Source: Escherichia phage IME08
Reading direction: 5' to 3' (one strand)
Length of the DNA: 64,000 bases
Sequence record: NC_014260.1
Positions 1 to 64,000 of the stretch are shown here, piece after piece. Every line of letters begins with the position of its first letter. Position 1 is the stretch's first letter. The position numbers and the translations under genes are program-made. The notes under the pieces are model-generated. The model saw nothing but the letters and a program-made list of their open reading frames with translations. It was not told the DNA's origin and made no database searches.

Positions 1-14
1 AATATTTCCTTAGA

Positions 15-2225
15 TTAAGCCGCTTCCACGGCTTTCATGAATTTAACGATTTGAGCTACAGAAGCCTCGGTAATGGATGTTCCACGACGATACATGTAGT
101 CCGAAACTAAATGGTAATCAGATTCAAACTGTACAGTCATTTTATCATTGTTGCTTGAAGCATTATTGGTTAACGTATTAAACGTATTGTTACAAATTCT
201 CTTGGTGATATTCAATTTATCATCAGTGATATATCCATGGAAATTCATATAACGGAATATATCATAGAAATTGCTCAGACGAGTATATGTTTCAGACACC
301 GGCTTATCACTGAAATATTTAGTCATAAAACCAAGCTCAGGGAACTTAGCAATGATTTCAAGATAATACCTTGCACGGGTATTACTGCCAATATAATCAT
401 CAATATCTACAGCATCTAATGCTTCGGCATAAGCTTCTAACGTGGTTTCCATCAAGCATTCGCACTGGCCTAACTTTTTAATCTTTTTGGCAATCTGAGG
501 GCGAATGATATGGAATTCGGTAGCACCAATCAAATTAGCCATACGGCACATAGTAGTGGTGTTGATGTCAAAGATACCATAAGCTTCGTCCATTCCCATG
601 ATATCAGAACGGCTGCCAAACAGAACATAACCGGTAATTTCTTCTGCTTCAGCTGCGGTCAAATACATGGTCTCTGTTTGCCAGCGCCCGTCTTTAATGA
701 ACCAACGATAAGCACTTGGCGTTTTAGGACGAGGTTCTGACGAACGAACCGTAACCGGAATCCATGGCTTAACAATTTTATTCAGTTCAGAGACTTTATA
801 AAAATGAATTGTGTCACCTTTAAAAAGTTCTTTAACCTTTTCAAGCTGCTGCATTTGCAACATTGAATTTGGGTCGACAAAAATAAGGTCTGTCCCGTAT
901 TTAGGAATATTGTGCTCTTTAACAATTTTCTTGGCTGAAGCACTGTTGTCCATTGCCAGGGCCCAAAGTCCTCGAACTAATGGCACACGGCCCTTTTCAT
1001 CATCATAAACAACATGGATTTCTTTCTTATTAATGCCTAATAAATTACTAAGTCCTGCTACCGAAGAAGTATTACCACTTGACTTAATTCGTTTCAAACG
1101 CGGGTCTATACAAACTTCATAAACAACGCCTAAATTAAGAAGGTCGTTTTGAAGTGTATAACGCTGGTATAATTTCTCGTATGTTAATTTTTCAGTTGTG
1201 AACTGTTTAGTAATGCCTCTTTTAGAAAGATAATCACGGGCACTATAACCAAGGTTAGAGAGGTCACGATAAACATGGCGCGGATTATCAGATTCAACCC
1301 ATTCCTTCGTATCATTTTTAAAGACTACCGCATCTAGTGCTTCAATACGGGTTGCAATATTTTCCATTGTACGTTTATCAAGAGACAGCACTTCACGAGA
1401 TGGAGCAATATCTAACGAACCCATAGGGAACTTAATATAAACTACATCATGGCGAGTACGCATCCATGTGCCTTTATTATAAGCTGAATCTAATGGATAG
1501 ACGATGCCACCATAAACTGCATAAAGACCTGAACGTTCGAAATCGCCATAACCTGTATCGGTTACCGGGTAGTAGTCTTCGAATTCAGGGAAATAATCAA
1601 CTTCAGCACCGTCAACATCGCCAAGTCCAATGAAAGGCCGCATGATATAACGAACTTCAGTTTCGAACTTACGGAAGTCTTCTTCGTCCACAGGAACTGT
1701 GATTTCGATACCTGTTTTATCACCTGGCTGCATAGGTTCGACGAAAGTAGGTTTAATCTGCGGCCCATCACCGTCCATATACGCTACATATCCACGAACT
1801 TCACCGTTATGCCATGACGTGATATTAAACGTTTCGGTATAACTGAACGGAGATTTTGAACCAAGACCAAAGCCACCGATAAAATCGTTAGAAGCTGTTT
1901 TGGATGATGCGAAATAAGAGTTATACAACCCCGTTTCGTTTTCATCACCACGAATTTGGAAATCACTCATGCCTGGCCCGAAATCACGGCATACGAAACG
2001 TGGGTCTAGTTTACCGGGAACCTGTACTTTCCAACGTTCTTTATTACCATTCAGAATATGGGCGTCAATCATATTAGTAATTAGTTCACGTACTACAGCA
2101 CGTACTTTATTACTATAAAGGTCTGATGACAGAATTTTAAAGACCTTAGGCGATGCCTGGATAGTAAAGCCTGTGGACTTAGCGCCATTACCAATGATTT
2201 GTTCTTTTTCGGTTTCAATAATCAT
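15..2225 (-). CDS. rIIA: rIIA membrane-associated protein with N-terminal GHKL-type ATPase region
   Basis: 736 aa; N-terminal 150 aa near-identical in pattern to T4 RIIA as recalled (RAVVRELITNMIDAH, FVCRDFGPGMS, GGFGLGSKSPFSYT); first gene in T4 coordinate order. Confidence 0.95.
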   Translation of the reverse strand: MIIETEKEQIIGNGAKSTGFTIQASPKVFKILSSDLYSNKVRAVVRELITNMIDAHILNGNKERWKVQVPGKLDPRFVCRDFGPGMSDFQIRGDENETGLYNSYFASSKTASNDFIGGFGLGSKSPFSYTETFNITSWHNGEVRGYVAYMDGDGPQIKPTFVEPMQPGDKTGIEITVPVDEEDFRKFETEVRYIMRPFIGLGDVDGAEVDYFPEFEDYYPVTDTGYGDFERSGLYAVYGGIVYPLDSAYNKGTWMRTRHDVVYIKFPMGSLDIAPSREVLSLDKRTMENIATRIEALDAVVFKNDTKEWVESDNPRHVYRDLSNLGYSARDYLSKRGITKQFTTEKLTYEKLYQRYTLQNDLLNLGVVYEVCIDPRLKRIKSSGNTSSVAGLSNLLGINKKEIHVVYDDEKGRVPLVRGLWALAMDNSASAKKIVKEHNIPKYGTDLIFVDPNSMLQMQQLEKVKELFKGDTIHFYKVSELNKIVKPWIPVTVRSSEPRPKTPSAYRWFIKDGRWQTETMYLTAAEAEEITGYVLFGSRSDIMGMDEAYGIFDINTTTMCRMANLIGATEFHIIRPQIAKKIKKLGQCECLMETTLEAYAEALDAVDIDDYIGSNTRARYYLEIIAKFPELGFMTKYFSDKPVSETYTRLSNFYDIFRYMNFHGYITDDKLNITKRICNNTFNTLTNNASSNNDKMTVQFESDYHLVSDYMYRRGTSITEASVAQIVKFMKAVEAA

Positions 2226-2232
2226 ATTTTTC

Positions 2233-2436
2233 TCAATTCAGGTTACGTTTAAAAATATCTGCCACTTCAAGGAGCTCGTCCTTAGTAGCGATGTCGTTGA
2301 GTATTTTATATCTGATTTCTTTAAAGCGTTCTTTAAAATCCTCAGCTGCATTGATATCAAAAAATCGCTGGATTAGCCGGAATTCTTTATGGACGGCTTT
2401 ATCGAACAAATCAATATTCACTTTAAAGTTTGTCAT
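2233..2436 (-). CDS. small protein immediately upstream of rIIA (rIIA.1 position)
   Basis: 67 aa ORF abutting the rIIA start, same strand; assigned by position only. Confidence 0.5.
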   Translation of the reverse strand: MTNFKVNIDLFDKAVHKEFRLIQRFFDINAAEDFKERFKEIRYKILNDIATKDELLEVADIFKRNLN

Positions 2437-2773
2437 TTTTAACTATCTCATGTTGAACATATTCTCTGGTAGAACCCAGTTCAGCCAGAATTCTTCTCAT
2501 AGAACCCATTGTACTTTTGTGCTCTCTGTGGCGATACATTATCTCTAAAACCTTTTCCTGGACAACAGGAGAGAGCGCCTGGTTATCTTTAATCTTTAAG
2601 GCAATAGATTTTACAGCCTTAAGGTATTCAAGTCCCTTACCGCTTGTAGTCACTACTCCTTCATCTTTACAGTTACGAATAGCCGTTTCCATAAAGGATA
2701 AAGCCAGGTTGTCAGTGTTCACTATACTGTTATCTTGCATAATCATATTCTCACCTCTAGATAATCCTATCAC
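2423..2773 (-). CDS. hypothetical protein
   Basis: 116 aa ORF between gene 39 and rIIA.1; no motif recognised; start may be an internal Met. Confidence 0.45.
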   Translation of the reverse strand: MIGLSRGENMIMQDNSIVNTDNLALSFMETAIRNCKDEGVVTTSGKGLEYLKAVKSIALKIKDNQALSPVVQEKVLEIMYRHREHKSTMGSMRRILAELGSTREYVQHEIVKNDKL

Positions 2774-2795
2774 GGTTTTGTTATGTTGTAAACCC

Positions 2796-2816
2796 CGAAA
2801 AGGGCCTTGCGGCCCT
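2796..2816 (-). terminator. stem-loop GGGCC-ttgc-GGCCC followed by U-run on minus-strand transcript
   Basis: perfect 5-bp GC stem, 4-nt loop, then TTTTC on the minus strand; downstream of gene 39. Confidence 0.5.
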
Positions 2817-3015
2817 TAATTATTCAATTTTGTAGACTTGTCCTCGAACTTGATAAAATTCGCCTTCCCAGGTTTCTACCATAATGGTCACGTACTCTGC
2901 GAACAAAGGTCTCTTCTCAGCCCAGAGATATCCAAATTCACCGGTGGCTAGCGTTATCCAGTACTTTCTCATAAAGTCTCCTAATTGTATGGCACTCATG
3001 TACCATACATATTTA

Positions 3016-4833
3016 TTACGACATCCAGGCCTTACGGAGTTGAGGGTCGTTTCCGAGGAGCATTTCGAACTGTTCTTTCCAATCTTCAGGCAATTGAACC
3101 ACATCAAATTTAGGGTCTTGAATCATTCGACGGTATTCAGCCTTCTCAAGAGAACCTAGTCCTTTGATATAACGAATGGAGTGTTTTGGTAGAGAGTCCT
3201 TAGCTTTGGTATAACTAGGAACATCATAGAACCATTCCTGTTCTTTACCCACCTGAGCAATAATTACTGGAGTTTTACAGAATCGTACTCGGCCTTGTTC
3301 GAACAATTCAGGCCATTGACTAAAGAAGGCTAGCAATGATGGATAAATCGAACCAGTACCATCCACATCGGCATCAGTCATGATAGCGATATTACGATAG
3401 TTAGTTTTCTCTGCAGGTTCGCCAATAACCAGTCCAGTGATTGCACAGATATCAAATAGTTCCTTGTTCTTCATGATATCTGTTGCTGTCATTCCCCAGG
3501 TATTCATAACCTTACCACGTAATGGATAACCACCTTGAAGGTCTTTATTACGAACTTCAATGAAAGGACCCATAGCGGAATCGCCTTCGGTTAAGAACAA
3601 AGTCGTATCAGCATCTTTGCCGTATAAGTTGGCTTTAATATGCTTATGGACCTTGGCTTTAGAAGCTTTCTTAGCGGCTTTAGTTTCAGCTGCCTTTTCA
3701 GCTGCTAATTTACGTGCTAAAGCAGCTTCAACGATAGGCATAATCAACCCTTCGTCTTTAAGAATATACTGTGAGATTTTCTTTGCATCAATTTGAATAT
3801 GATTACGAATTTCACCGAATGGTGACGTCAAACGTTCTTTAGTCTGGGAATCAAAACGCATATTACTCATATCGCGAATGAACATCAGCATAGTTAAGCA
3901 TTCTTTAACTCGTGCCTTACTTACTTCGATGCCTTTATATTTCTTCTTGATGCCTGGCAAGAGATGTTCGCAGATATCATCAAACACACATTCAACATGA
4001 TGACCACCATTCTTAGTATGAATATTGTTCACATAAGTTAGGTGACGGAATCCATCCGGAGATGTAGTAAATGCCATTGAGACATTATCGGTTTCTTGAA
4101 TTACTACATCTTTACCAAATTGATTAGCATACTTTTTAAAGTTACCATCTACTTTTTTACCATTAAAAGTAAATTGGATACTAGGATAAATTACAGCTAG
4201 AGTTTTAAGACGATCTAGAGTAATATCCAGATAAATTTGTGATAGAGAGTTCTCTTCAAAATGATTAAAGTCTGGAGTGAATATAACCGAAGTACCCTTA
4301 CCTTTAGATTTCTTAGTAGACCAACCTTTGTTTTCCATTCCATTGGAACAGTTAACTGTAATTTCATTCTCGCCATCAGAGGTGATGCCTGTGAACAAAA
4401 CAGAGAAGATATTAGTTAAACTACTACCGACACCATTCATGCCGCCTGTCTTACGCTCTGCGTCATCTCCAAAGTTACCGCCAGCCTTTGGAATAGTCCA
4501 TGCAGCTACAGGACCTGGAATCTGTTCACCATTTTGGTCGGTGACCATTGCTTGTGGAATACCACGACCATTATCAGAAACCGAAACCTGGTTATTCTTA
4601 ATTTGAACATCAATTTTATTTGCGAATTTAAAATTGGTACGAATAGCTTCATCGACAGAGTTATCAATGATTTCGTCAATTAATTTAACCAGTCCAGGAA
4701 CATAGTTCACCTGAGTAAAATTACCAAACAGGAATCGACCGTGGGCTTCATTAGCACTGGAGCCAATATACATCCCACTACGTTTTTTGATATGTTCAAT
4801 GTCGGACAGTACTTTAATTTCATTCTTAATCAT
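3016..4833 (-). CDS. 39: DNA topoisomerase II large subunit, continuous ATPase + Toprim ORF (T4 39 and 60 equivalents fused)
   Basis: 605 aa; GyrB-like ATPase motifs (SDNGRGIP, GGMNGVGSS) and C-terminal Toprim motif (IMTDADVDG) in one reading frame. Confidence 0.9.
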   Translation of the reverse strand: MIKNEIKVLSDIEHIKKRSGMYIGSSANEAHGRFLFGNFTQVNYVPGLVKLIDEIIDNSVDEAIRTNFKFANKIDVQIKNNQVSVSDNGRGIPQAMVTDQNGEQIPGPVAAWTIPKAGGNFGDDAERKTGGMNGVGSSLTNIFSVLFTGITSDGENEITVNCSNGMENKGWSTKKSKGKGTSVIFTPDFNHFEENSLSQIYLDITLDRLKTLAVIYPSIQFTFNGKKVDGNFKKYANQFGKDVVIQETDNVSMAFTTSPDGFRHLTYVNNIHTKNGGHHVECVFDDICEHLLPGIKKKYKGIEVSKARVKECLTMLMFIRDMSNMRFDSQTKERLTSPFGEIRNHIQIDAKKISQYILKDEGLIMPIVEAALARKLAAEKAAETKAAKKASKAKVHKHIKANLYGKDADTTLFLTEGDSAMGPFIEVRNKDLQGGYPLRGKVMNTWGMTATDIMKNKELFDICAITGLVIGEPAEKTNYRNIAIMTDADVDGTGSIYPSLLAFFSQWPELFEQGRVRFCKTPVIIAQVGKEQEWFYDVPSYTKAKDSLPKHSIRYIKGLGSLEKAEYRRMIQDPKFDVVQLPEDWKEQFEMLLGNDPQLRKAWMS

Positions 4834-4882
4834 GTTATTTCCTCATGTAGTAGGAGAATATTATCCCATTTCACTTAAAGCA

Positions 4883-4900
4883 TAAAAGGGCCGAAGCCCT
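4883..4900 (-). terminator. GGGC-UUCG-GCCC tetraloop hairpin plus U-run
   Basis: on minus strand reads GGGCttcgGCCCtttt; overlaps stop of the lipoprotein ORF. Confidence 0.5.
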
Positions 4901-5160
4901 TAATCAAATCGAATGGTCGACTTTTTAAAGAACAACCCAGAACAAACGGTTCCTTCAACCCTTTTACCTGTCGGACCCACAGCAATAAAGCCTGTACGTT
5001 GGAAATCATCTTCAGAGCAGCCAAATAGGTTGTATCCCGTGATTTGGATTTGTTCGTAGCCATTTGCATCCAATACACGGGTAGCATTATCAGCATCAGT
5101 ACAACCAACCAACGAAACGGCTAATACAAGAGCTGCAATAGAACGATTAATATATTTCAT
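4900..5160 (-). CDS. putative lipoprotein
   Basis: 86 aa; N-terminal signal peptide with lipobox LVGC. Confidence 0.6.
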   Translation of the reverse strand: MKYINRSIAALVLAVSLVGCTDADNATRVLDANGYEQIQITGYNLFGCSEDDFQRTGFIAVGPTGKRVEGTVCSGLFFKKSTIRFD

Positions 5161-5166
5161 AATTTC

Positions 5167-5343
5167 TCACTTAGTCAGCAGGTCGTAAAAACCGCCATTA
5201 ACATGTTTAGGAGCCGAGACTAACCGAACAGCCAGCCGATGGCAATCAGGACAAACATCATTATCTCTTTCAGAGATTTTCTTGATTTTTTCGTATTCTT
5301 TTGCACAGTCTTCAGATTGGCATTTGTAATCATAAAGTGGCAT
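5167..5343 (-). CDS. small zinc-ribbon protein (FmdB-like CxxC...CPxC)
   Basis: 58 aa ORF below the track cutoff, hand-translated: MPLYDYKCQSEDCAKEYE...CPDCHRL; AAGGA Shine-Dalgarno 5 nt upstream of ATG. Confidence 0.6.
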   Translation of the reverse strand: MPLYDYKCQSEDCAKEYEKIKKISERDNDVCPDCHRLAVRLVSAPKHVNGGFYDLLTK

Positions 5344-5344
5344 A

Positions 5345-5782
5345 TTATTCCTTAAAGTGCGCTTTCAGCATCTGGTAAACAGTCCAGGCTTCAGAATTAT
5401 TAGAGATAGTGATTTTAGTCAAAGGGAAATCACTCGGTTCAGATGGAGCTGCATCTTCAGATTGGTCTTCGTCTTCAGAGAAACCATCTTCAGCCCATTC
5501 GTCTTCACTGTCAACTACAACCATTTCTGTAAAGAATTTACGCTCGCTTGGATATAAAACCATATCAGTGTTATCACCATAGGCCAAGTCCACGTTCATT
5601 ACATAACCGGCCGCTAATCTAGCAGGGCAAAAACCTTCAGAATTGACAATAATATCTGCTATAGAAGAATTATCAAGACTCCTAATATTACTGGAATTCA
5701 GGTTACGGAATTCGGCTTCAGCCGCATCATCTTTAAAATAATACCATTTACCTTTTTCAAATTCAAGTTCTTGATTAAGCAT
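5345..5782 (-). CDS. hypothetical acidic protein
   Basis: start moved to internal ATG at 5782 with GGAAGGAGA SD, abutting the stop of the upstream gene (ATGCTTAA); strongly acidic stretch DSEDEWAEDGFSEDEDQSEDAAPSEPSD. Confidence 0.6.
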   Translation of the reverse strand: MLNQELEFEKGKWYYFKDDAAEAEFRNLNSSNIRSLDNSSIADIIVNSEGFCPARLAAGYVMNVDLAYGDNTDMVLYPSERKFFTEMVVVDSEDEWAEDGFSEDEDQSEDAAPSEPSDFPLTKITISNNSEAWTVYQMLKAHFKE

Positions 5783-5993
5783 TATAAGTCTCCTTCCAGA
5801 AGTCGGTGCCTTCAGCAGTGATTTCACGGAACACTGCATAGATAGGATTTTTATCGCCTTGGTTTTCGTATACATAAACCGACGATAAATGAGAAAACGT
5901 ATCAGAATGTTCCTTTTGAACCACGATTAAATCAGGGTTGAACAGAACATCTTCAAATTCTTCACGAGTCGAGTTCATAGTAACTTTAGCCAT
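5775..5993 (-). CDS. hypothetical protein
   Basis: 72 aa ORF with promoter-like element upstream. Confidence 0.5.
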   Translation of the reverse strand: MAKVTMNSTREEFEDVLFNPDLIVVQKEHSDTFSHLSSVYVYENQGDKNPIYAVFREITAEGTDFWKETYNA

Positions 5994-6015
5994 TTTATTT
6001 TCCTCTCATTTGTTG

Positions 6016-6053
6016 ATAGGGTAATAATATCACTACCCTACCATATTGTATAC
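6016..6053 (-). promoter_or_regulatory. sigma70-type early promoter (variant -35 GTATAC, -10 TATTAT) with conserved CTATCAAC block
   Basis: plus strand shows gttgatagg...ataata...gtatac 20-60 nt above the start of ORF 5775..5993. Confidence 0.45.
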
Positions 6054-6065
6054 TGTTTTTAAACT

Positions 6066-6632
6066 TTATGCAAAATGAATATCAGCATACTCAACGATAT
6101 AGCTCTCAGGGACAACCTTAAAGGTTCCAAGGAACACGATGTTATAGAGCTTAACGCCTTCTTCAACCCACTGGTCGGTGATGTAACCGGACATACTAGT
6201 GGTTTCATAAGTACCGAAAATTTCGTCATAGTATTCAAACGGCTTAGGGGAAACGAAAAAGACACCTTTACCCAATTCCCATTTAAAATCGACACCCACA
6301 TGAGACTGGTCAATAGTTTCAACGTCTTGAGCTACTACGCCACGGATATCATTGCTTTCACATACATACCCATCATGGGATTCAACTTCTTCAACTACAG
6401 GAGCGATGTACCCAGTGAATTCAGTTGATTCCAAGAATTTAGCACGCACATAAGCGAATTGGGTTTCAGTTTGACCATTTTTAGGAATGATGCGCACTTT
6501 TACTTCAGAATTTTCTTCACTGACACCTTCTTTAAGTTGGATGCTAACAACTTCAACTAAATGGCCTGCAGCTTTTGAACGAGACTTTTTGGATACACGA
6601 ACAATACCGCCGATATCGGAAATAGTAATCAT
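6066..6632 (-). CDS. hypothetical protein, paralog A
   Basis: 188 aa; C-terminal 32 aa (GYITDQWVEEGVKLYNIVFLGTFKVVPESYIV) closely matches the C-terminus of the adjacent 183-aa ORF. Confidence 0.6.
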   Translation of the reverse strand: MITISDIGGIVRVSKKSRSKAAGHLVEVVSIQLKEGVSEENSEVKVRIIPKNGQTETQFAYVRAKFLESTEFTGYIAPVVEEVESHDGYVCESNDIRGVVAQDVETIDQSHVGVDFKWELGKGVFFVSPKPFEYYDEIFGTYETTSMSGYITDQWVEEGVKLYNIVFLGTFKVVPESYIVEYADIHFA

Positions 6633-6674
6633 AATTTTTCTCTCTTGGTTAAAGGTTTATTCTCCATGAGAGCC

Positions 6675-6703
6675 ATTATAACATGGCTCTCGATAAAGTA
6701 AAC
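6675..6703 (-). promoter_or_regulatory. sigma70-type early promoter: -35 GTTTAC, 17-nt spacer, -10 TATAAT, embedded in a 9-bp inverted repeat
   Basis: minus strand reads GTTTACtttatcgagagccatgtTATAATggctctc; GAGAGCCAT / ATGGCTCTC are perfect inverted repeats (6668-6691). Confidence 0.6.
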
Positions 6704-7255
6704 TTAATTATAAATTTTAACCACCATAGAACGAGGTACTACACTAAAACTACCACAGTGAACAACGTTAAGAAGTTCAACACCATCTTCAACCCACTGG
6801 TCTGTTACCCAACCACATATAGGATTATCAAAAGGACGACGGATAGACACAGCAGCACACAGCAGGTCAGTAGGGTCTTGTTCGACTTCAACTTCTTGGA
6901 ACAGGATGAACTCTGCTTCATAAACCAAGATTTTCTCTATTTTGTTATTATCTAATCGACGGCCGTGGATGACGTAAGATTTGGCAAACCAGTCACTTTT
7001 GGTAAATTCTTCAACAATAAATTCGCCTTCGCCAAAAACCTCAGTCAGAGTTTTATGGCCGGAAATCAAGGCATTAGTTTTAATTTCAGGTTCAACCAGT
7101 TTGTAGGTTTTGCCGATTTTGATAGTCTGAGTAGTCATAGTAGGTTCCTTAATTTCCAGTGGTTTAACAGGGCATACATAAGTGCTTAAAACATCAAAAT
7201 CAATCAGTTTAGCTGCCGGATTCGGGGTATATTTAGGGTTATAATTAAATTTCAT
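6704..7255 (-). CDS. hypothetical protein, paralog B
   Basis: 183 aa; C-terminus GWVTDQWVEDGVELLNVVHCGSFSVVPRSMVV similar to paralog A. Confidence 0.6.
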   Translation of the reverse strand: MKFNYNPKYTPNPAAKLIDFDVLSTYVCPVKPLEIKEPTMTTQTIKIGKTYKLVEPEIKTNALISGHKTLTEVFGEGEFIVEEFTKSDWFAKSYVIHGRRLDNNKIEKILVYEAEFILFQEVEVEQDPTDLLCAAVSIRRPFDNPICGWVTDQWVEDGVELLNVVHCGSFSVVPRSMVVKIYN

Positions 7256-7761
7256 ATTGTTCTCAATTCAATAAAATCTACGAGTTCGGCATGAGATTTG
7301 CGGAACATTACTTGGCGACCGCCGATGACAACCTCATCTTCTGGTATTTCGTAAACAGCAAGATAGAATCCTTTAGAAGATAATTCAGCACGCTCTTCAC
7401 GAGTGAACCAGCGCATCATATCATACTCGCTGGCAAAAGCAAAATGGTAGAGGTTAACAAACCAACTAGGGATATAGTTATCTACATCTTTATAATCTTC
7501 ATGTTCGAATTTGGTTTTAATTACCGTATTAGAATTTCTAACCAACAACTTGTCTTGACTTGGTAGTGGAATGTTTGCATTATTGGTGTGGTGGTGTCTA
7601 AAATTAGGTCTGTCGAAACCCACTTCTAATAACCAACCTTCACTCCATTCGTCAAATGAGCCTCTATACGGGGTTAATTGGCGACATTGTTGACGAGTGA
7701 TTGCGATAACATCGCTGTTGTCTAAGATACTGAACGATGACTCCACTCGATAAATTTTCAT
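7252..7761 (-). CDS. hypothetical protein
   Basis: 169 aa ORF with its own early promoter upstream. Confidence 0.55.
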   Translation of the reverse strand: MKIYRVESSFSILDNSDVIAITRQQCRQLTPYRGSFDEWSEGWLLEVGFDRPNFRHHHTNNANIPLPSQDKLLVRNSNTVIKTKFEHEDYKDVDNYIPSWFVNLYHFAFASEYDMMRWFTREERAELSSKGFYLAVYEIPEDEVVIGGRQVMFRKSHAELVDFIELRTI

Positions 7762-7775
7762 TTTGTTCTCCTCAT

Positions 7776-7817
7776 GTTGATAGGGTAGATAATATCATGT
7801 CATGAGGAGAAGTAAAC
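7776..7817 (-). promoter_or_regulatory. sigma70-type early promoter (GTTTAC, 17 nt, TATTAT)
   Basis: plus strand gttgatagggtagataatatcat...gtaaac 15-55 nt above ORF start at 7761. Confidence 0.6.
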
Positions 7818-7821
7818 ACTT

Positions 7822-8496
7822 TTATCGATTTTTTATACTTAATGGGTCAGGATTCTCAGGGACATCTTCCAGGCTCAAGGCGTATCGTTGGGCATATTTA
7901 AGCATCAAGATATCCTTAGCACAGTCATGGATGGAGTCATGAGCAACAAAGCCATTCAATGTTCCGTTAGGCAGAGGACACATGCTCAATCCACGAGTCA
8001 GTGAATAGGCTTCAATGGCCGTACGGATATCGCGTTGGTTCCAGAATTTAACCGGTTCTAATTTACTGGTATCAATTTCATTCTCAGGAACACCTTCAGA
8101 ACGATAAGCATCACGAATTAGGTCGACTAAGATAGGAAAGTCAAAGGACATTCCACGGCACCACATCTGAGATTTCCATTGGTCTACTTCGTTTTTACGG
8201 CAGTATTCCAGGAAATTACCAAGGCCTATAGAAGTGGACACATCAATTTCGGATGGAGCCAGGTTTTTACGTGCTTCAGGCCCTTGCTCTTTCCACCACT
8301 GCAACGTGCTTTTAGAAAACAGTCGTTTATCACGTTGAGAAGCGAGGTCAAATTTAATGCGAAGGCCGCGTTGAGTAAGCTCTTCAAACGTTTCTACAAC
8401 CTCTGGATTAGGGTCGTAAGCAATTACGGCGAGGTCGATAACCGCTGCATTTTGGGTAGTGGCAAAGGTTTCAAAGTCAATAATTATATCTTTCAT
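7822..8496 (-). CDS. dexA: exonuclease A, DnaQ-like 3'-5' exonuclease
   Basis: 224 aa; N-terminal IIIDFETF exonuclease motif; position matches T4 dexA between the motB region and dda. Confidence 0.85.
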   Translation of the reverse strand: MKDIIIDFETFATTQNAAVIDLAVIAYDPNPEVVETFEELTQRGLRIKFDLASQRDKRLFSKSTLQWWKEQGPEARKNLAPSEIDVSTSIGLGNFLEYCRKNEVDQWKSQMWCRGMSFDFPILVDLIRDAYRSEGVPENEIDTSKLEPVKFWNQRDIRTAIEAYSLTRGLSMCPLPNGTLNGFVAHDSIHDCAKDILMLKYAQRYALSLEDVPENPDPLSIKNR

Positions 8497-8732
8497 TTAA
8501 CGTACCTCATAAGGTCGCGGATTTGGCCAACGGTGTAGTCTTCAATATAAACCGAAGAGATATTGTCGTCCATCAGTTTTTGTACAGCAATAAAATCACT
8601 TTCAATCTCTTTAAGAGAATGCAAGACCTTATGAGCCTTGCCACGGATAGTGGTATTGTCTTGGTTGACCTTAATAATATATTCAGTTTCAAATTTCAAC
8701 TTATAAAATTGGTCTTTAGTTACTTTAATCAT
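8493..8732 (-). CDS. hypothetical protein
   Basis: start moved to internal ATG at 8732 with GAGGA SD, just after the dda stop at 8740. Confidence 0.5.
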   Translation of the reverse strand: MIKVTKDQFYKLKFETEYIIKVNQDNTTIRGKAHKVLHSLKEIESDFIAVQKLMDDNISSVYIEDYTVGQIRDLMRYVK

Positions 8733-8739
8733 ATTTTCC

Positions 8740-10071
8740 TCAAACGTAATAAGCATCAGTACGAGCACGAGTAATACTAACATAAGCTAGCTGTGAAGCT
8801 AAACTCACATCAGCCATATGCATACACGGCGTATAGATGAAACTGTTCTGGACTGTGAGGCCCTGAGATTTATGAACAGTGCTCACCGGAAGAGCTCGAA
8901 CCTTAGTAAACATTCTCTTAGCTTTCCAAAAATCAGCCCACTTAGGTTTCTTACCTGTTCCACGCATGGCTTTGTATTCAGTAGCAACCTTAGCCAAGAA
9001 ATAATGGAACTTCTCGACTGAAGCCTCATCGATAACCTTTAAATGCTCTACATAGTACTCGTCGTCTTCATCAACGGATTCTACTTGCAGGTCCCAGTAA
9101 TTAATCATTTGTCGAGTGCCTACATCCTTAGCAGACAAGAACAATGAGGTGTGGTTCACATCCAGAATACGAACCATTTGGCCATTATTAAAAATGGTTT
9201 CAGAGAATTTCTTACCGTCGTATTCAAGTTCCTTCATAAAAGGCTCTTGCATTACTAGGATTTCACCTTTGATATAAGGTGCATCGGTTTCATAAAGCTT
9301 TTTACGAATAATGCTATTCAGCTTTTCAACCGATTTATTTGTATAAGCAAACATCCTATTTTCAAATAAGGCATCCGCGTCTTTTACGATGGAAAAATAA
9401 TTCATCATAAAATCTTTTAAAGCAGTTTGGGATTTAAAGCCATGGACACCATGTCCTTCGAATACACAATCTCTAAACCACCCGCCATTACGGATTTCAG
9501 TAGCAACCTCAATGATAGGAGCATTACTACGCATTACTTCGGTCAAATGCAATTGCTTGATTTTTGGATGAGTAAAGAACGGAGACAACTGTGGACTACC
9601 ATCACTTCCTGGTTCCACTGGCTGAAGCTGAGCTCTGTCGCCAATCCCTAATACAGTACACCATGGAGGCACGGAAGATTCGATAATCTTAAACAGCTTA
9701 CCGTCAATCATCGAGCCTTCATCAACAACTAACACATTACATTTGCTCAAGTCAGGAGCTTCGCGTTGTTCAAAGATATCCTGGTCTTCGTATGTAGTAG
9801 GGTTAATCTTTAGAATTCTGTGGATTGTTGATGCTTCTTGACCTGCGAGTTTAGACAACACCTTTTTGGCCGCATGGGTGGGTGCAGTCAAAATAACTCC
9901 GAGTTCACCATTCTTGACTAGATGGTCAAGAATAAATTTGGTAAGGGTTGTTTTACCCGTACCAGCAGGACCGTTCAATGTAATCCATTCACCCTTACGT
10001 CGTTTAATAGCTTCAATGATTTCTTTAAAAGCCGTCCTCTGGCCGATGTTCAAGTCTTCAAATGTAATCAT
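8740..10071 (-). CDS. dda: Dda 5'-3' DNA helicase (SF1)
   Basis: 443 aa; Walker A GPAGTGKTT; alignable along its length with recalled T4 Dda (AAPTHAAKK, VKALPASTFHKAQG, YVGVTRGR-like end). Confidence 0.95.
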   Translation of the reverse strand: MITFEDLNIGQRTAFKEIIEAIKRRKGEWITLNGPAGTGKTTLTKFILDHLVKNGELGVILTAPTHAAKKVLSKLAGQEASTIHRILKINPTTYEDQDIFEQREAPDLSKCNVLVVDEGSMIDGKLFKIIESSVPPWCTVLGIGDRAQLQPVEPGSDGSPQLSPFFTHPKIKQLHLTEVMRSNAPIIEVATEIRNGGWFRDCVFEGHGVHGFKSQTALKDFMMNYFSIVKDADALFENRMFAYTNKSVEKLNSIIRKKLYETDAPYIKGEILVMQEPFMKELEYDGKKFSETIFNNGQMVRILDVNHTSLFLSAKDVGTRQMINYWDLQVESVDEDDEYYVEHLKVIDEASVEKFHYFLAKVATEYKAMRGTGKKPKWADFWKAKRMFTKVRALPVSTVHKSQGLTVQNSFIYTPCMHMADVSLASQLAYVSITRARTDAYYV

Positions 10072-10367
10072 GCCAATTTTACTCGCTTAACATATAAAGT
10101 GTCTAAAACTAATTTAAGTTCTCGAGCCCGTTCTTCAGTAGGATATACGGTTTTTGTTTCCCGCTTATCAAACCACCATTTTCTAGGTGTGTACACTGTT
10201 TCAATGCGTCCTTTACTTAAATATCGTTTTGTAGTGTATGAATACCCAGCGCATTCTAAATCAGCAGCGGCTTTTGTGGAATATAAGGTCACCTTTCCGT
10301 CATATTCCAATGGAATTTCATACCCATCTTTGTCCTTGTGAACCAATACATATGCGTAATACATCAC
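10068..10367 (-). CDS. hypothetical protein (dda.1 position)
   Basis: 99 aa ORF overlapping the dda start by 4 nt. Confidence 0.55.
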   Translation of the reverse strand: MMYYAYVLVHKDKDGYEIPLEYDGKVTLYSTKAAADLECAGYSYTTKRYLSKGRIETVYTPRKWWFDKRETKTVYPTEERARELKLVLDTLYVKRVKLA

Positions 10368-10368
10368 G

Positions 10369-11103
10369 TTAACCTCTAATCAGTGAAAAAATTGAAGCAT
10401 TCAGCGGAAGACCTTTTTTCAACTTCAATTTGTCAATAAAAGAAAGGTGTTCTAAACGCTCCAGACCTTGAATAATTTTATCATACATATCGTAACGCGT
10501 TTCTGCTTCAGATAATTTAAACTTGACGCGCCAATCAGGCCCACCAATTAAAGATTTAAGACCCTTTTCCATCATACCAATCGAAGCGTTAGAACCGTGG
10601 ATACGAGCTTTAACCGCGATAACAGAAGGGGTCTTATCAGTAGCTCCTGATTTAATAAGGTCCTTAAGACGTTTTTCACGCTTTTTAAGACCTCTTTGGG
10701 TATCTTTAATATTTTTAACGATTTTACGAATTTTATAATAATTATCTGGGGTAACTTTAAAACTATTAGGCATTTTAGAACCACCTGAAATACGAACCGC
10801 CAAACGAGTCTGGGCCCGTTTAAGTTCGTCAAGAGATAAATCGGCACGTAAGCTGTTGTACTTAACTTTAACCGGGATTACATTACCCTCAATATAGCCG
10901 ATATCGTTGTTAAAACGTTCAAATGAAATCTTATCATTAACTGAATTCTCATCAAAGCGCTCGCCTGAATAAGCACACACTTTTTGTTCGAGAAGTCTAC
11001 GAACATACTTACTAGATAGGTTGAAGTCCTTACCACGTTTATAAGCAGAAGCTTTGGTGTGTTTGCGGCGGTTGTAAACCTTTAACTCAAATTCAGTAGT
11101 CAT
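10369..11103 (-). CDS. srd: putative anti-sigma factor Srd-like protein
   Basis: 244 aa, basic; size and position between dda and modA match T4 srd; no independent motif. Confidence 0.6.
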   Translation of the reverse strand: MTTEFELKVYNRRKHTKASAYKRGKDFNLSSKYVRRLLEQKVCAYSGERFDENSVNDKISFERFNNDIGYIEGNVIPVKVKYNSLRADLSLDELKRAQTRLAVRISGGSKMPNSFKVTPDNYYKIRKIVKNIKDTQRGLKKREKRLKDLIKSGATDKTPSVIAVKARIHGSNASIGMMEKGLKSLIGGPDWRVKFKLSEAETRYDMYDKIIQGLERLEHLSFIDKLKLKKGLPLNASIFSLIRG

Positions 11104-11130
11104 GATATTTTCTCATCTTACGGACGATTA

Positions 11131-11171
11131 GTTGATAGGTCTATAGTATCATGTTGCTTGGTAAAGTAAAC
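11131..11171 (-). promoter_or_regulatory. sigma70-type early promoter with full conserved block
   Basis: minus strand GTTTAC + 17 nt + TACTAT + AGACCTATCAAC; 28 nt above srd ATG. Confidence 0.7.
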
Positions 11172-11240
11172 ACTTTTTTGCTTTAAATTTTCGACGGTAT
11201 AATGAATCAAGGACTTTGCCTTTCAATTAAATCGGGCGGT

Positions 11241-11855
11241 TCAGTAAGAAAGAACGGAAAGATTCCAAATGGTGTAATTATTCCATTTAGGATTTCTCTC
11301 AATAGAGTCTACGCGCAGCGTAGTTCCCGCAGGGAACATCATCTCATCTTCATCATTGATTAATTGTAAGTTTGCTACACGGGTAGATTCAGGAAATGCG
11401 CCTGGGAACTCTTCAGGGGGCGCGGCACATAACATTTTAAAGATTTCTTCCTGATAATTGTACACAAATGGTGCATCATTAATACAAAAGATATTAAATG
11501 TGCCGTAGAAGTTATAAGATGCGAAATTCCTTGCCACGTTGAAGTCTTTAGAGAAGCTCATTACTCGGTCGAATTCAATTACGGCACCTACACACATCGT
11601 AGATTCAAGATATGCCATAGTCTTCTTAGAAATCCCACGATACAACTTATCAGGCACTACAGAAGTCAGGTTCTTACGAATAATTTTGTTCAGAGTTTCC
11701 TGGATAGTATCTGGTTTATTTTCCATACACTGCCAGAGGGTACTCTGTTCTAAATCAGAATACACCTCATCAATTTCTATCTGAGTATTCTCACGGAAAT
11801 CATCGCATTTAGCGTTGTTGATAAATTCTGCTAATTTATGGCTTGGGTATAACAT
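11241..11855 (-). CDS. modA: ADP-ribosyltransferase (ModA/ModB family)
   Basis: 204 aa; shares LYRGI...FS...ARNFA motifs with the adjacent paralog; position matches T4 modA. Confidence 0.7.
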   Translation of the reverse strand: MLYPSHKLAEFINNAKCDDFRENTQIEIDEVYSDLEQSTLWQCMENKPDTIQETLNKIIRKNLTSVVPDKLYRGISKKTMAYLESTMCVGAVIEFDRVMSFSKDFNVARNFASYNFYGTFNIFCINDAPFVYNYQEEIFKMLCAAPPEEFPGAFPESTRVANLQLINDEDEMMFPAGTTLRVDSIERNPKWNNYTIWNLSVLSY

Positions 11856-11862
11856 ATTATTC

Positions 11863-11910
11863 TCCTCAGTTGATAGAAAGATAGTACCACAAGCTTCCTT
11901 GCCTGTAAAC
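11863..11910 (-). promoter_or_regulatory. sigma70-type early promoter (GTTTAC, 18 nt, TACTAT)
   Basis: gttgatagaaagatagta...gtaaac directly above modA start. Confidence 0.5.
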
Positions 11911-12479
11911 TAAAAATCCAACATTTTTAAATGAATTGTTTTGTACTCGATTTCGTACGGGTCCCTTTTGATGGTTTCGATTTCAACAATCTCGAAACGT
12001 GATAGGCTGGAGACCATGAACTCACATTCAGTTTCAACCATATCATAGAGGTCGATACGGGTTTCATCTATTTCAAGCTCATCCACATTCCCTGCAAGAA
12101 CAAGGTCGATAGCATGATTGTAGTAGTCGAAAATGAACGGTGCATTCCTGAGACTTAAAATGGTTTTGGTTCCATACTCCCATGCCCCTGCGAACTGACG
12201 AGCCTGGGAGTATTGTGTACTAAAAGAAGTAACTCGACCAGGAGACCATTGACACCCTACTGAAAGGAGCTCTAATTGCTCAAGTTCTCTGGTGGTAATC
12301 CCACGATACAACTCTACTGGAACCGCTGAAGTAACATGCTTACGAACCAGTTTGTCGAGGTCGTAATGGAAGTTAGGGTCTTTTTTGGCATCTAGACATT
12401 TTTCTAAAAGATTCTGTTCGTGTTTTGAGAATTTGGAATTGATTCGGTCTTGATAAAGACATTTTTGTTCGATGTTCAT
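11910..12479 (-). CDS. modB: ADP-ribosyltransferase (ModA/ModB family)
   Basis: 189 aa; paralog of preceding ORF (ELYRGIT, SFSTQYSQARQFA). Confidence 0.7.
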   Translation of the reverse strand: MNIEQKCLYQDRINSKFSKHEQNLLEKCLDAKKDPNFHYDLDKLVRKHVTSAVPVELYRGITTRELEQLELLSVGCQWSPGRVTSFSTQYSQARQFAGAWEYGTKTILSLRNAPFIFDYYNHAIDLVLAGNVDELEIDETRIDLYDMVETECEFMVSSLSRFEIVEIETIKRDPYEIEYKTIHLKMLDF

Positions 12480-12504
12480 ATGACCTCCAGTGATTTAGAG
12501 GTCA

Positions 12505-12532
12505 TTATAACATGAAGGGAGGAGGTGTAAAC
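12505..12532 (-). promoter_or_regulatory. sigma70-type early promoter (GTTTAC, 16-17 nt, TATAAT)
   Basis: minus strand GTTTACacctcctcccttcatgtTATAATgacc above modB. Confidence 0.55.
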
Positions 12533-12786
12533 TACTTAAACACCCCAAGTGGGACGCCAAACACTGCAATGTCAGCAGCTTGACCCATTAGGGATTGGGT
12601 ATATGAAGTATAAGAGCTTTTTGATTCATAAGAGCTTTTTGTTTCTGGAGCCTTGGCCGTAATCTTAGGAGCTTTTGCCTGAATATTTTTTTGCTCGATT
12701 TCCTTACGAGCTTGTTTACGGTCGATATCCAACGCCGATGTAGGTATATTAGTTAGCCAATTCATCATTTTACCCAAGGAGCCCAT
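12532..12786 (-). CDS. hypothetical protein with Ser/Tyr-rich segment
   Basis: 84 aa; KSSYESKSSYTSYT low-complexity stretch. Confidence 0.45.
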   Translation of the reverse strand: MGSLGKMMNWLTNIPTSALDIDRKQARKEIEQKNIQAKAPKITAKAPETKSSYESKSSYTSYTQSLMGQAADIAVFGVPLGVFK

Positions 12787-12990
12787 GGAGGAGGGTCTAA
12801 GTAATAAGAAGCTAGGTCGCTAAGAGCATCTTTAGGCAACTTAAACCATGCTTCTGTATAATCATATCAAGCTCATTGACGAGGTCAACAGGCGGCTCCT
12901 GAGTTGTTTCAGGCTCAGGGTCCGGAATGACAAACATATCAAATAAGTCCATTAGTAACCACCGATAGGACCGTACTCGTACATACGAGC

Positions 12991-13443
12991 TCACACCTTA
13001 GCATCAAAAATAGCGTCTTCAGTCATGGTAAAGCGCAATCCAATATCAAAGTGTTTCCAAATCTGACGTTCGACTTCAGTAAGGTCTTCGGTGGTAGAAA
13101 TCAGATATGTGCGACCTTGGAGACGTTCAGTGGCCATTTTATCTCTATCTTTATAGAAAATATCCATGGTTCCTTCGGCATATGGGTCTGCCGGATAACG
13201 ATAACCCTTGATATGTAATGCTTCAGCCAGGCTAAAAGGACAGCCTTCAGCAACATCAACATTTTTATTATGATACGCCTTCATCAGAATATTTTCTGGC
13301 AGCTTAATATCTTTTAATCTTGTTTCTAACTGGGTTATAGAATTCATACCATTATCGACAAGGATAAGACACGCCGTAGCATCATAAGGACGCGTTTGTC
13401 CGGCAGAATCACGAACAAAGAATTCTAGTTCATAAACTTTCAT
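12991..13443 (-). CDS. hypothetical protein (mrh region)
   Basis: 150 aa ORF; positional assignment only. Confidence 0.5.
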
Positions 13444-13593
13444 TATGTTTTCCTCTTCTTAGTTTACCTACTAAAGGGCCATCCGGAATTTTATTTTCTT
13501 GGATGTATTTCTCGTTTTCTTCCATCATTTTACTACCAATTTTAAGAAGCAAATCCAATGCCTCTTTAGCACGTTCTTCAGCCTCTTTAATAG

Positions 13594-13794
13594 TCATGAT
13601 TTATCCCCATAGATATCACGCATAATTCTAAGAGCTTCGCGTTCTAATTTCTTTTCACGTTCTTCACGGATACCTTTAAGAATCCATTCTTCGGAGTCAC
13701 GTTTCATTTCTGCATTGGCTTGGTCTAACCACCCGTCATCAAGATAATCACTAGGACGGTCCAGCCAATCTTTAAGCCATGATAAAGGTTTCAT
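13594..13794 (-). CDS. hypothetical protein
   Basis: 66 aa ORF, stop/start abutting neighbour. Confidence 0.4.
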
Positions 13795-14129
13795 TAATCA
13801 CACGAGCTAGACGACGAGTCACAGCTTCCTGAGTCATAAGACGAATAAGAAGAATCACCAGTCCAAGAACTGACAGCAGCCGCAACCATAATAGGAGTGG
13901 TATCAATATGGCTTGTGCGACGAGCTTCTAAATGTTCTTTTAACTTTTTAGAATTCAAAGGAAGAGCGCCCGGGCCTACATTACCGGCTTTTTCAGGTTG
14001 ACGAATAACTTCTTCCATCATACCATCGCCTACATAAACATATTCCCTTAACTTAACGTATGATGGACTAATAGGAACCGGCCCTTCGCCAGGGGTAATC
14101 TTGAAAAAATTCTTAAGCCAACGAATCAT
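13794..14129 (-). CDS. hypothetical protein with Ser-rich C-terminus
   Basis: 111 aa; C-terminal DSSYSSYDSGSCDSSSSSCD. Confidence 0.45.
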   Translation of the reverse strand: MIRWLKNFFKITPGEGPVPISPSYVKLREYVYVGDGMMEEVIRQPEKAGNVGPGALPLNSKKLKEHLEARRTSHIDTTPIMVAAAVSSWTGDSSYSSYDSGSCDSSSSSCD

Positions 14130-14371
14130 AAGAAACCTCGTTTAAATTCAACCTTATCAATATCATCAGTCTCGTGACGGATTTCGGCATTAAATTCGAT
14201 AGAACCGTCTTCATGCATCATAAATGAATGGACAATAACTTCGGTATACCAAGGAGTATAAAAGTACTTTTTCAATACATGATTAGCGATAATTTCATCC
14301 AAAGTTTTATTTGGTTTAATCCAACGATTTAACATAGTGTTCTCCTCTATAAGATAATACCATCTTAACAC
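14126..14371 (-). CDS. hypothetical protein
   Basis: 81 aa ORF overlapping next start by 4 nt. Confidence 0.45.
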   Translation of the reverse strand: MLRWYYLIEENTMLNRWIKPNKTLDEIIANHVLKKYFYTPWYTEVIVHSFMMHEDGSIEFNAEIRHETDDIDKVEFKRGFL

Positions 14372-14400
14372 AACCTTCCTAAAAAGTAAACCCTTAAAAC

Positions 14401-14426
14401 CAAAAAAAGGAACCCGAAGGTTCCTT
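14401..14426 (-). terminator. GGAACC-UUCG-GGUUCC tetraloop hairpin + U7
   Basis: minus strand GGAACCttcgGGTTCCttttttt immediately after the soc stop. Confidence 0.7.
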
Positions 14427-14430
14427 ATAA

Positions 14431-14664
14431 TTAAACTACTGGGGTCGGCGTGAACATTGCTGCGTTCTTAGTTCGCCAATCGGCTGCATCAGTCACTACA
14501 GTAGTATAGGCTGCAACGGCCGAAGGGAAAGTCTGATAATGAGAGTCTGCAATACGGTGCTCGTTTGAATAAATCTCAAACGGGACCGAAACCTCAGTAC
14601 CTTTAACTTCTTTACCTTCACCAGCTGGATGTGTAAAGGTTTTGATATTAACGAAACCACCCAT
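14431..14664 (-). CDS. soc: small outer capsid protein
   Basis: 77 aa; VNIKTF...HYQTFPS...AAY match recalled T4 Soc. Confidence 0.9.
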   Translation of the reverse strand: MGGFVNIKTFTHPAGEGKEVKGTEVSVPFEIYSNEHRIADSHYQTFPSAVAAYTTVVTDAADWRTKNAAMFTPTPVV

Positions 14665-14695
14665 AATTAACTCCTTTGTTGTTTAATTACAGGTG

Positions 14696-14703
14696 TATTT
14701 ATA
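14696..14703 (-). promoter_or_regulatory. late promoter TATAAATA upstream of soc
   Basis: minus strand TATAAATAcacctgtaattaaacaacaaaggagttaattATG. Confidence 0.7.
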
Positions 14704-14705
14704 AC

Positions 14706-15227
14706 TTAATAACCTCGGTCTTGACGAGCAAAGTTCTCGGCATTTTTCAGATAATACAACTTAAAGATTTCTTCAGCAGTCAGTCCAAGGCCTTGGAACA
14801 TATTCAGAACGAAATGGAGAATATCAATCATTTCAAATTTAATTTCGAGCTGGTCTTCAGGAGAGAGTTCGTCAATACGACGGTTACGGAATTCACCATG
14901 TTGAGCTTTCCAAGGCTTCCACACACTAGATGCGGCTTTCTCGCCATTGCTCATGCCACCAAGAGAAGTCAACAGTTCACGGAATTCGTCATCAATATAA
15001 TCTTTCTGGTTGCGAAGCCAATCGACAACTTGACCTGCAGTAGCCAGTTCATCGGGGTTAGAGTTAAATTCAGATTTTTCAGTAGCCAAACGGACCTGTA
15101 ATGATTTCTGCATATCAAGCATAACCTGCAGAGGGTCTTTATCTTCATGAATCAGAGCATTAAAATAAGCTTCCTCAGCTTTATCAACACCAGAAATCAA
15201 ACCACTACATTCGTTAAAAAATGCCAT
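14706..15227 (-). CDS. 56: dCTP pyrophosphatase (MazG-like dCTPase)
   Basis: 173 aa; position after soc; all-alpha MazG-like sequence with the EExxE signature pattern; size matches T4 gp56. Confidence 0.85.
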   Translation of the reverse strand: MAFFNECSGLISGVDKAEEAYFNALIHEDKDPLQVMLDMQKSLQVRLATEKSEFNSNPDELATAGQVVDWLRNQKDYIDDEFRELLTSLGGMSNGEKAASSVWKPWKAQHGEFRNRRIDELSPEDQLEIKFEMIDILHFVLNMFQGLGLTAEEIFKLYYLKNAENFARQDRGY

Positions 15228-15231
15228 TATA

Positions 15232-15888
15232 TTATTTCCTATTAAAGTTTTCTATCATTCGTCGATAACAAATATCAGGATATCCATTATCAACAGCTAT
15301 TTTATTAAATTTGGTGCGTTTAGGTTTATTATTGTAAACCCATAATTCATAAAGCATATCGTAACTATTCCATATTTCTCCGCGCCTAGGATTTGGCAAA
15401 CCATATCGAGGGGAATCTTTACCACTAAATCTTCCTTTTCTAGCTTTACTCATATTGGCCTTAGCTTCATCAGATATAATTTTATCTTTATGAGCCAGGC
15501 GCATTTTGGCTTTAGTTTCTTCAGGAGTTTTCATCCCTCTAATCCAGGAAGGTTTACCAAACATCGGGTTATTTTTTCCTGAAAATGCTTTAGCGTTATT
15601 TTCTCTTAACGTGGCTATAGTTCTACTAGTTAATTTAACTCCTTTATTATATCTCATTAAATTAACAGCATAATGTAGACCTTTTACTTCGGGATATATT
15701 TTTGTTAAAAGCCTATGAGCTACAAAGTGTTCTCTTGGCAATAAAGCAACTAAATTGTTTTTATCATCAGAACCATTCATACATCTAGGTATAACATGGT
15801 GTTCTTCCGTATAATATGATAAAGACCGCTTAGAACCTCTTAATTTTCCTTTAGATATTAATTCCTGGTATATTTTTTCGTAATTCAT
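15232..15888 (-). CDS. HNH homing endonuclease with NUMOD-like repeats
   Basis: 218 aa; HNH motif EEHHVIPRCMNGSDDKNNLVALLPREHFVAHR; repeated NPMFGK/KDSPRYG modules; AT-rich ORF inserted between gene 56 and gene 61. Confidence 0.8.
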   Translation of the reverse strand: MNYEKIYQELISKGKLRGSKRSLSYYTEEHHVIPRCMNGSDDKNNLVALLPREHFVAHRLLTKIYPEVKGLHYAVNLMRYNKGVKLTSRTIATLRENNAKAFSGKNNPMFGKPSWIRGMKTPEETKAKMRLAHKDKIISDEAKANMSKARKGRFSGKDSPRYGLPNPRRGEIWNSYDMLYELWVYNNKPKRTKFNKIAVDNGYPDICYRRMIENFNRK

Positions 15889-15921
15889 GGGATAATTGTA
15901 TCATTAATTTGTAAAGCAAGT

Positions 15922-15929
15922 TATAAATA
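15922..15929 (+). promoter_or_regulatory. late-promoter-like TATAAATA on the plus strand
   Basis: TATAAATA 10 nt upstream of AGGAGG SD and the ATG at 15951. Confidence 0.45.
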
Positions 15930-15950
15930 TTAATTTAACAGGAGGATAAT

Positions 15951-16151
15951 ATGGGCAGTATTTTTTACCAAATCTGGAAATTGGCCGAAAAGAAAGACAA
16001 GAAAATGATGTTAGGTTTTCTTGCGCTAGACGTATTCCTTTGGAATCTTTTAGTAGTCCCTGTAGCCGCTAGCCAAGGGATAATTTTACCAGCGGTTACA
16101 ATGGAACACGTATTAAGCATAATTGGATTCTTTAGCGGAATTCCTGCCTAA
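15951..16151 (+). CDS. small hydrophobic protein, only plus-strand gene candidate
   Basis: 66 aa; consensus AGGAGG SD with 5-nt spacing; two hydrophobic segments; convergent with primase gene. Confidence 0.45.
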   Translation: MGSIFYQIWKLAEKKDKKMMLGFLALDVFLWNLLVVPVAASQGIILPAVTMEHVLSIIGFFSGIPA

Positions 16152-17176
16152 ATTTTAGAATATTTCGAAAGTCTCATTTTAGCCATTAGACCTTGGGCTA
16201 TATTAGCTTTCATATATGCCAGTACATCATTTATATCAGCTTTATCTTTCATAATCATATCATTTATATCTTTAGAAGGCCATGGAGCCTTGTCCCAGAA
16301 TAGAACCCTTTCGCCAGCATCAACTAATCGTTGCATACGCTTAATTGTGTCAGGATGGCGGGGTTCATTGTCCATTACCCAAGCTCGAGTTTCTTTACAC
16401 GGAACCATAGCCAAGTCCAATGACCCACCAGTAATTGCTATTGCATTAGGTACGAATAATGAATCAATAGGACCTTCCATTACCCACACCAACTGACGTT
16501 CGTCAACTGTATCCATTCCATATATTTTTGTAGCTTGGTCATGAGCTTTTATTGTAATATATTTTTGTGGAGCATCTTTACGTAAGGCTCGACCCTGAAA
16601 ACTTTCAATTTGTTTATTCTTATTGAAAATTGGAATAACCAAACGCGGTTCAGGCATTTCTTTAGAATAGGTCCCTGGATTCACAGAGTTAACTAATGCG
16701 GGCCATTCTTTAGTAAACCACAGCCGATTCCATTTGTTTTCAGGAATGCAACGTAGTGTCACATATTTGATAATAGGATGGTCCTTTGGCATTCTATCTA
16801 ATCGTTCACAGAAATTAAGCTTTTCGATAACAGGCATCTTAGCTTTAATTTTTTCAGATATCTCCACCTTAGGTGCAGCTTGTCTCCCGAACGATTGCTC
16901 TTTATGTTTCTCAAGAATATATTCACGATATAAATCAGGCTCATATTCGTATAGATACTTCTTAATTCCTGCTGAATAATCACAGTTAAAACAGTGCAGC
17001 ATTACAGAGCCGTCATTGGCCGGATAGGCCCAAAAACGCGCTTTGTTCTCATCTTTTAGGGAGTCGCCACATACACGACAACGGCAATTTAATTTAAAAT
17101 CACTACCAGTTACTTGTCTGAATTTAGGTTGGTAATTCAAGGCACGTACAGCAAATTCTCTATCGACATATGACAT
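16148..17176 (-). CDS. 61: DNA primase
   Basis: 342 aa; N-terminal zinc ribbon CRCRVC...CFNC; same length as T4 gp61. Confidence 0.9.
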   Translation of the reverse strand: MSYVDREFAVRALNYQPKFRQVTGSDFKLNCRCRVCGDSLKDENKARFWAYPANDGSVMLHCFNCDYSAGIKKYLYEYEPDLYREYILEKHKEQSFGRQAAPKVEISEKIKAKMPVIEKLNFCERLDRMPKDHPIIKYVTLRCIPENKWNRLWFTKEWPALVNSVNPGTYSKEMPEPRLVIPIFNKNKQIESFQGRALRKDAPQKYITIKAHDQATKIYGMDTVDERQLVWVMEGPIDSLFVPNAIAITGGSLDLAMVPCKETRAWVMDNEPRHPDTIKRMQRLVDAGERVLFWDKAPWPSKDINDMIMKDKADINDVLAYMKANIAQGLMAKMRLSKYSKI

Positions 17177-17214
17177 TATTTTTCCTTGGGCTCTAAATTA
17201 ATAGAGCCATTATA

Positions 17215-17376
17215 TCATTCGTTTTCGGATTTTTCTTTACGCTTTTTAGATGGGATTTGTTCAGGCCCTTTGTTGACGACCGCGCCTGAGGTAGTTCCGG
17301 AGGCAATAGCAGTAGGATTACCGCCTGCATCGCCTGCGACCATATCTTCGTTCATAACTTCTTTAAAAGATTTCAT
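17215..17376 (-). CDS. small Gly/Ala-rich basic-tailed protein
   Basis: 53 aa hand-translated ORF (MKSFKEVMNEDMVAGDAGGNPTAIASG...KKRKEKSENE); AGGAG SD; TATAAATA late-type motif at 17390-17397. Confidence 0.4.
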   Translation of the reverse strand: MKSFKEVMNEDMVAGDAGGNPTAIASGTTSGAVVNKGPEQIPSKKRKEKSENE

Positions 17377-17392
17377 AGGCTCCTGGCCTTAT

Positions 17393-17584
17393 TTATATTA
17401 CGAAAATAGCTTTATCACCATTTGCATCAGTGACTTCATAGGTATCTTCGTGGTAAAGTGGAATAATCCAAGTCGCACCATCACCAGCAATAATATGGAT
17501 AGCTTCTTGGTCTTTTGATACGATTTCATATTCTTCGAATAATTCGAATACAGAAATCTTAGAGCCCGTACACATTGCACTCAT
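17393..17584 (-). CDS. hypothetical acidic small protein
   Basis: 63 aa ORF; preferred over the overlapping alternative frame 17398..17580. Confidence 0.35.
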   Translation of the reverse strand: MSAMCTGSKISVFELFEEYEIVSKDQEAIHIIAGDGATWIIPLYHEDTYEVTDANGDKAIFVI

Positions 17585-17780
17585 ATTGTTCCCTTCTTTT
17601 AATCAGTTGGCGATGAGCCTTTTTAAGTTTGCGAATCTGGCGCTTAGTTGGCCGTGCCACATAAGCTTGAGTAGTTACTCGTCCAAAAACACCATACTTA
17701 GGTGAAGGAGAATCTATAAAGACTTCCCACTGACAAGAGTAATTATACACGGCTTTAGAGAATTGAGTTAAGACAAACAT
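17559..17780 (-). CDS. hypothetical protein with basic PTKRQIR tail
   Basis: 73 aa; RPTKRQIRKLKKAHRQ motif shared with ORF 18568..18807. Confidence 0.45.
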   Translation of the reverse strand: MFVLTQFSKAVYNYSCQWEVFIDSPSPKYGVFGRVTTQAYVARPTKRQIRKLKKAHRQLIKRREQYECNVYGL

Positions 17781-17781
17781 A

Positions 17782-18222
17782 TTAACCTCGATTCATAAAA
17801 GCATTAAAAATCTGGTCATCGATTGAATAAACCGGAGCTTCCAGAATTTTCAACAGACTATTTTTGATGTACTTACTAGGGATATCCATAGTAATGCCGT
17901 CATTCAATTCATTGTCCGGGAGGATATCTTTAAATTCAAACCCATCAAACTCGACCCTATCAGGAATACCTTCAGCGAAAAAATAAACCAATTGGTGCAT
18001 TGCATTGCACGAAAATAATTTAGACTTGACCGCAATAAGTTCTTGCCAATGGTTTAATTCTCTGTTAAGAAGTTTATGAGCCATTGTAATTCTATCATCA
18101 CTATCAACAAGAAAATAACCTAGGTATTGGTGGTCGTCGCTCCAATACATCCTGTATGCTTGCGCATTTGGATTTTTACAACGAAGTTTTTTGATAACTA
18201 AATTTCTGTTAATCTTATTCAC
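17782..18222 (-). CDS. hypothetical protein
   Basis: 146 aa ORF in gene 61.x region. Confidence 0.5.
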   Translation of the reverse strand: MNKINRNLVIKKLRCKNPNAQAYRMYWSDDHQYLGYFLVDSDDRITMAHKLLNRELNHWQELIAVKSKLFSCNAMHQLVYFFAEGIPDRVEFDGFEFKDILPDNELNDGITMDIPSKYIKNSLLKILEAPVYSIDDQIFNAFMNRG

Positions 18223-18508
18223 CTGTCACCTCTTTAACGATATTTTTGTTATCGAAATTGGCATCACAATACAAAACATAGTTATATTGCATAACACCAC
18301 CTGAAGCCAATTGGTCTGACACTTCTTTAACCATATCAGGGCGGTCGCGTTTAGTGATATTCATGATATCGGCATAAATCTGATGTTCGACCGATTCTTG
18401 GTCTGCAGTCATAGACCATTCACAAAGGTCTTTATCCAATCCAGCCGTAACTGGAGCCGTACCACATGATGCTACTGTAAGGATTGCTGCGATTAATAAC
18501 TTTTTCAT
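18215..18508 (-). CDS. sp: spackle periplasmic protein
   Basis: start set at internal ATG (MKKLLIAAILTVASCG signal peptide) with GAGGAG SD; mature region DKDLCEWSMTADQ...GGVMQYNYVLYCD matches recalled T4 Sp; the longer track ORF would include the promoter. Confidence 0.8.
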   Translation of the reverse strand: MKKLLIAAILTVASCGTAPVTAGLDKDLCEWSMTADQESVEHQIYADIMNITKRDRPDMVKEVSDQLASGGVMQYNYVLYCDANFDNKNIVKEVTGE

Positions 18509-18524
18509 TTTTAACTCCTCGTTA

Positions 18525-18566
18525 GTTGATAGGTCTATAGTATCACTACCATAGACCGTTGTAAAC
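18525..18566 (-). promoter_or_regulatory. sigma70-type early promoter with full conserved block
   Basis: gttgataggtctatagtatca...gtaaac above sp. Confidence 0.7.
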
Positions 18567-18567
18567 A

Positions 18568-18807
18568 CTATTTCAGCGAATCTTCCAAATAAATTTTACG
18601 GAATTTACGTTTTGTCTGACGAATCTGACGCTTAGTAGGCTTCACAGGAAAATCGAAGAACTCTACGTATTCTTGTTCATAATCGTTGTGACCGACTGAA
18701 AGAACCAGTTCCCAGTTGCTTACAGTACGTTGGATAAACATATTATGCTTACCGAAAGATTTATTCCAAAAAGAACTAGGAGTTGGTTTCATTAATACAA
18801 TATTCAT
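18568..18807 (-). CDS. hypothetical protein with basic PTKRQIR tail
   Basis: 79 aa; KPTKRQIRQTKRKFRK. Confidence 0.45.
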   Translation of the reverse strand: MNIVLMKPTPSSFWNKSFGKHNMFIQRTVSNWELVLSVGHNDYEQEYVEFFDFPVKPTKRQIRQTKRKFRKIYLEDSLK

Positions 18808-18948
18808 TTATTCCTCGCCTTCATGTTTATGGGCAATTTCTTCGAATTCGCTGTCACAGTCTAAACAGGTTGCGTTATCCCAAGCATCAAATACCGCTTG
18901 GTCTTCAAAAACAGAACAACCACATACTACACATTCAAATTCTTCCAT
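18808..18948 (-). CDS. small zinc-ribbon protein
   Basis: 46 aa hand-translated ORF MEEFECVVCGCSVF...CLDCDSEF; GAGGA SD; stop overlaps next start. Confidence 0.5.
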   Translation of the reverse strand: MEEFECVVCGCSVFEDQAVFDAWDNATCLDCDSEFEEIAHKHEGEE

Positions 18949-19143
18949 TTAGATTTCCTCAATACGGGCATCATGTTCATAAACTTCTACGTCGTCGACA
19001 TACGCCTTAACCAAAATACTATTGACTTCAGCGAATTGGGTGGTCACCCACCCAATATCGTTTTCACGCACTGAAGCTTCTTTGGTAGCGGTATCACCGT
19101 TGGCGAAATGGCCAACAAATTTTACTTTAATTGATTCGGACAT
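18949..19143 (-). CDS. dmd: Dmd-like antitoxin (discriminator of mRNA degradation)
   Basis: 64 aa; W.TTQ.AEVN..LVKA..DD pattern matches my recollection of T4 Dmd; recollection not verified. Confidence 0.55.
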   Translation of the reverse strand: MSESIKVKFVGHFANGDTATKEASVRENDIGWVTTQFAEVNSILVKAYVDDVEVYEHDARIEEI

Positions 19144-19473
19144 TTAGATTTCCTCACAGAAGGCCCATTCAGCATGGTAAACCGTGGCGCCTTTAGTATC
19201 ATTTAAACAAACCACATCTACCGGAGCAATTACACGATAAAGACGGGGTTCTCCTCCCACTGAACGAGCTGCACGTCCAGCATAAATCTTAGCCAAACCG
19301 ATATCTTCAGTAAAGAACACACGATTCAGGTTTTTCTTACGACCGGTTTCAGACAGAACTCCTGTTTCCTCAGGAGGGCAAAGCATATTACCGATATTAG
19401 CAACACTACAACTTCCGTGATAATACACTTTATATTCTGCTTTACAGTCGATGGTTTTCATTTTGTTCTCCAA
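19144..19473 (-). CDS. hypothetical protein
   Basis: 109 aa ORF with its own early promoter. Confidence 0.55.
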   Translation of the reverse strand: MENKMKTIDCKAEYKVYYHGSCSVANIGNMLCPPEETGVLSETGRKKNLNRVFFTEDIGLAKIYAGRAARSVGGEPRLYRVIAPVDVVCLNDTKGATVYHAEWAFCEEI

Positions 19474-19514
19474 GTTGATAGGTCTATAGTATCACGCCTA
19501 CAGGAGATGTAAAC
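19474..19514 (-). promoter_or_regulatory. sigma70-type early promoter with full conserved block
   Basis: gttgataggtctatagtatca + 17 nt + gtaaac. Confidence 0.7.
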
Positions 19515-19521
19515 CCTTAAA

Positions 19522-19546
19522 AACAAAAAAGGAGCCGAAGCTCCTT
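19522..19546 (-). terminator. GGAGC-UUCG-GCUCC tetraloop hairpin + U-run
   Basis: minus strand GGAGCttcgGCTCCttttttgttttt right after the gene 41 stop. Confidence 0.65.
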
Positions 19547-20984
19547 AAAATTTGATAGATGCTGCTAAATCGTCCAAATCACTTCTATTAACACGCGTCT
19601 GTCGATTGACCTCGGCTTGACGATTCATTTCACCTGTAGCCTCACGAACAGTGTTCACTGGGCCTGGGTTGGAATCGTCTTCAACTTCGTACCAACGTTG
19701 ATTTCCTTTCTTAACACCAATCTTAAATTTGTTGTAGTAGCTCTTATCACCATAACGAGATTTAAGCTGCTTAACCATCTGCATACCCATTTGGGCAAAC
19801 TCTTCTGTCTCGACCACACCTAACATGAAGTCTGCAGTATGTGCAATACCAAAGGATTCGGCAATATCAGCCATATCGATTTCGGCTGCAACGTTCGCAC
19901 CACGAGTAGTCTGGGCTGCAGTCCACAACAATAATTTCTTCTCTACTGCCAGTCCACGTAGTTCTTCGGCTACCATCTTAATCAATCCGTAACTGTTTTC
20001 AGAGAAAACTTTCGTACGAGACGATGCACAGATGGCCAAGTAGTCGACGATAACGACCTGTGGGACAAAGTTTTGTTTGAGCTTATATTCGTTTAATAAT
20101 GCACGGAATGTATCGGCATTAGCACCACCAGTAGGGTACTGTTTAATCTTTAAACGTCCTAAGGTAGCAGTCGAACGCCATTTATCCATCTTAGCTTTAT
20201 ATTCAGGCCAAGAGACATGACCATCATCGATATCGTCTAGTGATACATCCAGAAGGTTGGCATCGATACGCTTAGCACATACTTCCTCTGCCATCTCCAT
20301 GGAGATATAAAGAACATCGTAACCGGATTGAAGGTAATCAGCAGCCAATGAACACAGACCAAGAGACTTACCTACGTTTGTTCCTGCCAACAGTACGTTT
20401 TCAGTACCAAACTCAGCACCACCCTTGGTAATCTTATTCAGAATATTAAGACGGAACGGAACCTTACGCGCTTTATCGGAATAACTTTTGAATCGTTCTT
20501 CATAGTCATCCATCCAGTCATGACCTAATTCAGAATCGAAACAAATCGATAATGCATCACGCATGATATCTGGAATAGCACCAATACCTGGAAGTTTTCT
20601 ATTTTGTTGCTCAACCGGAAGGTCGGCATTAGTTTGGATTTCAATGATTTTTGAAGTTGCATTATACATCGCTGCTTTCTGAACGTATTTCTCCGTCTCT
20701 TTAACCAACCATTCTTGGTCTTCGGGTCTGGCATTCAGCGAACTTAAAAGCTCTTTAGCTCCTTGATGTTCGACTTCTGAAAGCGTGCTGTTATCTAATG
20801 CAATGCTCAATGCGTTCTTAGAAGGCACTGCATTATATTCATTGACGTGTTTTTTAATTTCTTTGAAAAGGGTCTTTGCAGGACCCTGGTCAAAATAAGA
20901 ATCATTCATATAAGGCCAGACCTTAGTGAAATAATCACTATTGCCTAGCAGTTGAGCCAAAATAGTTTCTACCACTTCCACCAC
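19545..20984 (-). CDS. 41: replicative DNA helicase (DnaB family)
   Basis: 479 aa; Walker A AGTNVGKS, RecA-like core; T4 gp41 size. Confidence 0.95.
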   Translation of the reverse strand: MVEVVETILAQLLGNSDYFTKVWPYMNDSYFDQGPAKTLFKEIKKHVNEYNAVPSKNALSIALDNSTLSEVEHQGAKELLSSLNARPEDQEWLVKETEKYVQKAAMYNATSKIIEIQTNADLPVEQQNRKLPGIGAIPDIMRDALSICFDSELGHDWMDDYEERFKSYSDKARKVPFRLNILNKITKGGAEFGTENVLLAGTNVGKSLGLCSLAADYLQSGYDVLYISMEMAEEVCAKRIDANLLDVSLDDIDDGHVSWPEYKAKMDKWRSTATLGRLKIKQYPTGGANADTFRALLNEYKLKQNFVPQVVIVDYLAICASSRTKVFSENSYGLIKMVAEELRGLAVEKKLLLWTAAQTTRGANVAAEIDMADIAESFGIAHTADFMLGVVETEEFAQMGMQMVKQLKSRYGDKSYYNKFKIGVKKGNQRWYEVEDDSNPGPVNTVREATGEMNRQAEVNRQTRVNRSDLDDLAASIKF

Positions 20985-21304
20985 CTCTTAGATTTAATTT
21001 TATCCAGTTCTTCTTGTATTTGCATTGTAACACATTTTTCTACATGAAGCGCTAGCTCTTCTTTTCGGTCTTCGGAAGGTGTTCCGAAATCAACCGACAC
21101 TTTTCCATCTTTCTCAATAACAATATTCATCACATAAACGATGTGAGCAGTGCCATCGGGTAAAGTAAGCATAATTTCCTGCTTAACAGAACCCATTGAC
21201 TTACGGATTATATCTAATGATTTCTCATAATAACGAGGGTCACTAGGACCCTCTTCGGTATCTTTAACAAAATTATCTAAATCAGATAAATCAGTCATGG
21301 TCAC
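20969..21304 (-). CDS. 40: gene 40-like head assembly protein
   Basis: 111 aa between uvsX and 41; positional assignment. Confidence 0.55.
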   Translation of the reverse strand: MTMTDLSDLDNFVKDTEEGPSDPRYYEKSLDIIRKSMGSVKQEIMLTLPDGTAHIVYVMNIVIEKDGKVSVDFGTPSEDRKEELALHVEKCVTMQIQEELDKIKSKRWWKW

Positions 21305-22472
21305 TCACAAAATTCATATTTTCTAAATCGTTTTCGATGTCAGCAGCGCTTTGGGTATTTCCACCTAATTTAACAGCAACGTTCTTAGAGACACGAGAGT
21401 TAATAAGGTCGTTCACTGCATCGTCAACTTCTTTAATAGAATTAATTGCACCGAGCTTATACTTATTCTCGATTGCTTCACGGAACGGGGCATGTTTAAA
21501 CAGCGGTCCCCAGAACTCAACACAATCGGTAGCTTTAGCACGCCATGCTTTTTCTTCTTGAACCATTTCGCCTGTGGTTTCGTCAAGGAATGCACGATTA
21601 TACCAACCAGCTTTAGGTTTCACGACAAAGCCGATATCAGTAGCCATTTCAAGCAATCCACTGAATGGGTCGATACCGCCTTCAAAGTTAACGGTGATAG
21701 GGAACGTTGATTTCTCTTTAACCGTACGAGATTTCTCAGCCTTCAGTGTAAAGTCATAACCTGTGAGCTCGGTACCATCTTTAACCTGACGTTTAGAGAT
21801 AAAGAACACGGTAGAAGCAGAGTACAGAATACCAGTACCACCACCCATAATCTCTTTAGGGTACATTCCACCAATTTCCATAGCCGTGTGGTTAATTGCT
21901 ACACAAGGGATGTCCTTGATGGTCAGATAAGGTGTTACGATACGGAACAGAGATTTCAGTGACTTAGCACGAGTCATATCACCTACAACTTTCTCGTTCA
22001 AAGCATCTTCAGTTTCTTTCTTAGAAGCGGTGTTACCAATGGAGTCGATAAAGATGATAACCTTTTCGCCACGAGTAATTTCTTCTAACTGGTTGGTCAT
22101 ATCAACCTTAAGCTGTTCGACTGATTGGATTGGTGTATGAACCACACGTTCCAGGTCAACACCCATCGAACGGAAATAAGATTCTGAAGCACCAAACTCA
22201 GAGTCATAGAACAAACAAATTGCGTCTGGATATTTCTTCATATATGCCGCAACCATGGTAAGTCCAAACAATGTTTTAAAGTGTTTAGATGGAGCAGCAA
22301 AGATTGTCAAACCTGATTGTAAGCCTGCATTCAACGCACCACCTAATGCAATATTCAACATAGGGATACGAGTAGGAACTTCGTCACGACCATTAAACAA
22401 TTTAGATTTGGTCAGGTCGGCAGTCATTTTAGAAGTAGAAGCTTTAATCAAACGGGATTTTAAATCGGACAT
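21291..22472 (-). CDS. uvsX: UvsX RecA-like recombinase
   Basis: 393 aa; first 15 aa MSDLKSRLIKASTSK identical to recalled T4 UvsX, homology throughout. Confidence 0.95.
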   Translation of the reverse strand: MSDLKSRLIKASTSKMTADLTKSKLFNGRDEVPTRIPMLNIALGGALNAGLQSGLTIFAAPSKHFKTLFGLTMVAAYMKKYPDAICLFYDSEFGASESYFRSMGVDLERVVHTPIQSVEQLKVDMTNQLEEITRGEKVIIFIDSIGNTASKKETEDALNEKVVGDMTRAKSLKSLFRIVTPYLTIKDIPCVAINHTAMEIGGMYPKEIMGGGTGILYSASTVFFISKRQVKDGTELTGYDFTLKAEKSRTVKEKSTFPITVNFEGGIDPFSGLLEMATDIGFVVKPKAGWYNRAFLDETTGEMVQEEKAWRAKATDCVEFWGPLFKHAPFREAIENKYKLGAINSIKEVDDAVNDLINSRVSKNVAVKLGGNTQSAADIENDLENMNFVSDHD

Positions 22473-22549
22473 TATATTTTTCCATAGGCACCATTATATT
22501 TTACTCACGTTTTAAGATAGGGTAATTATATCACTTCACATTTACAGCG

Positions 22550-22681
22550 TTATTTTATTCCTCGGTTGATAGCCTTATCGACTATCTTCCGGACTTCTCG
22601 TTTCTCGAGCCAGCATAATAATAACAAGGCTCCGAAAGAGAATAATAACAAAATTATAAAAAGCAATAAAGGACCTAGCAT
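22550..22681 (-). CDS. small single-pass membrane peptide
   Basis: 43 aa hand-translated (MLGPLLLFIILLLFSFGALLLLCWLEKRE...); GAGGA SD 6 nt upstream; ATG overlaps stop of the 297-aa ORF. Confidence 0.45.
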   Translation of the reverse strand: MLGPLLLFIILLLFSFGALLLLCWLEKREVRKIVDKAINRGIK

Positions 22682-23568
22682 ACTACGTCCTCATAACTTG
22701 GCATTTCGTGCTCAGAATGGATATGGGCACCGAAATAAATGAATTCAGCTAGACCAGGATGGAATACTAAACCAGGATTCTCATGATAAATGATATGAGG
22801 TCTTGATTTCAGAATCTGGTAATATTCAACCTTACTCGGTTTGAATTTAATAATCTCTACATCAGGACGATAGTCTTCGCGCTTAAATGAATCATTCGGG
22901 TCGGTGATATAAAGACGAGCACCTTCAGCTGCAGCTTGGTCTACAACTCTTTCGAATTGATAGCATTTATCTGAGATACGGAACGGATGGAAAATACCAT
23001 CAATTTTAATAGGCGCTAGACCTTCAGAGTAACGCTCAATTACTGCAGGATTAATTACCTTTTGGTCTACAAAAATCTTATCAGAGGATGCACCTCGTGA
23101 CACCAGGACGTCTTTCTGGCATTGATTCAGGACTGTAGTATAAATCGAACGTTCAACTGAAGACACGTCGATATCAATGAACTCATCAATATAATAACGA
23201 GGAACTTCAGGGTCCATTGTAATGTTAAAGTTGAATTGTACAGTCTGAGCACCATCATAACCTGTGATATCGGTTACTAATCCTGAGCAGTCATAGTATT
23301 CGATTAACGAATCAACGACGAACTCATTTTCAGACCAAAAATGTTTACGAGTTTCATAAGCATTTTCTTTATACCAAAGCGGCACAAAATTCAGTTCAGG
23401 AAATAATTCAATGCATTCTTTGATATCGCTCGAATTTCTAGGATAAGCCAGATAATCACCTGGGCGAGCACGGTTTAAATGGAGTTGAAAATTACCGTCC
23501 TTAAGGACGGCATATTCACCTGTTTCGTAACTACGCATACTGAAAATAGGAACGATAAACAGACTCAT
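22675..23568 (-). CDS. unknown protein occupying the beta-glucosyltransferase slot; candidate DNA-modifying transferase
   Basis: 297 aa between uvsX and gene 42 where T4 has beta-gt; no resemblance to recalled T4 beta-gt; function inferred from synteny only. Confidence 0.6.
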   Translation of the reverse strand: MSLFIVPIFSMRSYETGEYAVLKDGNFQLHLNRARPGDYLAYPRNSSDIKECIELFPELNFVPLWYKENAYETRKHFWSENEFVVDSLIEYYDCSGLVTDITGYDGAQTVQFNFNITMDPEVPRYYIDEFIDIDVSSVERSIYTTVLNQCQKDVLVSRGASSDKIFVDQKVINPAVIERYSEGLAPIKIDGIFHPFRISDKCYQFERVVDQAAAEGARLYITDPNDSFKREDYRPDVEIIKFKPSKVEYYQILKSRPHIIYHENPGLVFHPGLAEFIYFGAHIHSEHEMPSYEDVVC

Positions 23569-24263
23569 TTCAGGAATCCTCGAACGTAGTCAAAATCGCG
23601 TTCAAATACGTGTGCACTAACCATAGTATGGGAATATGTACCCAGACCAACACCACACTGTTCGGCAATAAAGGCCATCAGTTTACCTTGCAGATAGAAA
23701 TCCAGCTGCATAACGATAGCACAGTTCTGTGAACGCATATGAGTGTGTGCATACAGACGTCCATCACGAATATAATATGTTACCGAATCGGTGCATGGAT
23801 ATTCTAGGGACTCGTCAGAATCAAGGAGTGCTTGGTCTTGTTCTTGGAGAATTTGGAATACTACACGTCGTGAGTTTTCTTTTTCTTTAAGCTCTTTAAG
23901 TAAAGCTGGAAGTTGTGCGACAATGCGAGGGCCATAAAAGGTATTGAAATTCGCAGGCAATACGTCACTTTTCGGCTTATCAATGAACTTAGCAACATTA
24001 GGGTATTCCTTAAATGCTTCGGCGGCATCAGTACCACCGGAAATCATAAACTTCCAGAAAGATTCGGCATAATCATAGTTGATACGATTAATACGAGGGT
24101 CTGTGAATTTATAGGTGCTTGCATCCAGTACTTCTACCGAAGCAGAACCAATTTCATAACAACGGCCGATACGAGAATCAACTGCAAACTGTGGAGCTTC
24201 CAGGATTTCTTCGTTCATTTGCTTAAACGCGTTTTCAAAACTAACAGCGGTAATGTGTTTCAT
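23565..24263 (-). CDS. 42: dCMP hydroxymethylase-like (thymidylate synthase fold)
   Basis: 232 aa; catalytic-Cys region PCTDSVTYYIRDGRLYAHTHMRSQNCAIVMQLDFY parallels T4 gp42 MCTNTVQYLIRDKK..NMRSNDVVFGF. Confidence 0.75.
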   Translation of the reverse strand: MKHITAVSFENAFKQMNEEILEAPQFAVDSRIGRCYEIGSASVEVLDASTYKFTDPRINRINYDYAESFWKFMISGGTDAAEAFKEYPNVAKFIDKPKSDVLPANFNTFYGPRIVAQLPALLKELKEKENSRRVVFQILQEQDQALLDSDESLEYPCTDSVTYYIRDGRLYAHTHMRSQNCAIVMQLDFYLQGKLMAFIAEQCGVGLGTYSHTMVSAHVFERDFDYVRGFLK

Positions 24264-24796
24264 TTATTCACCTTATTTTCAATATATTCATTCAGACGTT
24301 TTAATTCTACCATATCGACGTTAAGCAAGTTATTATGGCCGTCGTGATTTAAGATTTTAAACACGTTTTCAAAACATGTTTCATATTGCCTGATAGTTAG
24401 GTTGAACTCATCTTTGGTTAATTTAATAAGGTCGTCTTCAAAGTCTTTATCCAGTGGATTACGGGTTAAAATAACCTCAATAATATTGAATTCAGATTTA
24501 AACCCTTTCCAATCTTCCAGTTCTACATAAGGGTCCATTTCACCACGAAGGAATCCAGAGTAAACAATATTACTAGGATATCCACGGTCTAAGATGTAGA
24601 CAAAATTAGGGTCTAAAAACTTATACAACGTCTCGACTAAAGCCTTGTCATTATCGGTCCCTAATGAAATGCATTTGCCATTAATCTTTTTAGGGAAATC
24701 AATAAGACGATATTTCTTATCAGATAAAAGTGATTCAATTAAAGTAGACTTCCCGGAATTATCCGGGCCGTCGATAACAATTATTTTTGGTTTCAC
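24260..24796 (-). CDS. P-loop kinase (dNMP/thymidylate-kinase-like or polynucleotide-kinase-like)
   Basis: 178 aa; Walker A IVIDGPDNSGKST at N-terminus. Confidence 0.7.
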   Translation of the reverse strand: MKPKIIVIDGPDNSGKSTLIESLLSDKKYRLIDFPKKINGKCISLGTDNDKALVETLYKFLDPNFVYILDRGYPSNIVYSGFLRGEMDPYVELEDWKGFKSEFNIIEVILTRNPLDKDFEDDLIKLTKDEFNLTIRQYETCFENVFKILNHDGHNNLLNVDMVELKRLNEYIENKVNK

Positions 24797-25191
24797 GGAT
24801 GATATGCCTTATAGGTTTCAAGAGTTCCTTCACGAACCATTTCTTTAAAGTGGTCAGGACGGATTGCTCGGTCATCGATGATAAAAGTATAACTCGGCTT
24901 ATGTGTAAGCAGATTATGATATTTCAATCCAATCTTTTCAAGGTTCTTAACCAATGCAGGAACTACTTCAACCAAGATTCGACCAGGGCCGCATGAAGTC
25001 ATACCACGAGCAGTGAACAATGTAATCTCGTACCCTTCATCATAAAGCTTATTAATCATAGACACCATTTCGGTGTCCGGTTTAAAGTTTTCGTAATCAC
25101 GGTCATGGTTCCAAATCGTGATTGTGTTATCGATGTCAAAACATAAATGAGGCTTATTTTCTACTCGATGTGACATTAAATTTTCTTCCAT
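24793..25191 (-). CDS. HAD-superfamily phosphatase
   Basis: 132 aa; motif I CFDIDNTIT (DxDxT) near N-terminus. Confidence 0.7.
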   Translation of the reverse strand: MEENLMSHRVENKPHLCFDIDNTITIWNHDRDYENFKPDTEMVSMINKLYDEGYEITLFTARGMTSCGPGRILVEVVPALVKNLEKIGLKYHNLLTHKPSYTFIIDDRAIRPDHFKEMVREGTLETYKAYHP

Positions 25192-26849
25192 TGTTTGTGG
25201 AGTTCAGTAGAACCTGTAGGTTTATATTTTACACCAGTTTCTTGGTCAAGCAAAACCCACTTATCAGGACAACGAGTGATAATTTGAGCCGTGATAGGGT
25301 CGCGAACTTCATCAACGAATTCACCTGTGATAAGCTTACGCTTACGAGGATGCCGCTTCAGCAGCACACTCAGTTGATATAAACCATTGTAATAAGCACC
25401 CAGAGCTTTCAGAGGGTTATTTTTAAAGTAACCTGCCAATGCCATCCAGATAACAGCAATCCAGAGCTTGTGCTTAAATGTACACATTGGAATATCATCT
25501 AATGGCATAACCTTTTCAATATCAACGAATACACGAGTTCCGTTACGAGTTAAGCCACCCCATAGAGGGTCGGAGTTAAATTTGTCATAACCATCGATAG
25601 AATAAAGCACCTTAGCTTCGTCATAAATCGCAGGGCCTTTAGAACTATTACCAAAATAACCACGTGGGTCGATGATTTTAATATCACCTTCGTCCGACAA
25701 CATAATATTACTGTAGTGCGGGTCACCATGAATAAGTTGGTACGGTTCTTTATGTTCAGACAGAATTTCTAAGGCGTGACGAAGAAGTTTTTCTGGGTCA
25801 CCTACCTTAAAGTCATTGACATGGGTAATGCCCTGTGGAGCAAAGCCTTCAATCAATCCAGCAATAGAAGCATTACGAATAAGGACCTTGTCCAATACTT
25901 CTTTCTTAACATCAGAATACCATTGCTCATCAGATGGATTATCGATAGTCCCACCGAATGAACGCAATGCACTAATGACCTTATAAACCATGAGGACTTT
26001 AGTTTCTTTAGACATAAACCGGTAGGCATCTGCCATAGTACGACCAAAGATACGTTCCATTTTAATGAATTCACCTGGAGCAAAGTCTACAATGCTCGGA
26101 ACGAATTCAGAATCAATAGAATTGTACCAATTGATTTCTTTAGATTGGATTTCTTTACCTAATTCGTTGGTAGGTACTTTAATAGCCAGATTCTCAGTGA
26201 ACTCTAATTTATTAAATTCACGGTTAATTTCAGAATCTTCATGAGCCTTAGCCAGTTTCAGTTTGTCACCGACATCAACTACAAAGTCCAGCTTACGTTC
26301 AGTCAAATGGACCATTGAATCCAGATTGTCAGCAAGGTCTTCGCCGTAATTAGAACCGTTAAAACCTGTCCAATTGGCTACTTGATACAAACCAACTACA
26401 CCGCCACCGGTACCAATTTCACGCAGGTACGGTTCTTCAAATGTAAAACGACAGTCGGTCCCATAGGTATAACAGTAGTCGTTATCCCACTCAACTTTAT
26501 GGCCCTCAGGAATGATGTCACACCAGTTAAACAGGACATTGTGCCCGATGATATCTTCAGCAATGCAATCGATAGCATGAGCTGAGCCATTGGCAACATC
26601 TACGTTACGAATAGTGAATTTAGGCTTATCGCTGGTAATCATGTTAATGGATTTAATATAACCCTTAACGAGGTCATTAAATTTGCTATGAATTACCAAA
26701 ATGATTTCATCTGATTGGTTACTATACAAATCATACAAATGTTTTAGTACTGTATGTTGTTTGTAGTTAACCAATACCTTCGGGATTTCGTTAGTAATTG
26801 GATACAACCGTGAGCCAAGACCCGCGCCTAAAATAACAACCTTTTTCAT
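25176..26849 (-). CDS. bifunctional nucleotidyltransferase / APH-choline-kinase-like kinase
   Basis: N-terminal ILGAGLGSRL sugar-phosphate nucleotidyltransferase signature; C-terminal LIHGDPHYSNIM...IIDPRGY kinase motifs; start set at MKKVVILGAG with GAGGAA SD. Confidence 0.8.
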   Translation of the reverse strand: MKKVVILGAGLGSRLYPITNEIPKVLVNYKQHTVLKHLYDLYSNQSDEIILVIHSKFNDLVKGYIKSINMITSDKPKFTIRNVDVANGSAHAIDCIAEDIIGHNVLFNWCDIIPEGHKVEWDNDYCYTYGTDCRFTFEEPYLREIGTGGGVVGLYQVANWTGFNGSNYGEDLADNLDSMVHLTERKLDFVVDVGDKLKLAKAHEDSEINREFNKLEFTENLAIKVPTNELGKEIQSKEINWYNSIDSEFVPSIVDFAPGEFIKMERIFGRTMADAYRFMSKETKVLMVYKVISALRSFGGTIDNPSDEQWYSDVKKEVLDKVLIRNASIAGLIEGFAPQGITHVNDFKVGDPEKLLRHALEILSEHKEPYQLIHGDPHYSNIMLSDEGDIKIIDPRGYFGNSSKGPAIYDEAKVLYSIDGYDKFNSDPLWGGLTRNGTRVFVDIEKVMPLDDIPMCTFKHKLWIAVIWMALAGYFKNNPLKALGAYYNGLYQLSVLLKRHPRKRKLITGEFVDEVRDPITAQIITRCPDKWVLLDQETGVKYKPTGSTELHKQWKKI

Positions 26850-26909
26850 TATCTGTTCCTCAAGTGAATGTAGGTACATTATACACTATTTTTAATAAAT
26901 TGATATTGC

Positions 26910-27410
26910 TTAAATCTTATCTTTACCGATTTCAATGCACTGTTCTATTGCTGCTGGCACTTTGGTCTTGAGCTTATTGATTTGTTTCTTATAATCACGG
27001 GCCTTATCGAAGCTCTCGGTTTCGAGCATTTCGTAATAACGAGCCTCGTGGATGGAAATCTGTAGATTGATATGGTTTACGCACATCGCATACAGTTTCT
27101 GCTTTTTGTACAAATCATCTTGGCGCTTCATTTCTGCCTGGTGTTTGGCTAGTACCGCTTCACGCTTAGACTCTTGTTCACGTTGGAATTCAATTTCTCG
27201 TTGAGCATATTTTGCACAGTTATTACCGCATTGATTATTAGCTCGGGTATACACAAGTCCAGAACCTGCACGGAATTTCATTTCGCCATCGAATTGTTTC
27301 TGTTCAGCTGCGATACGAGCTTTACCGACTTCATCAGCCGAAACTGCATCACCATATTGGACCGCGCAACCTGATAGGAGCATACTCATTGCGATAATTA
27401 ACTTTTTCAT
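26910..27410 (-). CDS. putative lipoprotein
   Basis: 166 aa; signal peptide with lipobox LSGC; coiled-coil-like charged body. Confidence 0.6.
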   Translation of the reverse strand: MKKLIIAMSMLLSGCAVQYGDAVSADEVGKARIAAEQKQFDGEMKFRAGSGLVYTRANNQCGNNCAKYAQREIEFQREQESKREAVLAKHQAEMKRQDDLYKKQKLYAMCVNHINLQISIHEARYYEMLETESFDKARDYKKQINKLKTKVPAAIEQCIEIGKDKI

Positions 27411-27419
27411 TGGATTCCC

Positions 27420-27656
27420 TTACTGTTTAACAATGATGATTTGTGCATTTGATTTACGTTCAGCGACGATAGCCCAGATTAAAGCCACTACCCAACCAAT
27501 CATCGTCCAACCTAACAGGAGATTAAGGAAGAAAATTCCTACATTACTACGAGTGCCTCGCAGAAGAGCCAAAATCCATGGTAAAAAGTAACCGATGAAC
27601 ATAATAGCCAGAGAACCAAATCCTAAAACACCAGCACTAACGATTAAAGCTTCCAT
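27420..27656 (-). CDS. imm: immunity to superinfection membrane protein
   Basis: internal start MEALIVSAGVLGFGSLAIMFIGYFLPWILALLRG matches recalled T4 Imm; two TM segments. Confidence 0.8.
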   Translation of the reverse strand: MEALIVSAGVLGFGSLAIMFIGYFLPWILALLRGTRSNVGIFFLNLLLGWTMIGWVVALIWAIVAERKSNAQIIIVKQ

Positions 27657-27674
27657 TATAATTTCCTCTAAGTA

Positions 27675-27717
27675 GTTGATAGGAAGGATACTACCACGTT
27701 CCATGTGGTATGTAAAC
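27675..27717 (-). promoter_or_regulatory. sigma70-type early promoter (GTTTAC, 18 nt, TAGTAT)
   Basis: gttgatagg...gtaaac between gene 43 stop and imm start. Confidence 0.5.
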
Positions 27718-27719
27718 AC

Positions 27720-30491
27720 TTAAAAGTCGAACATGTCAAATAATGTTGCTTTTTTCTCGTAGTCGATTTTAGCAGACTCGGTAAAACCAGTCAGAGGCTT
27801 GATAAAGGTCTTTTGGAACAGTACGTTGTAGTCCATCCAACGGAGGACTTGGTCACGAATCTGAACCGGAAGTTCAATACCTGACGGCCATGCCATACAG
27901 GCTTCACCAAACGGGTTGCCTTCTTTAAGTGGCAGTACGTATACCTTTTCACCATCAACGATACGAGGCATAGTCAAATCACCAGCAGAAGCACGCATGT
28001 AAGCTAAGCAACCTTTGATGTGGTACGGGCATTTAGAACCAGGGAATCCACCTTCATTATATTTCTCGATGTTGTTAGCACTGGATACTGCTGCAATGCT
28101 TACATAGTCCAGTTCGTTAAATTCCTTATTAAACTGTTTGAAATATTCTTGCAAAGATGCCTCGCCTTCCTGAAGCATACGACGGATACATTCTTTCAGA
28201 GCTTTCTGAACCGCTTTAGGTGTACTTGATTTCTGAGTTTCGAGACCCATGATTTTCAAGTGTGGTTCGGCATAACGAGTACCTTCCATGTCCCAAACGT
28301 TCAGTGCATAACGTTTCTTGCCTGTCCAGAATCCACCAAGACCTTTAGAACCAAGAGGAGGACCTGCGATAGCTTCTCGGTCCATGAACATCAAGTGCTG
28401 TTTGTTGTTCATGTACTCACACATCTCACGGAAGCCTGCATCAATAGCCGGTTCCATACGTTCACGTGCAAATTTATCTAAGAAGTCGACCCAGTGGTTA
28501 GTGTCACGGAATTTATCTTCGCCTACTTTATTGATGATTGCATCTGCCTTAACATAAATGGAGTCAGTATCACCATAGAGCACGAACTTCTGATTTTCAG
28601 TCTTACACACGCTATTCAGATATTCGTTAACCTTACGTTCAATCCATTGGAGGGCCATTTGACCAAACAGTGTGATTGCAGTTGCGTTCCTGAGGTCGTA
28701 GTAACGGAACCATACGTTACCAAGTGCACCATAAAGGGAGTTGATAAGCAACTTACGGTTAATCTGAGCAGTCATACCTGCAACTTCGGTACGTTCAGCT
28801 CTGAACAACATTTCTCTTAAAGAAGGTGCTGACAGTGTTTTAATCTTGGCTTTGATTTCGTCAGAGAAGTCAAAACGATAATCGATATCCAGTGGACTAT
28901 CAACTGACAGATTAGGATTTTCTAATGCTTCTTTAATTAACTCGCCATTACGTTGAGCTGCAAGCATATAACCTTTATGTTCTTTACGCTGTAAGAACAC
29001 CTTCGTGATTTCTGTAGGAATCACACCATCACGGTCTTTATAGTACATCATGCCGTTAGGAGAGCAACTGTAGACGTCGCTAGGACGCGGAGCTGTTCCG
29101 GCAATATATTCATGTATCGGTGCGTTAGCGAATGTGCCTGCGATGGTCTCTGGGCTTATATTCACTTGTCGAATGATACTCGGGTACAGAGATGTAAGGT
29201 CGAAACTCATTACATATTTGTAAGCGTTAGGAATCGGTTCCTTAACGAAAGCACCAGGATAAGGTTGGACCACGTGTGAACGAGCCTGTGGAATGACCCT
29301 GCCTTGTTCTTTAAGGCTATTAAAGATAATAGCATCCCAAGTCTTAATTGGACTGAACACCGACTGAATCTGCATCTTAGCATAATAACCCATGTCCAAA
29401 CTCAGAAGAATGAACTGGCGTTTCATATCAATCTGCACTACACGATATACGTCGATAATGTTATAGGAAATATATCGTTGGTGGTTCGTCTCACGCAACT
29501 TGGAGATTGGGCCATCATATTTCAACTTACCTACTTTCAATTCATATTCAGAAACATAATCCAGAGAATAAGAAGGCTGGTTGGTAAAGCTGAATTTTTT
29601 ATACAGGTCGATATAATCCAGAACAGAGATACCGAACAATGTAATAATTTCACGAGCACCGTACATGTTCTCGATAACTTTAACACGAGTCTTACGATGT
29701 GGGCTTAATCGCTTAGCAGTGTTCTCACCAAACAGATTTTTCAGACGGTTATAAACGTATGGTACGTCAAACGACTCAACGTTCCACCCAGTCAAAATCA
29801 CAGGAGTTTTCTGTTGCCAGAAATTCAAATACTCAAGCATCATTTCTTCTTCGGAATTAAACGGAAGATAAACGATTTTGTCAATGATTTCTTGTGGAAC
29901 TTCGTCACCACCTTCGTCTTGGAGTTTCTCAGCGATTTTAATCGACCACTCTTTGACTCTACCGTAAGGTGAAACTAAAAGGTCGAATACATAGAATTTA
30001 TCGTCAATCGAGTCGTAGTGGGTAATAGCATCGATAGGGTGTTTAGCCTGAGCTGGTTCAGGGAATCCATCAGGAGATGTTACCTCGATGTCGAAGTTAG
30101 CAATACGAATCTTAGAAGAATCATATTTGATTTCTTTACGATAGGTATCGGACAAATAGGCTAATTTGTAGTCGTCCATACCCAGGGCTTCGAGACCCAT
30201 ATCGTCCATACGTTTCATCCATTGGGATGCATCACGCATAGAGTCGAATTCTTTCTTAACACAACCCTTACCATAGATATCAATATATTTTACGGCTTGC
30301 TCTGGATTGGCATGCATAAACATTGTAGGCTTGTAAGGAACTTCACGACTACGTTCTTTACCATTTTTATCGATGTAACGTTCGAGAATATTATCACCGA
30401 TTTGTTCGACTGTCAAATAGAATTCTTGCATTTCATTTCCTTTATAGACGAGTGATTGTCTTTTGTTTGTTGATGAATCATTATACTCCAA
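27720..30491 (-). CDS. 43: DNA polymerase (family B) with 3'-5' exonuclease
   Basis: 923 aa; YGDTDS polymerase motif, FDIE exonuclease motif. Confidence 0.95.
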   Translation of the reverse strand: MEYNDSSTNKRQSLVYKGNEMQEFYLTVEQIGDNILERYIDKNGKERSREVPYKPTMFMHANPEQAVKYIDIYGKGCVKKEFDSMRDASQWMKRMDDMGLEALGMDDYKLAYLSDTYRKEIKYDSSKIRIANFDIEVTSPDGFPEPAQAKHPIDAITHYDSIDDKFYVFDLLVSPYGRVKEWSIKIAEKLQDEGGDEVPQEIIDKIVYLPFNSEEEMMLEYLNFWQQKTPVILTGWNVESFDVPYVYNRLKNLFGENTAKRLSPHRKTRVKVIENMYGAREIITLFGISVLDYIDLYKKFSFTNQPSYSLDYVSEYELKVGKLKYDGPISKLRETNHQRYISYNIIDVYRVVQIDMKRQFILLSLDMGYYAKMQIQSVFSPIKTWDAIIFNSLKEQGRVIPQARSHVVQPYPGAFVKEPIPNAYKYVMSFDLTSLYPSIIRQVNISPETIAGTFANAPIHEYIAGTAPRPSDVYSCSPNGMMYYKDRDGVIPTEITKVFLQRKEHKGYMLAAQRNGELIKEALENPNLSVDSPLDIDYRFDFSDEIKAKIKTLSAPSLREMLFRAERTEVAGMTAQINRKLLINSLYGALGNVWFRYYDLRNATAITLFGQMALQWIERKVNEYLNSVCKTENQKFVLYGDTDSIYVKADAIINKVGEDKFRDTNHWVDFLDKFARERMEPAIDAGFREMCEYMNNKQHLMFMDREAIAGPPLGSKGLGGFWTGKKRYALNVWDMEGTRYAEPHLKIMGLETQKSSTPKAVQKALKECIRRMLQEGEASLQEYFKQFNKEFNELDYVSIAAVSSANNIEKYNEGGFPGSKCPYHIKGCLAYMRASAGDLTMPRIVDGEKVYVLPLKEGNPFGEACMAWPSGIELPVQIRDQVLRWMDYNVLFQKTFIKPLTGFTESAKIDYEKKATLFDMFDF

Positions 30492-30512
30492 AAGGGACCG
30501 AAGTCCCTTTGC

Positions 30513-30728
30513 TTAAATTTCTATTGTAAAACGTTTAGTGGTTGGATTGCCATATTCGTCTTTAGTTCTAATCATAGCCTGGAAGACTTGCTGTCCTGGA
30601 TGTAATAACTTATGGAGGTCCTTTTGAAATTCTATTTGGAGCTCTTCGGAAAGGTCAAAAACAGTTTGAGTTGGGGAAAGTCCGTATACCTCTTTAAGAC
30701 GTTCACACGTTTCAATTTCAAGAATCAT
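30513..30728 (-). CDS. hypothetical small protein between regA and 43
   Basis: 71 aa from internal ATG immediately after the regA stop; longer track ORF overlaps regA out of frame. Confidence 0.4.
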   Translation of the reverse strand: MILEIETCERLKEVYGLSPTQTVFDLSEELQIEFQKDLHKLLHPGQQVFQAMIRTKDEYGNPTTKRFTIEI

Positions 30729-30729
30729 A

Positions 30730-31092
30730 TTAATTACCAATGGTGTACTTAGACAGTAGTTCCCAATCATTTTTCTGTTTAAAGGAAATGACACGGAAGT
30801 TATTGGTGATTTCGAACAGTTCAGATTCATCTACAATATCAATCAGTCCCCAATCCTTAAGAAGCTGAGCTATGGAATCACGACGCTGATAATCTTCACC
30901 GTCGATATCGACTTGTCGACCATCCATACGCAACATCTCTTTAAAGTGGACAATATAATATCGACCTTGCTTTTGCAAAATGTGACAGGATTGATATAGT
31001 TTCTTTTCTTTATTATTAGCGATACCCATACGAGTTAGGGTCTCTTTCACTTTTAGGAAGTCTTCAGGTTGTTTCAGAGTAATTTCAATCAT
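30730..31092 (-). CDS. regA: RegA translational repressor
   Basis: 120 aa; MIEITLKQPEDFLKVKETLTRMGIANNK... nearly identical to recalled T4 RegA. Confidence 0.95.
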   Translation of the reverse strand: MIEITLKQPEDFLKVKETLTRMGIANNKEKKLYQSCHILQKQGRYYIVHFKEMLRMDGRQVDIDGEDYQRRDSIAQLLKDWGLIDIVDESELFEITNNFRVISFKQKNDWELLSKYTIGN

Positions 31093-31098
31093 TTTAAT

Positions 31099-31671
31099 TT
31101 ACCATTCCAATGCTTTCTTTTTCAAGTCTTTTTGTTCTTTAACATTTTTGGTTACGGATTTCAGGAACTCGTCCGTAACCAACCCTTTCATCTTCTTAAG
31201 CACCGCCGGAAGATGGCCTTTAATTTTATAAGTCTCGAGATAACGATAAGCGTCATCATTATTAATTGAATGGTATTTCATCAATAAACGAGTAATAAAA
31301 ACTACACTAACTTCATCATCATGGGCCTTAGCCCATTTACCAAATCTCTTACCCTTAGGAACGGCATGTAAAAGATAGTTGAAATGACTTTGGTCATCAA
31401 GTTTCAAACAGTTAACCATTGCAGCCGGCATAATGCAATCCACATGTTGGCTCAAACTATTATCGAGCCAAAATTGATTGTAGTTTTCAGACTGAGCCAA
31501 GTTACGTTGGTTCTTACCATATGTGATATCGTTCATAATGGCAAACAATTCATTTTCAGCCTTTTCTTTAAATGAATCGGCCAAGGCTTGGATAGCAGCA
31601 TCGTTACGTTGTTTCCAAGCAACTTCATGTTCGTTCAGTTCAACGTCATCATCAAAAAGACTTATAGCCAT
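31099..31671 (-). CDS. 62: clamp loader small subunit
   Basis: 190 aa; LNEHEVAW, FNYLLHAVPKGKRFGKWAK, LKEVTKNVKEQK match recalled T4 gp62. Confidence 0.9.
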   Translation of the reverse strand: MAISLFDDDVELNEHEVAWKQRNDAAIQALADSFKEKAENELFAIMNDITYGKNQRNLAQSENYNQFWLDNSLSQHVDCIMPAAMVNCLKLDDQSHFNYLLHAVPKGKRFGKWAKAHDDEVSVVFITRLLMKYHSINNDDAYRYLETYKIKGHLPAVLKKMKGLVTDEFLKSVTKNVKEQKDLKKKALEW

Positions 31672-32621
31672 TGGAGCTCCAGAGCAAGTTGGATGAACAG
31701 ATAAGTCATGTGAATTTCCGGGTTGGCCGCAATACCGTGGTATTGGTTATTTTCACCGACAATTTCATACATTCTAACAATGCTTGGTCCAGGCAATTTA
31801 CCATAGAGTTCGTTAGCCAGTGTCATAATAAAGTTGGAATAGTCATTGACATGGCGTGGAGCTAATGCACGGAGTTCTTTAAAGTTTTTATCTTTAAGCG
31901 CAGCCACTACTTCATCGATAGGCGAATTGGTATTCATTACAATACTCAAAATGCCTGTATCGATTTTACCACTGGATGAGTAACGGTCCAGTTGGTTAAC
32001 TGTTTTACGGAAGTCAGGAAAGTTTTGCTTAACTAAGGCAGCAATAACTTTAAGGTCTTCGACTTCGACATTTTCGTTTTTACAGATTGCTACAGCACGA
32101 TGAATCATTTCTTTCATCATGGATGTTTGGTCTGCCGGAGTGGCTTCACCAAATTTAATAACACGACAACGGGATTGAAGTGGACCGATAATACCATCAA
32201 TATTGTTTGCTGTAATAATTACAGAACAGTTTGAGGAATAGGCTTCTAAGAACGAACGAAGGTGACGTTGAGCTTCAGCAACACCGGCACGGTCGAATTC
32301 GTCGATAACAATTACCTTACGCTTACCTTCGATAGATTTAGAAGATGCAAAACGAGTAAGTTCATTACGAACGAAATCAATACGGCAGTCAGAACCGTTA
32401 ACAAACAGCATGTCTGAATTTGTATCAGCACACAATGCTTTAGCTACGGTAGTTTTGCCCGTGCCTGGTGAAGCAGAGACTAGGATAATGTTAGGGATTA
32501 GGCCCTTATTAACAATGGCTTGGAGAGTTTCTTTATCATGTGCAGGCAGAATACATTCAGATAAAGTACCCGGACGATATTTCTGTTCCCACATGAATTC
32601 ATTATTATTTACTGTAAGCAT
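31662..32621 (-). CDS. 44: clamp loader AAA+ ATPase subunit
   Basis: 319 aa; EQKYRP...ECILP N-terminus and Walker A SPGTGKTT. Confidence 0.95.
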   Translation of the reverse strand: MLTVNNNEFMWEQKYRPGTLSECILPAHDKETLQAIVNKGLIPNIILVSASPGTGKTTVAKALCADTNSDMLFVNGSDCRIDFVRNELTRFASSKSIEGKRKVIVIDEFDRAGVAEAQRHLRSFLEAYSSNCSVIITANNIDGIIGPLQSRCRVIKFGEATPADQTSMMKEMIHRAVAICKNENVEVEDLKVIAALVKQNFPDFRKTVNQLDRYSSSGKIDTGILSIVMNTNSPIDEVVAALKDKNFKELRALAPRHVNDYSNFIMTLANELYGKLPGPSIVRMYEIVGENNQYHGIAANPEIHMTYLFIQLALELQWL

Positions 32622-32659
32622 ATTAATTTCCTCAGGTTTGTTTTTACATTATACTCCAA

Positions 32660-32676
32660 GGGAGGAGATTCCTCCC
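32660..32676 (-). promoter_or_regulatory. intercistronic stem-loop GGGAGGA-n3-UCCUCCC between genes 45 and 44
   Basis: perfect 7-bp inverted repeat with 3-nt loop; contains SD-like GGAGG; no following U-run so not a classic terminator. Confidence 0.4.
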
Positions 32677-32682
32677 TATGCT

Positions 32683-33381
32683 TTAGAACGAGTGGCTTGA
32701 GCCTGCTTCCATAGCTAATACGTAAGAAGCTTGTGAACCTTCAAACTTAGCAGCGAAACGAGCATCTTGACCTTCACCGCGTGCCCATAGCAATACATGA
32801 TAATCAGCCGGCATCATTTTCATATTAGTTTTGTTAATAATGAATTTGAATTCAGGGCCATCATGGTCTGCAACCACTAAGGAATACAACGGTCGAGTCA
32901 ATTCTTTATCGTCAACTTGTTTATAACCGTTGATAACGATTTTACCATTGTCTACAGTGATAGCAAATGTATCAATACTCAGTCCAGAGGACACACGCAT
33001 CAACTGTTGATAATCTTCGGCTTTAAGGTCAAAAATAACTTCAGCCACCGGGAACGGAATAGCTTTGCTTGGGAATGCAATTGTGCTTGGGTCGGCAATA
33101 GGCCACTTAATAGTTGAACGTTGGTCTTTAATAATTAAAGTGGTTTGGTCTTCACTTACTGAAACTTCAGCACTATCGGATACCAATGACAGGATACTTA
33201 AGAAGCCATTCAAATCATAGATTGCGGCTTCGATATCAAAGGTGTCATTTACAGTAGCTTCACCATAACTGGCACCCGTTACTGAACGGGTTAGAATAGT
33301 GTTACCAGGTTTAAGCATGATACCTGGGTTAATACCGGAGAAGTTTTTCAGAATGTTCAGAGTTTCTTTAGAGAATTTCAT
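32683..33381 (-). CDS. 45: sliding clamp
   Basis: 232 aa; alignable with recalled T4 gp45 (ILSLV.D.AE.S.SED, ITV..GKIVINGF). Confidence 0.95.
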   Translation of the reverse strand: MKFSKETLNILKNFSGINPGIMLKPGNTILTRSVTGASYGEATVNDTFDIEAAIYDLNGFLSILSLVSDSAEVSVSEDQTTLIIKDQRSTIKWPIADPSTIAFPSKAIPFPVAEVIFDLKAEDYQQLMRVSSGLSIDTFAITVDNGKIVINGYKQVDDKELTRPLYSLVVADHDGPEFKFIINKTNMKMMPADYHVLLWARGEGQDARFAAKFEGSQASYVLAMEAGSSHSF

Positions 33382-33409
33382 AATGTTTCCTTATCAAGTC
33401 AAAAATTAA

Positions 33410-33865
33410 TTAAGCAATAACGATCATTTGTTTACGAATGGATTCAGGCAGAGATTCAATATACTCTGGGATTTGGGAAGCAACAATAGCACCGGCTTCA
33501 AGCAATTGTTCGTCAAAATCTACGCAATAATCATCTTCGAGACGTTCAGAACCATCACGGTCGATAACCAGTTTAGCACCTGCGGCCAGTGAATCATTAT
33601 AGTGGCGACGCATAATTTCTACCCACTTATCGGATACGTCGTTATCAATGATACCGTAGAGCATGAACTTAGTTTCTTGTGGAAGAGACTGCAGACGACG
33701 TGCAGAGTCGGTATCAATGTTCAGTACCCATGATTTACGGATACGGTTTTGATTATGTGGGTTGGAATCAGTACGGATAGTTTTAACTTGGATATCTTTA
33801 ACAGTAATAGCGTTAGCAAACATAATATTTTCTCTCATTTGGTTGGTAGATGTATTATAAATCAA
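33410..33865 (-). CDS. hypothetical protein (rpbA position)
   Basis: 151 aa ORF after gene 45; positional assignment only. Confidence 0.5.
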   Translation of the reverse strand: MIYNTSTNQMRENIMFANAITVKDIQVKTIRTDSNPHNQNRIRKSWVLNIDTDSARRLQSLPQETKFMLYGIIDNDVSDKWVEIMRRHYNDSLAAGAKLVIDRDGSERLEDDYCVDFDEQLLEAGAIVASQIPEYIESLPESIRKQMIVIA

Positions 33866-33885
33866 TATTTTAAAGCACTTAACGT

Positions 33886-34077
33886 TTAATCAAAGTATTC
33901 ATAAACGAACCAGGCAGGGTTCCTGTTCGACATGATTCTATCATACTCTGACTTAAAAGCATTTCGGAGATAATCTTCAGTAACAAGATGTTCGTCTCCA
34001 GAGAAGTTGTTAACTAAAACATAACGCCTTAGTTCAGGAACGGCCAACAGATGTTGGCCTGTTATAAAATCACTCAT
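33886..34077 (-). CDS. hypothetical protein
   Basis: 63 aa ORF abutting gene 46 start. Confidence 0.4.
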   Translation of the reverse strand: MSDFITGQHLLAVPELRRYVLVNNFSGDEHLVTEDYLRNAFKSEYDRIMSNRNPAWFVYEYFD

Positions 34078-35756
34078 TCCATCACCGTGAATCGTCCAAC
34101 TTTCTTCATTTGAAGATGTTGGCCATAAGCTTGTGGGTCATGGTCTCGGTGAGAGATAATAAACACGTTCGTATCCTCAAGGCTATTCAAGATGGTTGCA
34201 ATGGTCTTAACGCCTTCAGCGTCAGTAGCACTGTCAAATACCTCATCAAGAATTAACGTGCTGATATTAACACCAGATACCTTTGAAGCAATATCACGCC
34301 ATGTAAAAAGTAGTGCGATATCAATACGTGCTTTCTCACCCTGTGAAAATGAAGCATAACTAAAGTCTTCACGTCCACGTGATTTAATCGTCTCATTGAA
34401 CTCTTCATCTAGTGTAAAGACGTAGTCGGCTTCCATAATCTTCAAATAAGAATTTATCTGCTTATTAAAGATAGGAATGTATTTCTTAATAATGGAGCCT
34501 TTAATACCCGTGTCCTTCAACATTTCTGTCAGAATTCCACGATGATATTTTTCCATTACCAAGGACGATTTGGTAGAGACGATTTTATCAAGCTCTGCTT
34601 GAAGCGCGGCAATCTCTTCGGCATTACTTACGAACTCAGCAGCTGCTTGGTCGATTAATACTTTAACTTTTTTAGCTTTCTCTACAGCAGTAATGGCTTG
34701 TTGCTTATGAGTAGCTATCTGAGATTTAATAGCCAGCGCTTTATTACGTTGTTCGGTTACTTGGTCCTTAATGAGCTTGAGTTCTTGGTACTGCTCATTA
34801 ATCTTATCCAAAGATTTTTGAAGTTCAAAGTTCTTATCCTTAATTTTAGTAAGGATATTTCCATGCTCTTCCAATCCTTGCATACATGTAGGACAACTAC
34901 CACCGGTTTCGTATAATTTCACAACCTTAGTAAAGGTTGCCATATCATTCTTGATTGCAAATCCTTTATTGCTCAGGTCACTCATAGAGTTGCTAGGGTC
35001 ATCATCGACGATGACATTGAGTAATTCATCAGTCAGTTTTTCTATATTGCCCTTCGCAGTCCTGGCTTCTTTAACCAGCTCATCGTACATTAACTGTAGA
35101 CGTGCTGCGTTCTCGCCGGATAATTTACGCTGACGTTCTTCGTTGTCATTATAAATTTTAATTTGCTGGGTAATAGAATCCTGTTTAACGTCGATTACCT
35201 GGATTTGGCTATTAGTCTCACGAATCAAAGATTTGTTCAACTTGTCCATATCCGCTAATACAGAAACCTCTAACAGGTCTTCCACAAGCTTTCGGCGCGC
35301 AGGGGTCGACAAACCCATGAAAGGGGTATACCCTGCTGTACCAAGTACGACAATCTGTTTGAAACTGGCATATGACATTCCGATAAGCTGTTCAAATTCT
35401 GCTTGGAAGTCTTTACTGCTGGCAGATTCATCAAGACGTTCACCGCCACAAGTGATTTCAAAAATATTGGGTTTTTGCCCGCGCTTGATATAGTATTCTT
35501 TGCCATCATATTCCATCCACAGTTCGACCAAAAGGTCTTTCTTATTACTTGAGTTAATCAACTGCCCTTTCTTAACATCACGAAAAGGCTTACCAAACAG
35601 AGCAAATGTAACGGCTTCAAGGAACGTAGATTTACCAGCGCCATTTTTACCGGTGACTAAGGTCTTTTGGACCTTGTCAAGTTGGATTGTAATAGGTTGC
35701 TGGCCTACCGACATAATATTTTTATACGTTACTTTCTTTAACTTAAACGTTTTCAT
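34074..35756 (-). CDS. 46: recombination endonuclease subunit (SbcC/Rad50-like)
   Basis: 560 aa; N-terminal Walker A GKNGAGKST, long coiled-coil, C-terminal signature/Walker B LILDEVFD. Confidence 0.95.
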   Translation of the reverse strand: MKTFKLKKVTYKNIMSVGQQPITIQLDKVQKTLVTGKNGAGKSTFLEAVTFALFGKPFRDVKKGQLINSSNKKDLLVELWMEYDGKEYYIKRGQKPNIFEITCGGERLDESASSKDFQAEFEQLIGMSYASFKQIVVLGTAGYTPFMGLSTPARRKLVEDLLEVSVLADMDKLNKSLIRETNSQIQVIDVKQDSITQQIKIYNDNEERQRKLSGENAARLQLMYDELVKEARTAKGNIEKLTDELLNVIVDDDPSNSMSDLSNKGFAIKNDMATFTKVVKLYETGGSCPTCMQGLEEHGNILTKIKDKNFELQKSLDKINEQYQELKLIKDQVTEQRNKALAIKSQIATHKQQAITAVEKAKKVKVLIDQAAAEFVSNAEEIAALQAELDKIVSTKSSLVMEKYHRGILTEMLKDTGIKGSIIKKYIPIFNKQINSYLKIMEADYVFTLDEEFNETIKSRGREDFSYASFSQGEKARIDIALLFTWRDIASKVSGVNISTLILDEVFDSATDAEGVKTIATILNSLEDTNVFIISHRDHDPQAYGQHLQMKKVGRFTVME

Positions 35757-35977
35757 GTATTGTTCTCACGAATTGTTTGTTCAGCATATTCTAGCATTTC
35801 TTCGGAAGAAGCAAACACGTCGTCAAGTTCCATGGCCCATGAAACACCTTCAGAATATTCAGAAGTGATATACATAGTTCCGGTATACCAAGAACCATCC
35901 ACGTCCCATTCTACATTACCGAACCAGCCATCGCCAATATGAAAATCATGTTTATACATTTTCATCATTATAAGCAT
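35753..35977 (-). CDS. hypothetical protein
   Basis: 74 aa ORF, overlapping start/stop with neighbours. Confidence 0.45.
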   Translation of the reverse strand: MLIMMKMYKHDFHIGDGWFGNVEWDVDGSWYTGTMYITSEYSEGVSWAMELDDVFASSEEMLEYAEQTIRENNT

Positions 35978-36215
35978 CCTTGATGCATGATTCAGCCATA
36001 TGAATTAATGTTTCTGGAGTATCATCTACCATTACATTAAAGCTAAATTCCACAGCCCAATCAGTGAAAACATAAACCTTTACGACATCTTCGCTTTCAC
36101 CGTCAGTACAGCCTTCGAACCAGAATTTAATGATTGAAGGATTGCCATCGTCGTCAATAACCATACAATCATGTTTAAAGCATAATCCTGATTTTTTGAA
36201 TTCATCTAAAGTCAT
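35952..36215 (-). CDS. hypothetical protein
   Basis: 87 aa ORF. Confidence 0.45.
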   Translation of the reverse strand: MTLDEFKKSGLCFKHDCMVIDDDGNPSIIKFWFEGCTDGESEDVVKVYVFTDWAVEFSFNVMVDDTPETLIHMAESCIKDAYNDENV

Positions 36216-37234
36216 CGTGTAACCTCATTATAAAGTTGTGCAGCCATAGTCTTAAGGGCTTTAACATCGTCTTCAGTGTGGCCATCAGGAAGGGCGTCGA
36301 TATAATCATACATCATATCCAAGAGGGACTTAACTTCATCTTCCTCTTCAGAATCATCGATATCAACACTGTTATCTACCTTAGACACGATACGTAAAGA
36401 ATGGACGACCTTTTCAAGCTCTGATTCGAACTTAGTAAGGCCATCATCGATTTTATCGACTATAACACGAACTGCAATATTTGTAAAATCTTTGTAATCG
36501 ATAGTCGCGTTAGGATAATGAATCTTACGGTGCCAACAGGTTTCATTGATGACGAAATCCATTGTATGGGTTTCTGTATCGAAAATCCAGAAGCCGCGAG
36601 GGTCGTTTTCATCACCTGCAGTCAGGGTCCATGGCGTACCAATATACTTAACGTTTGCTGCATCAGAAATAGTGTGGAAGTGGCCTGACCAAACTTGCTT
36701 ATACCTCTTAAGGAAATCAGGTTCTAAACCATGAGATTTCATTCCTTTATAGAAATAGAAACCATTTAATTCCCAGTGACCTATACAGAAATCTGCTGTA
36801 GTATTTTTGATATGGTCCATGATATCAGTAGTGTTTTCTTCACACATCCATGGAATCAAATCAATTTCGGTACCATCAAAGTTAACCGTAGTAGGTTTCT
36901 CAATAACCTTGATATGGTCGTATTTACCCAGAACTTCAGAAGCAGCGTTCGGAGTCAAGGTATTTTTGTAGTGTGCATCATGGTTGCCGACGACAGTATA
37001 CATGGTAATGCCGTTGGTTTTAAGCAAATCTGAAATATGTCTAGCAAATTCCATACACTTATGAGTAATTGCTTTACGAACATCAAAAATATCACCATAC
37101 TGAATCCAGACAGTGATACCATTTGCTTTAGAATAATTGATGGCATCTTTGATGCCTGCCAATTGGATGTTTTGCACCCAAGGGTCGTCGTTCTTCACTC
37201 CAAGGTGCCAGTCACCCGTATTAAGAATTTTCAT
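36212..37234 (-). CDS. 47: recombination endonuclease subunit (Mre11/SbcD-like phosphoesterase)
   Basis: start set at MKILNTGDWHLG (phosphoesterase motif I); GNHD motif present. Confidence 0.9.
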   Translation of the reverse strand: MKILNTGDWHLGVKNDDPWVQNIQLAGIKDAINYSKANGITVWIQYGDIFDVRKAITHKCMEFARHISDLLKTNGITMYTVVGNHDAHYKNTLTPNAASEVLGKYDHIKVIEKPTTVNFDGTEIDLIPWMCEENTTDIMDHIKNTTADFCIGHWELNGFYFYKGMKSHGLEPDFLKRYKQVWSGHFHTISDAANVKYIGTPWTLTAGDENDPRGFWIFDTETHTMDFVINETCWHRKIHYPNATIDYKDFTNIAVRVIVDKIDDGLTKFESELEKVVHSLRIVSKVDNSVDIDDSEEEDEVKSLLDMMYDYIDALPDGHTEDDVKALKTMAAQLYNEVTR

Positions 37235-37838
37235 TACGTATTCGTTCCCACATTTTGGAGGCTGCTTTAGAAGCAGAGCCAGGAAGTTTACCTTTGACCC
37301 ACCCATCAGGAATATTAGATGGGTTAATCAGTTTATGTTCTATTCCGTTATTATACCACTTCCTGCCCTTATTATGACTAGATGCTTTATAATTAGGTGA
37401 ACGACCTTCTACATATCCTTCGGGGACTGTAGGTGCAAAGGTTTGTTCTAATGTAACAGGATTATAGGAATGAATATACCCTTTAGCATTATGAGAGCCG
37501 TAAAGAGGGTGTTGCTCTTTAGGTAGCGAAAGCCCAAAGAATCCTTTAGGAGCTGCGACAGCCCTATTAAAGAATAGAGGATTTTGGGCTGCATCGGTTC
37601 TTAACTGGTACATTCTTTCAGCTTCTAAAGCCTCTTCTCTTGTAGGGTGTTCACTTACAATACATGAGTCAAATAATTCTGGATGCTCTAAAAGCTCATT
37701 TTTATAGATTTCTTTATATGCTTTAGAAAGGACACTCCCGTGATATCCTTTTAAATGCTTCTCTAAAGTGGTAGACCCTATATAAAACGGTGGAAGCTTA
37801 GTCCCGGAATATATTGTCAGGTATGTGATGTATTTCAT
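37221..37838 (-). CDS. GIY-YIG homing endonuclease (Seg-like)
   Basis: 205 aa; N-terminal YLTIYSG...FYIGST GIY-YIG motif; C-terminal NUMOD-like GRKWYNNG. Confidence 0.7.
   Translation of the reverse strand: MKYITYLTIYSGTKLPPFYIGSTTLEKHLKGYHGSVLSKAYKEIYKNELLEHPELFDSCIVSEHPTREEALEAERMYQLRTDAAQNPLFFNRAVAAPKGFFGLSLPKEQHPLYGSHNAKGYIHSYNPVTLEQTFAPTVPEGYVEGRSPNYKASSHNKGRKWYNNGIEHKLINPSNIPDGWVKGKLPGSASKAASKMWERIRNENS
37221..37838 (-). mobile_element. seg-like homing endonuclease gene where T4 carries alpha-gt
   Basis: located between gene 47 and gene 55. Confidence 0.55.
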
Positions 37839-37865
37839 AGATTTATTTTATCATCCATTCAGAAA

Positions 37866-37890
37866 GCAAAAAAGGAGCCTAAGCTCCTTT
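37866..37890 (-). terminator. GGAGC-UUAG-GCUCC hairpin + U6
   Basis: minus strand GGAGCttagGCTCCttttttgc. Confidence 0.6.
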
Positions 37891-38110
37891 ACCAACTAAT
37901 ACACCATACAGAGGTTCGTGATTAGACCTGAACTTGATAGGCTTATATGTAATAGTACCTTCATTTTCTGCTTTAATACGAGCGGCTTCAAATTTAAGCA
38001 ACATCTCATTTTTGTCAGATTTAATCTTATCAAAATCCATCGAATTCGTCATTCATACAACCTCTTAAACTTTTTCGTATTCGTCTTTCATTAGCCACCT
38101 GTCCATGTTA

Positions 38111-38311
38111 TCATCGTTGCCACCATTTCTTAAGTTGGTGTGAATCCACCCAAACCTTGGCTACAGGCTCAATCCGAAAAATTTCATCGGAATATTGACC
38201 CATCATTTTGTATTCGGTTTCGGACTGCTTAATACAGATATTACCGTATGAGCGAAGTCTAAAGGCGGCTCCAATAAGAAGCCGTTTAAAGGGTTTATTT
38301 ACTAGAGCCAT
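38111..38311 (-). CDS. hypothetical protein
   Basis: 66 aa ORF. Confidence 0.35.
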   Translation of the reverse strand: MALVNKPFKRLLIGAAFRLRSYGNICIKQSETEYKMMGQYSDEIFRIEPVAKVWVDSHQLKKWWQR

Positions 38312-38606
38312 TGACGATTTCCCAAATTTGTTTGCGGGTAGATTCCCACATCAATTGAACAAGTTCATCAGTAACAGGTTGACGGTAAATACCACGTAAT
38401 TTAATTAAAGCGTACTTATATGCTTCAAAGTTGTTTTCAAGTACAGCGCCTTGGGCATGGAGATTTAAACGACGGATTTCACGAGCATTCTTCTTAAGAA
38501 TCTTAGCCGCTTGAGAATTAGCTTCTTTAATATTGTGCTCTTCTAAACGTTGCTGGGCTTCTTCAATTTGCTCATCAGTCAATTGAGAAATGTCATGGCT
38601 TTGCAT
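38295..38606 (-). CDS. hypothetical protein
   Basis: 103 aa ORF. Confidence 0.4.
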   Translation of the reverse strand: MQSHDISQLTDEQIEEAQQRLEEHNIKEANSQAAKILKKNAREIRRLNLHAQGAVLENNFEAYKYALIKLRGIYRQPVTDELVQLMWESTRKQIWEIVNGSSK

Positions 38607-38607
38607 A

Positions 38608-38838
38608 TTAATCCTTTGGAGTCAATTCAATAGTGAAGTAGAAATTAGCGTTCTCAACATGATAACGATAATCTACGTTATTGTCAGGAGAAGTGAATTC
38701 AATATTCCTGACGTTAAGTGGGTCAATATCAATAGGAAGGCCTTTAACATCCCGTAATATCAATTTAATAAAATAAGGGAGTGCTTCGAAGTCTTCCATT
38801 CCATCTAAAAGTGGAGTGATATTAATCTGATGTTCCAT
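38608..38838 (-). CDS. hypothetical protein
   Basis: internal Met start chosen to limit overlap with gene 55. Confidence 0.4.
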
Positions 38839-39379
38839 ATAAAAAATCCAGTTCACCGACTTTAGGTTCGGCACTCTTATCAGACCCTGGTGCTTTAGTT
38901 AAAGAGGTTTCATACTGAGTCATTTTGTCGTAGATATCTTGGATAAAGGTTTCATCTGCGATACCTACCATGTCGTCATCATTACTGTCATAGACGTTAT
39001 GGACGAAGTAGCTATATTTCTTTGCCATTTCTTTACGTTCTTTTTTGATACGCTGAACGAAGGCATTAAAACAAGCCATAGTGATATATGCATGTGGGTT
39101 GTCGTATTTTGTTTCGTCGAAGTTGTGAAGACCTTTAATCGAAGCTTCGATTCCATCAGCAATCATTTCTTGCTTCCAAGATTGGGTATATCCTGAGAAG
39201 TTGAAACGTTTACTTAGTCCTTCAGCAATGAGCATAATAGCCAAGCCAATAACGTCGTTCTGGCGAACTATTTTATTAGGATCAGTATTTTCTCTGAGCT
39301 CTGTTTTCCATTGGGTAATAGCTTTCAGAAGCTCCTTATTATTTACATAGTTATTTTTAGTCAGTTTAATTTCGGTCAT
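38822..39379 (-). CDS. 55: late-transcription sigma factor
   Basis: 185 aa; same length as T4 gp55; position after gene 47. Confidence 0.85.
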
Positions 39380-39445
39380 TGTTACCTCAGATAACTCAAA
39401 TCATAGGTCTATTATATCATGGTATTTGAAGACCCTTTTAAAGCA

Positions 39446-39709
39446 TCAACGGAGTAAGCAATAAGCCTGAAATACTGTTTCAAGGATTTTTTTGAACTCT
39501 TCAAAGGAAGGAGCTCCTTCAAACCCTTGGCTTTGAATGTAAAGACAGAATTGTTGGTAAAGGACCAAATATTCTGATTGGTTATATTTGGAAATATGGG
39601 ACTTCCATACTTCAGAAGTCTCTCCACAAATAAACTCAACATTCATATAACTATCTATTAAGAAAATCCCTAGTCCTTCGTAGGCGAGGGTAGTGGATAC
39701 AGGGGTCAT
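39446..39709 (-). CDS. hypothetical protein
   Basis: 87 aa ORF; preferred over overlapping 39412..39642 frame. Confidence 0.4.
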   Translation of the reverse strand: MTPVSTTLAYEGLGIFLIDSYMNVEFICGETSEVWKSHISKYNQSEYLVLYQQFCLYIQSQGFEGAPSFEEFKKILETVFQAYCLLR

Positions 39710-39972
39710 TGTAGGAATCGAGCTCCTTCCAGTGCGTCATCAAGATTATCAAACTCATCGACGTAATCAACACCGCCAACTTCATCCTTCGCATAAAGCC
39801 AGTACTGTTTAAATTCGTATTCGATGATAAAGTGGTCACCCTCAATCTGGAGAGTCCCATCACCATTAAATTGAACTGCATAACCTGTAAAGCGGACATC
39901 ATTCAAGAGTTCTTCTTTCATAGCAATCATTTCCAAGTTTTTATCGTAATTAGAGAGTTTTATTTTAATCAT
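39706..39972 (-). CDS. hypothetical protein
   Basis: 88 aa ORF with 4-nt stop/start overlaps on both sides. Confidence 0.45.
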   Translation of the reverse strand: MIKIKLSNYDKNLEMIAMKEELLNDVRFTGYAVQFNGDGTLQIEGDHFIIEYEFKQYWLYAKDEVGGVDYVDEFDNLDDALEGARFLQ

Positions 39973-40213
39973 TCAAATAATCCTCAAATTCATTTAATGT
40001 CATGCCTTCATCCCAAGCTATTTTTGGGTCAGGCATTTTCATATAAGTGGTTTTAGAGCTTATAGGAAATATCCTGAAATCACGATGACTTCCACTTAGC
40101 ATCTTAGCCGCTTTTATAATAGTTTCAATATTATTCATCATGGGTGTACGTTGGAACCCGGCTAAAGCTTTAAGGACTATTATAACCGATACACCCTCAG
40201 GCAAATTATTCAT
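39965..40213 (-). CDS. hypothetical protein
   Basis: 82 aa ORF. Confidence 0.45.
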   Translation of the reverse strand: MNNLPEGVSVIIVLKALAGFQRTPMMNNIETIIKAAKMLSGSHRDFRIFPISSKTTYMKMPDPKIAWDEGMTLNEFEDYLND

Positions 40214-40596
40214 TTAGCTGCCTTAACAATTTTCAGGTCGACGAATTTTTTCTTACGTTGGTTTTTCATACGACGGATAGTTTTATCCGTGATTTCACCA
40301 GGGCACCAAGCTTTGGATTCAACACCAAAGGCAGCGACATCGAATTCATCAAGGATATATTGGACCAGGATTTCACGAATACCATTCTTACCAATTTTCT
40401 GGTCTTTGGAGTGCATGATTGGTAACAGTTCGGCAACCCATTGGTCAAGAACCTGAGGAGTTACAAAACCTGTTTTCATCAGTTCGTTTACTTTATCGAA
40501 AGCGAAAGAGTTCAGTACGTTTTTAATTGCTTGTGACATAATAATTTCCTCAGTTTTAAAGTTATAATCCGTAGGACCATTATACTCTGGTCCCAA
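40210..40596 (-). CDS. hypothetical protein
   Basis: 128 aa ORF. Confidence 0.5.
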   Translation of the reverse strand: MGPEYNGPTDYNFKTEEIIMSQAIKNVLNSFAFDKVNELMKTGFVTPQVLDQWVAELLPIMHSKDQKIGKNGIREILVQYILDEFDVAAFGVESKAWCPGEITDKTIRRMKNQRKKKFVDLKIVKAAK

Positions 40597-40607
40597 GAGT
40601 TTGTAAA

Positions 40608-40808
40608 CTATTTTTGTGCTTTAGCGCCTTTCCAACCTTCGAACATCATTGCTGCGGAAATTAACAAAGCGCCTGAACAAGCTGAATATTTGTGGTTCCA
40701 AAACCAGTTCAGAAAAACTTCGTCATCAATACCTTGGGCTATCATATTTTCAAAGAACTGACGACGGGCTTCAGAAATTTGCTGTGATAATTTAGATTCA
40801 GGATTCAT
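40608..40808 (-). CDS. hypothetical protein
   Basis: 66 aa ORF. Confidence 0.4.
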   Translation of the reverse strand: MNPESKLSQQISEARRQFFENMIAQGIDDEVFLNWFWNHKYSACSGALLISAAMMFEGWKGAKAQK

Positions 40809-40947
40809 TTAAATTTTCCAATTGCCATTTTCATCAATGAATTTAACCCAGTCATTTACTGACCACTTGGTTGTATCGCCTTTTGGAGCAACATTTAAAG
40901 TATACAACCCTTGCTTAAAAAGCATTCGTTTGATATTCATAGTTTCC

Positions 40948-41241
40948 TCAGCTGTAACGATAACATTCGTTTGATTTACGTTTTGCAACTTGATGAGAAG
41001 TATTGTAATCAGGTTCATCATCGTTGTAAACATCTTTTTTCAGCTTTCTCACTTCTTTACGAAGTTGGCGGTTCATTTCATTCTTAACTTCTGAGTCAAC
41101 GCCTCTCATACGTTTCCACTTGTCGGAACGGAAGATATTTTCTTCAACCAAATCCTGACTTACGCCGACCGGTGCTTTACGACGCCCGGAATAATAAAAA
41201 TCTTTTACAGACAATTCTTTACGACGGATAGTTTTACCCAT
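40948..41241 (-). CDS. hypothetical basic protein
   Basis: 97 aa, Lys/Arg-rich. Confidence 0.4.
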   Translation of the reverse strand: MGKTIRRKELSVKDFYYSGRRKAPVGVSQDLVEENIFRSDKWKRMRGVDSEVKNEMNRQLRKEVRKLKKDVYNDDEPDYNTSHQVAKRKSNECYRYS

Positions 41242-41243
41242 AG

Positions 41244-41498
41244 TTACCTCAGCAGTTTGTATCCAATAAGATTTTTAATGTATTGGACATCTTTGACATC
41301 CAAATCTAACTTAATATCTTTCAGGCGTTCAGCCAGAGTAAGAAATGTTACACGTTTCCAATTCTTAACAGGACAGCAATAAGTTTTAGGGCCGTTGGCG
41401 ATTTCAATATTCTTATCAGTGACGGTGAGAAAAATCAGGCGCTCATCATCCAGATTAAGGGTAATGATATTTTTCATTGAATGTAATTTCAGGCTCAT
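41244..41498 (-). CDS. hypothetical protein
   Basis: 84 aa ORF. Confidence 0.4.
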   Translation of the reverse strand: MSLKLHSMKNIITLNLDDERLIFLTVTDKNIEIANGPKTYCCPVKNWKRVTFLTLAERLKDIKLDLDVKDVQYIKNLIGYKLLR

Positions 41499-41677
41499 AA
41501 TTTAATTTCCTTAGCTATCGAACAAAACAAACTACGGTCACATACCATCAATGGAATATTTCTATGGTCTAGTACACGATACCATACGTCTGAATCGCTA
41601 GCAGCAATTACACGAACCGCACGCCCATTTACCAAATAATACTGGTCGGCTTTAATTTCTTTATCTTGGATAGTCAT
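41495..41677 (-). CDS. hypothetical protein
   Basis: 60 aa ORF with early promoter upstream. Confidence 0.4.
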   Translation of the reverse strand: MTIQDKEIKADQYYLVNGRAVRVIAASDSDVWYRVLDHRNIPLMVCDRSLFCSIAKEIKL

Positions 41678-41696
41678 AATGTTCTCCTCATGTGTT

Positions 41697-41735
41697 GATA
41701 GGATAGACTATAACATGTGAGGAGAGGAAGTAAAC
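41697..41735 (-). promoter_or_regulatory. sigma70-type early promoter (GTTTAC, 17 nt, TATAGT)
   Basis: gttgataggatagactata...gtaaac. Confidence 0.5.
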
Positions 41736-41736
41736 A

Positions 41737-42054
41737 CTAATCTTCAATTAAATCTCGGTCATAACCAAGTTCAATCAAAAGTGACTTAAAGGCAGGAATA
41801 TTTTCTATTTTCTTATTATCGACAAATATGACAGGATAGCGTATCGCTAAGCTCTTGAAGCCTGCACGTTTGGCCAATGATACTATAAGAGGCTTGTCAT
41901 ATACTGCGCCTGACGGCGTCTGATTAATCACAGGATAGAAAGTATGTGGGATAGAAAGGGAATTTAGGAGCGATAGAACAGCAATGCACCCTGGACAGCG
42001 CATGACTGTCTCAGGGATACCATAAATCTCAATTTTAGTTAACTTTTGGTCCAC
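41737..42054 (-). CDS. glutaredoxin-like protein (CPGC active site), possibly NrdH
   Basis: 105 aa; CxxC motif RCPGCIAV early in sequence. Confidence 0.5.
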   Translation of the reverse strand: MDQKLTKIEIYGIPETVMRCPGCIAVLSLLNSLSIPHTFYPVINQTPSGAVYDKPLIVSLAKRAGFKSLAIRYPVIFVDNKKIENIPAFKSLLIELGYDRDLIED

Positions 42055-42331
42055 AGGAAATAACTCCTTGGTAGTCCCAGGTTTTTAGAACTTCGTCTTC
42101 ATTAGTTCCGTATGGAACGTAAACCTGTACAAGGAACCCGGTATCATCAAAAGAGAAGTAGACAGTAGGTTTAATACCATGAATCTCTGACAGAGCATAG
42201 ATGTCCTTGAGGTCGTCTTCCTTACCTTTAAAGAATTCCGGGTTCAGGTCACAGTCATGGAAGTACCAATCATCACCGAATTTGTCCCAGGCGGTCCAAT
42301 TGGTAGCTACATACTCTTCAAAACGTTTCAT
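42035..42331 (-). CDS. hypothetical protein
   Basis: 98 aa ORF. Confidence 0.45.
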   Translation of the reverse strand: MKRFEEYVATNWTAWDKFGDDWYFHDCDLNPEFFKGKEDDLKDIYALSEIHGIKPTVYFSFDDTGFLVQVYVPYGTNEDEVLKTWDYQGVISCGPKVN

Positions 42332-42543
42332 TCTTTCACCTTCATCATTTTAGAAATAACACCGTGAACAGCCTGGATTCGTTTTTCGAACTCAGACCCT
42401 TCAAGACCTTTTTCAGTACTCAGGGCACCGATAATAACAAACAGTAATCCAAACGGGATGACCAGGATTAAAAGGCATACGATAAACAGGGCAAATGTAA
42501 TATTGGCCAGGATATCGGAAACAGCATTACGAAATTTGTTCAT
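42328..42543 (-). CDS. small membrane protein
   Basis: ATG at 42543 (MNKFRNAVSD...), hydrophobic core; the track's longer form starts at GTG. Confidence 0.45.
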   Translation of the reverse strand: MNKFRNAVSDILANITFALFIVCLLILVIPFGLLFVIIGALSTEKGLEGSEFEKRIQAVHGVISKMMKVKE

Positions 42544-42668
42544 TAAAGAACCCACATGTTAGTTACAACAAATAACCATTGAGCAGGATACTCAACACCC
42601 ATAATACGCACCGCATCGTTCAGAGATTCGGTTAAAGCATAAAATGTGTAGCCATAAAAATTAATCAT
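42543..42668 (-). CDS. small hypothetical protein
   Basis: 41 aa hand-translated; ATGA overlap with gene 49 stop and TAATG overlap with next gene. Confidence 0.35.
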   Translation of the reverse strand: MINFYGYTFYALTESLNDAVRIMGVEYPAQWLFVVTNMWVL

Positions 42669-43138
42669 TTAAGCGATTTCCTCAGTTGTTTTTTAAACGA
42701 ATCGACCATTTGTTTCTTAGTAGCAGATTCATTATAAGTCATTCCATGTGAAAGCATTTCAGCAATCATTTCTTCCTTACCCAACCTGCTGAACTCTTTG
42801 GTTTTATCGGGAACGAAATTAGGATGAATATTGTTTTCAGTATAATCAGCTTTCAGATAGACCAGCAAATTCTCTAACCATTCGAGGTAGTCAACGTTTT
42901 GACCTTTAAGACCAGAACGGTTGAACTTATGCTTCATTTGTCCTTCTGCAGCATTGCACAGGTTACATAGTAAACCACGAACCTTACCGGCTTTTGGCCC
43001 GTTTAACTCGTGGTCGTGGTCAAGGTGGTTACTTTGAACATCAGGGTTTAATTCACGTTTACAAATCAAACACTTACCACATTGTGCATCATAAAGTTTT
43101 TGTTTTTCTTCTTTGTATAATTTGCCGGTCAACAACAT
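42665..43138 (-). CDS. 49: endonuclease VII (Holliday junction resolvase)
   Basis: 157 aa; MLLTGKLYKEEKQK...HLDHDHELNGPKAGKVRGLLCNLCNAAEG nearly identical to recalled T4 gp49. Confidence 0.95.
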   Translation of the reverse strand: MLLTGKLYKEEKQKLYDAQCGKCLICKRELNPDVQSNHLDHDHELNGPKAGKVRGLLCNLCNAAEGQMKHKFNRSGLKGQNVDYLEWLENLLVYLKADYTENNIHPNFVPDKTKEFSRLGKEEMIAEMLSHGMTYNESATKKQMVDSFKKQLRKSLK

Positions 43139-43443
43139 AATAAACCCTTACCATTATTAGATAAGGGTATTTATTAATATCCTAATAGTTTAGCAGTGCA
43201 ACTTAGCACTAACAACAATCCGAATAAAACAACTCCTACCCAAAATACCGTAATAAGAGCATCCATATCAGACCCCATAGAACGAACGATGCAAACGTTT
43301 GAATTGACGAATCATCTTTTTAGTAGGACGGGTGTATAATCCTACACAGGTGGCCATAAACTGGTCGGTAGGACTTCCTTTGATAAGAAGTTTCCAGACC
43401 TTACCACCATTCAACTTTTCGGTATAGACTAATTTAGTTTTCA

Positions 43444-43659
43444 TCAGAACGCCTCGTCGGAAAAGCGAAGTTGAGCTTCAAGCCAATGAATATAATCGGC
43501 TGCAGCTTTAATCAAATCGGATTCTAAGTCAGGTAAAGAACCCGAATCCGACAATTCGTAAAGCGAATGTTCAATCAGACGGCCTTTATGACGGCCAACT
43601 TCAATTTTGGTACCCATATCCAAACTCCATATCGATGAAATCATTGTTTGAAGGTTCAT
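43444..43659 (-). CDS. hypothetical protein
   Basis: 71 aa ORF. Confidence 0.4.
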   Translation of the reverse strand: MNLQTMISSIWSLDMGTKIEVGRHKGRLIEHSLYELSDSGSLPDLESDLIKAAADYIHWLEAQLRFSDEAF

Positions 43660-43733
43660 TATACTCTATTTCGGAATCGTTGTAAACCGGTTCCTCTGGC
43701 TCGGTAGTTTTCCACCGAGCGACATACCATGGC

Positions 43734-44042
43734 TTAACGGTCACACCACCAACTACTTACTTCAAAATCAGGTTCACCGTGTTCCCAGTACCAAGGGCCG
43801 ACTGGATGCCAATCGCCATGTTCATCTTCTTCAAATTCTTCAGATTCAAGCCCAACATATTGCCATTGGACTTCATAAGCGGTGCCACCTATTACAACGG
43901 TGTTCTCGCCATATGGGTGAGCTACAGCAAAGTCTATACCTTCTGCTTTAGCCAACCAAACCATATATTCGTATAGTTTATATTCCAGGTCATCTTCGGT
44001 GCCATCACCTAGAAAAATGGTTTGTTCGTTTAATTCAATCAT
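43734..44042 (-). CDS. hypothetical acidic protein
   Basis: 102 aa, Trp/Glu-rich. Confidence 0.45.
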   Translation of the reverse strand: MIELNEQTIFLGDGTEDDLEYKLYEYMVWLAKAEGIDFAVAHPYGENTVVIGGTAYEVQWQYVGLESEEFEEDEHGDWHPVGPWYWEHGEPDFEVSSWWCDR

Positions 44043-44215
44043 AATTCCACCATAAATTCAAATAGCTGGTCACGTACACAAGTATCAGTCCAGCCCCATT
44101 CGTTGGCTTCTTCTTTTAACCAATCCGGGAGATTTGCCAATACGGTTTCTTTACTAGGCGCAGGAGTATCAAACTCACTTGCGCAGGTTCCATAAGCTAT
44201 ATCAAATTCAGTCAT
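44039..44215 (-). CDS. hypothetical protein
   Basis: internal ATG at 44215 chosen; ATGA overlap with upstream small ORF. Confidence 0.4.
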   Translation of the reverse strand: MTEFDIAYGTCASEFDTPAPSKETVLANLPDWLKEEANEWGWTDTCVRDQLFEFMVEL

Positions 44216-44379
44216 TTGAAGTTCCAGAATGAAGCACCAACCAGAAATAAAGGCCAACAAATCATAGACGTCAGCCACCAACAAAAGTCACCTGCACCGA
44301 AATCATCTAATTTAGCTAGGGTCTTAGCATAACCAATACCGATGATAAGATACAAAATACCCAACAATAATTCAATCAT
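44212..44379 (-). CDS. small membrane protein
   Basis: 55 aa hand-translated (MIELLLGILYLIIGIGYAKTLAKL...); ATGA overlap with nrdC stop. Confidence 0.4.
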   Translation of the reverse strand: MIELLLGILYLIIGIGYAKTLAKLDDFGAGDFCWWLTSMICWPLFLVGASFWNFK

Positions 44380-44639
44380 TTGAAATACGCTCGCAGTTGG
44401 TCAAAGCCGCCAATAGAAGTTCCGTCTGGAGCAAATACCTGAGGCATAGTCAAACCTACCTGAGATTCACGTCCAAGAGCAGCCAGGAGTTCAGCAATCT
44501 TCTCATCATCAAATACGCCTTTTTCCGGCATCACGTTAATGAATTCGTAAGGTTGTTTCTTAACATCAAGCAGACGTTTGGCGTTATCACAGAAAACACA
44601 ACGGTGGATATTTGAATCGTAACCATAAACTTTAAACAT
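44376..44639 (-). CDS. nrdC: thioredoxin/glutaredoxin NrdC
   Basis: 87 aa; MFKVYGYDSNIHRCVFCDNAKRLL... nearly identical to recalled T4 NrdC; CxxC present. Confidence 0.9.
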   Translation of the reverse strand: MFKVYGYDSNIHRCVFCDNAKRLLDVKKQPYEFINVMPEKGVFDDEKIAELLAALGRESQVGLTMPQVFAPDGTSIGGFDQLRAYFK

Positions 44640-44640
44640 T

Positions 44641-44880
44641 TTAAATTCCTAATATTTGTTTGAATGCTTCAGAACGGTCAAGTTCTGTTCCATATTTTTC
44701 CATGTGCTCATATTTTAAATCATACACATCAGATAGTACATTATTATATGAGCGAGTTAAAGCAGATTTCAATACTGAATAACTGTCCGGGAATTTACCA
44801 TGCTCTTTATAATAAGCTACGGTGAGTTCGCGGACTGCCTTATCGGCAGCCTCTACATATTCTTTACGCTTTGCCATTTT
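44641..44880 (-). CDS. hypothetical protein
   Basis: internal Met start [13 protein letters not shown]... chosen to remove the 128-nt overlap. Confidence 0.45.
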
Positions 44881-45175
44881 CGTCTCGCTCAAATTTGTGT
44901 TTACAATGGCGGCATTTGTAACGAAGATTACTAGTCTGCCAATGGACCAATTGGACCTGTTCTGTACCACACTCAGGACAGTTAGGAACATCCTTAGAAG
45001 CTTGTTCTCGTCGTGCGACCATAGCCATTACAGCATCCCAATTAACGGCATCACCATAATCATCACAACCATGAATTTTACCAACCAATTCAACTTCAAC
45101 ATCCGCGGCTTTAATAAATTTCAATAAACCGGTATTAGATGCTGAAGCAATATCTTCAGCTAAACGTTGTTTCAT
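44864..45175 (-). CDS. zinc-ribbon protein
   Basis: 103 aa; CPECGTEQ...CRHCKHKF. Confidence 0.5.
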
Positions 45176-46182
45176 TTCAGCAGCTCCAGAGCTTGTTCAA
45201 GACGGTCTAAACGATTGGTAGACTCTTCCCAAAGTTTCTTGGCGGCGGTATATTGGCCGGTCAGTTTTTTGTTAATAGCAAGGGCATCTTTATACGCTTT
45301 TTCTAAGGCCACGATTTCCGGTAACTTGGATTTAGTAATTGGTGTAGGGGCCATGATAGGGCTGTTCAAGTCGTTAATCAAATCTTCTAATGTAGCAGGC
45401 TCTTTATCAGTATTCACAATTTCCTCACATTTTTCTTGGTAAATTTCAGCGTCAGTTTTTGGAACGGTACATTTGATTTCACGGACTGTTACTAAAACTT
45501 CATATCCTTTCCAGCCTAAGTGATGTTTAACTTCTTGGGTCTCATATTTCTCTACGGTATCCATCAGAGCTAAAGCTTGTTCGATAGTATTCAAGGTATC
45601 GTAAGCAATATCTTGATACTTTACAACTTCCGCATCATCTTTAGGTTTCCTATTAGGTGACCAAATAACAGAAATAATAGCTTTTCCTTTATAACTATTT
45701 GTTTTAATCATGCAATTGGCCATCGGGTGAATAGTACGACAATCACCGGAAACTATAGTTTTAGAGGCCGCTTTGAGAATTAATGCAGAGTTAGCTTTGA
45801 ATTCGGTAACCCAACGTTGTGGAAATAAACTACTAGGGTCCATACCTTTAATTTTGATATAACTTTTTATGGTATCACCAAACCATTTGTAGCTAACAGC
45901 ATGGCTAGAACCCGGATGTTTCTCTTTGCCAAACTCTGAAAGGATGTCCTTATTGACCAGTCGCGAAAGCAGTCGAGAACCTTTAAATGTTTTAATGATA
46001 TCATGAATGCACAAACGGCCTGCAATCTTTTCGATTTCAGCTTTGAAACAGCGCGATAATGCATCATCAATTTGGTCGACCCATTTATTGATATTAGAAA
46101 CTATTACCACATATGGGGTTAATGGAGGGGTGTTGGCAGTGATATACGTAGTAAAGGCATTGATGTATTCAGTACGAGTCAT
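45172..46182 (-). CDS. hypothetical protein (nrdC.x region)
   Basis: 336 aa ORF with early promoter upstream. Confidence 0.6.
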   Translation of the reverse strand: MTRTEYINAFTTYITANTPPLTPYVVIVSNINKWVDQIDDALSRCFKAEIEKIAGRLCIHDIIKTFKGSRLLSRLVNKDILSEFGKEKHPGSSHAVSYKWFGDTIKSYIKIKGMDPSSLFPQRWVTEFKANSALILKAASKTIVSGDCRTIHPMANCMIKTNSYKGKAIISVIWSPNRKPKDDAEVVKYQDIAYDTLNTIEQALALMDTVEKYETQEVKHHLGWKGYEVLVTVREIKCTVPKTDAEIYQEKCEEIVNTDKEPATLEDLINDLNSPIMAPTPITKSKLPEIVALEKAYKDALAINKKLTGQYTAAKKLWEESTNRLDRLEQALELLK

Positions 46183-46197
46183 GATATTCTCCTCAAG

Positions 46198-46238
46198 TTG
46201 ATAGAAAGATTATACTCCATCCATCCTTGGATGTAAAC
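46198..46238 (-). promoter_or_regulatory. sigma70-type early promoter (GTTTAC, 18 nt, TATAAT)
   Basis: gttgatagaaagattata...gtaaac. Confidence 0.55.
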
Positions 46239-46239
46239 A

Positions 46240-47133
46240 TTATTTTAGAGCTAATACTGCGGCGCGGAGCTTGTCACGCTGGAGTTCCATGTTCTTGATG
46301 CGAATCAATACGTCTTGAATACTCTTTTTCTCATCTTCGATCTGACCATTTAAACGGTGGATTGATTCCTGGAGGTGGTCCTCATGATACTTCTCGATAG
46401 GTTTCATCGTAGGGTTAGTAACCACCATAGAATTCTCAGGCTTGATTTTCCACTGATACTGTTTGGAATTGAATGGACTAGGCACAGCCGTGGTTTTGAA
46501 TTTGTCATAGGCTGCATACTGGCCTACGCTGTCACATGATACTGCAGAGATACGTCGTTCCATTTGTGGGTCCTTTTGTTGGGATTGATAAGGGGCATAA
46601 GACAAAAGATATTCACGAGTTAGTTTAATATTAAAATAAACTGCATCAGCCCGACCAGAACAATCAGCGTATTCATCGGTTGTAACCTTATATGATTCTA
46701 CTGCCTTAATACGAGTCATTGCTTCTCTGAATAAGGTTTCAAATGCTCCACGAAGGGCCTTATTACCTTTTGAGGTAGGACGGAAACGAACTTGAATACC
46801 GTCAGCCAAAATATTAATGACTAGGTTACGAGCCGTAAAATTAATATTCTTGATATTGATATGAACCGTAGAAATACGTCCTGCGGTAGCCAAGAGGTCT
46901 TTGATATTAGCTCGTAATGTTGCACCGAACAGGTGGGCTGGGCAAAGGCAATAATCGTTCAAAGAACTAATATAAGTCCCTTTACGGCCTACGCCGTAAG
47001 TATAATTACCATTACAAATATGGCCAAAGTCGGCCAGACGGTCAATAGCGATACGACGTGTGGTATCAAAATCATATCGGGAATATTCTTTACGTGTTTT
47101 AATGTTCATATTAAAGTCCAAATAATTTTTCAT
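46240..47133 (-). CDS. hypothetical protein
   Basis: 297 aa ORF. Confidence 0.6.
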   Translation of the reverse strand: MKNYLDFNMNIKTRKEYSRYDFDTTRRIAIDRLADFGHICNGNYTYGVGRKGTYISSLNDYCLCPAHLFGATLRANIKDLLATAGRISTVHINIKNINFTARNLVINILADGIQVRFRPTSKGNKALRGAFETLFREAMTRIKAVESYKVTTDEYADCSGRADAVYFNIKLTREYLLSYAPYQSQQKDPQMERRISAVSCDSVGQYAAYDKFKTTAVPSPFNSKQYQWKIKPENSMVVTNPTMKPIEKYHEDHLQESIHRLNGQIEDEKKSIQDVLIRIKNMELQRDKLRAAVLALK

Positions 47134-47317
47134 AGAGTTTAGCGATAGGCCAGGTTATAATAAAAACTATCCCAAACATAGCAAGAACTGGCCAGATAAA
47201 GGTGGCAAACACTGCTTCACCACCCGAGTTAATTTCCATATGATTGCGGCCAATAAGGACGGTAATGAATCCTATCACAAGGTATCCAAAAATAAAACTG
47301 ATAATTAAAGTAGCCAT
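47111..47317 (-). CDS. small two-TM membrane protein
   Basis: 68 aa, two hydrophobic helices. Confidence 0.5.
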   Translation of the reverse strand: MATLIISFIFGYLVIGFITVLIGRNHMEINSGGEAVFATFIWPVLAMFGIVFIITWPIAKLYEKLFGL

Positions 47318-47318
47318 A

Positions 47319-48161
47319 TTAATCCTTAAGAAGATTTAGGATATCGATATATTTTTGACGTTCAGCCTTAGCTTTAGCGTTCAGACCGGAGAGTCGGAAA
47401 ATCTCATCATCTTGTTGTTGAATTGTAACATTCAAGCAAGTAAGCAAATTACTAAAATACTCAATCTGGGCTTGATGCTTCTCATTGCTGCGCACCGGCA
47501 CAGGTTCCGGTTTAGGAGCTTCTGAATGACTCTTAACTTCATTACCTGGCTTAACAAGTTTAATACGCCAGCCTGTACTGGTATTAACATTATCAAAGGT
47601 AAGAATACCGCTACGTTCGAGTTCGGACAAAGCCAGTCGAAGATGGAATTTCCAATTGTCATATTGACAACCACTAAAAGTTGAAGTAAGATACTCGTTT
47701 TCGTTACCTGGTTGGTTGACAATATTAAAGATAATCCAATCGCCTGAACCATTAGTCTTAAATGGCATTTGCTTATCTTTACCTAAAGCCAGACGAGCAC
47801 CCAGTGCTAGTAAACGACGTTGGTTAGTACGAAGGTCTTTAACAACTTCATCAAATGACATCGCCGGGATTAAACGACCATAGAGGTCATAGCCTTTGTT
47901 ATAATTTCTAAGAATAATTCTGGCGTTAGCACGAGTCAACATACCGGCCCTGTGAAGAGATTTCATGACTCGGTCTTCTAACGTAAACAAACCTTTAGTC
48001 TTGTCAAAGATTTTAGTGAATTCATCTACAGAAATACAAACTTCAAACTTTTCCCACATCATGGCCAAAACCTTTTCAACCACTTCTTTATTCAGTGGAA
48101 TACGACCAAATTTAATAACCTTTTTAACTTCAGAACGAATTTGATTAATTGCCTGTGACAT
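47319..48161 (-). CDS. hypothetical protein
   Basis: 280 aa ORF. Confidence 0.6.
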   Translation of the reverse strand: MSQAINQIRSEVKKVIKFGRIPLNKEVVEKVLAMMWEKFEVCISVDEFTKIFDKTKGLFTLEDRVMKSLHRAGMLTRANARIILRNYNKGYDLYGRLIPAMSFDEVVKDLRTNQRRLLALGARLALGKDKQMPFKTNGSGDWIIFNIVNQPGNENEYLTSTFSGCQYDNWKFHLRLALSELERSGILTFDNVNTSTGWRIKLVKPGNEVKSHSEAPKPEPVPVRSNEKHQAQIEYFSNLLTCLNVTIQQQDDEIFRLSGLNAKAKAERQKYIDILNLLKD

Positions 48162-48224
48162 AATAATTTCCTCAGTAAGTAATTAAGAACCTAGAACCAT
48201 TATACCATCCTTGGTATAAAGCGT

Positions 48225-48749
48225 TTATGCGAGAACCGTCTTTAAACGCTCTTCAAATTTCTGAAGCAGAGCTTGGCGTTCAGCTCGTTGTGATTTGTAC
48301 TGCTCGATACGACCTGAAGTGAGGGCGTACTGTTCGTTTACTGATTCCCGCATGAATTCAGGAATCTCTTTACAAGCTTTTATTTCGTCAAACTTATCAA
48401 TAACCGCTTGTTCCTCGGCAATCAGATTATCGAAATAAGCGATATCAGATTTAACGTTTGCCAGGTCAGATTCAGTAGGCATTAAACGTTTGTTACGTTC
48501 AGCTTGATAAGCTTGATTGGTTTCACGACTCCAGTGAAGAGTACGTTTTTTGTTAGTGTTTTTATAGAGCTCTACAATACCAACTGAATCGATGACTGCA
48601 ATCCAGTTCCAACGGCTTTTGTAAATCTCTCCTCCAGATACGGTAATCTCATTACCACAAGCAACGTCGTTAAAGAACTTGCTTTGTTTTTCAGATTTGA
48701 AATTACCGTTGTTGAAATTAATCAGTGAAAAAATATCTTTAGCGTTCAT
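48225..48749 (-). CDS. hypothetical protein
   Basis: 174 aa ORF with early promoter. Confidence 0.55.
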   Translation of the reverse strand: MNAKDIFSLINFNNGNFKSEKQSKFFNDVACGNEITVSGGEIYKSRWNWIAVIDSVGIVELYKNTNKKRTLHWSRETNQAYQAERNKRLMPTESDLANVKSDIAYFDNLIAEEQAVIDKFDEIKACKEIPEFMRESVNEQYALTSGRIEQYKSQRAERQALLQKFEERLKTVLA

Positions 48750-48763
48750 GATAACCTCCAGTA

Positions 48764-48804
48764 GTTGATAGGTCTATAGTATCATTTCTACCGGAGATGT
48801 AAAC
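48764..48804 (-). promoter_or_regulatory. sigma70-type early promoter with full conserved block
   Basis: gttgataggtctatagtatca + 17 nt + gtaaac. Confidence 0.7.
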
Positions 48805-48806
48805 AA

Positions 48807-49148
48807 CTAATAGAAACTTTTTTCACCTGCTTGTCCACTAAACCACGCTGATTGGGTGTTCTCTTTCCGTTGATGTTCAATACGAATGCGATATTCATTC
48901 CTGATGGCGCAGAGTTCACCTCGGAAGTCGCCTGTCAACTTTACCTGCTTGTGGTCTAGATTTATTAAGGCCTGGGTCTTCGCGGCCAGGAGCAGTCTCT
49001 TGTAGTCTCCTTCTTCACAATCAGTTTTATAAACTCTATTAGTATATCCATCGATAAGTTCTTTATCATAGTCCTCGACAGACTGTTTCATGGCTTTGGA
49101 AAAAGTCTGACCTGCGTTATAAAGATTGTAACTAAATTGTTCGAACAT
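48807..49148 (-). CDS. hypothetical protein
   Basis: 113 aa ORF. Confidence 0.5.
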   Translation of the reverse strand: MFEQFSYNLYNAGQTFSKAMKQSVEDYDKELIDGYTNRVYKTDCEEGDYKRLLLAAKTQALINLDHKQVKLTGDFRGELCAIRNEYRIRIEHQRKENTQSAWFSGQAGEKSFY

Positions 49149-49158
49149 AATTTCACCT

Positions 49159-50139
49159 TTATTTCAGAAGTGTAACTTCAGCGATTTCGTTCCAGTCATT
49201 TTTATCGGTGGCAATGAAGTCCGCCAGATAAAGAGCTGTACGTAATGATACGTTACGAAGACGAGATACATTAGCCTTCATCCATGCTAAAGCTTGATAA
49301 GTCTCAGCATCAGTCAGACCTCGATTTTGCATCATATCAGTAGACAGGATAACGTCTTCAACACGAACCATAATCTCTTCGTTCGAGTGAACTCCGAGGT
49401 CTAAGTAAACTGAACGAGATACTAAAGCCTGGAGGTGCGGAGCAAGTTTAGTTCCACGCTCTAATTCACGGTCAATATCTACGTTGGTGATGAACACGAT
49501 GGTGCCTTCGTATTCGAATTCTTTATCGATGTTTTTATCATCGAGGTAAGAACTTGAAGTGCTCCAGCACACCTTACGTTTTTCACCAGTATCCAATGCT
49601 GCTTTTAACAGGTTCAGGATATCCATATCAGAGAATACATCAACATCATCGATAAGAAGAACACTATTAGGGCCGCGGTTATTCCAAAGCTGCTCGTAAA
49701 GACCGATTCCACTAATCTTTCCGTTGATTGATTTATATTCGATAGTTTCATTTTCGTGGGCATTTTGTAATGCTTTATCCAAAGAATACGTTTTACCAAT
49801 ACCTGCGGCACCAGAGATGATAAGGGAACGAATTTTACCATCGATGATTCCGTTGGTCATCATGTTCATTACTTTAAAACGTTTGTTGATGCGATGTTTC
49901 ATTTCTTCGGCGGATTCAGTAACCATTGCAGGAGCTTCAGCACCTTCCATTTCAACGTCACATTTGAACACCCATACACCACGTTCAACACCATCAATCT
50001 GTACGAATACCTTACCATCACCGAGATGAGCTTCGGATTCATGAATTTTATTAGGGAACCAGGTTTTACCTGAACTCATGAACGTACCAGAGATTTCATT
50101 ACCGCGATAGATACCTTTGTTGATTTTGATAGTTAACAT
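49159..50139 (-). CDS. P-loop NTPase (AAA-like)
   Basis: Walker A GAAGIGKT, Walker B LLIDDVD; start moved to ATG 50139 (GGAGA SD) because the track start lies above the promoter. Confidence 0.65.
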   Translation of the reverse strand: MLTIKINKGIYRGNEISGTFMSSGKTWFPNKIHESEAHLGDGKVFVQIDGVERGVWVFKCDVEMEGAEAPAMVTESAEEMKHRINKRFKVMNMMTNGIIDGKIRSLIISGAAGIGKTYSLDKALQNAHENETIEYKSINGKISGIGLYEQLWNNRGPNSVLLIDDVDVFSDMDILNLLKAALDTGEKRKVCWSTSSSYLDDKNIDKEFEYEGTIVFITNVDIDRELERGTKLAPHLQALVSRSVYLDLGVHSNEEIMVRVEDVILSTDMMQNRGLTDAETYQALAWMKANVSRLRNVSLRTALYLADFIATDKNDWNEIAEVTLLK

Positions 50140-50166
50140 TATATTCTCCGTTTCACTCAGTAGATT

Positions 50167-50205
50167 TGATAGGTCCATAATAACATGCTCTACGAGGGTG
50201 TAAAC
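50167..50205 (-). promoter_or_regulatory. sigma70-type early promoter (GTTTAC, 17 nt, TATTAT)
   Basis: tttgataggtccataata...gtaaac. Confidence 0.6.
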
Positions 50206-50221
50206 TCTTTTTTGCACTAAA

Positions 50222-50246
50222 CCCAAAAAAGGCCCGAAGGCCTTTT
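50222..50246 (-). terminator. GGCC-UUCG-GGCC tetraloop hairpin + U6
   Basis: minus strand GGCCttcgGGCCttttttgggttt after stop of ORF 50248..51258. Confidence 0.6.
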
Positions 50247-50247
50247 A

Positions 50248-51258
50248 TCATTTATAATACGAGTTATGGTTTTCTAGGTAAACCTCTTCAACGAACTTGT
50301 CCCAGAACTTCATGTCTACCTTCTCAGGCATACCATTCTTAGCGGCCCAGATAGCATTAGTTTCGACTTCATCAACGATGGCTTCAAGTTCAGCCTGTAC
50401 ATCTTTAAAAGCATGAAGCCCTTGTTTGATTTCAAGGATAAACGGTGCTGTACGTAAAGGATATTGGAGGTCGCCTGTTTGATAGATTTCCTTCAACTGA
50501 TATCCAGCACGATAAGCATGGCTCAGAGCTTTCCAGTCAATACCTTCGTTAGCTTCAGCTTTACGAGCACGTTCGCCATATTCCGAATCGAGCTTATTCA
50601 GAGATTGCTTGAGCTCGATTAATGACAGAGTGGTTTGGTATTTACGTCCGAGAACAGTATAGAACGTTTGAGGACCTGTTTTCTCATGGTTGTAGAATAC
50701 CCATTCACAGAACTCGTTTTCAGGGAGTCGATGTTTGATATCTTCTACCTTAGTGCGACGTTGCTTAGTAGAACCATCTTCTTGATAATCGACCCACTGT
50801 TCGGGAATCTGGTTAACAATAGCCAGTACACCACGCAGAGCAGCCAGTCGAGAACCTTTAACGCCATATTTAGAAGCTTGCTTACGGACATACCCTAAAT
50901 AGGCTTTCATGTTGGTTGTATAGAACCGTGAACGATTATCTTGGATAAATTTCCATACATCAGGTAAATCAGATTTAACCACCAGTTCAGCTGGAGTGTG
51001 GAGCATATCCAGAGCAACGGTTTCGCCATCAGCCGCTAGTTTAAAGAAATATTTCAGGCTGTAAAGCTCATGGTCAACATCATCTTTAGTGTTTTTGGAA
51101 GCAGTGTTATTCGTGTTCAGGTTGGTATGGTTCATAGCCGTACCTAACAGAATATCACGCGGATGTGGAACAAAGATTTCTTTAAAATCGACATCAGATT
51201 CCGGAGTACTTGTTCCATAAAGGTGGCTACCGAAGTAGCCTTTCATAACTGTTCTCAT
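50248..51258 (-). CDS. putative nucleotidyltransferase-fold protein
   Basis: 336 aa; N-terminal GSHLYGTSTPESDVD resembles the pol-beta-superfamily G[GS]x(9-13)DxD motif. Confidence 0.5.
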   Translation of the reverse strand: MRTVMKGYFGSHLYGTSTPESDVDFKEIFVPHPRDILLGTAMNHTNLNTNNTASKNTKDDVDHELYSLKYFFKLAADGETVALDMLHTPAELVVKSDLPDVWKFIQDNRSRFYTTNMKAYLGYVRKQASKYGVKGSRLAALRGVLAIVNQIPEQWVDYQEDGSTKQRRTKVEDIKHRLPENEFCEWVFYNHEKTGPQTFYTVLGRKYQTTLSLIELKQSLNKLDSEYGERARKAEANEGIDWKALSHAYRAGYQLKEIYQTGDLQYPLRTAPFILEIKQGLHAFKDVQAELEAIVDEVETNAIWAAKNGMPEKVDMKFWDKFVEEVYLENHNSYYK

Positions 51259-51707
51259 TCTTTGTTCTCGAAGTGGATTACAGGGCAGACCTTAGATTTA
51301 CGAGCTTTGATATATTGGATGACAACGTTTTCTTTAGTTTCTCGGCCTTCACGCTCAGCTTGAATACGCTGCCATTCCTTTTCTTCTCTACGTGCGTCAT
51401 ACCACGAGTGTAAATTCATCGCACCGAATGCCAAACCAATGGATAGCGCAATAATAAGAGATATTGCAACCAACCCTAAAACAAACCCGAGGCTCAACAG
51501 AACAGGGGTACTTAATACAAAGAAATGCTCTAATACACCAGCACCTGCTACAGTTAATCCAAAAAGCGTACTACCTGCAACAACAGCACAAGCAAAACAA
51601 GCCCAAACCATTTTCCAGAAGTAAGCACATAAAGAGTGCGGTCGAGAATGACGGTCATAAAAACGGTCGTGTAATTTAACGTGCCAAGAGTTTGTATTGA
51701 TAATCAT
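51255..51707 (-). CDS. membrane protein
   Basis: 150 aa; two long hydrophobic helices. Confidence 0.5.
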   Translation of the reverse strand: MIINTNSWHVKLHDRFYDRHSRPHSLCAYFWKMVWACFACAVVAGSTLFGLTVAGAGVLEHFFVLSTPVLLSLGFVLGLVAISLIIALSIGLAFGAMNLHSWYDARREEKEWQRIQAEREGRETKENVVIQYIKARKSKVCPVIHFENKE

Positions 51708-51717
51708 AATATTTTCC

Positions 51718-52278
51718 TTAAGAGTTCATAGTTGGGATAACAGAGTTCAGATAAGAGACTAAAGCTTTGAGCTCGTCCTTAGTAAATACCACTTCATTTT
51801 CACCGTCGTGTCTTTGGGTCAAGGATAGCAAATCACGGCCCTGATGTTGATACACGGATAATTCAGTATCGTAATCCATTTCTTCTTCATCACCTTCAAA
51901 GGTTTCACTAGAACGAATTACCGCATCTTGGCCAGGGACTTTCCATTCAACTTCCGGATGGCATTCTTCCTGGAACAGTTTAAAAATACATTTAAAGAAA
52001 TTAGCAGAATCACTAATGCTTAGACATTCCCCATCCGTTTCCAAATTAAACCCGTTGTCATGGTTATAAATCTGGGCCCACATATCATCGTTAATATTAA
52101 ATACACCTCTAAAACTACCATTAAGATATTGGTGTTTGTCCAAAACCTTTAAATCGTAAAGTGGTTTGATATCTTGGATAGTCAGTACGATTTTATCGTC
52201 TTCTTGTGAAAGCACAATTGCATTATCAACTACTTCAGCGGTCAGGTCACCAAACAACCCAGATGTTTCAATAATCAT
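51718..52278 (-). CDS. hypothetical protein
   Basis: 186 aa ORF. Confidence 0.55.
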   Translation of the reverse strand: MIIETSGLFGDLTAEVVDNAIVLSQEDDKIVLTIQDIKPLYDLKVLDKHQYLNGSFRGVFNINDDMWAQIYNHDNGFNLETDGECLSISDSANFFKCIFKLFQEECHPEVEWKVPGQDAVIRSSETFEGDEEEMDYDTELSVYQHQGRDLLSLTQRHDGENEVVFTKDELKALVSYLNSVIPTMNS

Positions 52279-52288
52279 TTCCCGTTCC

Positions 52289-52471
52289 TCATTTCACATT
52301 TTGTTTAATAAAATTTAACAACTCTTTAAGAGCTTCATCTTCTTCTTTAGAAAGCCTGCTGCATTCACTAGCTGGGTAATTACGACAAAACGCGGTTTCA
52401 AATCTGGTCACTGCTCCAGCATATGACTCGATAAGCTCTTCAAGTTTTAAATGCTTTTCTTCAGTTTTCAT
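52289..52471 (-). CDS. hypothetical protein
   Basis: 60 aa ORF. Confidence 0.35.
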   Translation of the reverse strand: MKTEEKHLKLEELIESYAGAVTRFETAFCRNYPASECSRLSKEEDEALKELLNFIKQNVK

Positions 52472-52474
52472 AAA

Positions 52475-52747
52475 TCACCGGTTGTGTTTTAAAATACTAT
52501 AAAGCTCTTCGACCTGGCTTGCGTTCAGACAAATCATATCATTTTCTTGTTGGAGCGTAATTCCACCTTTTTCTTCCCAATCTTTAACAAAGATGTCATC
52601 GTCAGACTCTTCAACATCGGCCAAAAGGACGATAATACCGTCTTCAGAATTACCACTCGGGTCATATAACATTACAGTTTCCTCGCTAACCATGAAAAGA
52701 ATAAACCAATTAAAATGGGCCCTACAGCCATTGTTAGCCAAGCCCAA
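52475..52747 (-). CDS. hypothetical protein
   Basis: 90 aa ORF. Confidence 0.4.
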   Translation of the reverse strand: MGLANNGCRAHFNWFILFMVSEETVMLYDPSGNSEDGIIVLLADVEESDDDIFVKDWEEKGGITLQQENDMICLNASQVEELYSILKHNR

Positions 52748-52791
52748 GGCTCAAGATAGTAAATCATCTCATGCTCCTATGCCATCAGCCA

Positions 52792-52974
52792 TTATGCTTT
52801 CAATTCTTCTAAATAATCAACCAAAGCCTGTTTTGATTTAGCCAAATCTCGTTTACACCGTTCTATTCCGGAATATGAATAACCTTCACACATCTCAACC
52901 GCAAGGTCGTTAGAATCTCTTTCAATTTCAATAGCCAATTTAAGAATTTTTGCACACTGTTCAGTAGTTAACAT
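52792..52974 (-). CDS. hypothetical protein
   Basis: 60 aa ORF. Confidence 0.35.
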   Translation of the reverse strand: MLTTEQCAKILKLAIEIERDSNDLAVEMCEGYSYSGIERCKRDLAKSKQALVDYLEELKA

Positions 52975-52978
52975 AATA

Positions 52979-53215
52979 TCACCAGTATTTGTTAATGGTA
53001 GAAATTAATTCTTGGGCCTGGGCTGTATTCAATTTACATCCACAACCCTTTAATGTGTCTTTAAGGAGCCACGGTTCCTTGAGCTCATCCTTTTCCAGAC
53101 GAATTCTGTATCCTCGATAATCGGCAAATATACTTCGGTCGTCGAATATCTTAATCTCAAGGATACGACCGTTGATTTCATATTCTAATGAAACCGTAGT
53201 ACTTGTAAGTTTCAT
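52979..53215 (-). CDS. hypothetical protein
   Basis: 78 aa ORF. Confidence 0.4.
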   Translation of the reverse strand: MKLTSTTVSLEYEINGRILEIKIFDDRSIFADYRGYRIRLEKDELKEPWLLKDTLKGCGCKLNTAQAQELISTINKYW

Positions 53216-53228
53216 ACTGTTTTCCTCA

Positions 53229-53459
53229 TTAAATTTTTTCGAATAATGCTAAAGCTTTTTCGATAGCTACAGATTTGGTACCAATAACCATTTTAGGCTG
53301 AGATTGGAACTTAGTAGCTTCGTAAACTTCTAAACCGGTTACTTTACCATTTTGTTCGATAATAGCAAAGGTGGCGTTTTCAAAATCTTCAGCTTTAACT
53401 TTAAGTGCTTTAGAAGCTTTAGCGATATCGATAACTTTCAGGTTGGTGATGGTTTTCAT
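53229..53459 (-). CDS. hypothetical protein
   Basis: 76 aa ORF with early promoter upstream. Confidence 0.45.
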   Translation of the reverse strand: MKTITNLKVIDIAKASKALKVKAEDFENATFAIIEQNGKVTGLEVYEATKFQSQPKMVIGTKSVAIEKALALFEKI

Positions 53460-53475
53460 TTTGTTCTCCTCATTA

Positions 53476-53516
53476 GTTGATAGGTCTATAGTATCATGTT
53501 CCTAGAGGATGTAAAC
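53476..53516 (-). promoter_or_regulatory. sigma70-type early promoter with full conserved block
   Basis: gttgataggtctatagtatca + 17 nt + gtaaac. Confidence 0.7.
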
Positions 53517-53522
53517 ACCTAA

Positions 53523-53553
53523 ACGAAAAAAGGTCCCACCGAAGTGAGACCTT
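53523..53553 (-). terminator. GGUCUCAC-UUCG-GUGGGACC tetraloop hairpin + U6
   Basis: minus strand GGTCTCACttcgGTGGGACCttttttcg after the rI.-1 stop. Confidence 0.6.
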
Positions 53554-53556
53554 TGA

Positions 53557-53940
53557 TTATTCTAACGTCAGCAAATACTTAGTCTGGTAAAAGACGCCAG
53601 TGATATCGTCCAAAGTCGACTGGATGGCCTTGGGAAGGGTGTCATAGATTTTATCAGTTGCTTTAAGAAGCTCATCAAGGAAATCTACAGGGTCCTTAGG
53701 CAAGTCTGAAGCAGACGGTAATGATGCTTTATATTCTTTGCCACTGAATCCAAGATATTGCTCACTAAATTGGTCCAGAGGTCCTTGAACTTCTACATAA
53801 TAGAAGTCATACGCTTTGTGTCTTGCATAGCTTTTGGTTTCTAAATGGGCTGACTTAAAATAGGCTAAAGAAACCAGTAGCCAACCAATATAAGAATCCA
53901 CTTCAGACCCTCGACCGGGTACGAAATCATTGAATTTCAT
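53557..53940 (-). CDS. hypothetical protein (rI.-1 position)
   Basis: 127 aa ORF immediately after rI. Confidence 0.5.
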   Translation of the reverse strand: MKFNDFVPGRGSEVDSYIGWLLVSLAYFKSAHLETKSYARHKAYDFYYVEVQGPLDQFSEQYLGFSGKEYKASLPSASDLPKDPVDFLDELLKATDKIYDTLPKAIQSTLDDITGVFYQTKYLLTLE

Positions 53941-54220
53941 CTTCTACCTTCATTAGTTTTGCATAACGCTCTCCGATGGCACGACCTTCAATTGAGCATG
54001 CTTCTATAGTCCGACAACTTGAATTCTTCCAGGAAGCCGTAACATAGGCCCAATAGTCTTCGGAGGCCTTTACGCTTGGTCTACTCATTTGCGCATAAAC
54101 AGGCATCGCACTACTAGCAAACGCGTCCATCAATTTATCGTTGGTATCATTTGCTAGTGAAACTGAAGGGCCTAAACATCCCGCCATAAGGATACAAGCC
54201 GCTGTACGGAAAATATCCAT
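53927..54220 (-). CDS. rI: lysis-inhibition regulator RI-like periplasmic protein
   Basis: 97 aa; N-terminal signal-anchor; C..EAC...GERYAKLM parallels recalled T4 RI C..FEC...AQSYARIM. Confidence 0.65.
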   Translation of the reverse strand: MDIFRTAACILMAGCLGPSVSLANDTNDKLMDAFASSAMPVYAQMSRPSVKASEDYWAYVTASWKNSSCRTIEACSIEGRAIGERYAKLMKVEDEIQ

Positions 54221-54312
54221 ACAAATGTCCTTTGTTGTTTTATACTATTTGCCTTTCGGCCTTAACCGATAGCGATTACCAAAAGCTAAAGCTCTACGGT
54301 TAGTATTATTAT

Positions 54313-54591
54313 TTATAGCTTTTTAAGCTTACGACAATAAGAATAGAACACGTCGTTAAAATTATATTCAACCCAATTCCTCTGTATAGGCGAGGTAATG
54401 GAAAGCATATAATGCGCTTTAATTAAATCCATCCCATTTTTATTAGGACACTCTTTATTATTAGCATTATACGTCGCTGCTACAACCTCTATCTCTCTTT
54501 TGTAAGCCACATCATCCATGATAGGCGAAAGAACAATATAAGAAATAGCCACAGCGAACGCTAGAATTAAAATCTTTGAATTTAGGTCCAT
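54313..54591 (-). CDS. membrane protein
   Basis: 92 aa; N-terminal TM helix. Confidence 0.5.
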   Translation of the reverse strand: MDLNSKILILAFAVAISYIVLSPIMDDVAYKREIEVVAATYNANNKECPNKNGMDLIKAHYMLSITSPIQRNWVEYNFNDVFYSYCRKLKKL

Positions 54592-54598
54592 AGTACCC

Positions 54599-55171
54599 TC
54601 AACTCGTTATTTCTATCCAGTGCTTCCTGCACAATGACACGTAAGAATCGTTGCCACCTATAGAAACTTGGGCTCCGTCCTTAATTGCGATACCATCTTG
54701 GATACGAGCCGTCATAGTAGCTTTACGGCCGCAATGGCACACACCTTTATACTCAACGAGTTTATCTGCCGTAGCGAGTAATTCAGCAGAGCCAGGAAAC
54801 AGTTTACCCTGAAAATCAGTTCTTAGTCCATAGCACATAACTGGAACATTATAATTGTCTACTATCTTGGCCAGTTGTTTTATCTGTACAGGTTCTAAGA
54901 ATTGCGCTTCATCCACAAACACACAGTGGATATCTTTTTGAGATTCAGCCCAACGATAGAACTCGTATAGGTCCATATCCGGAGTCACTGCATTAGCCTC
55001 TTGGCTAATCCCTATACGAGATGAAATGCTATGGCTTGATTCTCTATTGTCTATCGCAGGCTTTAAAAGGAGTACGCCCATACCGCGTTCTTTGTAGTTA
55101 TGAGCGGCCGTTAGCAATGAAGCAGTCTTCCCAGAATTCATTGCAGCATAGTGAAAATAAAGTTGAGCCAT
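54599..55171 (-). CDS. tk: thymidine kinase
   Basis: 190 aa; Walker A MNSGKT; C-terminal zinc-binding CHCGRKAT...C..H. Confidence 0.9.
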   Translation of the reverse strand: MAQLYFHYAAMNSGKTASLLTAAHNYKERGMGVLLLKPAIDNRESSHSISSRIGISQEANAVTPDMDLYEFYRWAESQKDIHCVFVDEAQFLEPVQIKQLAKIVDNYNVPVMCYGLRTDFQGKLFPGSAELLATADKLVEYKGVCHCGRKATMTARIQDGIAIKDGAQVSIGGNDSYVSLCRKHWIEITS

Positions 55172-55180
55172 ATTACCTTC

Positions 55181-55387
55181 TTAAAGACTATTTACATAAG
55201 CTATTAATTCATTTTCTTTCTCATCAAATCGATTGGCAAATTCTTCCTGATGTTCGGCATCTATTGGACCGTATTCATCATAAAAGGCGTTTGCTTCCGT
55301 ATGCTCATCCAAAAGCTCATGGATAAGCTCAAATAATTTATCTTTCTGTTCTTTACTCAGACTCATAACCATTGCACCTTTAAGCAA
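55181..55387 (-). CDS. hypothetical acidic protein
   Basis: 68 aa ORF. Confidence 0.4.
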   Translation of the reverse strand: MLKGAMVMSLSKEQKDKLFELIHELLDEHTEANAFYDEYGPIDAEHQEEFANRFDEKENELIAYVNSL

Positions 55388-55575
55388 TATTCTTCTACAT
55401 GCTGTTTACGTTTATTTTTATCTATAAAAGTATATTCAACATATTCACCTATATACCATTTATCGGTGTTGTGTTGACTTTTTATAGGGCATTTAGTTAC
55501 TCGAGTTTCGGTCCAGCGTCGAATAATTTCCGCTTTGTTTTTAGGGTCAAACGGATGTGGGTAATGGGCTTTCAT
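55363..55575 (-). CDS. hypothetical protein
   Basis: 70 aa ORF. Confidence 0.4.
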   Translation of the reverse strand: MKAHYPHPFDPKNKAEIIRRWTETRVTKCPIKSQHNTDKWYIGEYVEYTFIDKNKRKQHVEEYCLKVQWL

Positions 55576-56014
55576 AATCTACCACCACTAAATTGATATC
55601 AGGAGTAAACAAATTAATCAATTGATAAACCTTGTCCCAATCACCACCAGCAATACCACAACCAATGCGAGGAATATAAATTCTTGGTTTAAACAAAAGA
55701 CCTTTTGCGGTACGGTTTAATTCTATCATACAGTTTACTAAAGCACCATAATCAAGATTAGGGCCTGGCTCGTATTGCGTATAAAGATTATAGCAAATTT
55801 GCCCATTATTACCTGTGGCTTGAGTAAATGTGCCAAGTTTTTCTACACCGCCTAAATAAGTGGTTTTATCGATAGCGAGAATAGGCGGATAAGCCTTAGC
55901 CAATTGTCCGGCTACACCTGAACCCATTGTATGGAAACAATTGCACCCGTGTGCAACATTATTACCTTGAAGAAACAGGGCGACGATATCGCCCTTAATA
56001 TAATCAATAATCAT
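55547..56014 (-). CDS. macro-domain protein (ADP-ribose binding/hydrolase fold)
   Basis: 155 aa; GNNVAHGCNCFHTMGSGVAGQLAKAYP and IGCGIAGGDW resemble macrodomain signatures. Confidence 0.65.
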   Translation of the reverse strand: MIIDYIKGDIVALFLQGNNVAHGCNCFHTMGSGVAGQLAKAYPPILAIDKTTYLGGVEKLGTFTQATGNNGQICYNLYTQYEPGPNLDYGALVNCMIELNRTAKGLLFKPRIYIPRIGCGIAGGDWDKVYQLINLFTPDINLVVVDYESPLPTSV

Positions 56015-56367
56015 TTAGAATTTAATCCTCGGTTGTACGAGTCAACGAGTCTGTCTACCATAGACGCGCACATTTCTTTGTACTTTTTATCAGATGGAAC
56101 ACATTCAGTAACGTTTAGACGTTGCTCGTACCTTTTAGAAAGAGTTTTCTCTTTCATTCTGCGATGCTCTACGTCGTTCTGTCCATCTTTAAAAGCCGCT
56201 GTGATTTTTGAACTGAATTCGATAACGCATTCAGTATTACTTGGATGACAATAATCTTTTGCTGTGCGGGTAGCATACTCAACAATTGAATTATTGCTAT
56301 CATCAACTTGTGACGCTAATACTCCCGGAGCTATCAACATAAGCGCTATAGTCATCTGCTTAATCAT
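56011..56367 (-). CDS. secreted/periplasmic protein
   Basis: 118 aa; signal peptide MIKQMTIALMLIAPGVLAS. Confidence 0.5.
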   Translation of the reverse strand: MIKQMTIALMLIAPGVLASQVDDSNNSIVEYATRTAKDYCHPSNTECVIEFSSKITAAFKDGQNDVEHRRMKEKTLSKRYEQRLNVTECVPSDKKYKEMCASMVDRLVDSYNRGLNSK

Positions 56368-56907
56368 TTAGTATACCGCCTCAAACATCTTTTTAGATTT
56401 TAGGTAATTGGCCTTTTCTAGAACTTCAGAAGCATACTTACTGCCTGCTTTGACGTTCCAGCCCGCATTATAAGAAGCAATCGCTTTTCTCAGGTCACCT
56501 TTGTGAACATCAATCCAATAAGACAGCTCAATGTAGGCCCAAGAGGCACTGTTCTGTCGTTTTTGGACCATGCGAATTATTTCTTTGTCTGACATCTTCC
56601 AACCTACCTGTTGAACACGACTTCTTAACGTAGGCAAGTAATTTTGGAACATGCCATAAGCATGGTGCTTATCTTTATTTAAACCCTGATTAATTCCGGC
56701 AGATGATTCCTGCCATAGTAATCCGGCCATGATATATCCTAATCCTTTTTGATTAGGGTTTTCTTTGAACTTTCCCGACTTTTGGTATTGTTCACCGAAA
56801 GCATACGCATAATGTAAATTATCGAGTTGTTCATTACTGAAAGTAGGCTCTACGCTATGGGCAGACATACTAACTGTCAATAGTAAAGTGGCTAATACTT
56901 TTTTCAT
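56368..56907 (-). CDS. periplasmic lytic transglycosylase-like protein (SLT domain)
   Basis: 179 aa; signal peptide; GLLWQESS and AYGMFQ resemble SLT catalytic Glu-Ser and GLMQ motifs. Confidence 0.6.
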   Translation of the reverse strand: MKKVLATLLLTVSMSAHSVEPTFSNEQLDNLHYAYAFGEQYQKSGKFKENPNQKGLGYIMAGLLWQESSAGINQGLNKDKHHAYGMFQNYLPTLRSRVQQVGWKMSDKEIIRMVQKRQNSASWAYIELSYWIDVHKGDLRKAIASYNAGWNVKAGSKYASEVLEKANYLKSKKMFEAVY

Positions 56908-56919
56908 GAGACCTCATTA

Positions 56920-57378
56920 TTAAAGATAGATTACTTTCGTGCTGGTTTTACCTTCTAAACGTTTAGAGTTAACAAATGCCATACGACATTTAAGGGAATA
57001 TCCTTTATCAGGATGTTTACGGTCTACGGTCATACCTAGCCATAAGGTTTTATCGGTAATTTCGAGACGCAATGGACGATACACTTTACCAGGGACAATT
57101 TCGGATTCTACATCAGGCAGAGGTTCCTGGATTAAGAATTCATGGATTTCTTTAACATGGTTATGGAGTTGCTTGAATAAAGCAAAAACGTATTTTTCGT
57201 CGATTTCACGTTGGATAGCACGGTCCAACAAATGATTAGAGTACTTAATAAAGAAGGCTGGGACTCCGCTCTTAACGGCGGCTTTTTTGATGGACGCATT
57301 CAGTTCGCGGAATTCGGTTTCGAACTGACGACGTAATTTGTTGCGGCGGATGAATACTTCTGAATTAATTTCTGACAT
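56920..57378 (-). CDS. regB: RegB endoribonuclease
   Basis: 152 aa; EVFIRRNKLRR...HLLDRAIQREIDE...YRPLRLEITD match recalled T4 RegB. Confidence 0.85.
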   Translation of the reverse strand: MSEINSEVFIRRNKLRRQFETEFRELNASIKKAAVKSGVPAFFIKYSNHLLDRAIQREIDEKYVFALFKQLHNHVKEIHEFLIQEPLPDVESEIVPGKVYRPLRLEITDKTLWLGMTVDRKHPDKGYSLKCRMAFVNSKRLEGKTSTKVIYL

Positions 57379-57394
57379 TTTGTAATCTCCTGTA

Positions 57395-57435
57395 GTTGAT
57401 AGGTTTATAGTATCATGTCTACAGGAGATGTAAAC
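57395..57435 (-). promoter_or_regulatory. sigma70-type early promoter with conserved block (1 mismatch)
   Basis: gttgataggtttatagtatca + 17 nt + gtaaac above regB. Confidence 0.7.
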
Positions 57436-57439
57436 AGCT

Positions 57440-57649
57440 TTATTCTTGGAATGGGGTAAGTTTTCCAGCAGCTGAACAAATTTCTACCAGTACAGGGTAA
57501 AACTCTTTCACTTGTTCAAGGCGTTGGGCTGCATACTGTACTTCGCCTTCTTCGAGACAAGCCATTTGGTCGTCAAGCAAGTATTTGTGGTAGCCTGTAC
57601 AGGCTTCACCGATGATACGCTGGAAATCTTGTAAACTTTCAATTTTCAT
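57440..57649 (-). CDS. hypothetical protein
   Basis: internal Met start at 57649 abutting upstream stop. Confidence 0.4.
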   Translation of the reverse strand: MKIESLQDFQRIIGEACTGYHKYLLDDQMACLEEGEVQYAAQRLEQVKEFYPVLVEICSAAGKLTPFQE

Positions 57650-57927
57650 CAGTATTTTTCCTCGGGTTGGAAAACGGAACGACATGCCCACATGCTTGCT
57701 TCTTTCAAGCGTTCGATTGCCGTACGAATCTGGGCTAGGCGTTCATGGGTGAGGTTGAATTCTTCATCACTCATTTTATCAACACCGGAGCATGTAAAGG
57801 CTTCAACATATTCTTCTTCCAAGGCTTTAAAGATTAACCCTAATCGAACTTCGGCATCTTTAATCGCATTCACTTTACCAATTTTATCGTCGGTATGTGG
57901 CTTATAACCCTTAATATCTTCAATCAT
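57649..57927 (-). CDS. hypothetical protein
   Basis: 92 aa ORF. Confidence 0.4.
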   Translation of the reverse strand: MIEDIKGYKPHTDDKIGKVNAIKDAEVRLGLIFKALEEEYVEAFTCSGVDKMSDEEFNLTHERLAQIRTAIERLKEASMWACRSVFQPEEKY

Positions 57928-58142
57928 TTCACTTCCTCATCAGATGCAATATCGTATTCAACTAAATGAATCCCGTCATATCCGCCACGAACAGAGATAT
58001 ATGTGCTAGGATAAACGGTTTCTTTACCATTCCATTGTCCACCATCCCAACATTCCAAAAAGCCTTGTTCGCCCTGTTCGTGGAACCAGTCAACAAACAT
58101 CTTCAGAGCTTCATCAGAGCCTTCAATTGTCAATTTAGACAT
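57924..58142 (-). CDS. hypothetical acidic protein
   Basis: 72 aa ORF. Confidence 0.4.
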   Translation of the reverse strand: MSKLTIEGSDEALKMFVDWFHEQGEQGFLECWDGGQWNGKETVYPSTYISVRGGYDGIHLVEYDIASDEEVK

Positions 58143-58431
58143 ATTTCTTCCAGTCAGAAATCATATGAATCTCTTGGTCATAAGTTAAGAGACTGCGAGT
58201 AATAATACCCTTACAAGGCCCTGAGATGAACTCGAGGGTGAAGTAAGGAACTTGTTTCATTAATCGGATGCTTGGGGCGTGGCATCTAAAACGAGAGCCC
58301 TTAAAGGGCCCTGTCATGAATACATATTCTAATGGGTAAAAATAAGCATATTCAAAATTCATGGTAAGGTCCTCTCTTCGAACCTTACGTGAGAAATAAC
58401 AGAACTCAAAAAGTTCTTCATCAGTCATCAT
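58135..58431 (-). CDS. hypothetical protein
   Basis: 98 aa ORF. Confidence 0.4.
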   Translation of the reverse strand: MMTDEELFEFCYFSRKVRREDLTMNFEYAYFYPLEYVFMTGPFKGSRFRCHAPSIRLMKQVPYFTLEFISGPCKGIITRSLLTYDQEIHMISDWKKYV

Positions 58432-58973
58432 TGCATTCCTATCACAAAAAACAGAGGACGTGTGGTTTGATTGGTTTCTTCACATGATGCACGGCAGCAA
58501 TGTTGCACCACCTTTATGTGGGCATCATAAATCTTATCCATATCGGGTGTTTTAACAGGCTCATCAATTATATACAGAACCCGTGAAAGTGATAATCCGC
58601 GGAATTTGCATGCAGTATTACCAATAAAACTACGAACAGAATCAATGTACAAACGGTACTTAATACTTTCTGTATGGTTATTAAAATATTCCTTTCGAAT
58701 AGCTGATGCGGAGACATTAGCATAAGCGCTATTTTGCGATAGAACAATAACAGTACCGCCATCAGCTAACCATTCCGTAGCAAAAATGGATACTGCTTTA
58801 GTTTTACCGGATTGGCGCCCACCATCAAGTTTTAAGGTGCAGCATTCTTTAAACAGGGTTTGTGAATCAGGTACATAAAACCCACTATTACAAATGTGTT
58901 CTACTCTAGCATCAGAATGGTTTGCAAAAGCATTCATCAGGGATAGATAACTACCGGTTAAAAACGTTTTCAT
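58428..58973 (-). CDS. putative P-loop protein
   Basis: 181 aa; Walker-A-like GGRQSGKT and possible Walker B YIIDEP. Confidence 0.5.
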   Translation of the reverse strand: MKTFLTGSYLSLMNAFANHSDARVEHICNSGFYVPDSQTLFKECCTLKLDGGRQSGKTKAVSIFATEWLADGGTVIVLSQNSAYANVSASAIRKEYFNNHTESIKYRLYIDSVRSFIGNTACKFRGLSLSRVLYIIDEPVKTPDMDKIYDAHIKVVQHCCRASCEETNQTTRPLFFVIGMQ

Positions 58974-59137
58974 AATTGTCTCTTTTTAAGTGGTGGGGCC
59001 ATTCCTTGGCACATAATTCGTCCATGTATCCGTATGTAAACCCTTTACCGCACTTGGGCTCGACCTTATTACAGGTAGGGAAAGGTCCATCACTCAGAGG
59101 ACGCGACGTTCATGAGGAGAGGGCCGGCTTGCCTTTA

Positions 59138-59437
59138 TTAGAAAGAACCAGAACCTTTAATTGTGTTCTGGCGACCTTTATTTTCTAATTCAGAGTGGTC
59201 GATTTCATATGCTTGTGCTACGCCAAAGGCCTTTTTAACTTTAGCTAAAGAACCTTTAGATGTAACAATATTAAAGGTATTGCCTTTGGTAAAATCAACC
59301 AAATCGACTTGTACACCCTGTTTACCGAGGCTTGCTACAATAGCATCAACATATTCTTGGTCTAAATTGCCTTGAACTCCAATTTGAAATGCTTTAGGAG
59401 CTTTGGCTTCTGTAATAAATTCTTGATAAGTTTTCAT
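59138..59437 (-). CDS. capsid internal protein with N-terminal capsid-targeting sequence
   Basis: 99 aa; begins MKTYQEFITEAK, the conserved targeting peptide of T4 internal proteins. Confidence 0.65.
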   Translation of the reverse strand: MKTYQEFITEAKAPKAFQIGVQGNLDQEYVDAIVASLGKQGVQVDLVDFTKGNTFNIVTSKGSLAKVKKAFGVAQAYEIDHSELENKGRQNTIKGSGSF

Positions 59438-59479
59438 ATTATTCCTTAAGTTGATAGAAGTATTCTATCACGGATTTAA

Positions 59480-59896
59480 TTAAGCGTAAATAGCCTTGCC
59501 ATAATGTTTGTACCAGGTAGGACGCTGTGCAATTTTTTCGTCCAAACGGGCCTGAGATATAGCAATAGAAGCTTCGTGGGGAACATAATCGCCACGGAAT
59601 TCCTGAGGAATATCACTAATGTCCTGGACTGTAGTATCCTTGATATTAAAGCCACGTTTTAAACATTCGGCTATAAGCTCGATTTGACGCTTACGTAAAA
59701 ATTCAAGCTTATCATAAAAGAAAGTAACATGGCCTGTACCAAGGATAAAAGTAGAGCTAATTTTAAAATCACGAACACGTTTACCATTAGCAACATGCTT
59801 ACGAACTGCACCGAAAACACGTGGTAATTCGCGATATTCAGCCATTAAGTGTTGGTCGGCCAATTCAGATACTAAGGTAAGGTTAATACGAGTCAT
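59480..59896 (-). CDS. denV: endonuclease V (pyrimidine dimer DNA glycosylase)
   Basis: start at [31 protein letters not shown]...; essentially identical to recalled T4 DenV. Confidence 0.95.
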
Positions 59897-59956
59897 TTTA
59901 GTGTTCTCCATGTTTGTGTGAGAACACTATATCACAGCTATTGTAAAAGTAAACTG

Positions 59957-60259
59957 TTATTTACCTTTAATTGCTTTAGCTGCTTCGGTAGCCGCTTGCT
60001 GAAGGTCATCCATAGACATACCAAACTTAGAAGCAAAGTTATCAATTTTCTTTTCGACAGAATTCAAAGGCTTGGCCTGTTTACCTTCATTAGCGCCCGG
60101 GAGAGCGAGAATACGCTCTTTGTCAATATAAAGGCTTACAAGTTTCTTACGGTCTTTATCTGGCAAATCATGAAATGAATGGGCCTTTTTATTTACAGCG
60201 GCTTCTAATTTACCTGCGGTTACGCGGGCTTCAGTGATAAATTCATTATAAGTTTTCAT
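59957..60259 (-). CDS. capsid internal protein with capsid-targeting sequence
   Basis: 100 aa; begins [12 protein letters not shown]. Confidence 0.65.
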
Positions 60260-60740
60260 ATGCTTTCCAAGTACCTGTTTTAAATGTTGAAATCACGCGC
60301 TTAGCACGATTAGGAGTTTGTTTATACCAACGGGATTGAGCCAGGTTAACTGCCGCATCGTCCCAACGTTTCTGTTGGAGCATACGTAAAGAGTTAGTGA
60401 ACCCAGCTACACCTGCTTCACCCATCTGGAAGACCATGTTAATTAAAGCACAACGACGAACTTCGTCCAGTACATCATAAACAGGTTTCAATTTAGGATT
60501 ACGCAGAATAGCTCTACGAGCATTTTCAACCGATCGGTTAAAGAGTTGTTCAGCTTCAGCCATAGTAATACGACCGTTGCAAACCCGGCCCATAAGCTTA
60601 TCAAGTTCGGCACGAGCAACATCTTTTGAAGGGTTTTTGGTAATCAACTGGCCAATCCCAATAGTCCAATAACCTTCGGTGTCTTTATAAAGATTTAAAT
60701 CAAGACCTTCGTCTTGACGTAACATATCAAAAATATCCAT
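60246..60740 (-). CDS. e: lysozyme (endolysin)
   Basis: 164 aa; [32 protein letters not shown]... near-identical to T4 lysozyme including catalytic E11/D20/T26 context. Confidence 0.95.
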
Positions 60741-60770
60741 AATACCTCCTGAGTATAGGAGGTATTTATA

Positions 60771-61220
60771 TCAAAAGAGCGAATCTAAAACCTTAAACAT
60801 CGACTTACCCATGACATATTCCCATTGTGGACGTTTAATCAAGGCAAACGCATCGAATTCAGGAATCGTGCGACCGTCAGGGAACGTATGGTAAGCCGTA
60901 CATTTGCAATTCTTGAACTGCTCGTGTTCCACAGGCACCGTATATAAGAACAGATGTAGATTCTTATTGCTTGAATATTTGAACTCACCTAGGTCTTTCA
61001 GGAACGCAGGATCGTATGCTGTGAATCCAATCTCTTCTTCGGTTTCACGCATTGCCGCTTGAATAGGCTCTTCGCCTGGTTCGACATGACCTTTAGGAAT
61101 GTCCCATTTATGACGCATATTCTCTGGATTACGAGAGCCTGTTACACGCCCCATGACCAGTTCTTTATCAACAGTCATGAACAAAATACCTGCCGATAAT
61201 TCCTTAGCTTTCTTACTCAT
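60771..61220 (-). CDS. nudE: Nudix hydrolase
   Basis: Nudix box GHVEPGEEPIQAAMRETEEEIGF; start placed at MSKKAKELSAG. Confidence 0.75.
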   Translation of the reverse strand: MSKKAKELSAGILFMTVDKELVMGRVTGSRNPENMRHKWDIPKGHVEPGEEPIQAAMRETEEEIGFTAYDPAFLKDLGEFKYSSNKNLHLFLYTVPVEHEQFKNCKCTAYHTFPDGRTIPEFDAFALIKRPQWEYVMGKSMFKVLDSLF

Positions 61221-61449
61221 TGTCTCGGTCCCATGATTGTTTAAAGATATCTCGTATAATAATTTCAACACACGTTTCTGTTGACGGACTTTCACTATCA
61301 GATATTTGGACCATATAATCAGAAATAGGTCGGAACATATCCAAGTCGCTTTCTAAATCTTCTTTGATTTTTTCTTCTGACGTTCCGGTATCATAGGAAT
61401 ACAGATAAGAATCACATGACTCAGATTTAATATAAATTGCAATACTCAT
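61213..61449 (-). CDS. hypothetical acidic protein
   Basis: 78 aa ORF. Confidence 0.4.
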   Translation of the reverse strand: MSIAIYIKSESCDSYLYSYDTGTSEEKIKEDLESDLDMFRPISDYMVQISDSESPSTETCVEIIIRDIFKQSWDRDNE

Positions 61450-62033
61450 TTACGGCATTCCTCAATAAAAGAGTTTAATGTATTTTTCTTGGAGATATCA
61501 TCATATACCTTTTTAACTTTAGAAATACGAAAAGGTACTTCGATAACCGAGGTCCATAAAAATGACGCAATAAGACCCGAGATAGCCGCAGACATCGCTG
61601 AAGCGAATACACAAATAGGCAGGTCATTATCTGTTGTCAGGAAAAACCAAAGGAGTGGAAAAAATAATATTCCCATCCAAACATAGAACCTAGAACTCAC
61701 TAATTTGTCATATTCGTCACTCCATGCGCGAAAGCCGTATTTTTTACTATAACAAATCAACGGGTCCGGAGTCTGCTCTTTATGTGGTTCAGGTTGCCAA
61801 CCGTTTACGATATAACCCATTTTATATTCCTCAATTAAAAGCTGTTTCATTTCAGCAGTACAACCTGACCAATCTATTGTACTGGCTGAAATTCCTTCAT
61901 CACCGTCATCGAGATTTCGCCAGGACTTTTTAATAATCATATTCTCACCGCTTGGGATAATAATTCCGGCATTTTCCGACCGACGGATGAAGTTTACATC
62001 AATGCCCATACACCCGGGTTCATAAAGGGCCAT
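61446..62033 (-). CDS. membrane protein
   Basis: 195 aa; C-terminal hydrophobic helices. Confidence 0.5.
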   Translation of the reverse strand: MALYEPGCMGIDVNFIRRSENAGIIIPSGENMIIKKSWRNLDDGDEGISASTIDWSGCTAEMKQLLIEEYKMGYIVNGWQPEPHKEQTPDPLICYSKKYGFRAWSDEYDKLVSSRFYVWMGILFFPLLWFFLTTDNDLPICVFASAMSAAISGLIASFLWTSVIEVPFRISKVKKVYDDISKKNTLNSFIEECRK

Positions 62034-62719
62034 TACCAGCCCTCCATAGGGAATTCCAGATAAACTTGAGCATTAACACGGATTTCATTAGTAATCTTTT
62101 TAACACGGTCGGTATTACGAGAGACACGACCAAACCAGCGCCAACCGTTACTTACTGCACGAGAACCTGTATGCCATGTCTGCCAATCAAATTGGAGCAA
62201 CGTGCGGTCAGGAGCATCCCACTTGGTTAATTCATTGGACTCAATTTTTTCCAGAACTTCTTTATGCCACTGGCGATAGATAAGTTCGCCTTCAGGAATC
62301 TGGCTAAATTGCGCAGTTCCGGTTGCAAAATGGGTAGGACACACATCAGCGTTAACAAGACCAAGAATATGTTCAGAATGGTAACGAGGATTATCATAAT
62401 CAGGCTGCCCTGCGGTAATAAAGTGTTGGCCAACCGGAATATCCGGACGTGGTACATCATCATGGTGATAACCTGGGATAGCAGGGTACCAGCCAGGCAT
62501 CAGCATATGAACACGAGAATCAAATACAACCCGGTCAGTGTTCCAATCATCCGGTAGGTTCATGATGAAGCTGCGAGTAATAGGGCCACCATTATCAAAA
62601 GCGAAGGCCAACGAGCTGTTGAAGAACATAGGTTCGTTTTTGATTTTATCATTAGAAATTTTACCAGCGAAACCACCTACTGCACGAGCTTTAGAATTAA
62701 AAGTTTTTGGACCGTTCAT
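62033..62719 (-). CDS. hypothetical protein
   Basis: 228 aa ORF, His/Trp-rich. Confidence 0.55.
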   Translation of the reverse strand: MNGPKTFNSKARAVGGFAGKISNDKIKNEPMFFNSSLAFAFDNGGPITRSFIMNLPDDWNTDRVVFDSRVHMLMPGWYPAIPGYHHDDVPRPDIPVGQHFITAGQPDYDNPRYHSEHILGLVNADVCPTHFATGTAQFSQIPEGELIYRQWHKEVLEKIESNELTKWDAPDRTLLQFDWQTWHTGSRAVSNGWRWFGRVSRNTDRVKKITNEIRVNAQVYLEFPMEGW

Positions 62720-62733
62720 AATATTTTCCTCAC

Positions 62734-62946
62734 TTACTTTTTGTTGAAAAAGTACATTTTACCTTTAGGGGATAAGGATACACGAAGTGCGTTACCGATA
62801 CCAACTGAACATTTAACCAGGTCAGCAGATTTCAATTCACCGAATGCTTGACGAAGGTCACCGTCACGAGTGTTAACCATCAGGCATTTAGCACCAGCTG
62901 CACGAACTTCGTTTAACATGTTGATTGCTTGGTTAGAAAGTTTCAT
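62734..62946 (-). CDS. hypothetical protein
   Basis: start at ATG 62946 with GGAGA SD, below the promoter; the track's longer form would contain the promoter. Confidence 0.45.
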   Translation of the reverse strand: MKLSNQAINMLNEVRAAGAKCLMVNTRDGDLRQAFGELKSADLVKCSVGIGNALRVSLSPKGKMYFFNKK

Positions 62947-62971
62947 TTTATTCTCCATTTCACTCTGTTGT

Positions 62972-63012
62972 TTTGATAGGTCTATAGTATCATGCCTATA
63001 GACCTTGTAAAC
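62972..63012 (-). promoter_or_regulatory. sigma70-type early promoter with conserved block
   Basis: tttgataggtctatagtatca + 17 nt + gtaaac. Confidence 0.65.
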
Positions 63013-63024
63013 AATTTTATGCAA

Positions 63025-63984
63025 TTATTTTTCGAAAGGACGAATTAAATGATGGTTATCTTGGAATCGTTTGATGTAGTCGTTTTCACCTAAAGTCTTG
63101 TACATATTAACCACAGCTTGGTAGTTTTCCCAGGCGTACTCACGGAACCAACCTGAAGTGATTGAGGTACACACTTTCTCAAGAGCCATATAGAAACTTA
63201 ATGATGGTGAAATATTGAAGTCATTAGGAACCTGTGAACGTTCTAGTGCCAGGACACAAGTTTCTTCATATACACCAGCCAGTTTAATAGCTTCAGGCAA
63301 AGCCTCGAACTTCTCACGAGAGGTCATGACTTCAGAACCTTCCTTCATATAAAAGGTATATGCCGGGCGCCCTGCCAATGCCACGGCTTCATGGATAGAG
63401 TCGTGGTCTAGCGTATAAATGGTATCGTTAAAGAACGATGATTTGTTTACATCCAATTTAGGGTGGGAATAGCTCAACGTTTCTTTTTGACGCTGCAGCA
63501 TAATTTCCTGGAGTTCTTCATTCAGGGTGATACCTTTATTACGAAGGTATTTGATGTGGGACATAGTTTTCAAGAAGAAAGGATTATTCTTCAGGAAACG
63601 ATGAGAGGTTTTGATAGCCAGACAGATATCAGGCGTAGCCCAATAGAAACCTGTAAGACGGTCCTTTTTAATACGATTTTCAGCATATTTCAGGAGACGA
63701 TAACTTGAGGTGAAATCTTCGTCTTGGAGCTCACCAGTGATTTCACGTACGTTAGTCAGAGCACGGACGATATAAGCTTCGAAATAGGTTTCTTTACCAT
63801 TATGCATACATTTGAAAGCCTGAACATCAGGATTGTCAACGTGTACATGGGCGCCGAACATCCGAGCTTTAAAGTGGTTCCATGAGCCTTGGTCGGCAAT
63901 GAAATCCCAATCAGAATTTTCGATATACTTATTTTCAATCAGACCAGCGTGGTGCAGTGCGCGAGAACCAATAACTAGCATCAT
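63025..63984 (-). CDS. hypothetical protein
   Basis: 319 aa ORF reaching the window end region. Confidence 0.55.
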   Translation of the reverse strand: MMLVIGSRALHHAGLIENKYIENSDWDFIADQGSWNHFKARMFGAHVHVDNPDVQAFKCMHNGKETYFEAYIVRALTNVREITGELQDEDFTSSYRLLKYAENRIKKDRLTGFYWATPDICLAIKTSHRFLKNNPFFLKTMSHIKYLRNKGITLNEELQEIMLQRQKETLSYSHPKLDVNKSSFFNDTIYTLDHDSIHEAVALAGRPAYTFYMKEGSEVMTSREKFEALPEAIKLAGVYEETCVLALERSQVPNDFNISPSLSFYMALEKVCTSITSGWFREYAWENYQAVVNMYKTLGENDYIKRFQDNHHLIRPFEK

Positions 63985-64000
63985 AATATTTTCCTCAGTA

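Follow-up and report, generated by a model that had tools for sequence, protein, structure and literature searches.

The stretch of DNA analysed here (the window; 64,000 nucleotides of Escherichia phage IME08, sequence record NC_014260.1) comes from a T4-type phage of the JS98-like genus Dhakavirus and is 96–98% identical to phage QL01. The genes of the region considered below all lie on the minus strand, where they follow one another in the order 55, a-gt.5, a-gt.4, a-gt.3, a-gt.2, terminator, a 205-aa endonuclease ORF and 47. The upstream flank is gene 55 (38822..39379), which encodes the late sigma factor (phrog_234 at 8.9e-69, and annotations). Downstream lies gene 47 (36212..37234) for the SbcD/Mre11-like recombination nuclease subunit, as indicated by Pfam Metallophos, phrog_100 at 6e-135 and the annotation of QL01. 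The true start of gene 47 is the ATG at 37234 (MKILNTGDWH). It falls within the final stretch of the endonuclease gene, and the endonuclease stop and the gene 47 start overlap by 14 nt (cgtaATGAAAATTCTTAA).

Three small ORFs had been counted in this interval in the original prediction; we found four, which are the orthologues of T4 a-gt.2 to a-gt.5 (41–57% identity, E 1e-14 to 1e-20). The a-gt.2 orthologue (37879..38052, 57 aa) belongs to DUF5486 (Pfam 1.1e-19) and is 56.6% identical to its T4 counterpart, followed upstream by the orthologues of a-gt.3 (38111..38311, 66 aa, phrog_1648 at 3e-29, 46% identity) and a-gt.4 (38295..38606, 103 aa, DUF2654, Pfam 4e-23, 41% identity). The a-gt.5 orthologue (38608..38838, 76 aa, DUF5491, Pfam 2.7e-14) starts with the ATG at 38838. 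An earlier limit of the region at 38874 resulted from reading a-gt.5 with a GTG start, by which the ORF reaches 53 nt into gene 55; T4 a-gt.5 aligns to 38838–38626, from that ATG, and QL01 annotates a 231-nt gene with the same start. The labels "hemolysin", "holin" and "prohead protease" carried by homologues of a-gt.2, a-gt.4 and a-gt.5 found no support in the family searches. Because a-gt.2 to a-gt.5 are kept in phages with and without alpha-gt, they are uninformative on glucosylation.

At the 3' end of a-gt.2 lies a hairpin of the intrinsic-terminator type (GGAGC-UUAG-GCUCC), with UUAG as its loop, at 37871..37890. Read from 37890 to 37871 it is AAAGGAGC-UUAG-GCUCCUUU, with a U-rich tail behind it, and the UAG within the loop serves a-gt.2 as its stop codon. 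For 65 nt surrounding the hairpin, the folding energy is −19 kcal/mol (z = −3.5 relative to shuffled sequences). The same hairpin, but with UUCG in its loop, occurs in T4, and the annotation of Tequatrovirus G4507 places a terminator at the equivalent position. The hairpin was correctly recognized in the original prediction; it had been placed after the endonuclease, whereas in the direction of transcription it lies upstream of it. Next to it, at 37845..37869, is a T4 middle-promoter-like motif composed of a MotA box (TTGCTTTC), an 11-nt spacer and TAAAAT, which stops 6 nt ahead of the endonuclease ATG. A search with the middle-promoter pattern gave 7 matches in the window against 1.95 expected. 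QL01, WG01, JS98, Bp7, 005 and T4 all have the motif conserved, and a promoter function may be inferred for it. No obvious Shine-Dalgarno sequence precedes the endonuclease ATG. The a-gt.2 terminator and the MotA-type motif form a conserved module, and the endonuclease gene stands directly downstream of it. In T4 the same position relative to this module is taken by mobB, between alpha-gt and a-gt.2; homology between T4 and the window covers the hairpin and TAAAATAAA, beyond which it ends. MobB is an HNH enzyme, of a nuclease family unrelated to the endonuclease of the window, and the only MobB-like gene in the window is found at 15232–15888, where BLAST queries with SegA and MobB both land.

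The endonuclease ORF itself, which the original prediction had rightly described as Seg-like, spans 37221..37838. An N-terminal nuclease domain of about residues 1–95 precedes a C-terminal region in which there are two beta-hairpin repeats and, at the end, a helix. The AF2 model has a pLDDT of 86.7 overall and above 95 across residues 1–90, and displays the alpha/beta fold of the GIY-YIG nucleases with its three-stranded sheet and the order beta-beta-alpha-(alpha)-beta-alpha. The protein is 100% identical to that of phage IME540 and matches phrog_10820 at 1.5e-92. The Pfam GIY-YIG profile (PF01541) matches with 16.9 bits (E 0.0078), under the gathering cut-off of 22.6, and the NCBIfam search returned nothing. 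When the profile of the family was compared with T4 SegG by hhalign, the probability was 96.4% (E 1.4e-9) over 95 columns of the nuclease domain; tblastn against SegG gave 46.5% identity across 43 aa. The ORF also contains a Seg-type Y-x-G-S motif, which is common to SegA, although no BLAST-level similarity to SegA was found. The description of phrog_10820 reads "HNH endonuclease", and several RefSeq records repeat this label. Neither a Pfam HNH match nor an HNH/beta-beta-alpha-metal motif was detected in the protein, whereas the family profile matches SegG and the GIY-like and YIG motifs are present. We give practically no credence to the HNH assignment.

The two signature motifs read T5-Y6-L7 and Y19-I20-G21, separated by approximately the ten residues typical of the fold. 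Across 120 homologues, in which the length and residues of the protein are conserved, Y6, Y10, Y19 and G21 are kept in 119, while E74 and N91, which correspond to the metal-binding Glu and the conserved Asn of the superfamily, occur in all 120. The isoleucine of YIG and Y32 are also invariant or nearly so. The I-TevI counterparts are Y6, Y17, E75 and N90. Tyr, Tyr-Ile-Gly, Glu and Asn lie at nearly the same positions in the I-TevI catalytic domain (PDB 1ln0), and the linker of the endonuclease is similar to the NUMOD3 segment in the DNA-binding domain of I-TevI (1i3j, E 0.006). The hhalign comparison with I-TevI was weak (32.7%), and the PDB sequence searches did not find the I-TevI catalytic domain. 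Unlike I-TevI, the protein is not intron-encoded, lacks the RWKRH segment, for which it has the Seg-type Y-x-G-S instead, and carries Lys27 in place of the canonical catalytic Arg at the R27-like site. Lys27 lies in the helix 25–29, 8 rather than 10 residues past the YIG tyrosine, and is a putative equivalent of R27. This position is K in 90 homologues, R in 17 and N in 11; with K or R in 107 of the 120, and R in the G4507 homologue, the notion that the catalytic arginine has been lost was softened. R67 is nearly invariant (110/120), yet sits in a different helix from K27.

The lysine at position 27 and the sub-threshold Pfam score might suggest that the gene is a decaying or domesticated relic, inactive and kept for the embedded translation start of gene 47 and possibly for its promoter context. 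The 14-nt overlap with gene 47, the lack of an obvious Shine-Dalgarno sequence and the −10 element ending 6 nt ahead of the ATG point the same way, and embedded signals favour the retention of T4 endonuclease genes (PMC2988022). On the other hand, the conserved length and residues among the homologues, with invariant active-site-type E74 and N91 and conserved tyrosines, are not what a relic would show. Relative to the allele of phage 005, we found 5 synonymous and 0 non-synonymous changes, and dN/dS relative to G4507 is about 0.2; the endonuclease is under purifying selection. Phage Bp7 has cleanly lost the endonuclease by a deletion between the direct repeat TGAAATACAT and retains gene 47; therefore the endonuclease is not needed for gene 47 expression. 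We consider a relic unlikely. We also considered whether the 205-aa ORF might have arisen by truncation of the 251-aa form that phage 005 has, and rejected this: many homologues from other genera end in the same tail, ...MWERIRNEN(N/S), which overlaps the start of gene 47, and the 205-aa ORF is therefore the full-length form.

Homologues of the endonuclease abut gene 47 in five genera, Dhakavirus, Tequatrovirus, Biquartavirus, Winklervirus and Marfavirus. The family appears to be site-specific in T4-type phages, always directly upstream of gene 47. Among about 47 related records the gene is present in about 11, including QL01, IME540, NC-G and 005, and it is missing from JS98 and WG01. We thus see a free-standing intergenic gene at a fixed site that is present in some and absent from other close relatives, as is the case for Seg genes. 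In the endonuclease-free Dhakaviruses JS98 and WG01 the order is 47, 47.1, a-gt.2 to a-gt.5, 55, without alpha-gt, and the endonuclease of the window stands at the place of their gene 47.1. All that WG01 has in place of the endonuclease is this gene 47.1, of 157 bp. In G4507 the order is a-gt, 47.1, endonuclease, 47, with a homologue 61% identical to that of the window.

These gene orders bear on the proposal, made in the original prediction, that the endonuclease occupies the slot of alpha-gt. In T4 the interval between genes 47 and 55 holds alpha-gt, and in the window an endonuclease is found there and alpha-gt is not, which could mean that the endonuclease invaded and displaced alpha-gt and marks the event that abolished hmC glucosylation. 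JS98 and WG01, however, lack both genes, and G4507 carries alpha-gt and the homologous endonuclease side by side; the counterpart of the endonuclease in WG01 and JS98 is gene 47.1. The base-synthesis enzyme of the window is moreover of the RB69 5-hydroxycytosine type (see below), so that the switch in modification involves another locus. Displacement is in our view highly improbable. The absence of alpha-gt, shared by every Dhakavirus examined here, is unrelated to the endonuclease. JS98 was described in 2010 as having neither glucosyltransferase genes nor homing endonuclease genes (PMC2993671), and the glucosyltransferase absence in JS98-type phages is ancestral and already published. The endonuclease in the window reflects a recent invasion by a selfish nuclease gene and is polymorphic.

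The claim that canonical hmC glucosylation has been lost stands in one respect: no sequence homologue of the T4 alpha- or beta-glucosyltransferases was detectable in the 64-kb window or in positions 33–170 kb of QL01, the closest complete genome (tblastn E<=1), with the window taking the place of the first 33 kb of QL01. The endonuclease and the small ORFs are not a sign of this loss. An inspection of the interval between uvsX and gene 43 indicated a different chemistry, since the predicted 5hodCMP synthase, the first GT-B arabinosyltransferase and the UDP-arabinose synthesis genes are clustered there on the minus strand. The "beta-gt slot" (22675..23568) encodes a 297-aa glycosyltransferase homologous to RB69 gp46:47, the proposed first arabinosyltransferase; it has a GT-B fold, and neither Pfam nor NCBIfam gave a match. 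The neighbouring thymidylate-synthase homologue (23565..24263, Pfam Thymidylat_synt) is 78.4% identical to RB69 p048 and 24.5% identical to T4 gp42. It is thus a predicted 5-hydroxy-dCMP synthase like RB69 gp48, which makes 5hodCMP (PMC13326640), and not a T4-type dCMP hydroxymethylase. Then follow a nucleotide kinase (24260..24796), a HAD phosphatase (24793..25191; NCBIfam capsule-biosynthesis phosphatase) and a bifunctional nucleotidyltransferase/kinase (25176..26879; Pfam NTP_transferase and APH), assigned by tblastn to the RB69-type arabinosylation cluster with 37–63% identity to RB69 p045, p051 and p052/p053. Dhakaviruses have been listed as carrying a syntenic cluster (PMC13326640).

We propose that this RB69-type pathway replaces cytosine with 5-hydroxycytosine and adds arabinose. 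In comparison with the arabosyl-5-hydroxycytosine pathway of RB69 and DLP3 (PMC13326640), the window and QL01 33–170 kb contain no homologue of gp3, the second arabinosyltransferase, or of gp50 and gp55 (arabinose-5-phosphate isomerase). No further glycosyltransferase came to light when the large ORFs of the window that lacked an assignment were scanned with Pfam and PHROG. Because the pathway has a single GT-B transferase and these three homologues are lacking, mono-arabinosylation is the likely predicted product, and the use of a host isomerase for arabinose-5-phosphate is predicted as well. Our literature search yielded no study in which the DNA modification of a Dhakavirus had been measured experimentally. 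Taken jointly, we consider it probable that the 205-aa ORF is a free-standing Seg-type homing endonuclease and that the loss of alpha-gt is an unrelated matter, with an RB69-type pathway used instead.

Further indications of homing come from gene 47. A mosaic block (36900..37344, minus strand) comprises the last ~41 codons of the endonuclease and the first ~112 codons of gene 47. Identity to WG01 drops toward the endonuclease from 96 to 92, 88 and 77%, and identity to Bp7 and 005 is 63–68% in the mosaic stretch against at least 94% deeper in gene 47. The first 345 nt of gene 47 contain 48 differences from WG01 and 120–122 from Bp7 and 005, whereas the remaining 678 nt contain only 27–37. Expressed as divergence between alleles, the first ~275–335 nt differ by 14–35% and the rest by 4–5%. 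For the endonuclease allele of 005, homology to the window begins only at 37345, and the C-terminal tail of the endonuclease and the 5' end of gene 47 switch together between the two Dhakavirus alleles. Seg endonucleases cut within a gene next to them and bring about co-conversion (PMC2988022), and the block is a putative co-conversion tract and target/immunity region. The flanking-marker signature at gene 47 is of the kind expected from co-conversion and is compatible with homing, without being proof of it; the mosaic end could also stem from recombination hot spots that have nothing to do with homing. The site-specific family and the mosaic 5' end of gene 47 together fit a Seg-type homing element. 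A nuclease serving mainly as an inter-phage weapon, or in defence or anti-defence against foreign DNA in general, would not be expected to show strict linkage to one genomic site across five genera, nor to have a modular DNA-binding tail at its C terminus that varies in step with the adjoining sequence of gene 47. Both observations point to sequence-specific action at the gene-47 locus, and we regard such a general role as very unlikely.

For the Seg-type homing endonuclease that we favour, the following course can be envisaged. Upon co-infection with an endonuclease-free relative, the enzyme would cut the DNA of the relative within the 5' third of gene 47 or close to it, a cleavage target that we infer from position and mosaicism alone. 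The cut would then be repaired from the endonuclease-carrying genome, by which the endonuclease and the adjacent segment of gene 47 would be copied in. Such a process would be intronless homing with marker exclusion, which has been demonstrated for T4 SegF and SegG. Among the relatives that we found, SegG, encoded between genes 32 and 59, is the best characterised. It is likewise free-standing, of about 200 aa and directly upstream of an essential recombination/replication gene, and it cuts the 5' part of its downstream gene and drives co-conversion of flanking markers (PMC2988022). The endonuclease of the window differs from SegG in its site, which is gene 47 and not gene 32, in an unrelated C-terminal region and in the low identity outside the nuclease core. 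Our literature search turned up no publication that names or characterises a Seg endonuclease at gene 47.

In the main, these results tidy up annotation. The absence of alpha-gt and the presence of the endonuclease are two independent facts, and the "HNH endonuclease" label in RefSeq and PHROG needs to be corrected to GIY-YIG, SegG-like. The modification chemistry probably differs from what the original prediction assumed, being of the RB69 type, 5-hydroxycytosine arabinosylation with a single transferase, and the type of modification matters for predicting the restriction and type IV sensitivity of these therapy-candidate phages. A modest lead is the uncharacterised Seg family that is linked to gene 47 across five genera differing in their DNA modifications. 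It is conceivable, though we hold it to be rather doubtful, that this family is a homing lineage acting on at least two hypermodified DNAs, and that the tail and the 5' segment of gene 47 form one mobile, self-immune specificity cassette. The two DNAs may be the glucosyl-hmC DNA of Tequatrovirus and the predicted arabinosyl-5-hydroxycytosine DNA of Dhakavirus and Winklervirus, and the C-terminal DNA-binding tail may be swappable and matched to the adjacent gene-47 allele. If true, the gene-47 Seg family would be a natural system for the retargeting of homing endonucleases and for the reading of heavily glycosylated DNA.

Megablast queries of 2.5 kb and 24 kb around the locus found their best matches in the genus Dhakavirus (JS98-like, T4-type), with phage QL01 as the nearest relative (96-98% identity) and no record fully identical. 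The gene order was established by listing ORFs, scanning Pfam and PHROG, and consulting the annotations of QL01, JS98 and T4. Every gene of the region is encoded on the minus strand. In transcription order, gene 55 (38822-39379) is followed by a-gt.5 (38608-38838), a-gt.4 (38295-38606), a-gt.3 (38111-38311) and a-gt.2 (37879-38052); next come a terminator hairpin (37890->37871) and the 205-aa endonuclease ORF (37221-37838), which precedes gene 47 (36212-37234), 46.2, 46.1 and gene 46. The endonuclease ORF and the hairpin of the original prediction are real, but the small ORFs, counted there as three, are four orthologues of T4 a-gt.2 to a-gt.5 (41-57% identity by tblastn), three of which match DUF5486, DUF2654 and DUF5491 in Pfam. 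The end coordinate 38874 of the original prediction came from a GTG-extended reading of a-gt.5 that overruns into gene 55. The four small genes beside the endonuclease are conserved and of unknown function. Across the a-gt.4/a-gt.5 region (38300-38900), JS98 is 62-83% identical to the window, while QL01, WG01, Bp7 and 005 are 98-100% identical; the small a-gt.x genes have therefore also been swapped as cassettes within Dhakavirus.

Judged from its sequence and predicted structure, the 205-aa protein is a Seg-type GIY-YIG endonuclease, with its activity predicted. The Pfam GIY-YIG match is sub-threshold (16.9 bits against a 22.6-bit threshold), and NCBIfam and PDB sequence searches returned nothing useful for the N-terminal domain. 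We collected 249 homologues and aligned 120 of them, in which Y6, Y10, Y19-I-G21, Y32, G34, S38, E48, F56, R67, E74 and N91 are invariant or nearly so. The predicted structure (pLDDT 86.7, above 95 for residues 1-90) has the topology beta-beta-alpha-alpha-beta-alpha. T4 SegG, a free-standing GIY-YIG homing endonuclease, is the closest characterised relative of the family profile (96.4% probability, E 1.4e-9), and I-TevI is a weak match. The catalytic Arg of I-TevI sits in helix 1. Residue 27, also in helix 1, is Lys in 90 and Arg in 17 of the 120 homologues, and this basic residue may be the equivalent of that Arg. The C-terminal half consists of two beta-hairpin repeats (...YN..(T/G).....P.G(Y/W)..G(R/K)) and a terminal helix. 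The endonuclease is under purifying selection, with five synonymous and no non-synonymous changes relative to the phage 005 allele and a dN/dS of ~0.2 relative to the Tequatrovirus homologue.

Several public labels at the locus are not borne out by our family searches. PHROG 10820, which the protein matches strongly (1.5e-92), is labelled 'HNH endonuclease'; that label is wrong for this Seg-type GIY-YIG protein, and 'SegE' for the endonuclease is likewise unsupported. The same is true of 'hemolysin' and 'holin' for the a-gt.4 and a-gt.5 homologues of phage 005 and 'prohead core protein protease' for the a-gt.2 homologue of Klebsiella phage EI. QL01 carries a paralogue between genes 19 and 20 (39307-39888, record coordinates), also labelled 'HNH endonuclease', whose N-terminal nuclease domain is 47% identical to that of the 205-aa protein over 112 aa; the nuclease module therefore recurs at a second site in the QL01 genome.

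It had been proposed that the endonuclease occupies the place of alpha-gt. In T4 the order is 47, 47.1, a-gt, mobB, a-gt.2-.5 and 55, whereas JS98 and WG01 have 47, 47.1, a-gt.2-.5 and 55, with neither alpha-gt nor the endonuclease. The Tequatrovirus G4507 has both, in the order 55, a-gt.5-.2, terminator, alpha-gt, 47.1, a 207-aa endonuclease homologue (61% identical) and 47. The absence of alpha-gt is therefore independent of the endonuclease, and the replacement does not hold. Homology between the window and WG01 ends where gene 47 starts (ATG at 37234) and picks up again at 37842. The 607-bp endonuclease segment takes the position of 157 bp of WG01 containing gene 47.1.

The hairpin ahead of the endonuclease is AAAGGAGC-UUAG-GCUCCUUU followed by a U-rich tail, with a folding energy of -19 kcal/mol (z = -3.5) for the surrounding 65 nt. 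The UAG stop codon of a-gt.2 lies within its loop. T4 has the same hairpin except for a UUCG loop, and the G4507 annotation has a terminator at this position. The motif TTGCTTTC-N11-TAAAAT, which ends six nt 5' of the endonuclease ATG, resembles a T4 MotA-dependent middle promoter and is a putative promoter. The pattern has seven matches in the window against 1.95 expected, among them one before uvsX and one at 15919->15895. The latter lies directly upstream of a second free-standing endonuclease gene (15232-15888, minus strand), whose 218-aa product has an HNH N-terminus 41.6% identical to T4 MobB, a NUMOD3 motif and a SegA-like C-terminus. The module of terminator and motif is conserved between T4 and the Dhakaviruses. 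The T4 copy is followed by mobB, so different endonuclease families share one landing spot. A transcript from the putative promoter would begin at about the endonuclease ATG (about 37838) and leave the ORF without a leader, which suggests that the endonuclease may be poorly translated from the transcript serving genes 47 and 46.

Comparison of related genomes gives evidence that the endonuclease is a putative mobile, site-specific element. It is present in about 11 of about 47 closely related records, and JS98 was reported to lack any homing endonuclease genes (PMC2993671). Phage 005 and its relatives have a 251-aa allele, and the Bp7 sequence is exactly that expected after clean deletion of this allele between the direct repeat TGAAATACAT (scar at Bp7 2487-2500; phage 005 1733-2488, record coordinates), with 14 bp left to separate gene 47 from the promoter-like motif. 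Five genera have full-length homologues immediately 5' of gene 47: Dhakavirus, Tequatrovirus, Biquartavirus (Aeromonas L9-6), Winklervirus (Serratia LC53) and Marfavirus (Klebsiella EI). Many terminate in ...NEN(N/S), encoded where the ORF overlaps the conserved gene 47 start.

Approaching the endonuclease, identity to WG01 drops from 96 to 92, 88 and 77% over the final 400 nt, against 91-96% on the a-gt.2 side. In its first 345 nt, gene 47 has 48 differences from WG01 and 120-122 from Bp7 and 005, and the other 678 nt contain 27-37 from these three phages. Through the nuclease domain the 205-aa and 251-aa alleles share 97-99% identity, and from 37344 downward they can no longer be aligned, so the DNA-binding tail and the 5' segment of gene 47 (36900-37344) are passed on together as a single block. 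The same pattern is known from T4 SegF and SegG, whose cuts fall in an adjacent gene and lead to co-conversion (PMC2988022). As for those enzymes, we infer that the endonuclease would cleave at a site in gene 47 and promote co-conversion.

Other patches of unusual divergence were seen nearby. All five Dhakavirus relatives compared are 69-87% identical to the window at 36000-36200 (gene 46.2 and the end of 46.1), with flanks of at least 96%, which makes this a divergence patch specific to the window. Just downstream of the neighbour of gene 55, 39500-39600 is ~59% identical to every compared Dhakavirus (96-100% on the near side) and is another small replaced segment. Within gene 46, 35300-35400 is 97% identical to T4 and G4507 where the surrounding gene is 70-82% identical, reflecting either strong local conservation or a small inter-genus exchange. 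An NrdH-like ORF with a CPGC motif lies at 41737-42054 and a gene 49 homologue at 42665-43138. T4 has nrdG, mobC and nrdD in this interval, whereas no nrdG, mobC or nrdD-sized gene was seen between the two in the window (41737-43138), in agreement with the QL01 annotation; no ORF in 42000-64000 exceeds 355 aa.

The original prediction read this slot, together with the replaced beta-gt slot, as loss of canonical hmC glucosylation. The absence of the transferase genes stands: tblastn found no homologue of T4 alpha-gt, T4 beta-gt or RB69 gp3 in the window or in QL01 33-170 kb, the window standing for the stretch equivalent to QL01 1-33 kb. The interval between uvsX and gene 43 is occupied by an RB69-type cytosine arabinosylation cluster (22675-27410 with the following ORF, minus strand). 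It encodes a GT-B transferase homologous to RB69 gp46:47 (22675-23568, 65-69% identity), a 5hodCMP-synthase-like ThyA homologue of RB69 gp48 (23565-24263, 78% identity; 24.5% to T4 gp42), and three further proteins (a kinase, a HAD phosphatase and a bifunctional nucleotidyltransferase/kinase) with homology to gp45, gp51 and gp52:53. Next come a 166-aa ORF of unknown function (26910-27410, minus strand) and imm (27423-27656). RB69 gp48 makes 5-hydroxy-dCMP, arabosyl-5-hydroxycytosine is the modification in RB69 DNA, and a syntenic cluster is listed for Dhakaviruses (PMC13326640). RB69 gp3, gp50 and gp55 have no homologue in the window or QL01 33-170 kb, from which one arabinose per modified base and use of the host arabinose-5-phosphate isomerase are predicted.

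The features of the locus exist, and their story is an ordinary one. The endonuclease belongs to a widespread, uncharacterised Seg-type homing endonuclease family tied to gene 47. The lack of alpha-gt and beta-gt in Dhakavirus was already known, JS98-type phages without glucosyltransferase genes having been published in 2010 (PMC2993671), and it accompanies another cytosine modification pathway, described recently, whose genes lie in a different part of the window.

What the first reader, a model, noticed from the sequence alone, without database searches (positions are those of the whole stretch)
55547..56014. Macro-domain protein in a phage that encodes ADP-ribosyltransferases
A 155-aa ORF has macrodomain-like glycine-rich signatures (GCNCFHTMGSGVAGQ, GCGIAGGDW). 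The same window encodes ModA/ModB-type ADP-ribosyltransferases, so this could be an ADP-ribosyl hydrolase that reverses or tunes those modifications, or counters host ADP-ribosylation-based defence.
Basis: partly seen in the sequence, partly recalled or inferred. Interest (0 to 1): 0.5.

Follow-up and report, generated by a model that had tools for sequence, protein, structure and literature searches.

The report
Phage Tk.4 macrodomain, anti-DarT2 factor
This gene is the T4 tk.4 (adfM) counterpart in a T4-like coliphage: a small ADP-ribose-removing macrodomain enzyme that most likely strips the ADP-ribose a bacterial defence toxin (DarT2) puts on phage DNA, so the finding is real but already described.

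Summary
Window 55547..56014 (-) encodes a 155-aa protein that passes the Pfam Macro threshold. It folds with high confidence (pLDDT 94) into a macrodomain whose nearest solved structures are BT1257, Poa1p, DarG and TARG1.

The window is a Dhakavirus-type T4-like coliphage, about 98% identical to IME341 and AnYang. The gene is the syntenic ortholog of T4 tk.4 (54% identity; order tk, tk.2, tk.3, tk.4, vs, vs.1, regB).

A 2025 preprint showed that T4 tk.4 is the one T4 gene needed to resist the DarTG2 defence system and renamed it adfM. Nothing links the gene to ModA/ModB, which lie 43 kb away.

One refinement is new. The protein is not a DarG-type enzyme. The catalytic lysine of DarG and TARG1 is a glutamine (Q80), found in nearly all of 259 relatives, and it is paired with N25. 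This is the arrangement in Streptomyces SCO6735, which cleaves thymidine-linked ADP-ribose from DNA.

The PhiKZ protein also called AdfM is a separate, lysine-bearing DarG-type lineage. Activity of this particular protein has not been tested.

Verdict: already known, modest interest.

The parts
55547..56014 (-). tk.4 / adfM ortholog: 155-aa single-domain macrodomain protein
   Evidence: ORF. Pfam Macro 33.1 bits, above the cut-off of 22. 54% identity over the full length to T4 Tk.4. 100% identical to the IME341 protein. AF2 pLDDT 94.2.
55904..55951 (-). H22-G-C-N25-C...G31-S-G33 segment: conserved His, the macrodomain Asn (N25) and the first glycine-rich ADP-ribose-binding loop
   Evidence: Translation. 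H22, G23, N25 and G33 are invariant in 51 homologs. By hhalign N25 aligns with SCO6735 Asn27 and the conserved DarG Asn, and by BLASTP with PhiKZ AdfM N23. Mutating these Asn residues cuts activity.
55775..55789 (-). N76-L-Y-T-Q80: strand end carrying Gln80 at the position of the catalytic Lys of DarG (K80) and TARG1 (K84)
   Evidence: Translation. HMM and hhalign alignments to TARG1, SCO6735 and TaqDarG agree, as does MAFFT. Q is invariant in 51 homologs. At least 235 of 259 relatives match an N-x-[YFWH]-[TGS]-Q pattern.
55637..55672 (-). P115-R-I-G118-C-G120-I-A122-G-G-D-W126: second glycine-rich (diphosphate-binding) loop
   Evidence: Translation. P115, G118, G120 and W126 are invariant. 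G120 aligns with SCO6735 Gly128 (offsets), whose G128E mutant is impaired. A122 sits where TARG1 has Asp125.
56011..56014 (-). ATGA start/stop overlap with the upstream vs ortholog; a GAGGA Shine-Dalgarno-like sequence lies 11 nt upstream of the ATG
   Evidence: Sequence read directly. ORF ends. This implies co-transcription and probably translational coupling with vs.
55547..55575 (-). 29-nt overlap of the tk.4 3' end with the start of the tk.3 ortholog (DUF7202)
   Evidence: ORF coordinates. The same overlap is annotated in phage Bp7. Pfam DUF7202 for the downstream ORF.

Best explanation
The gene is the ortholog of bacteriophage T4 tk.4 (recently renamed adfM, anti-DarT factor macrodomain) in a Dhakavirus-type T4-like coliphage. 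It encodes a stand-alone macrodomain of the ALC1/TARG1-like class. It sits in a run of same-strand genes and its start overlaps the stop of vs. Proposed mechanism: when the host DarT2 toxin ADP-ribosylates thymidines in single-stranded phage DNA (TNTC motifs) to block replication, the protein binds the ADP-ribose through its two glycine-rich loops. It then hydrolyses the thymine-ribose bond, releasing ADP-ribose and restoring the template. It acts as an orphan antitoxin without any DarT-binding domain. The chemistry is probably of the lysine-independent SCO6735 type, in which Gln80, held by Asn25, positions the distal ribose and a backbone-held water starts the reaction. It is probably not the Lys-dependent DarG/TARG1 type. 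Shown here: ORF, macro fold, orthology and synteny with T4 tk.4, and the active-site residue pattern. Shown in the literature for the T4 ortholog: genetic requirement for DarTG2 resistance. Inferred: that this ortholog does the same, that the protection is enzymatic de-ADP-ribosylation of DNA, and the Gln-based mechanism.
Against: No biochemistry exists for T4 Tk.4 or for this ortholog. The preprint itself says removal of ADP-ribose from DNA 'seems likely'. Identity to T4 Tk.4 is only 54%, so substrate range could differ. The protein lacks the catalytic Lys of DarG and TARG1. It also lacks the extended Lys-rich mobile loop that SCO6735 is proposed to use for DNA binding (5-residue gap). Database names for the family ('phosphatase', 'Poa1p-like', 'O-acetyl-ADP-ribose deacetylase') point to small-molecule substrates. 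The supporting genetics is a preprint.
Confidence: 0.72

Rival explanations
1. It is a Poa1p-like small-molecule ADP-ribose-derivative hydrolase. It would be an ADP-ribose-1''-phosphate phosphatase or O-acetyl-ADP-ribose deacetylase that clears NAD-derived metabolites, or degrades ADP-ribose-based immune signals such as Thoeris-type molecules. It would not act on DNA.
Against: The only phenotype reported for the T4 ortholog is specific to DarTG2, a DNA-modifying system. The annotations are transferred by homology and were never tested. From general knowledge, T4 RNA repair (Pnk/Rnl1) does not go through the Tpt1 step that generates ADP-ribose-1''-phosphate. A small-molecule activity could coexist with the DNA activity, as it does in TARG1.
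Confidence: 0.12
2. It is the eraser for the phage's own writers. It would reverse or tune ADP-ribosylation or RNAylation of host proteins by Alt, ModA or ModB.
For: ModA/ModB-like genes are in the same genome window. No phage-encoded eraser for these marks came up in the papers read here. At least one macrodomain lineage, Legionella MavL, is arginine-specific (title cited), so the chemistry is not impossible for the fold.
Against: The genes are 43 kb apart with no linkage. In T4 the tk.4 insertions were depleted specifically in the presence of DarTG2. The active site matches SCO6735-type enzymes, whose shown substrates in the papers read are thymine- or uracil-linked ADP-ribose and, more weakly, auto-modified PARP1. 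Tk.4 homologs occur in 2,731 phage records spanning Felixounavirus-, Ackermannviridae- and Pseudomonas-phage-like genomes. From general knowledge many of these lack Alt/Mod homologs; this was not tested here.
Confidence: 0.06
3. It protects RNA rather than DNA, or as well as DNA. It would remove base-linked ADP-ribose, for example on uracil, from phage transcripts modified by host ADP-ribosyltransferase toxins.
For: SCO6735, TARG1 and DarG, its closest characterised relatives, also reverse uracil-linked ADP-ribosylation of single-stranded RNA (PMC13036486). RNA-targeting ADP-ribosyltransferase defences exist, such as CmdTAC (mentioned).
Against: No natural uracil-modifying anti-phage toxin is reported in the papers read. 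CmdT modifies adenine, and that mark is described as irreversible so far. From general knowledge CmdTAC still restricts T4. The known phenotype is against DarTG2, whose physiological target is described as DNA.
Confidence: 0.08

Closest known systems
Bacteriophage T4 Tk.4 = AdfM (anti-DarT factor macrodomain; bioRxiv 10.1101/2025.11.20.689424)
   Same: Ortholog. 155 aa in both, 54% identity end to end. Same position between vs and tk.3. All 16 family-invariant residues are shared, including H22, N25, D49, N76, Y78, T79, Q80, G118, G120 and W126.
   Different: 46% of residues differ. The second loop reads GCGIAGGDW here and GAGIGKGNW in T4. This protein has a 4-residue longer C-terminus and a 29-nt rather than 4-nt overlap with tk.3. 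The anti-DarTG2 phenotype has been shown only for T4.
Streptomyces coelicolor SCO6735 and Bacteroides BT1257 (Gln-type ALC1-like macrodomains; PDB 5E3B, 2AFC/2FG1)
   Different: Only 25-30% identity. The phage protein lacks the 5-residue longer mobile loop carrying Lys89 and Lys94. It has G23 where SCO6735 has Val25, a backbone-mediated role. It has Tyr-Thr where they have Ile-Gly before the Gln. They are cellular DNA-damage-inducible proteins, not phage counter-defence genes.
DarG antitoxin macrodomain (T. aquaticus, M. tuberculosis; PDB 5M31, 5M3E, 5M3I)
   Different: Catalytic Lys80 is replaced by Gln. There is no C-terminal DarT-binding domain and no adjacent darT. The NCBIfam DarG equivalog scores 20 bits against a cut-off of 250.
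PhiKZ gp104, also named AdfM (Cell Rep 2026, PMC13309987)
   Same: A phage-encoded stand-alone macrodomain that neutralises DarT2. N23 there aligns with N25 here. For gp104, de-ADP-ribosylation of DNA has been shown in vitro.
   Different: A different lineage. gp104 is DarG-type (phmmer E 9e-25 to Mtb DarG) and keeps the P-T-K lysine. It is 20% identical to the window protein, pairwise E 0.006. It is imported into the phage nucleus. Two groups gave the same name to non-orthologous proteins.
Human TARG1 / yeast Poa1p
   Different: The TARG1 Lys84/Asp125 dyad is Gln80/Ala122 here. Poa1p is characterised as an ADP-ribose-1''-phosphate phosphatase.

Membership tests
Macro domain superfamily (Pfam PF01661) | Sequence matches the family HMM above the curated gathering score | tested here: met
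   33.1 bits against a cut-off of 22, model positions 2-117 of 118.
Macro domain superfamily (Pfam PF01661) | Three-layer alpha/beta macro fold with two glycine-rich ADP-ribose-binding loops | tested here: met
Macro domain superfamily (Pfam PF01661) | Binds ADP-ribose | not testable with these tools
   Needs ITC, a thermal-shift assay or a co-crystal.
ALC1/TARG1-like macrodomain class | Closer in structure and sequence to TARG1, DarG, Poa1p and SCO6735 than to MacroD-type, viral, PARG or macroH2A macrodomains | tested here: met
T4 Tk.4 / AdfM orthologous group | Full-length similarity to T4 Tk.4 | tested here: met
   54% identity and 72% positives over 155 of 155 residues, E 2e-62.
T4 Tk.4 / AdfM orthologous group | Conserved position between vs and tk.3 in the tk-regB cluster | tested here: met
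   Window neighbours are Tk, DUF7438, DUF7202, macro, an ORF with no Pfam match at the vs position, an SLT-like ORF and RegB. Bp7 and T4 annotations agree.
T4 Tk.4 / AdfM orthologous group | Required for phage resistance to DarTG2 | not testable with these tools
   Shown only for T4. Needs a deletion or complementation experiment with this phage or gene.
DarG antitoxin (NCBIfam NF048014) | Score above the equivalog cut-off | tested here: not met
   20.2 bits against a cut-off of 250.
DarG antitoxin (NCBIfam NF048014) | Catalytic lysine (TaqDarG Lys80) | tested here: not met
   Gln80 aligns with Lys80 (hhalign; MAFFT).
DarG antitoxin (NCBIfam NF048014) | C-terminal DarT-binding domain and an adjacent darT gene | tested here: not met
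   The protein is a single 155-aa domain, whereas the DarG model is 338 positions. The flanking genes are the vs and tk.3 orthologs.
TARG1 | Lys84/Asp125 catalytic dyad | tested here: not met
   The profile alignment puts Q80 on Lys84 and A122 on Asp125.
SCO6735/BT1257-type (Gln-type) thymidine-ADP-ribose hydrolases | Gln at the Lys position, the Asn that locks it, and the loop Gly (SCO6735 Gln85, Asn27, Gly128) | tested here: met
   Q80, N25 and G120 align with them. All three are invariant in 51 homologs. Q is present in at least 235 of 259 relatives.
SCO6735/BT1257-type (Gln-type) thymidine-ADP-ribose hydrolases | Extended mobile loop with Lys89 and Lys94, proposed to bind DNA | tested here: not met
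   hhalign shows a 5-residue gap in the phage family at this loop. MAFFT shows the same gap against BT1257.
SCO6735/BT1257-type (Gln-type) thymidine-ADP-ribose hydrolases | Hydrolyses thymidine-linked ADP-ribose on ssDNA | not testable with these tools
   Needs a gel-shift or AMP-Glo assay on a DarT2-modified oligonucleotide.
Poa1p-like ADP-ribose-1''-phosphate phosphatase | Phosphatase activity on ADP-ribose-1''-phosphate; His23/Ser30-type residues | tested here: inconclusive
   H22 and T29 fall at the Poa1p His23 and Ser30 positions, judged from alignment offsets, mutant entry names and the recalled Poa1p sequence. Activity cannot be tested here.

The most novel reading that the evidence does not exclude
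Besides neutralising DarT2, the Tk.4-type macrodomain could be the missing eraser for the phage's own ADP-ribosyl and RNAylation marks written by Alt, ModA or ModB. T4-like phages would then carry a complete writer-eraser circuit acting on host proteins or RNA. A less radical reading is far more likely, at roughly 0.6. In that reading T-even phages and nucleus-forming jumbo phages independently recruited two mechanistically different macrodomain lineages against the same toxin: Gln-type, like SCO6735, and Lys-type, like DarG.
Probability: 0.07. Interest if true: 0.65.

Novelty: already known. Interest (0 to 1): 0.27.

Why it matters
Little here is new. The protein is 100% identical to a deposited phage protein. 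Some public records already annotate family members as macro-domain proteins or phosphatases. The T4 ortholog has been assigned an anti-DarTG2 role. The residue-level result is still useful in two ways. First, it says the T-even AdfM should be studied against the lysine-independent SCO6735 mechanism, not against DarG, which is the comparison the preprint made. Second, it shows that the two phage proteins both named AdfM are not orthologs. The family is large: 2,731 phage records and 1,279 clusters at 50% identity with E <= 1e-30. A correct functional label would therefore propagate widely. It would also help predict which therapeutic phages escape DarTG2-carrying hosts.

Tried and rejected
1. 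Filing the protein as a DarG homolog of the antitoxin family. Rejected: NCBIfam gives 20 bits against a cut-off of 250, there is Gln in place of Lys80, and there is no DarT-binding domain.

2. Equating it with PhiKZ AdfM because of the shared name. Rejected: 20% identity, pairwise E 0.006, and gp104 is DarG-type with the lysine.

3. A 7-sequence MAFFT alignment (A4) mis-registered the central strand of SCO6735 and BT1257. I did not use it. I relied on the HMM alignment, hhalign and the 12-sequence alignment, which agree with each other.

I repeated it with alignment A2.

5. The promoter scan of 54200..58600 found 13 sigma-70-like sites against 13.2 expected, so it gave no usable promoter assignment. 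The terminator-like hairpin at 55995..55977 lies inside the coding region and I treat it as chance.

6. I looked for other biochemical work on Tk.4. I found only a T2 RIL-seq and proteomics preprint in which tk.4 mRNA contacts the sRNA ArcZ and the protein is detected, with no functional consequence.

7. I looked for other anti-DarT factors in the window. There is no convincing AdfA. AdfN is T4 gene 30.3, and I did not look for its ortholog.

Full report
**1. Observation**

The 155-aa ORF at 55547..56014 on the minus strand exists as described. Both quoted motifs are present: GCNCFHTMGSGVAGQ at 55904..55948 and GCGIAGGDW at 55637..55663.

The macrodomain assignment is far beyond chance:
- Pfam Macro (PF01661) scores 33.1 bits against a gathering score of 22 and covers almost the whole model.
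- PHROG 335 matches at E 6e-67.
- phmmer against PDB sequences finds BT1257, SCO6735, Poa1p, the M. tuberculosis DarG macrodomain and TARG1.
- An AlphaFold2 model built on 51 homologs has pLDDT 94.2 and pTM 0.88, with the expected alternating strand-helix layout.
- Foldseek gives TM 0.77/0.85 to TARG1.

The protein is therefore a macrodomain of the ALC1/TARG1-like class.

**2. Genomic identity**

The 3 kb around the gene is 97-98% identical to Escherichia phages IME341, AnYang, C6 and Bp7. Bp7 is classified in Straboviridae, Tevenvirinae, Dhakavirus. The protein is 100% identical to the IME341 product.

Neighbours on the same strand:
- Thymidine kinase: 54599..55171
- DUF7438 (tk.2 position): 55181..55387
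- DUF7202 (tk.3 position): 55363..55575
- The macro gene: 55547..56014
- The vs ortholog (no Pfam match): 56011..56367
- An SLT-like vs.1: 56368..56907
- RegB: 56920..57378

This is the T4 order tk, tk.2, tk.3, tk.4, vs, vs.1, regB, as annotated in Bp7 and T4.

The protein is 54% identical to T4 Tk.4 over all 155 residues. It is the tk.4 ortholog.

Its ATG overlaps the vs stop codon (ATGA), and a GAGGA lies 11 nt upstream. Its 3' end overlaps the tk.3 start by 29 nt. The gene is thus embedded in a tightly packed co-directional block.

ModA/ModB-like genes are in the window at 11241..11855 and 11910..12479. They are 43 kb away, in the srd-mod-mrh region.

**3. What is known about tk.4**

A November 2025 preprint screened a T4 transposon library on a host expressing DarTG2. 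The single significant hit was tk.4. A clean knock-out sensitised T4 to DarTG2. The authors noted structural similarity to Mtb DarG and renamed the gene adfM. They state that enzymatic removal of ADP-ribose from DNA 'seems likely' (bioRxiv 10.1101/2025.11.20.689424).

This fits earlier work. T2 and T4 lacking AdfA and AdfN remained DarTG2-resistant, and a further factor was predicted (PMC11825919).

A separate 2026 paper gave the same name, AdfM, to PhiKZ gp104. It showed in vitro that gp104 removes DarT2-made ADP-ribose from a TNTC oligonucleotide, with an N23A mutant impaired (PMC13309987).

I found no biochemistry on Tk.4 itself. A T2 study only reports that the protein is detectable and that its mRNA contacts the sRNA ArcZ.

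**4. Active site**

This is where the analysis adds something. Sixteen residues are invariant across 51 homologs: H22, G23, N25, G33, A35, D49, G61, N76, Y78, T79, Q80, G84, P115, G118, G120 and W126.

Three independent alignments place Q80 on the catalytic lysine of TARG1 (Lys84) and DarG (Lys80), and A122 on TARG1 Asp125:
- The profile HMM against TARG1
- hhalign against TaqDarG
- A 12-sequence MAFFT alignment

The same position is Gln in BT1257 and in SCO6735. hhalign to SCO6735 (probability 98.9%, E 1e-17) puts N25 on Asn27 and Q80 on Gln85. Alignment offsets put G120 on Gly128.

SCO6735 cleaves DarT-made thymidine-linked ADP-ribose from DNA. Gln85 and Asn27 are required for this. The authors propose a lysine-independent, water-initiated mechanism (PMC9411070).

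Among 259 relatives retrieved in two database searches, at least 235 match an N-x-[YFWH]-[TGS]-Q pattern, and the few non-matching sequences inspected also carry a Gln at the corresponding spot. Only one sequence matched with a Lys.

PhiKZ gp104 is different. It matches Mtb DarG at E 9e-25, keeps the P-T-K lysine, and is only 20% identical to the window protein.

NCBIfam's DarG equivalog scores 20 bits against a cut-off of 250.

Three conclusions follow:
- The window protein works like a DarG macrodomain but is not a member of that family.
- Its nearest characterised relative, mechanistically, is SCO6735.
- The two proteins named AdfM belong to different macrodomain lineages.

One difference from SCO6735 is that the phage family lacks the 5-residue longer, lysine-bearing mobile loop proposed to help DNA binding.

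**5. Mechanism and rivals**

Best explanation (0.72): an orphan-antitoxin-like thymine-ADP-ribose DNA glycohydrolase that undoes DarT2 damage to replicating phage DNA, using Asn25 and Gln80.
- Shown here: gene, fold, orthology, residue pattern.
- Shown elsewhere: the T4 phenotype, SCO6735 chemistry, and proof of principle from PhiKZ AdfM.
- Inferred: transfer of function to this ortholog, and the catalytic mechanism.

Rivals:
- A Poa1p-type small-molecule phosphatase or deacetylase, or a degrader of immune signals (0.12). This is the source of the 'phosphatase' annotations. It is favoured in general terms by a comparative-genomics survey but does not explain the DarTG2-specific phenotype.
- An RNA base de-ADP-ribosylase (0.08). 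SCO6735, TARG1 and DarG also act on uracil-ADPr.
- An eraser of the phage's own Alt/ModA/ModB marks (0.06). It has no linkage or phenotype support, and it remains untested.

These activities need not be mutually exclusive.

**6. Novelty and verdict**

However:
- The gene is a known, widely conserved T4-like gene, found in 2,731 phage records and in 1,279 clusters at 50% identity with E <= 1e-30.
- Some public records already annotate family members as macro-domain proteins or phosphatases.
- The T4 ortholog already has a published (preprint) counter-defence role.

I rate it 'already known', interest 0.27. The residual value lies in two points: the Gln-type (SCO6735-like) rather than DarG-like active site, and the non-orthology of the two AdfM proteins.

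Noticed in passing
window 57649..57927 (-): A 92-aa ORF at the vs.4 position matches Pfam Acb2_Tad1_hairpin (59.5 bits against a cut-off of 27). This is the Acb2 anti-CBASS sponge family. It lies 1.6 kb upstream of the macro gene, so this stretch carries at least two counter-defence genes.
   Followed up: partly
window 17782..18222 (-): A 146-aa ORF (phrog_8539, unknown function) sits next to spackle, where I recall T4-like phages carrying gene 61.2 / AdfA (positional claim from memory, not checked here). It matches the Pfam AdfA model only over its last 15 residues (16.3 bits, below the cut-off of 27). It could be a replaced or highly diverged anti-DarT1 factor that keeps only the C-terminal tail.
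   Followed up: no
window 19144..19473 (-): A 109-aa ORF lies between dmd (18949..19143, Pfam Dmd) and the 479-aa ORF at 19545..20984, which I take to be the gene 41 helicase from T4 gene order and size (not scanned). It has no Pfam match and belongs to phrog_2110 (unknown function, E 2e-60). I recall no T4 gene at this position (from memory, not checked).
   Followed up: no
window 17559..17780 (-) and 18568..18807 (-): Two small paralogous DUF7279 ORFs (73 and 79 aa, each with a basic C-terminal tail) bracket the AdfA-position ORF and spackle. This looks like a local duplication around a variable cassette.
   Followed up: no
literature (PMC13309987 vs bioRxiv 10.1101/2025.11.20.689424): The name AdfM has been given independently to two non-orthologous phage macrodomains: PhiKZ gp104 (DarG-type, with lysine) and T4 Tk.4 (SCO6735-type, with glutamine). 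They are about 20% identical.
   Followed up: yes
window 6066..6632 (-) and 6704..7255 (-): A full MotB-like ORF (Pfam motB, 205 bits) is followed by a second ORF (phrog_2333) that shares only the C-terminal ~40 residues of the MotB model (38 bits). This is a partial paralog next to motB.
   Followed up: no
window 15232..15888 (-): An HNH/NUMOD3 homing-endonuclease ORF (PHROG 655, E 2e-54) lies between the nucleoside triphosphate pyrophosphohydrolase gene at 14706..15227 (PHROG 173; T4 gene 56 dCTPase by position and size) and the 342-aa ORF at 16148..17176, taken as the gene 61 primase from its size and T4 gene order.
   Followed up: no
window 55977..55995 (-): A terminator-like GC-rich hairpin (AGGGCGATATCGTCGCCCT followed by a T-rich tail) lies 20 nt inside the 5' end of the macro coding sequence. 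The region has 7 such sites against 2.8 expected. Its position within the ORF suggests chance or an mRNA structure rather than termination.
   Followed up: no
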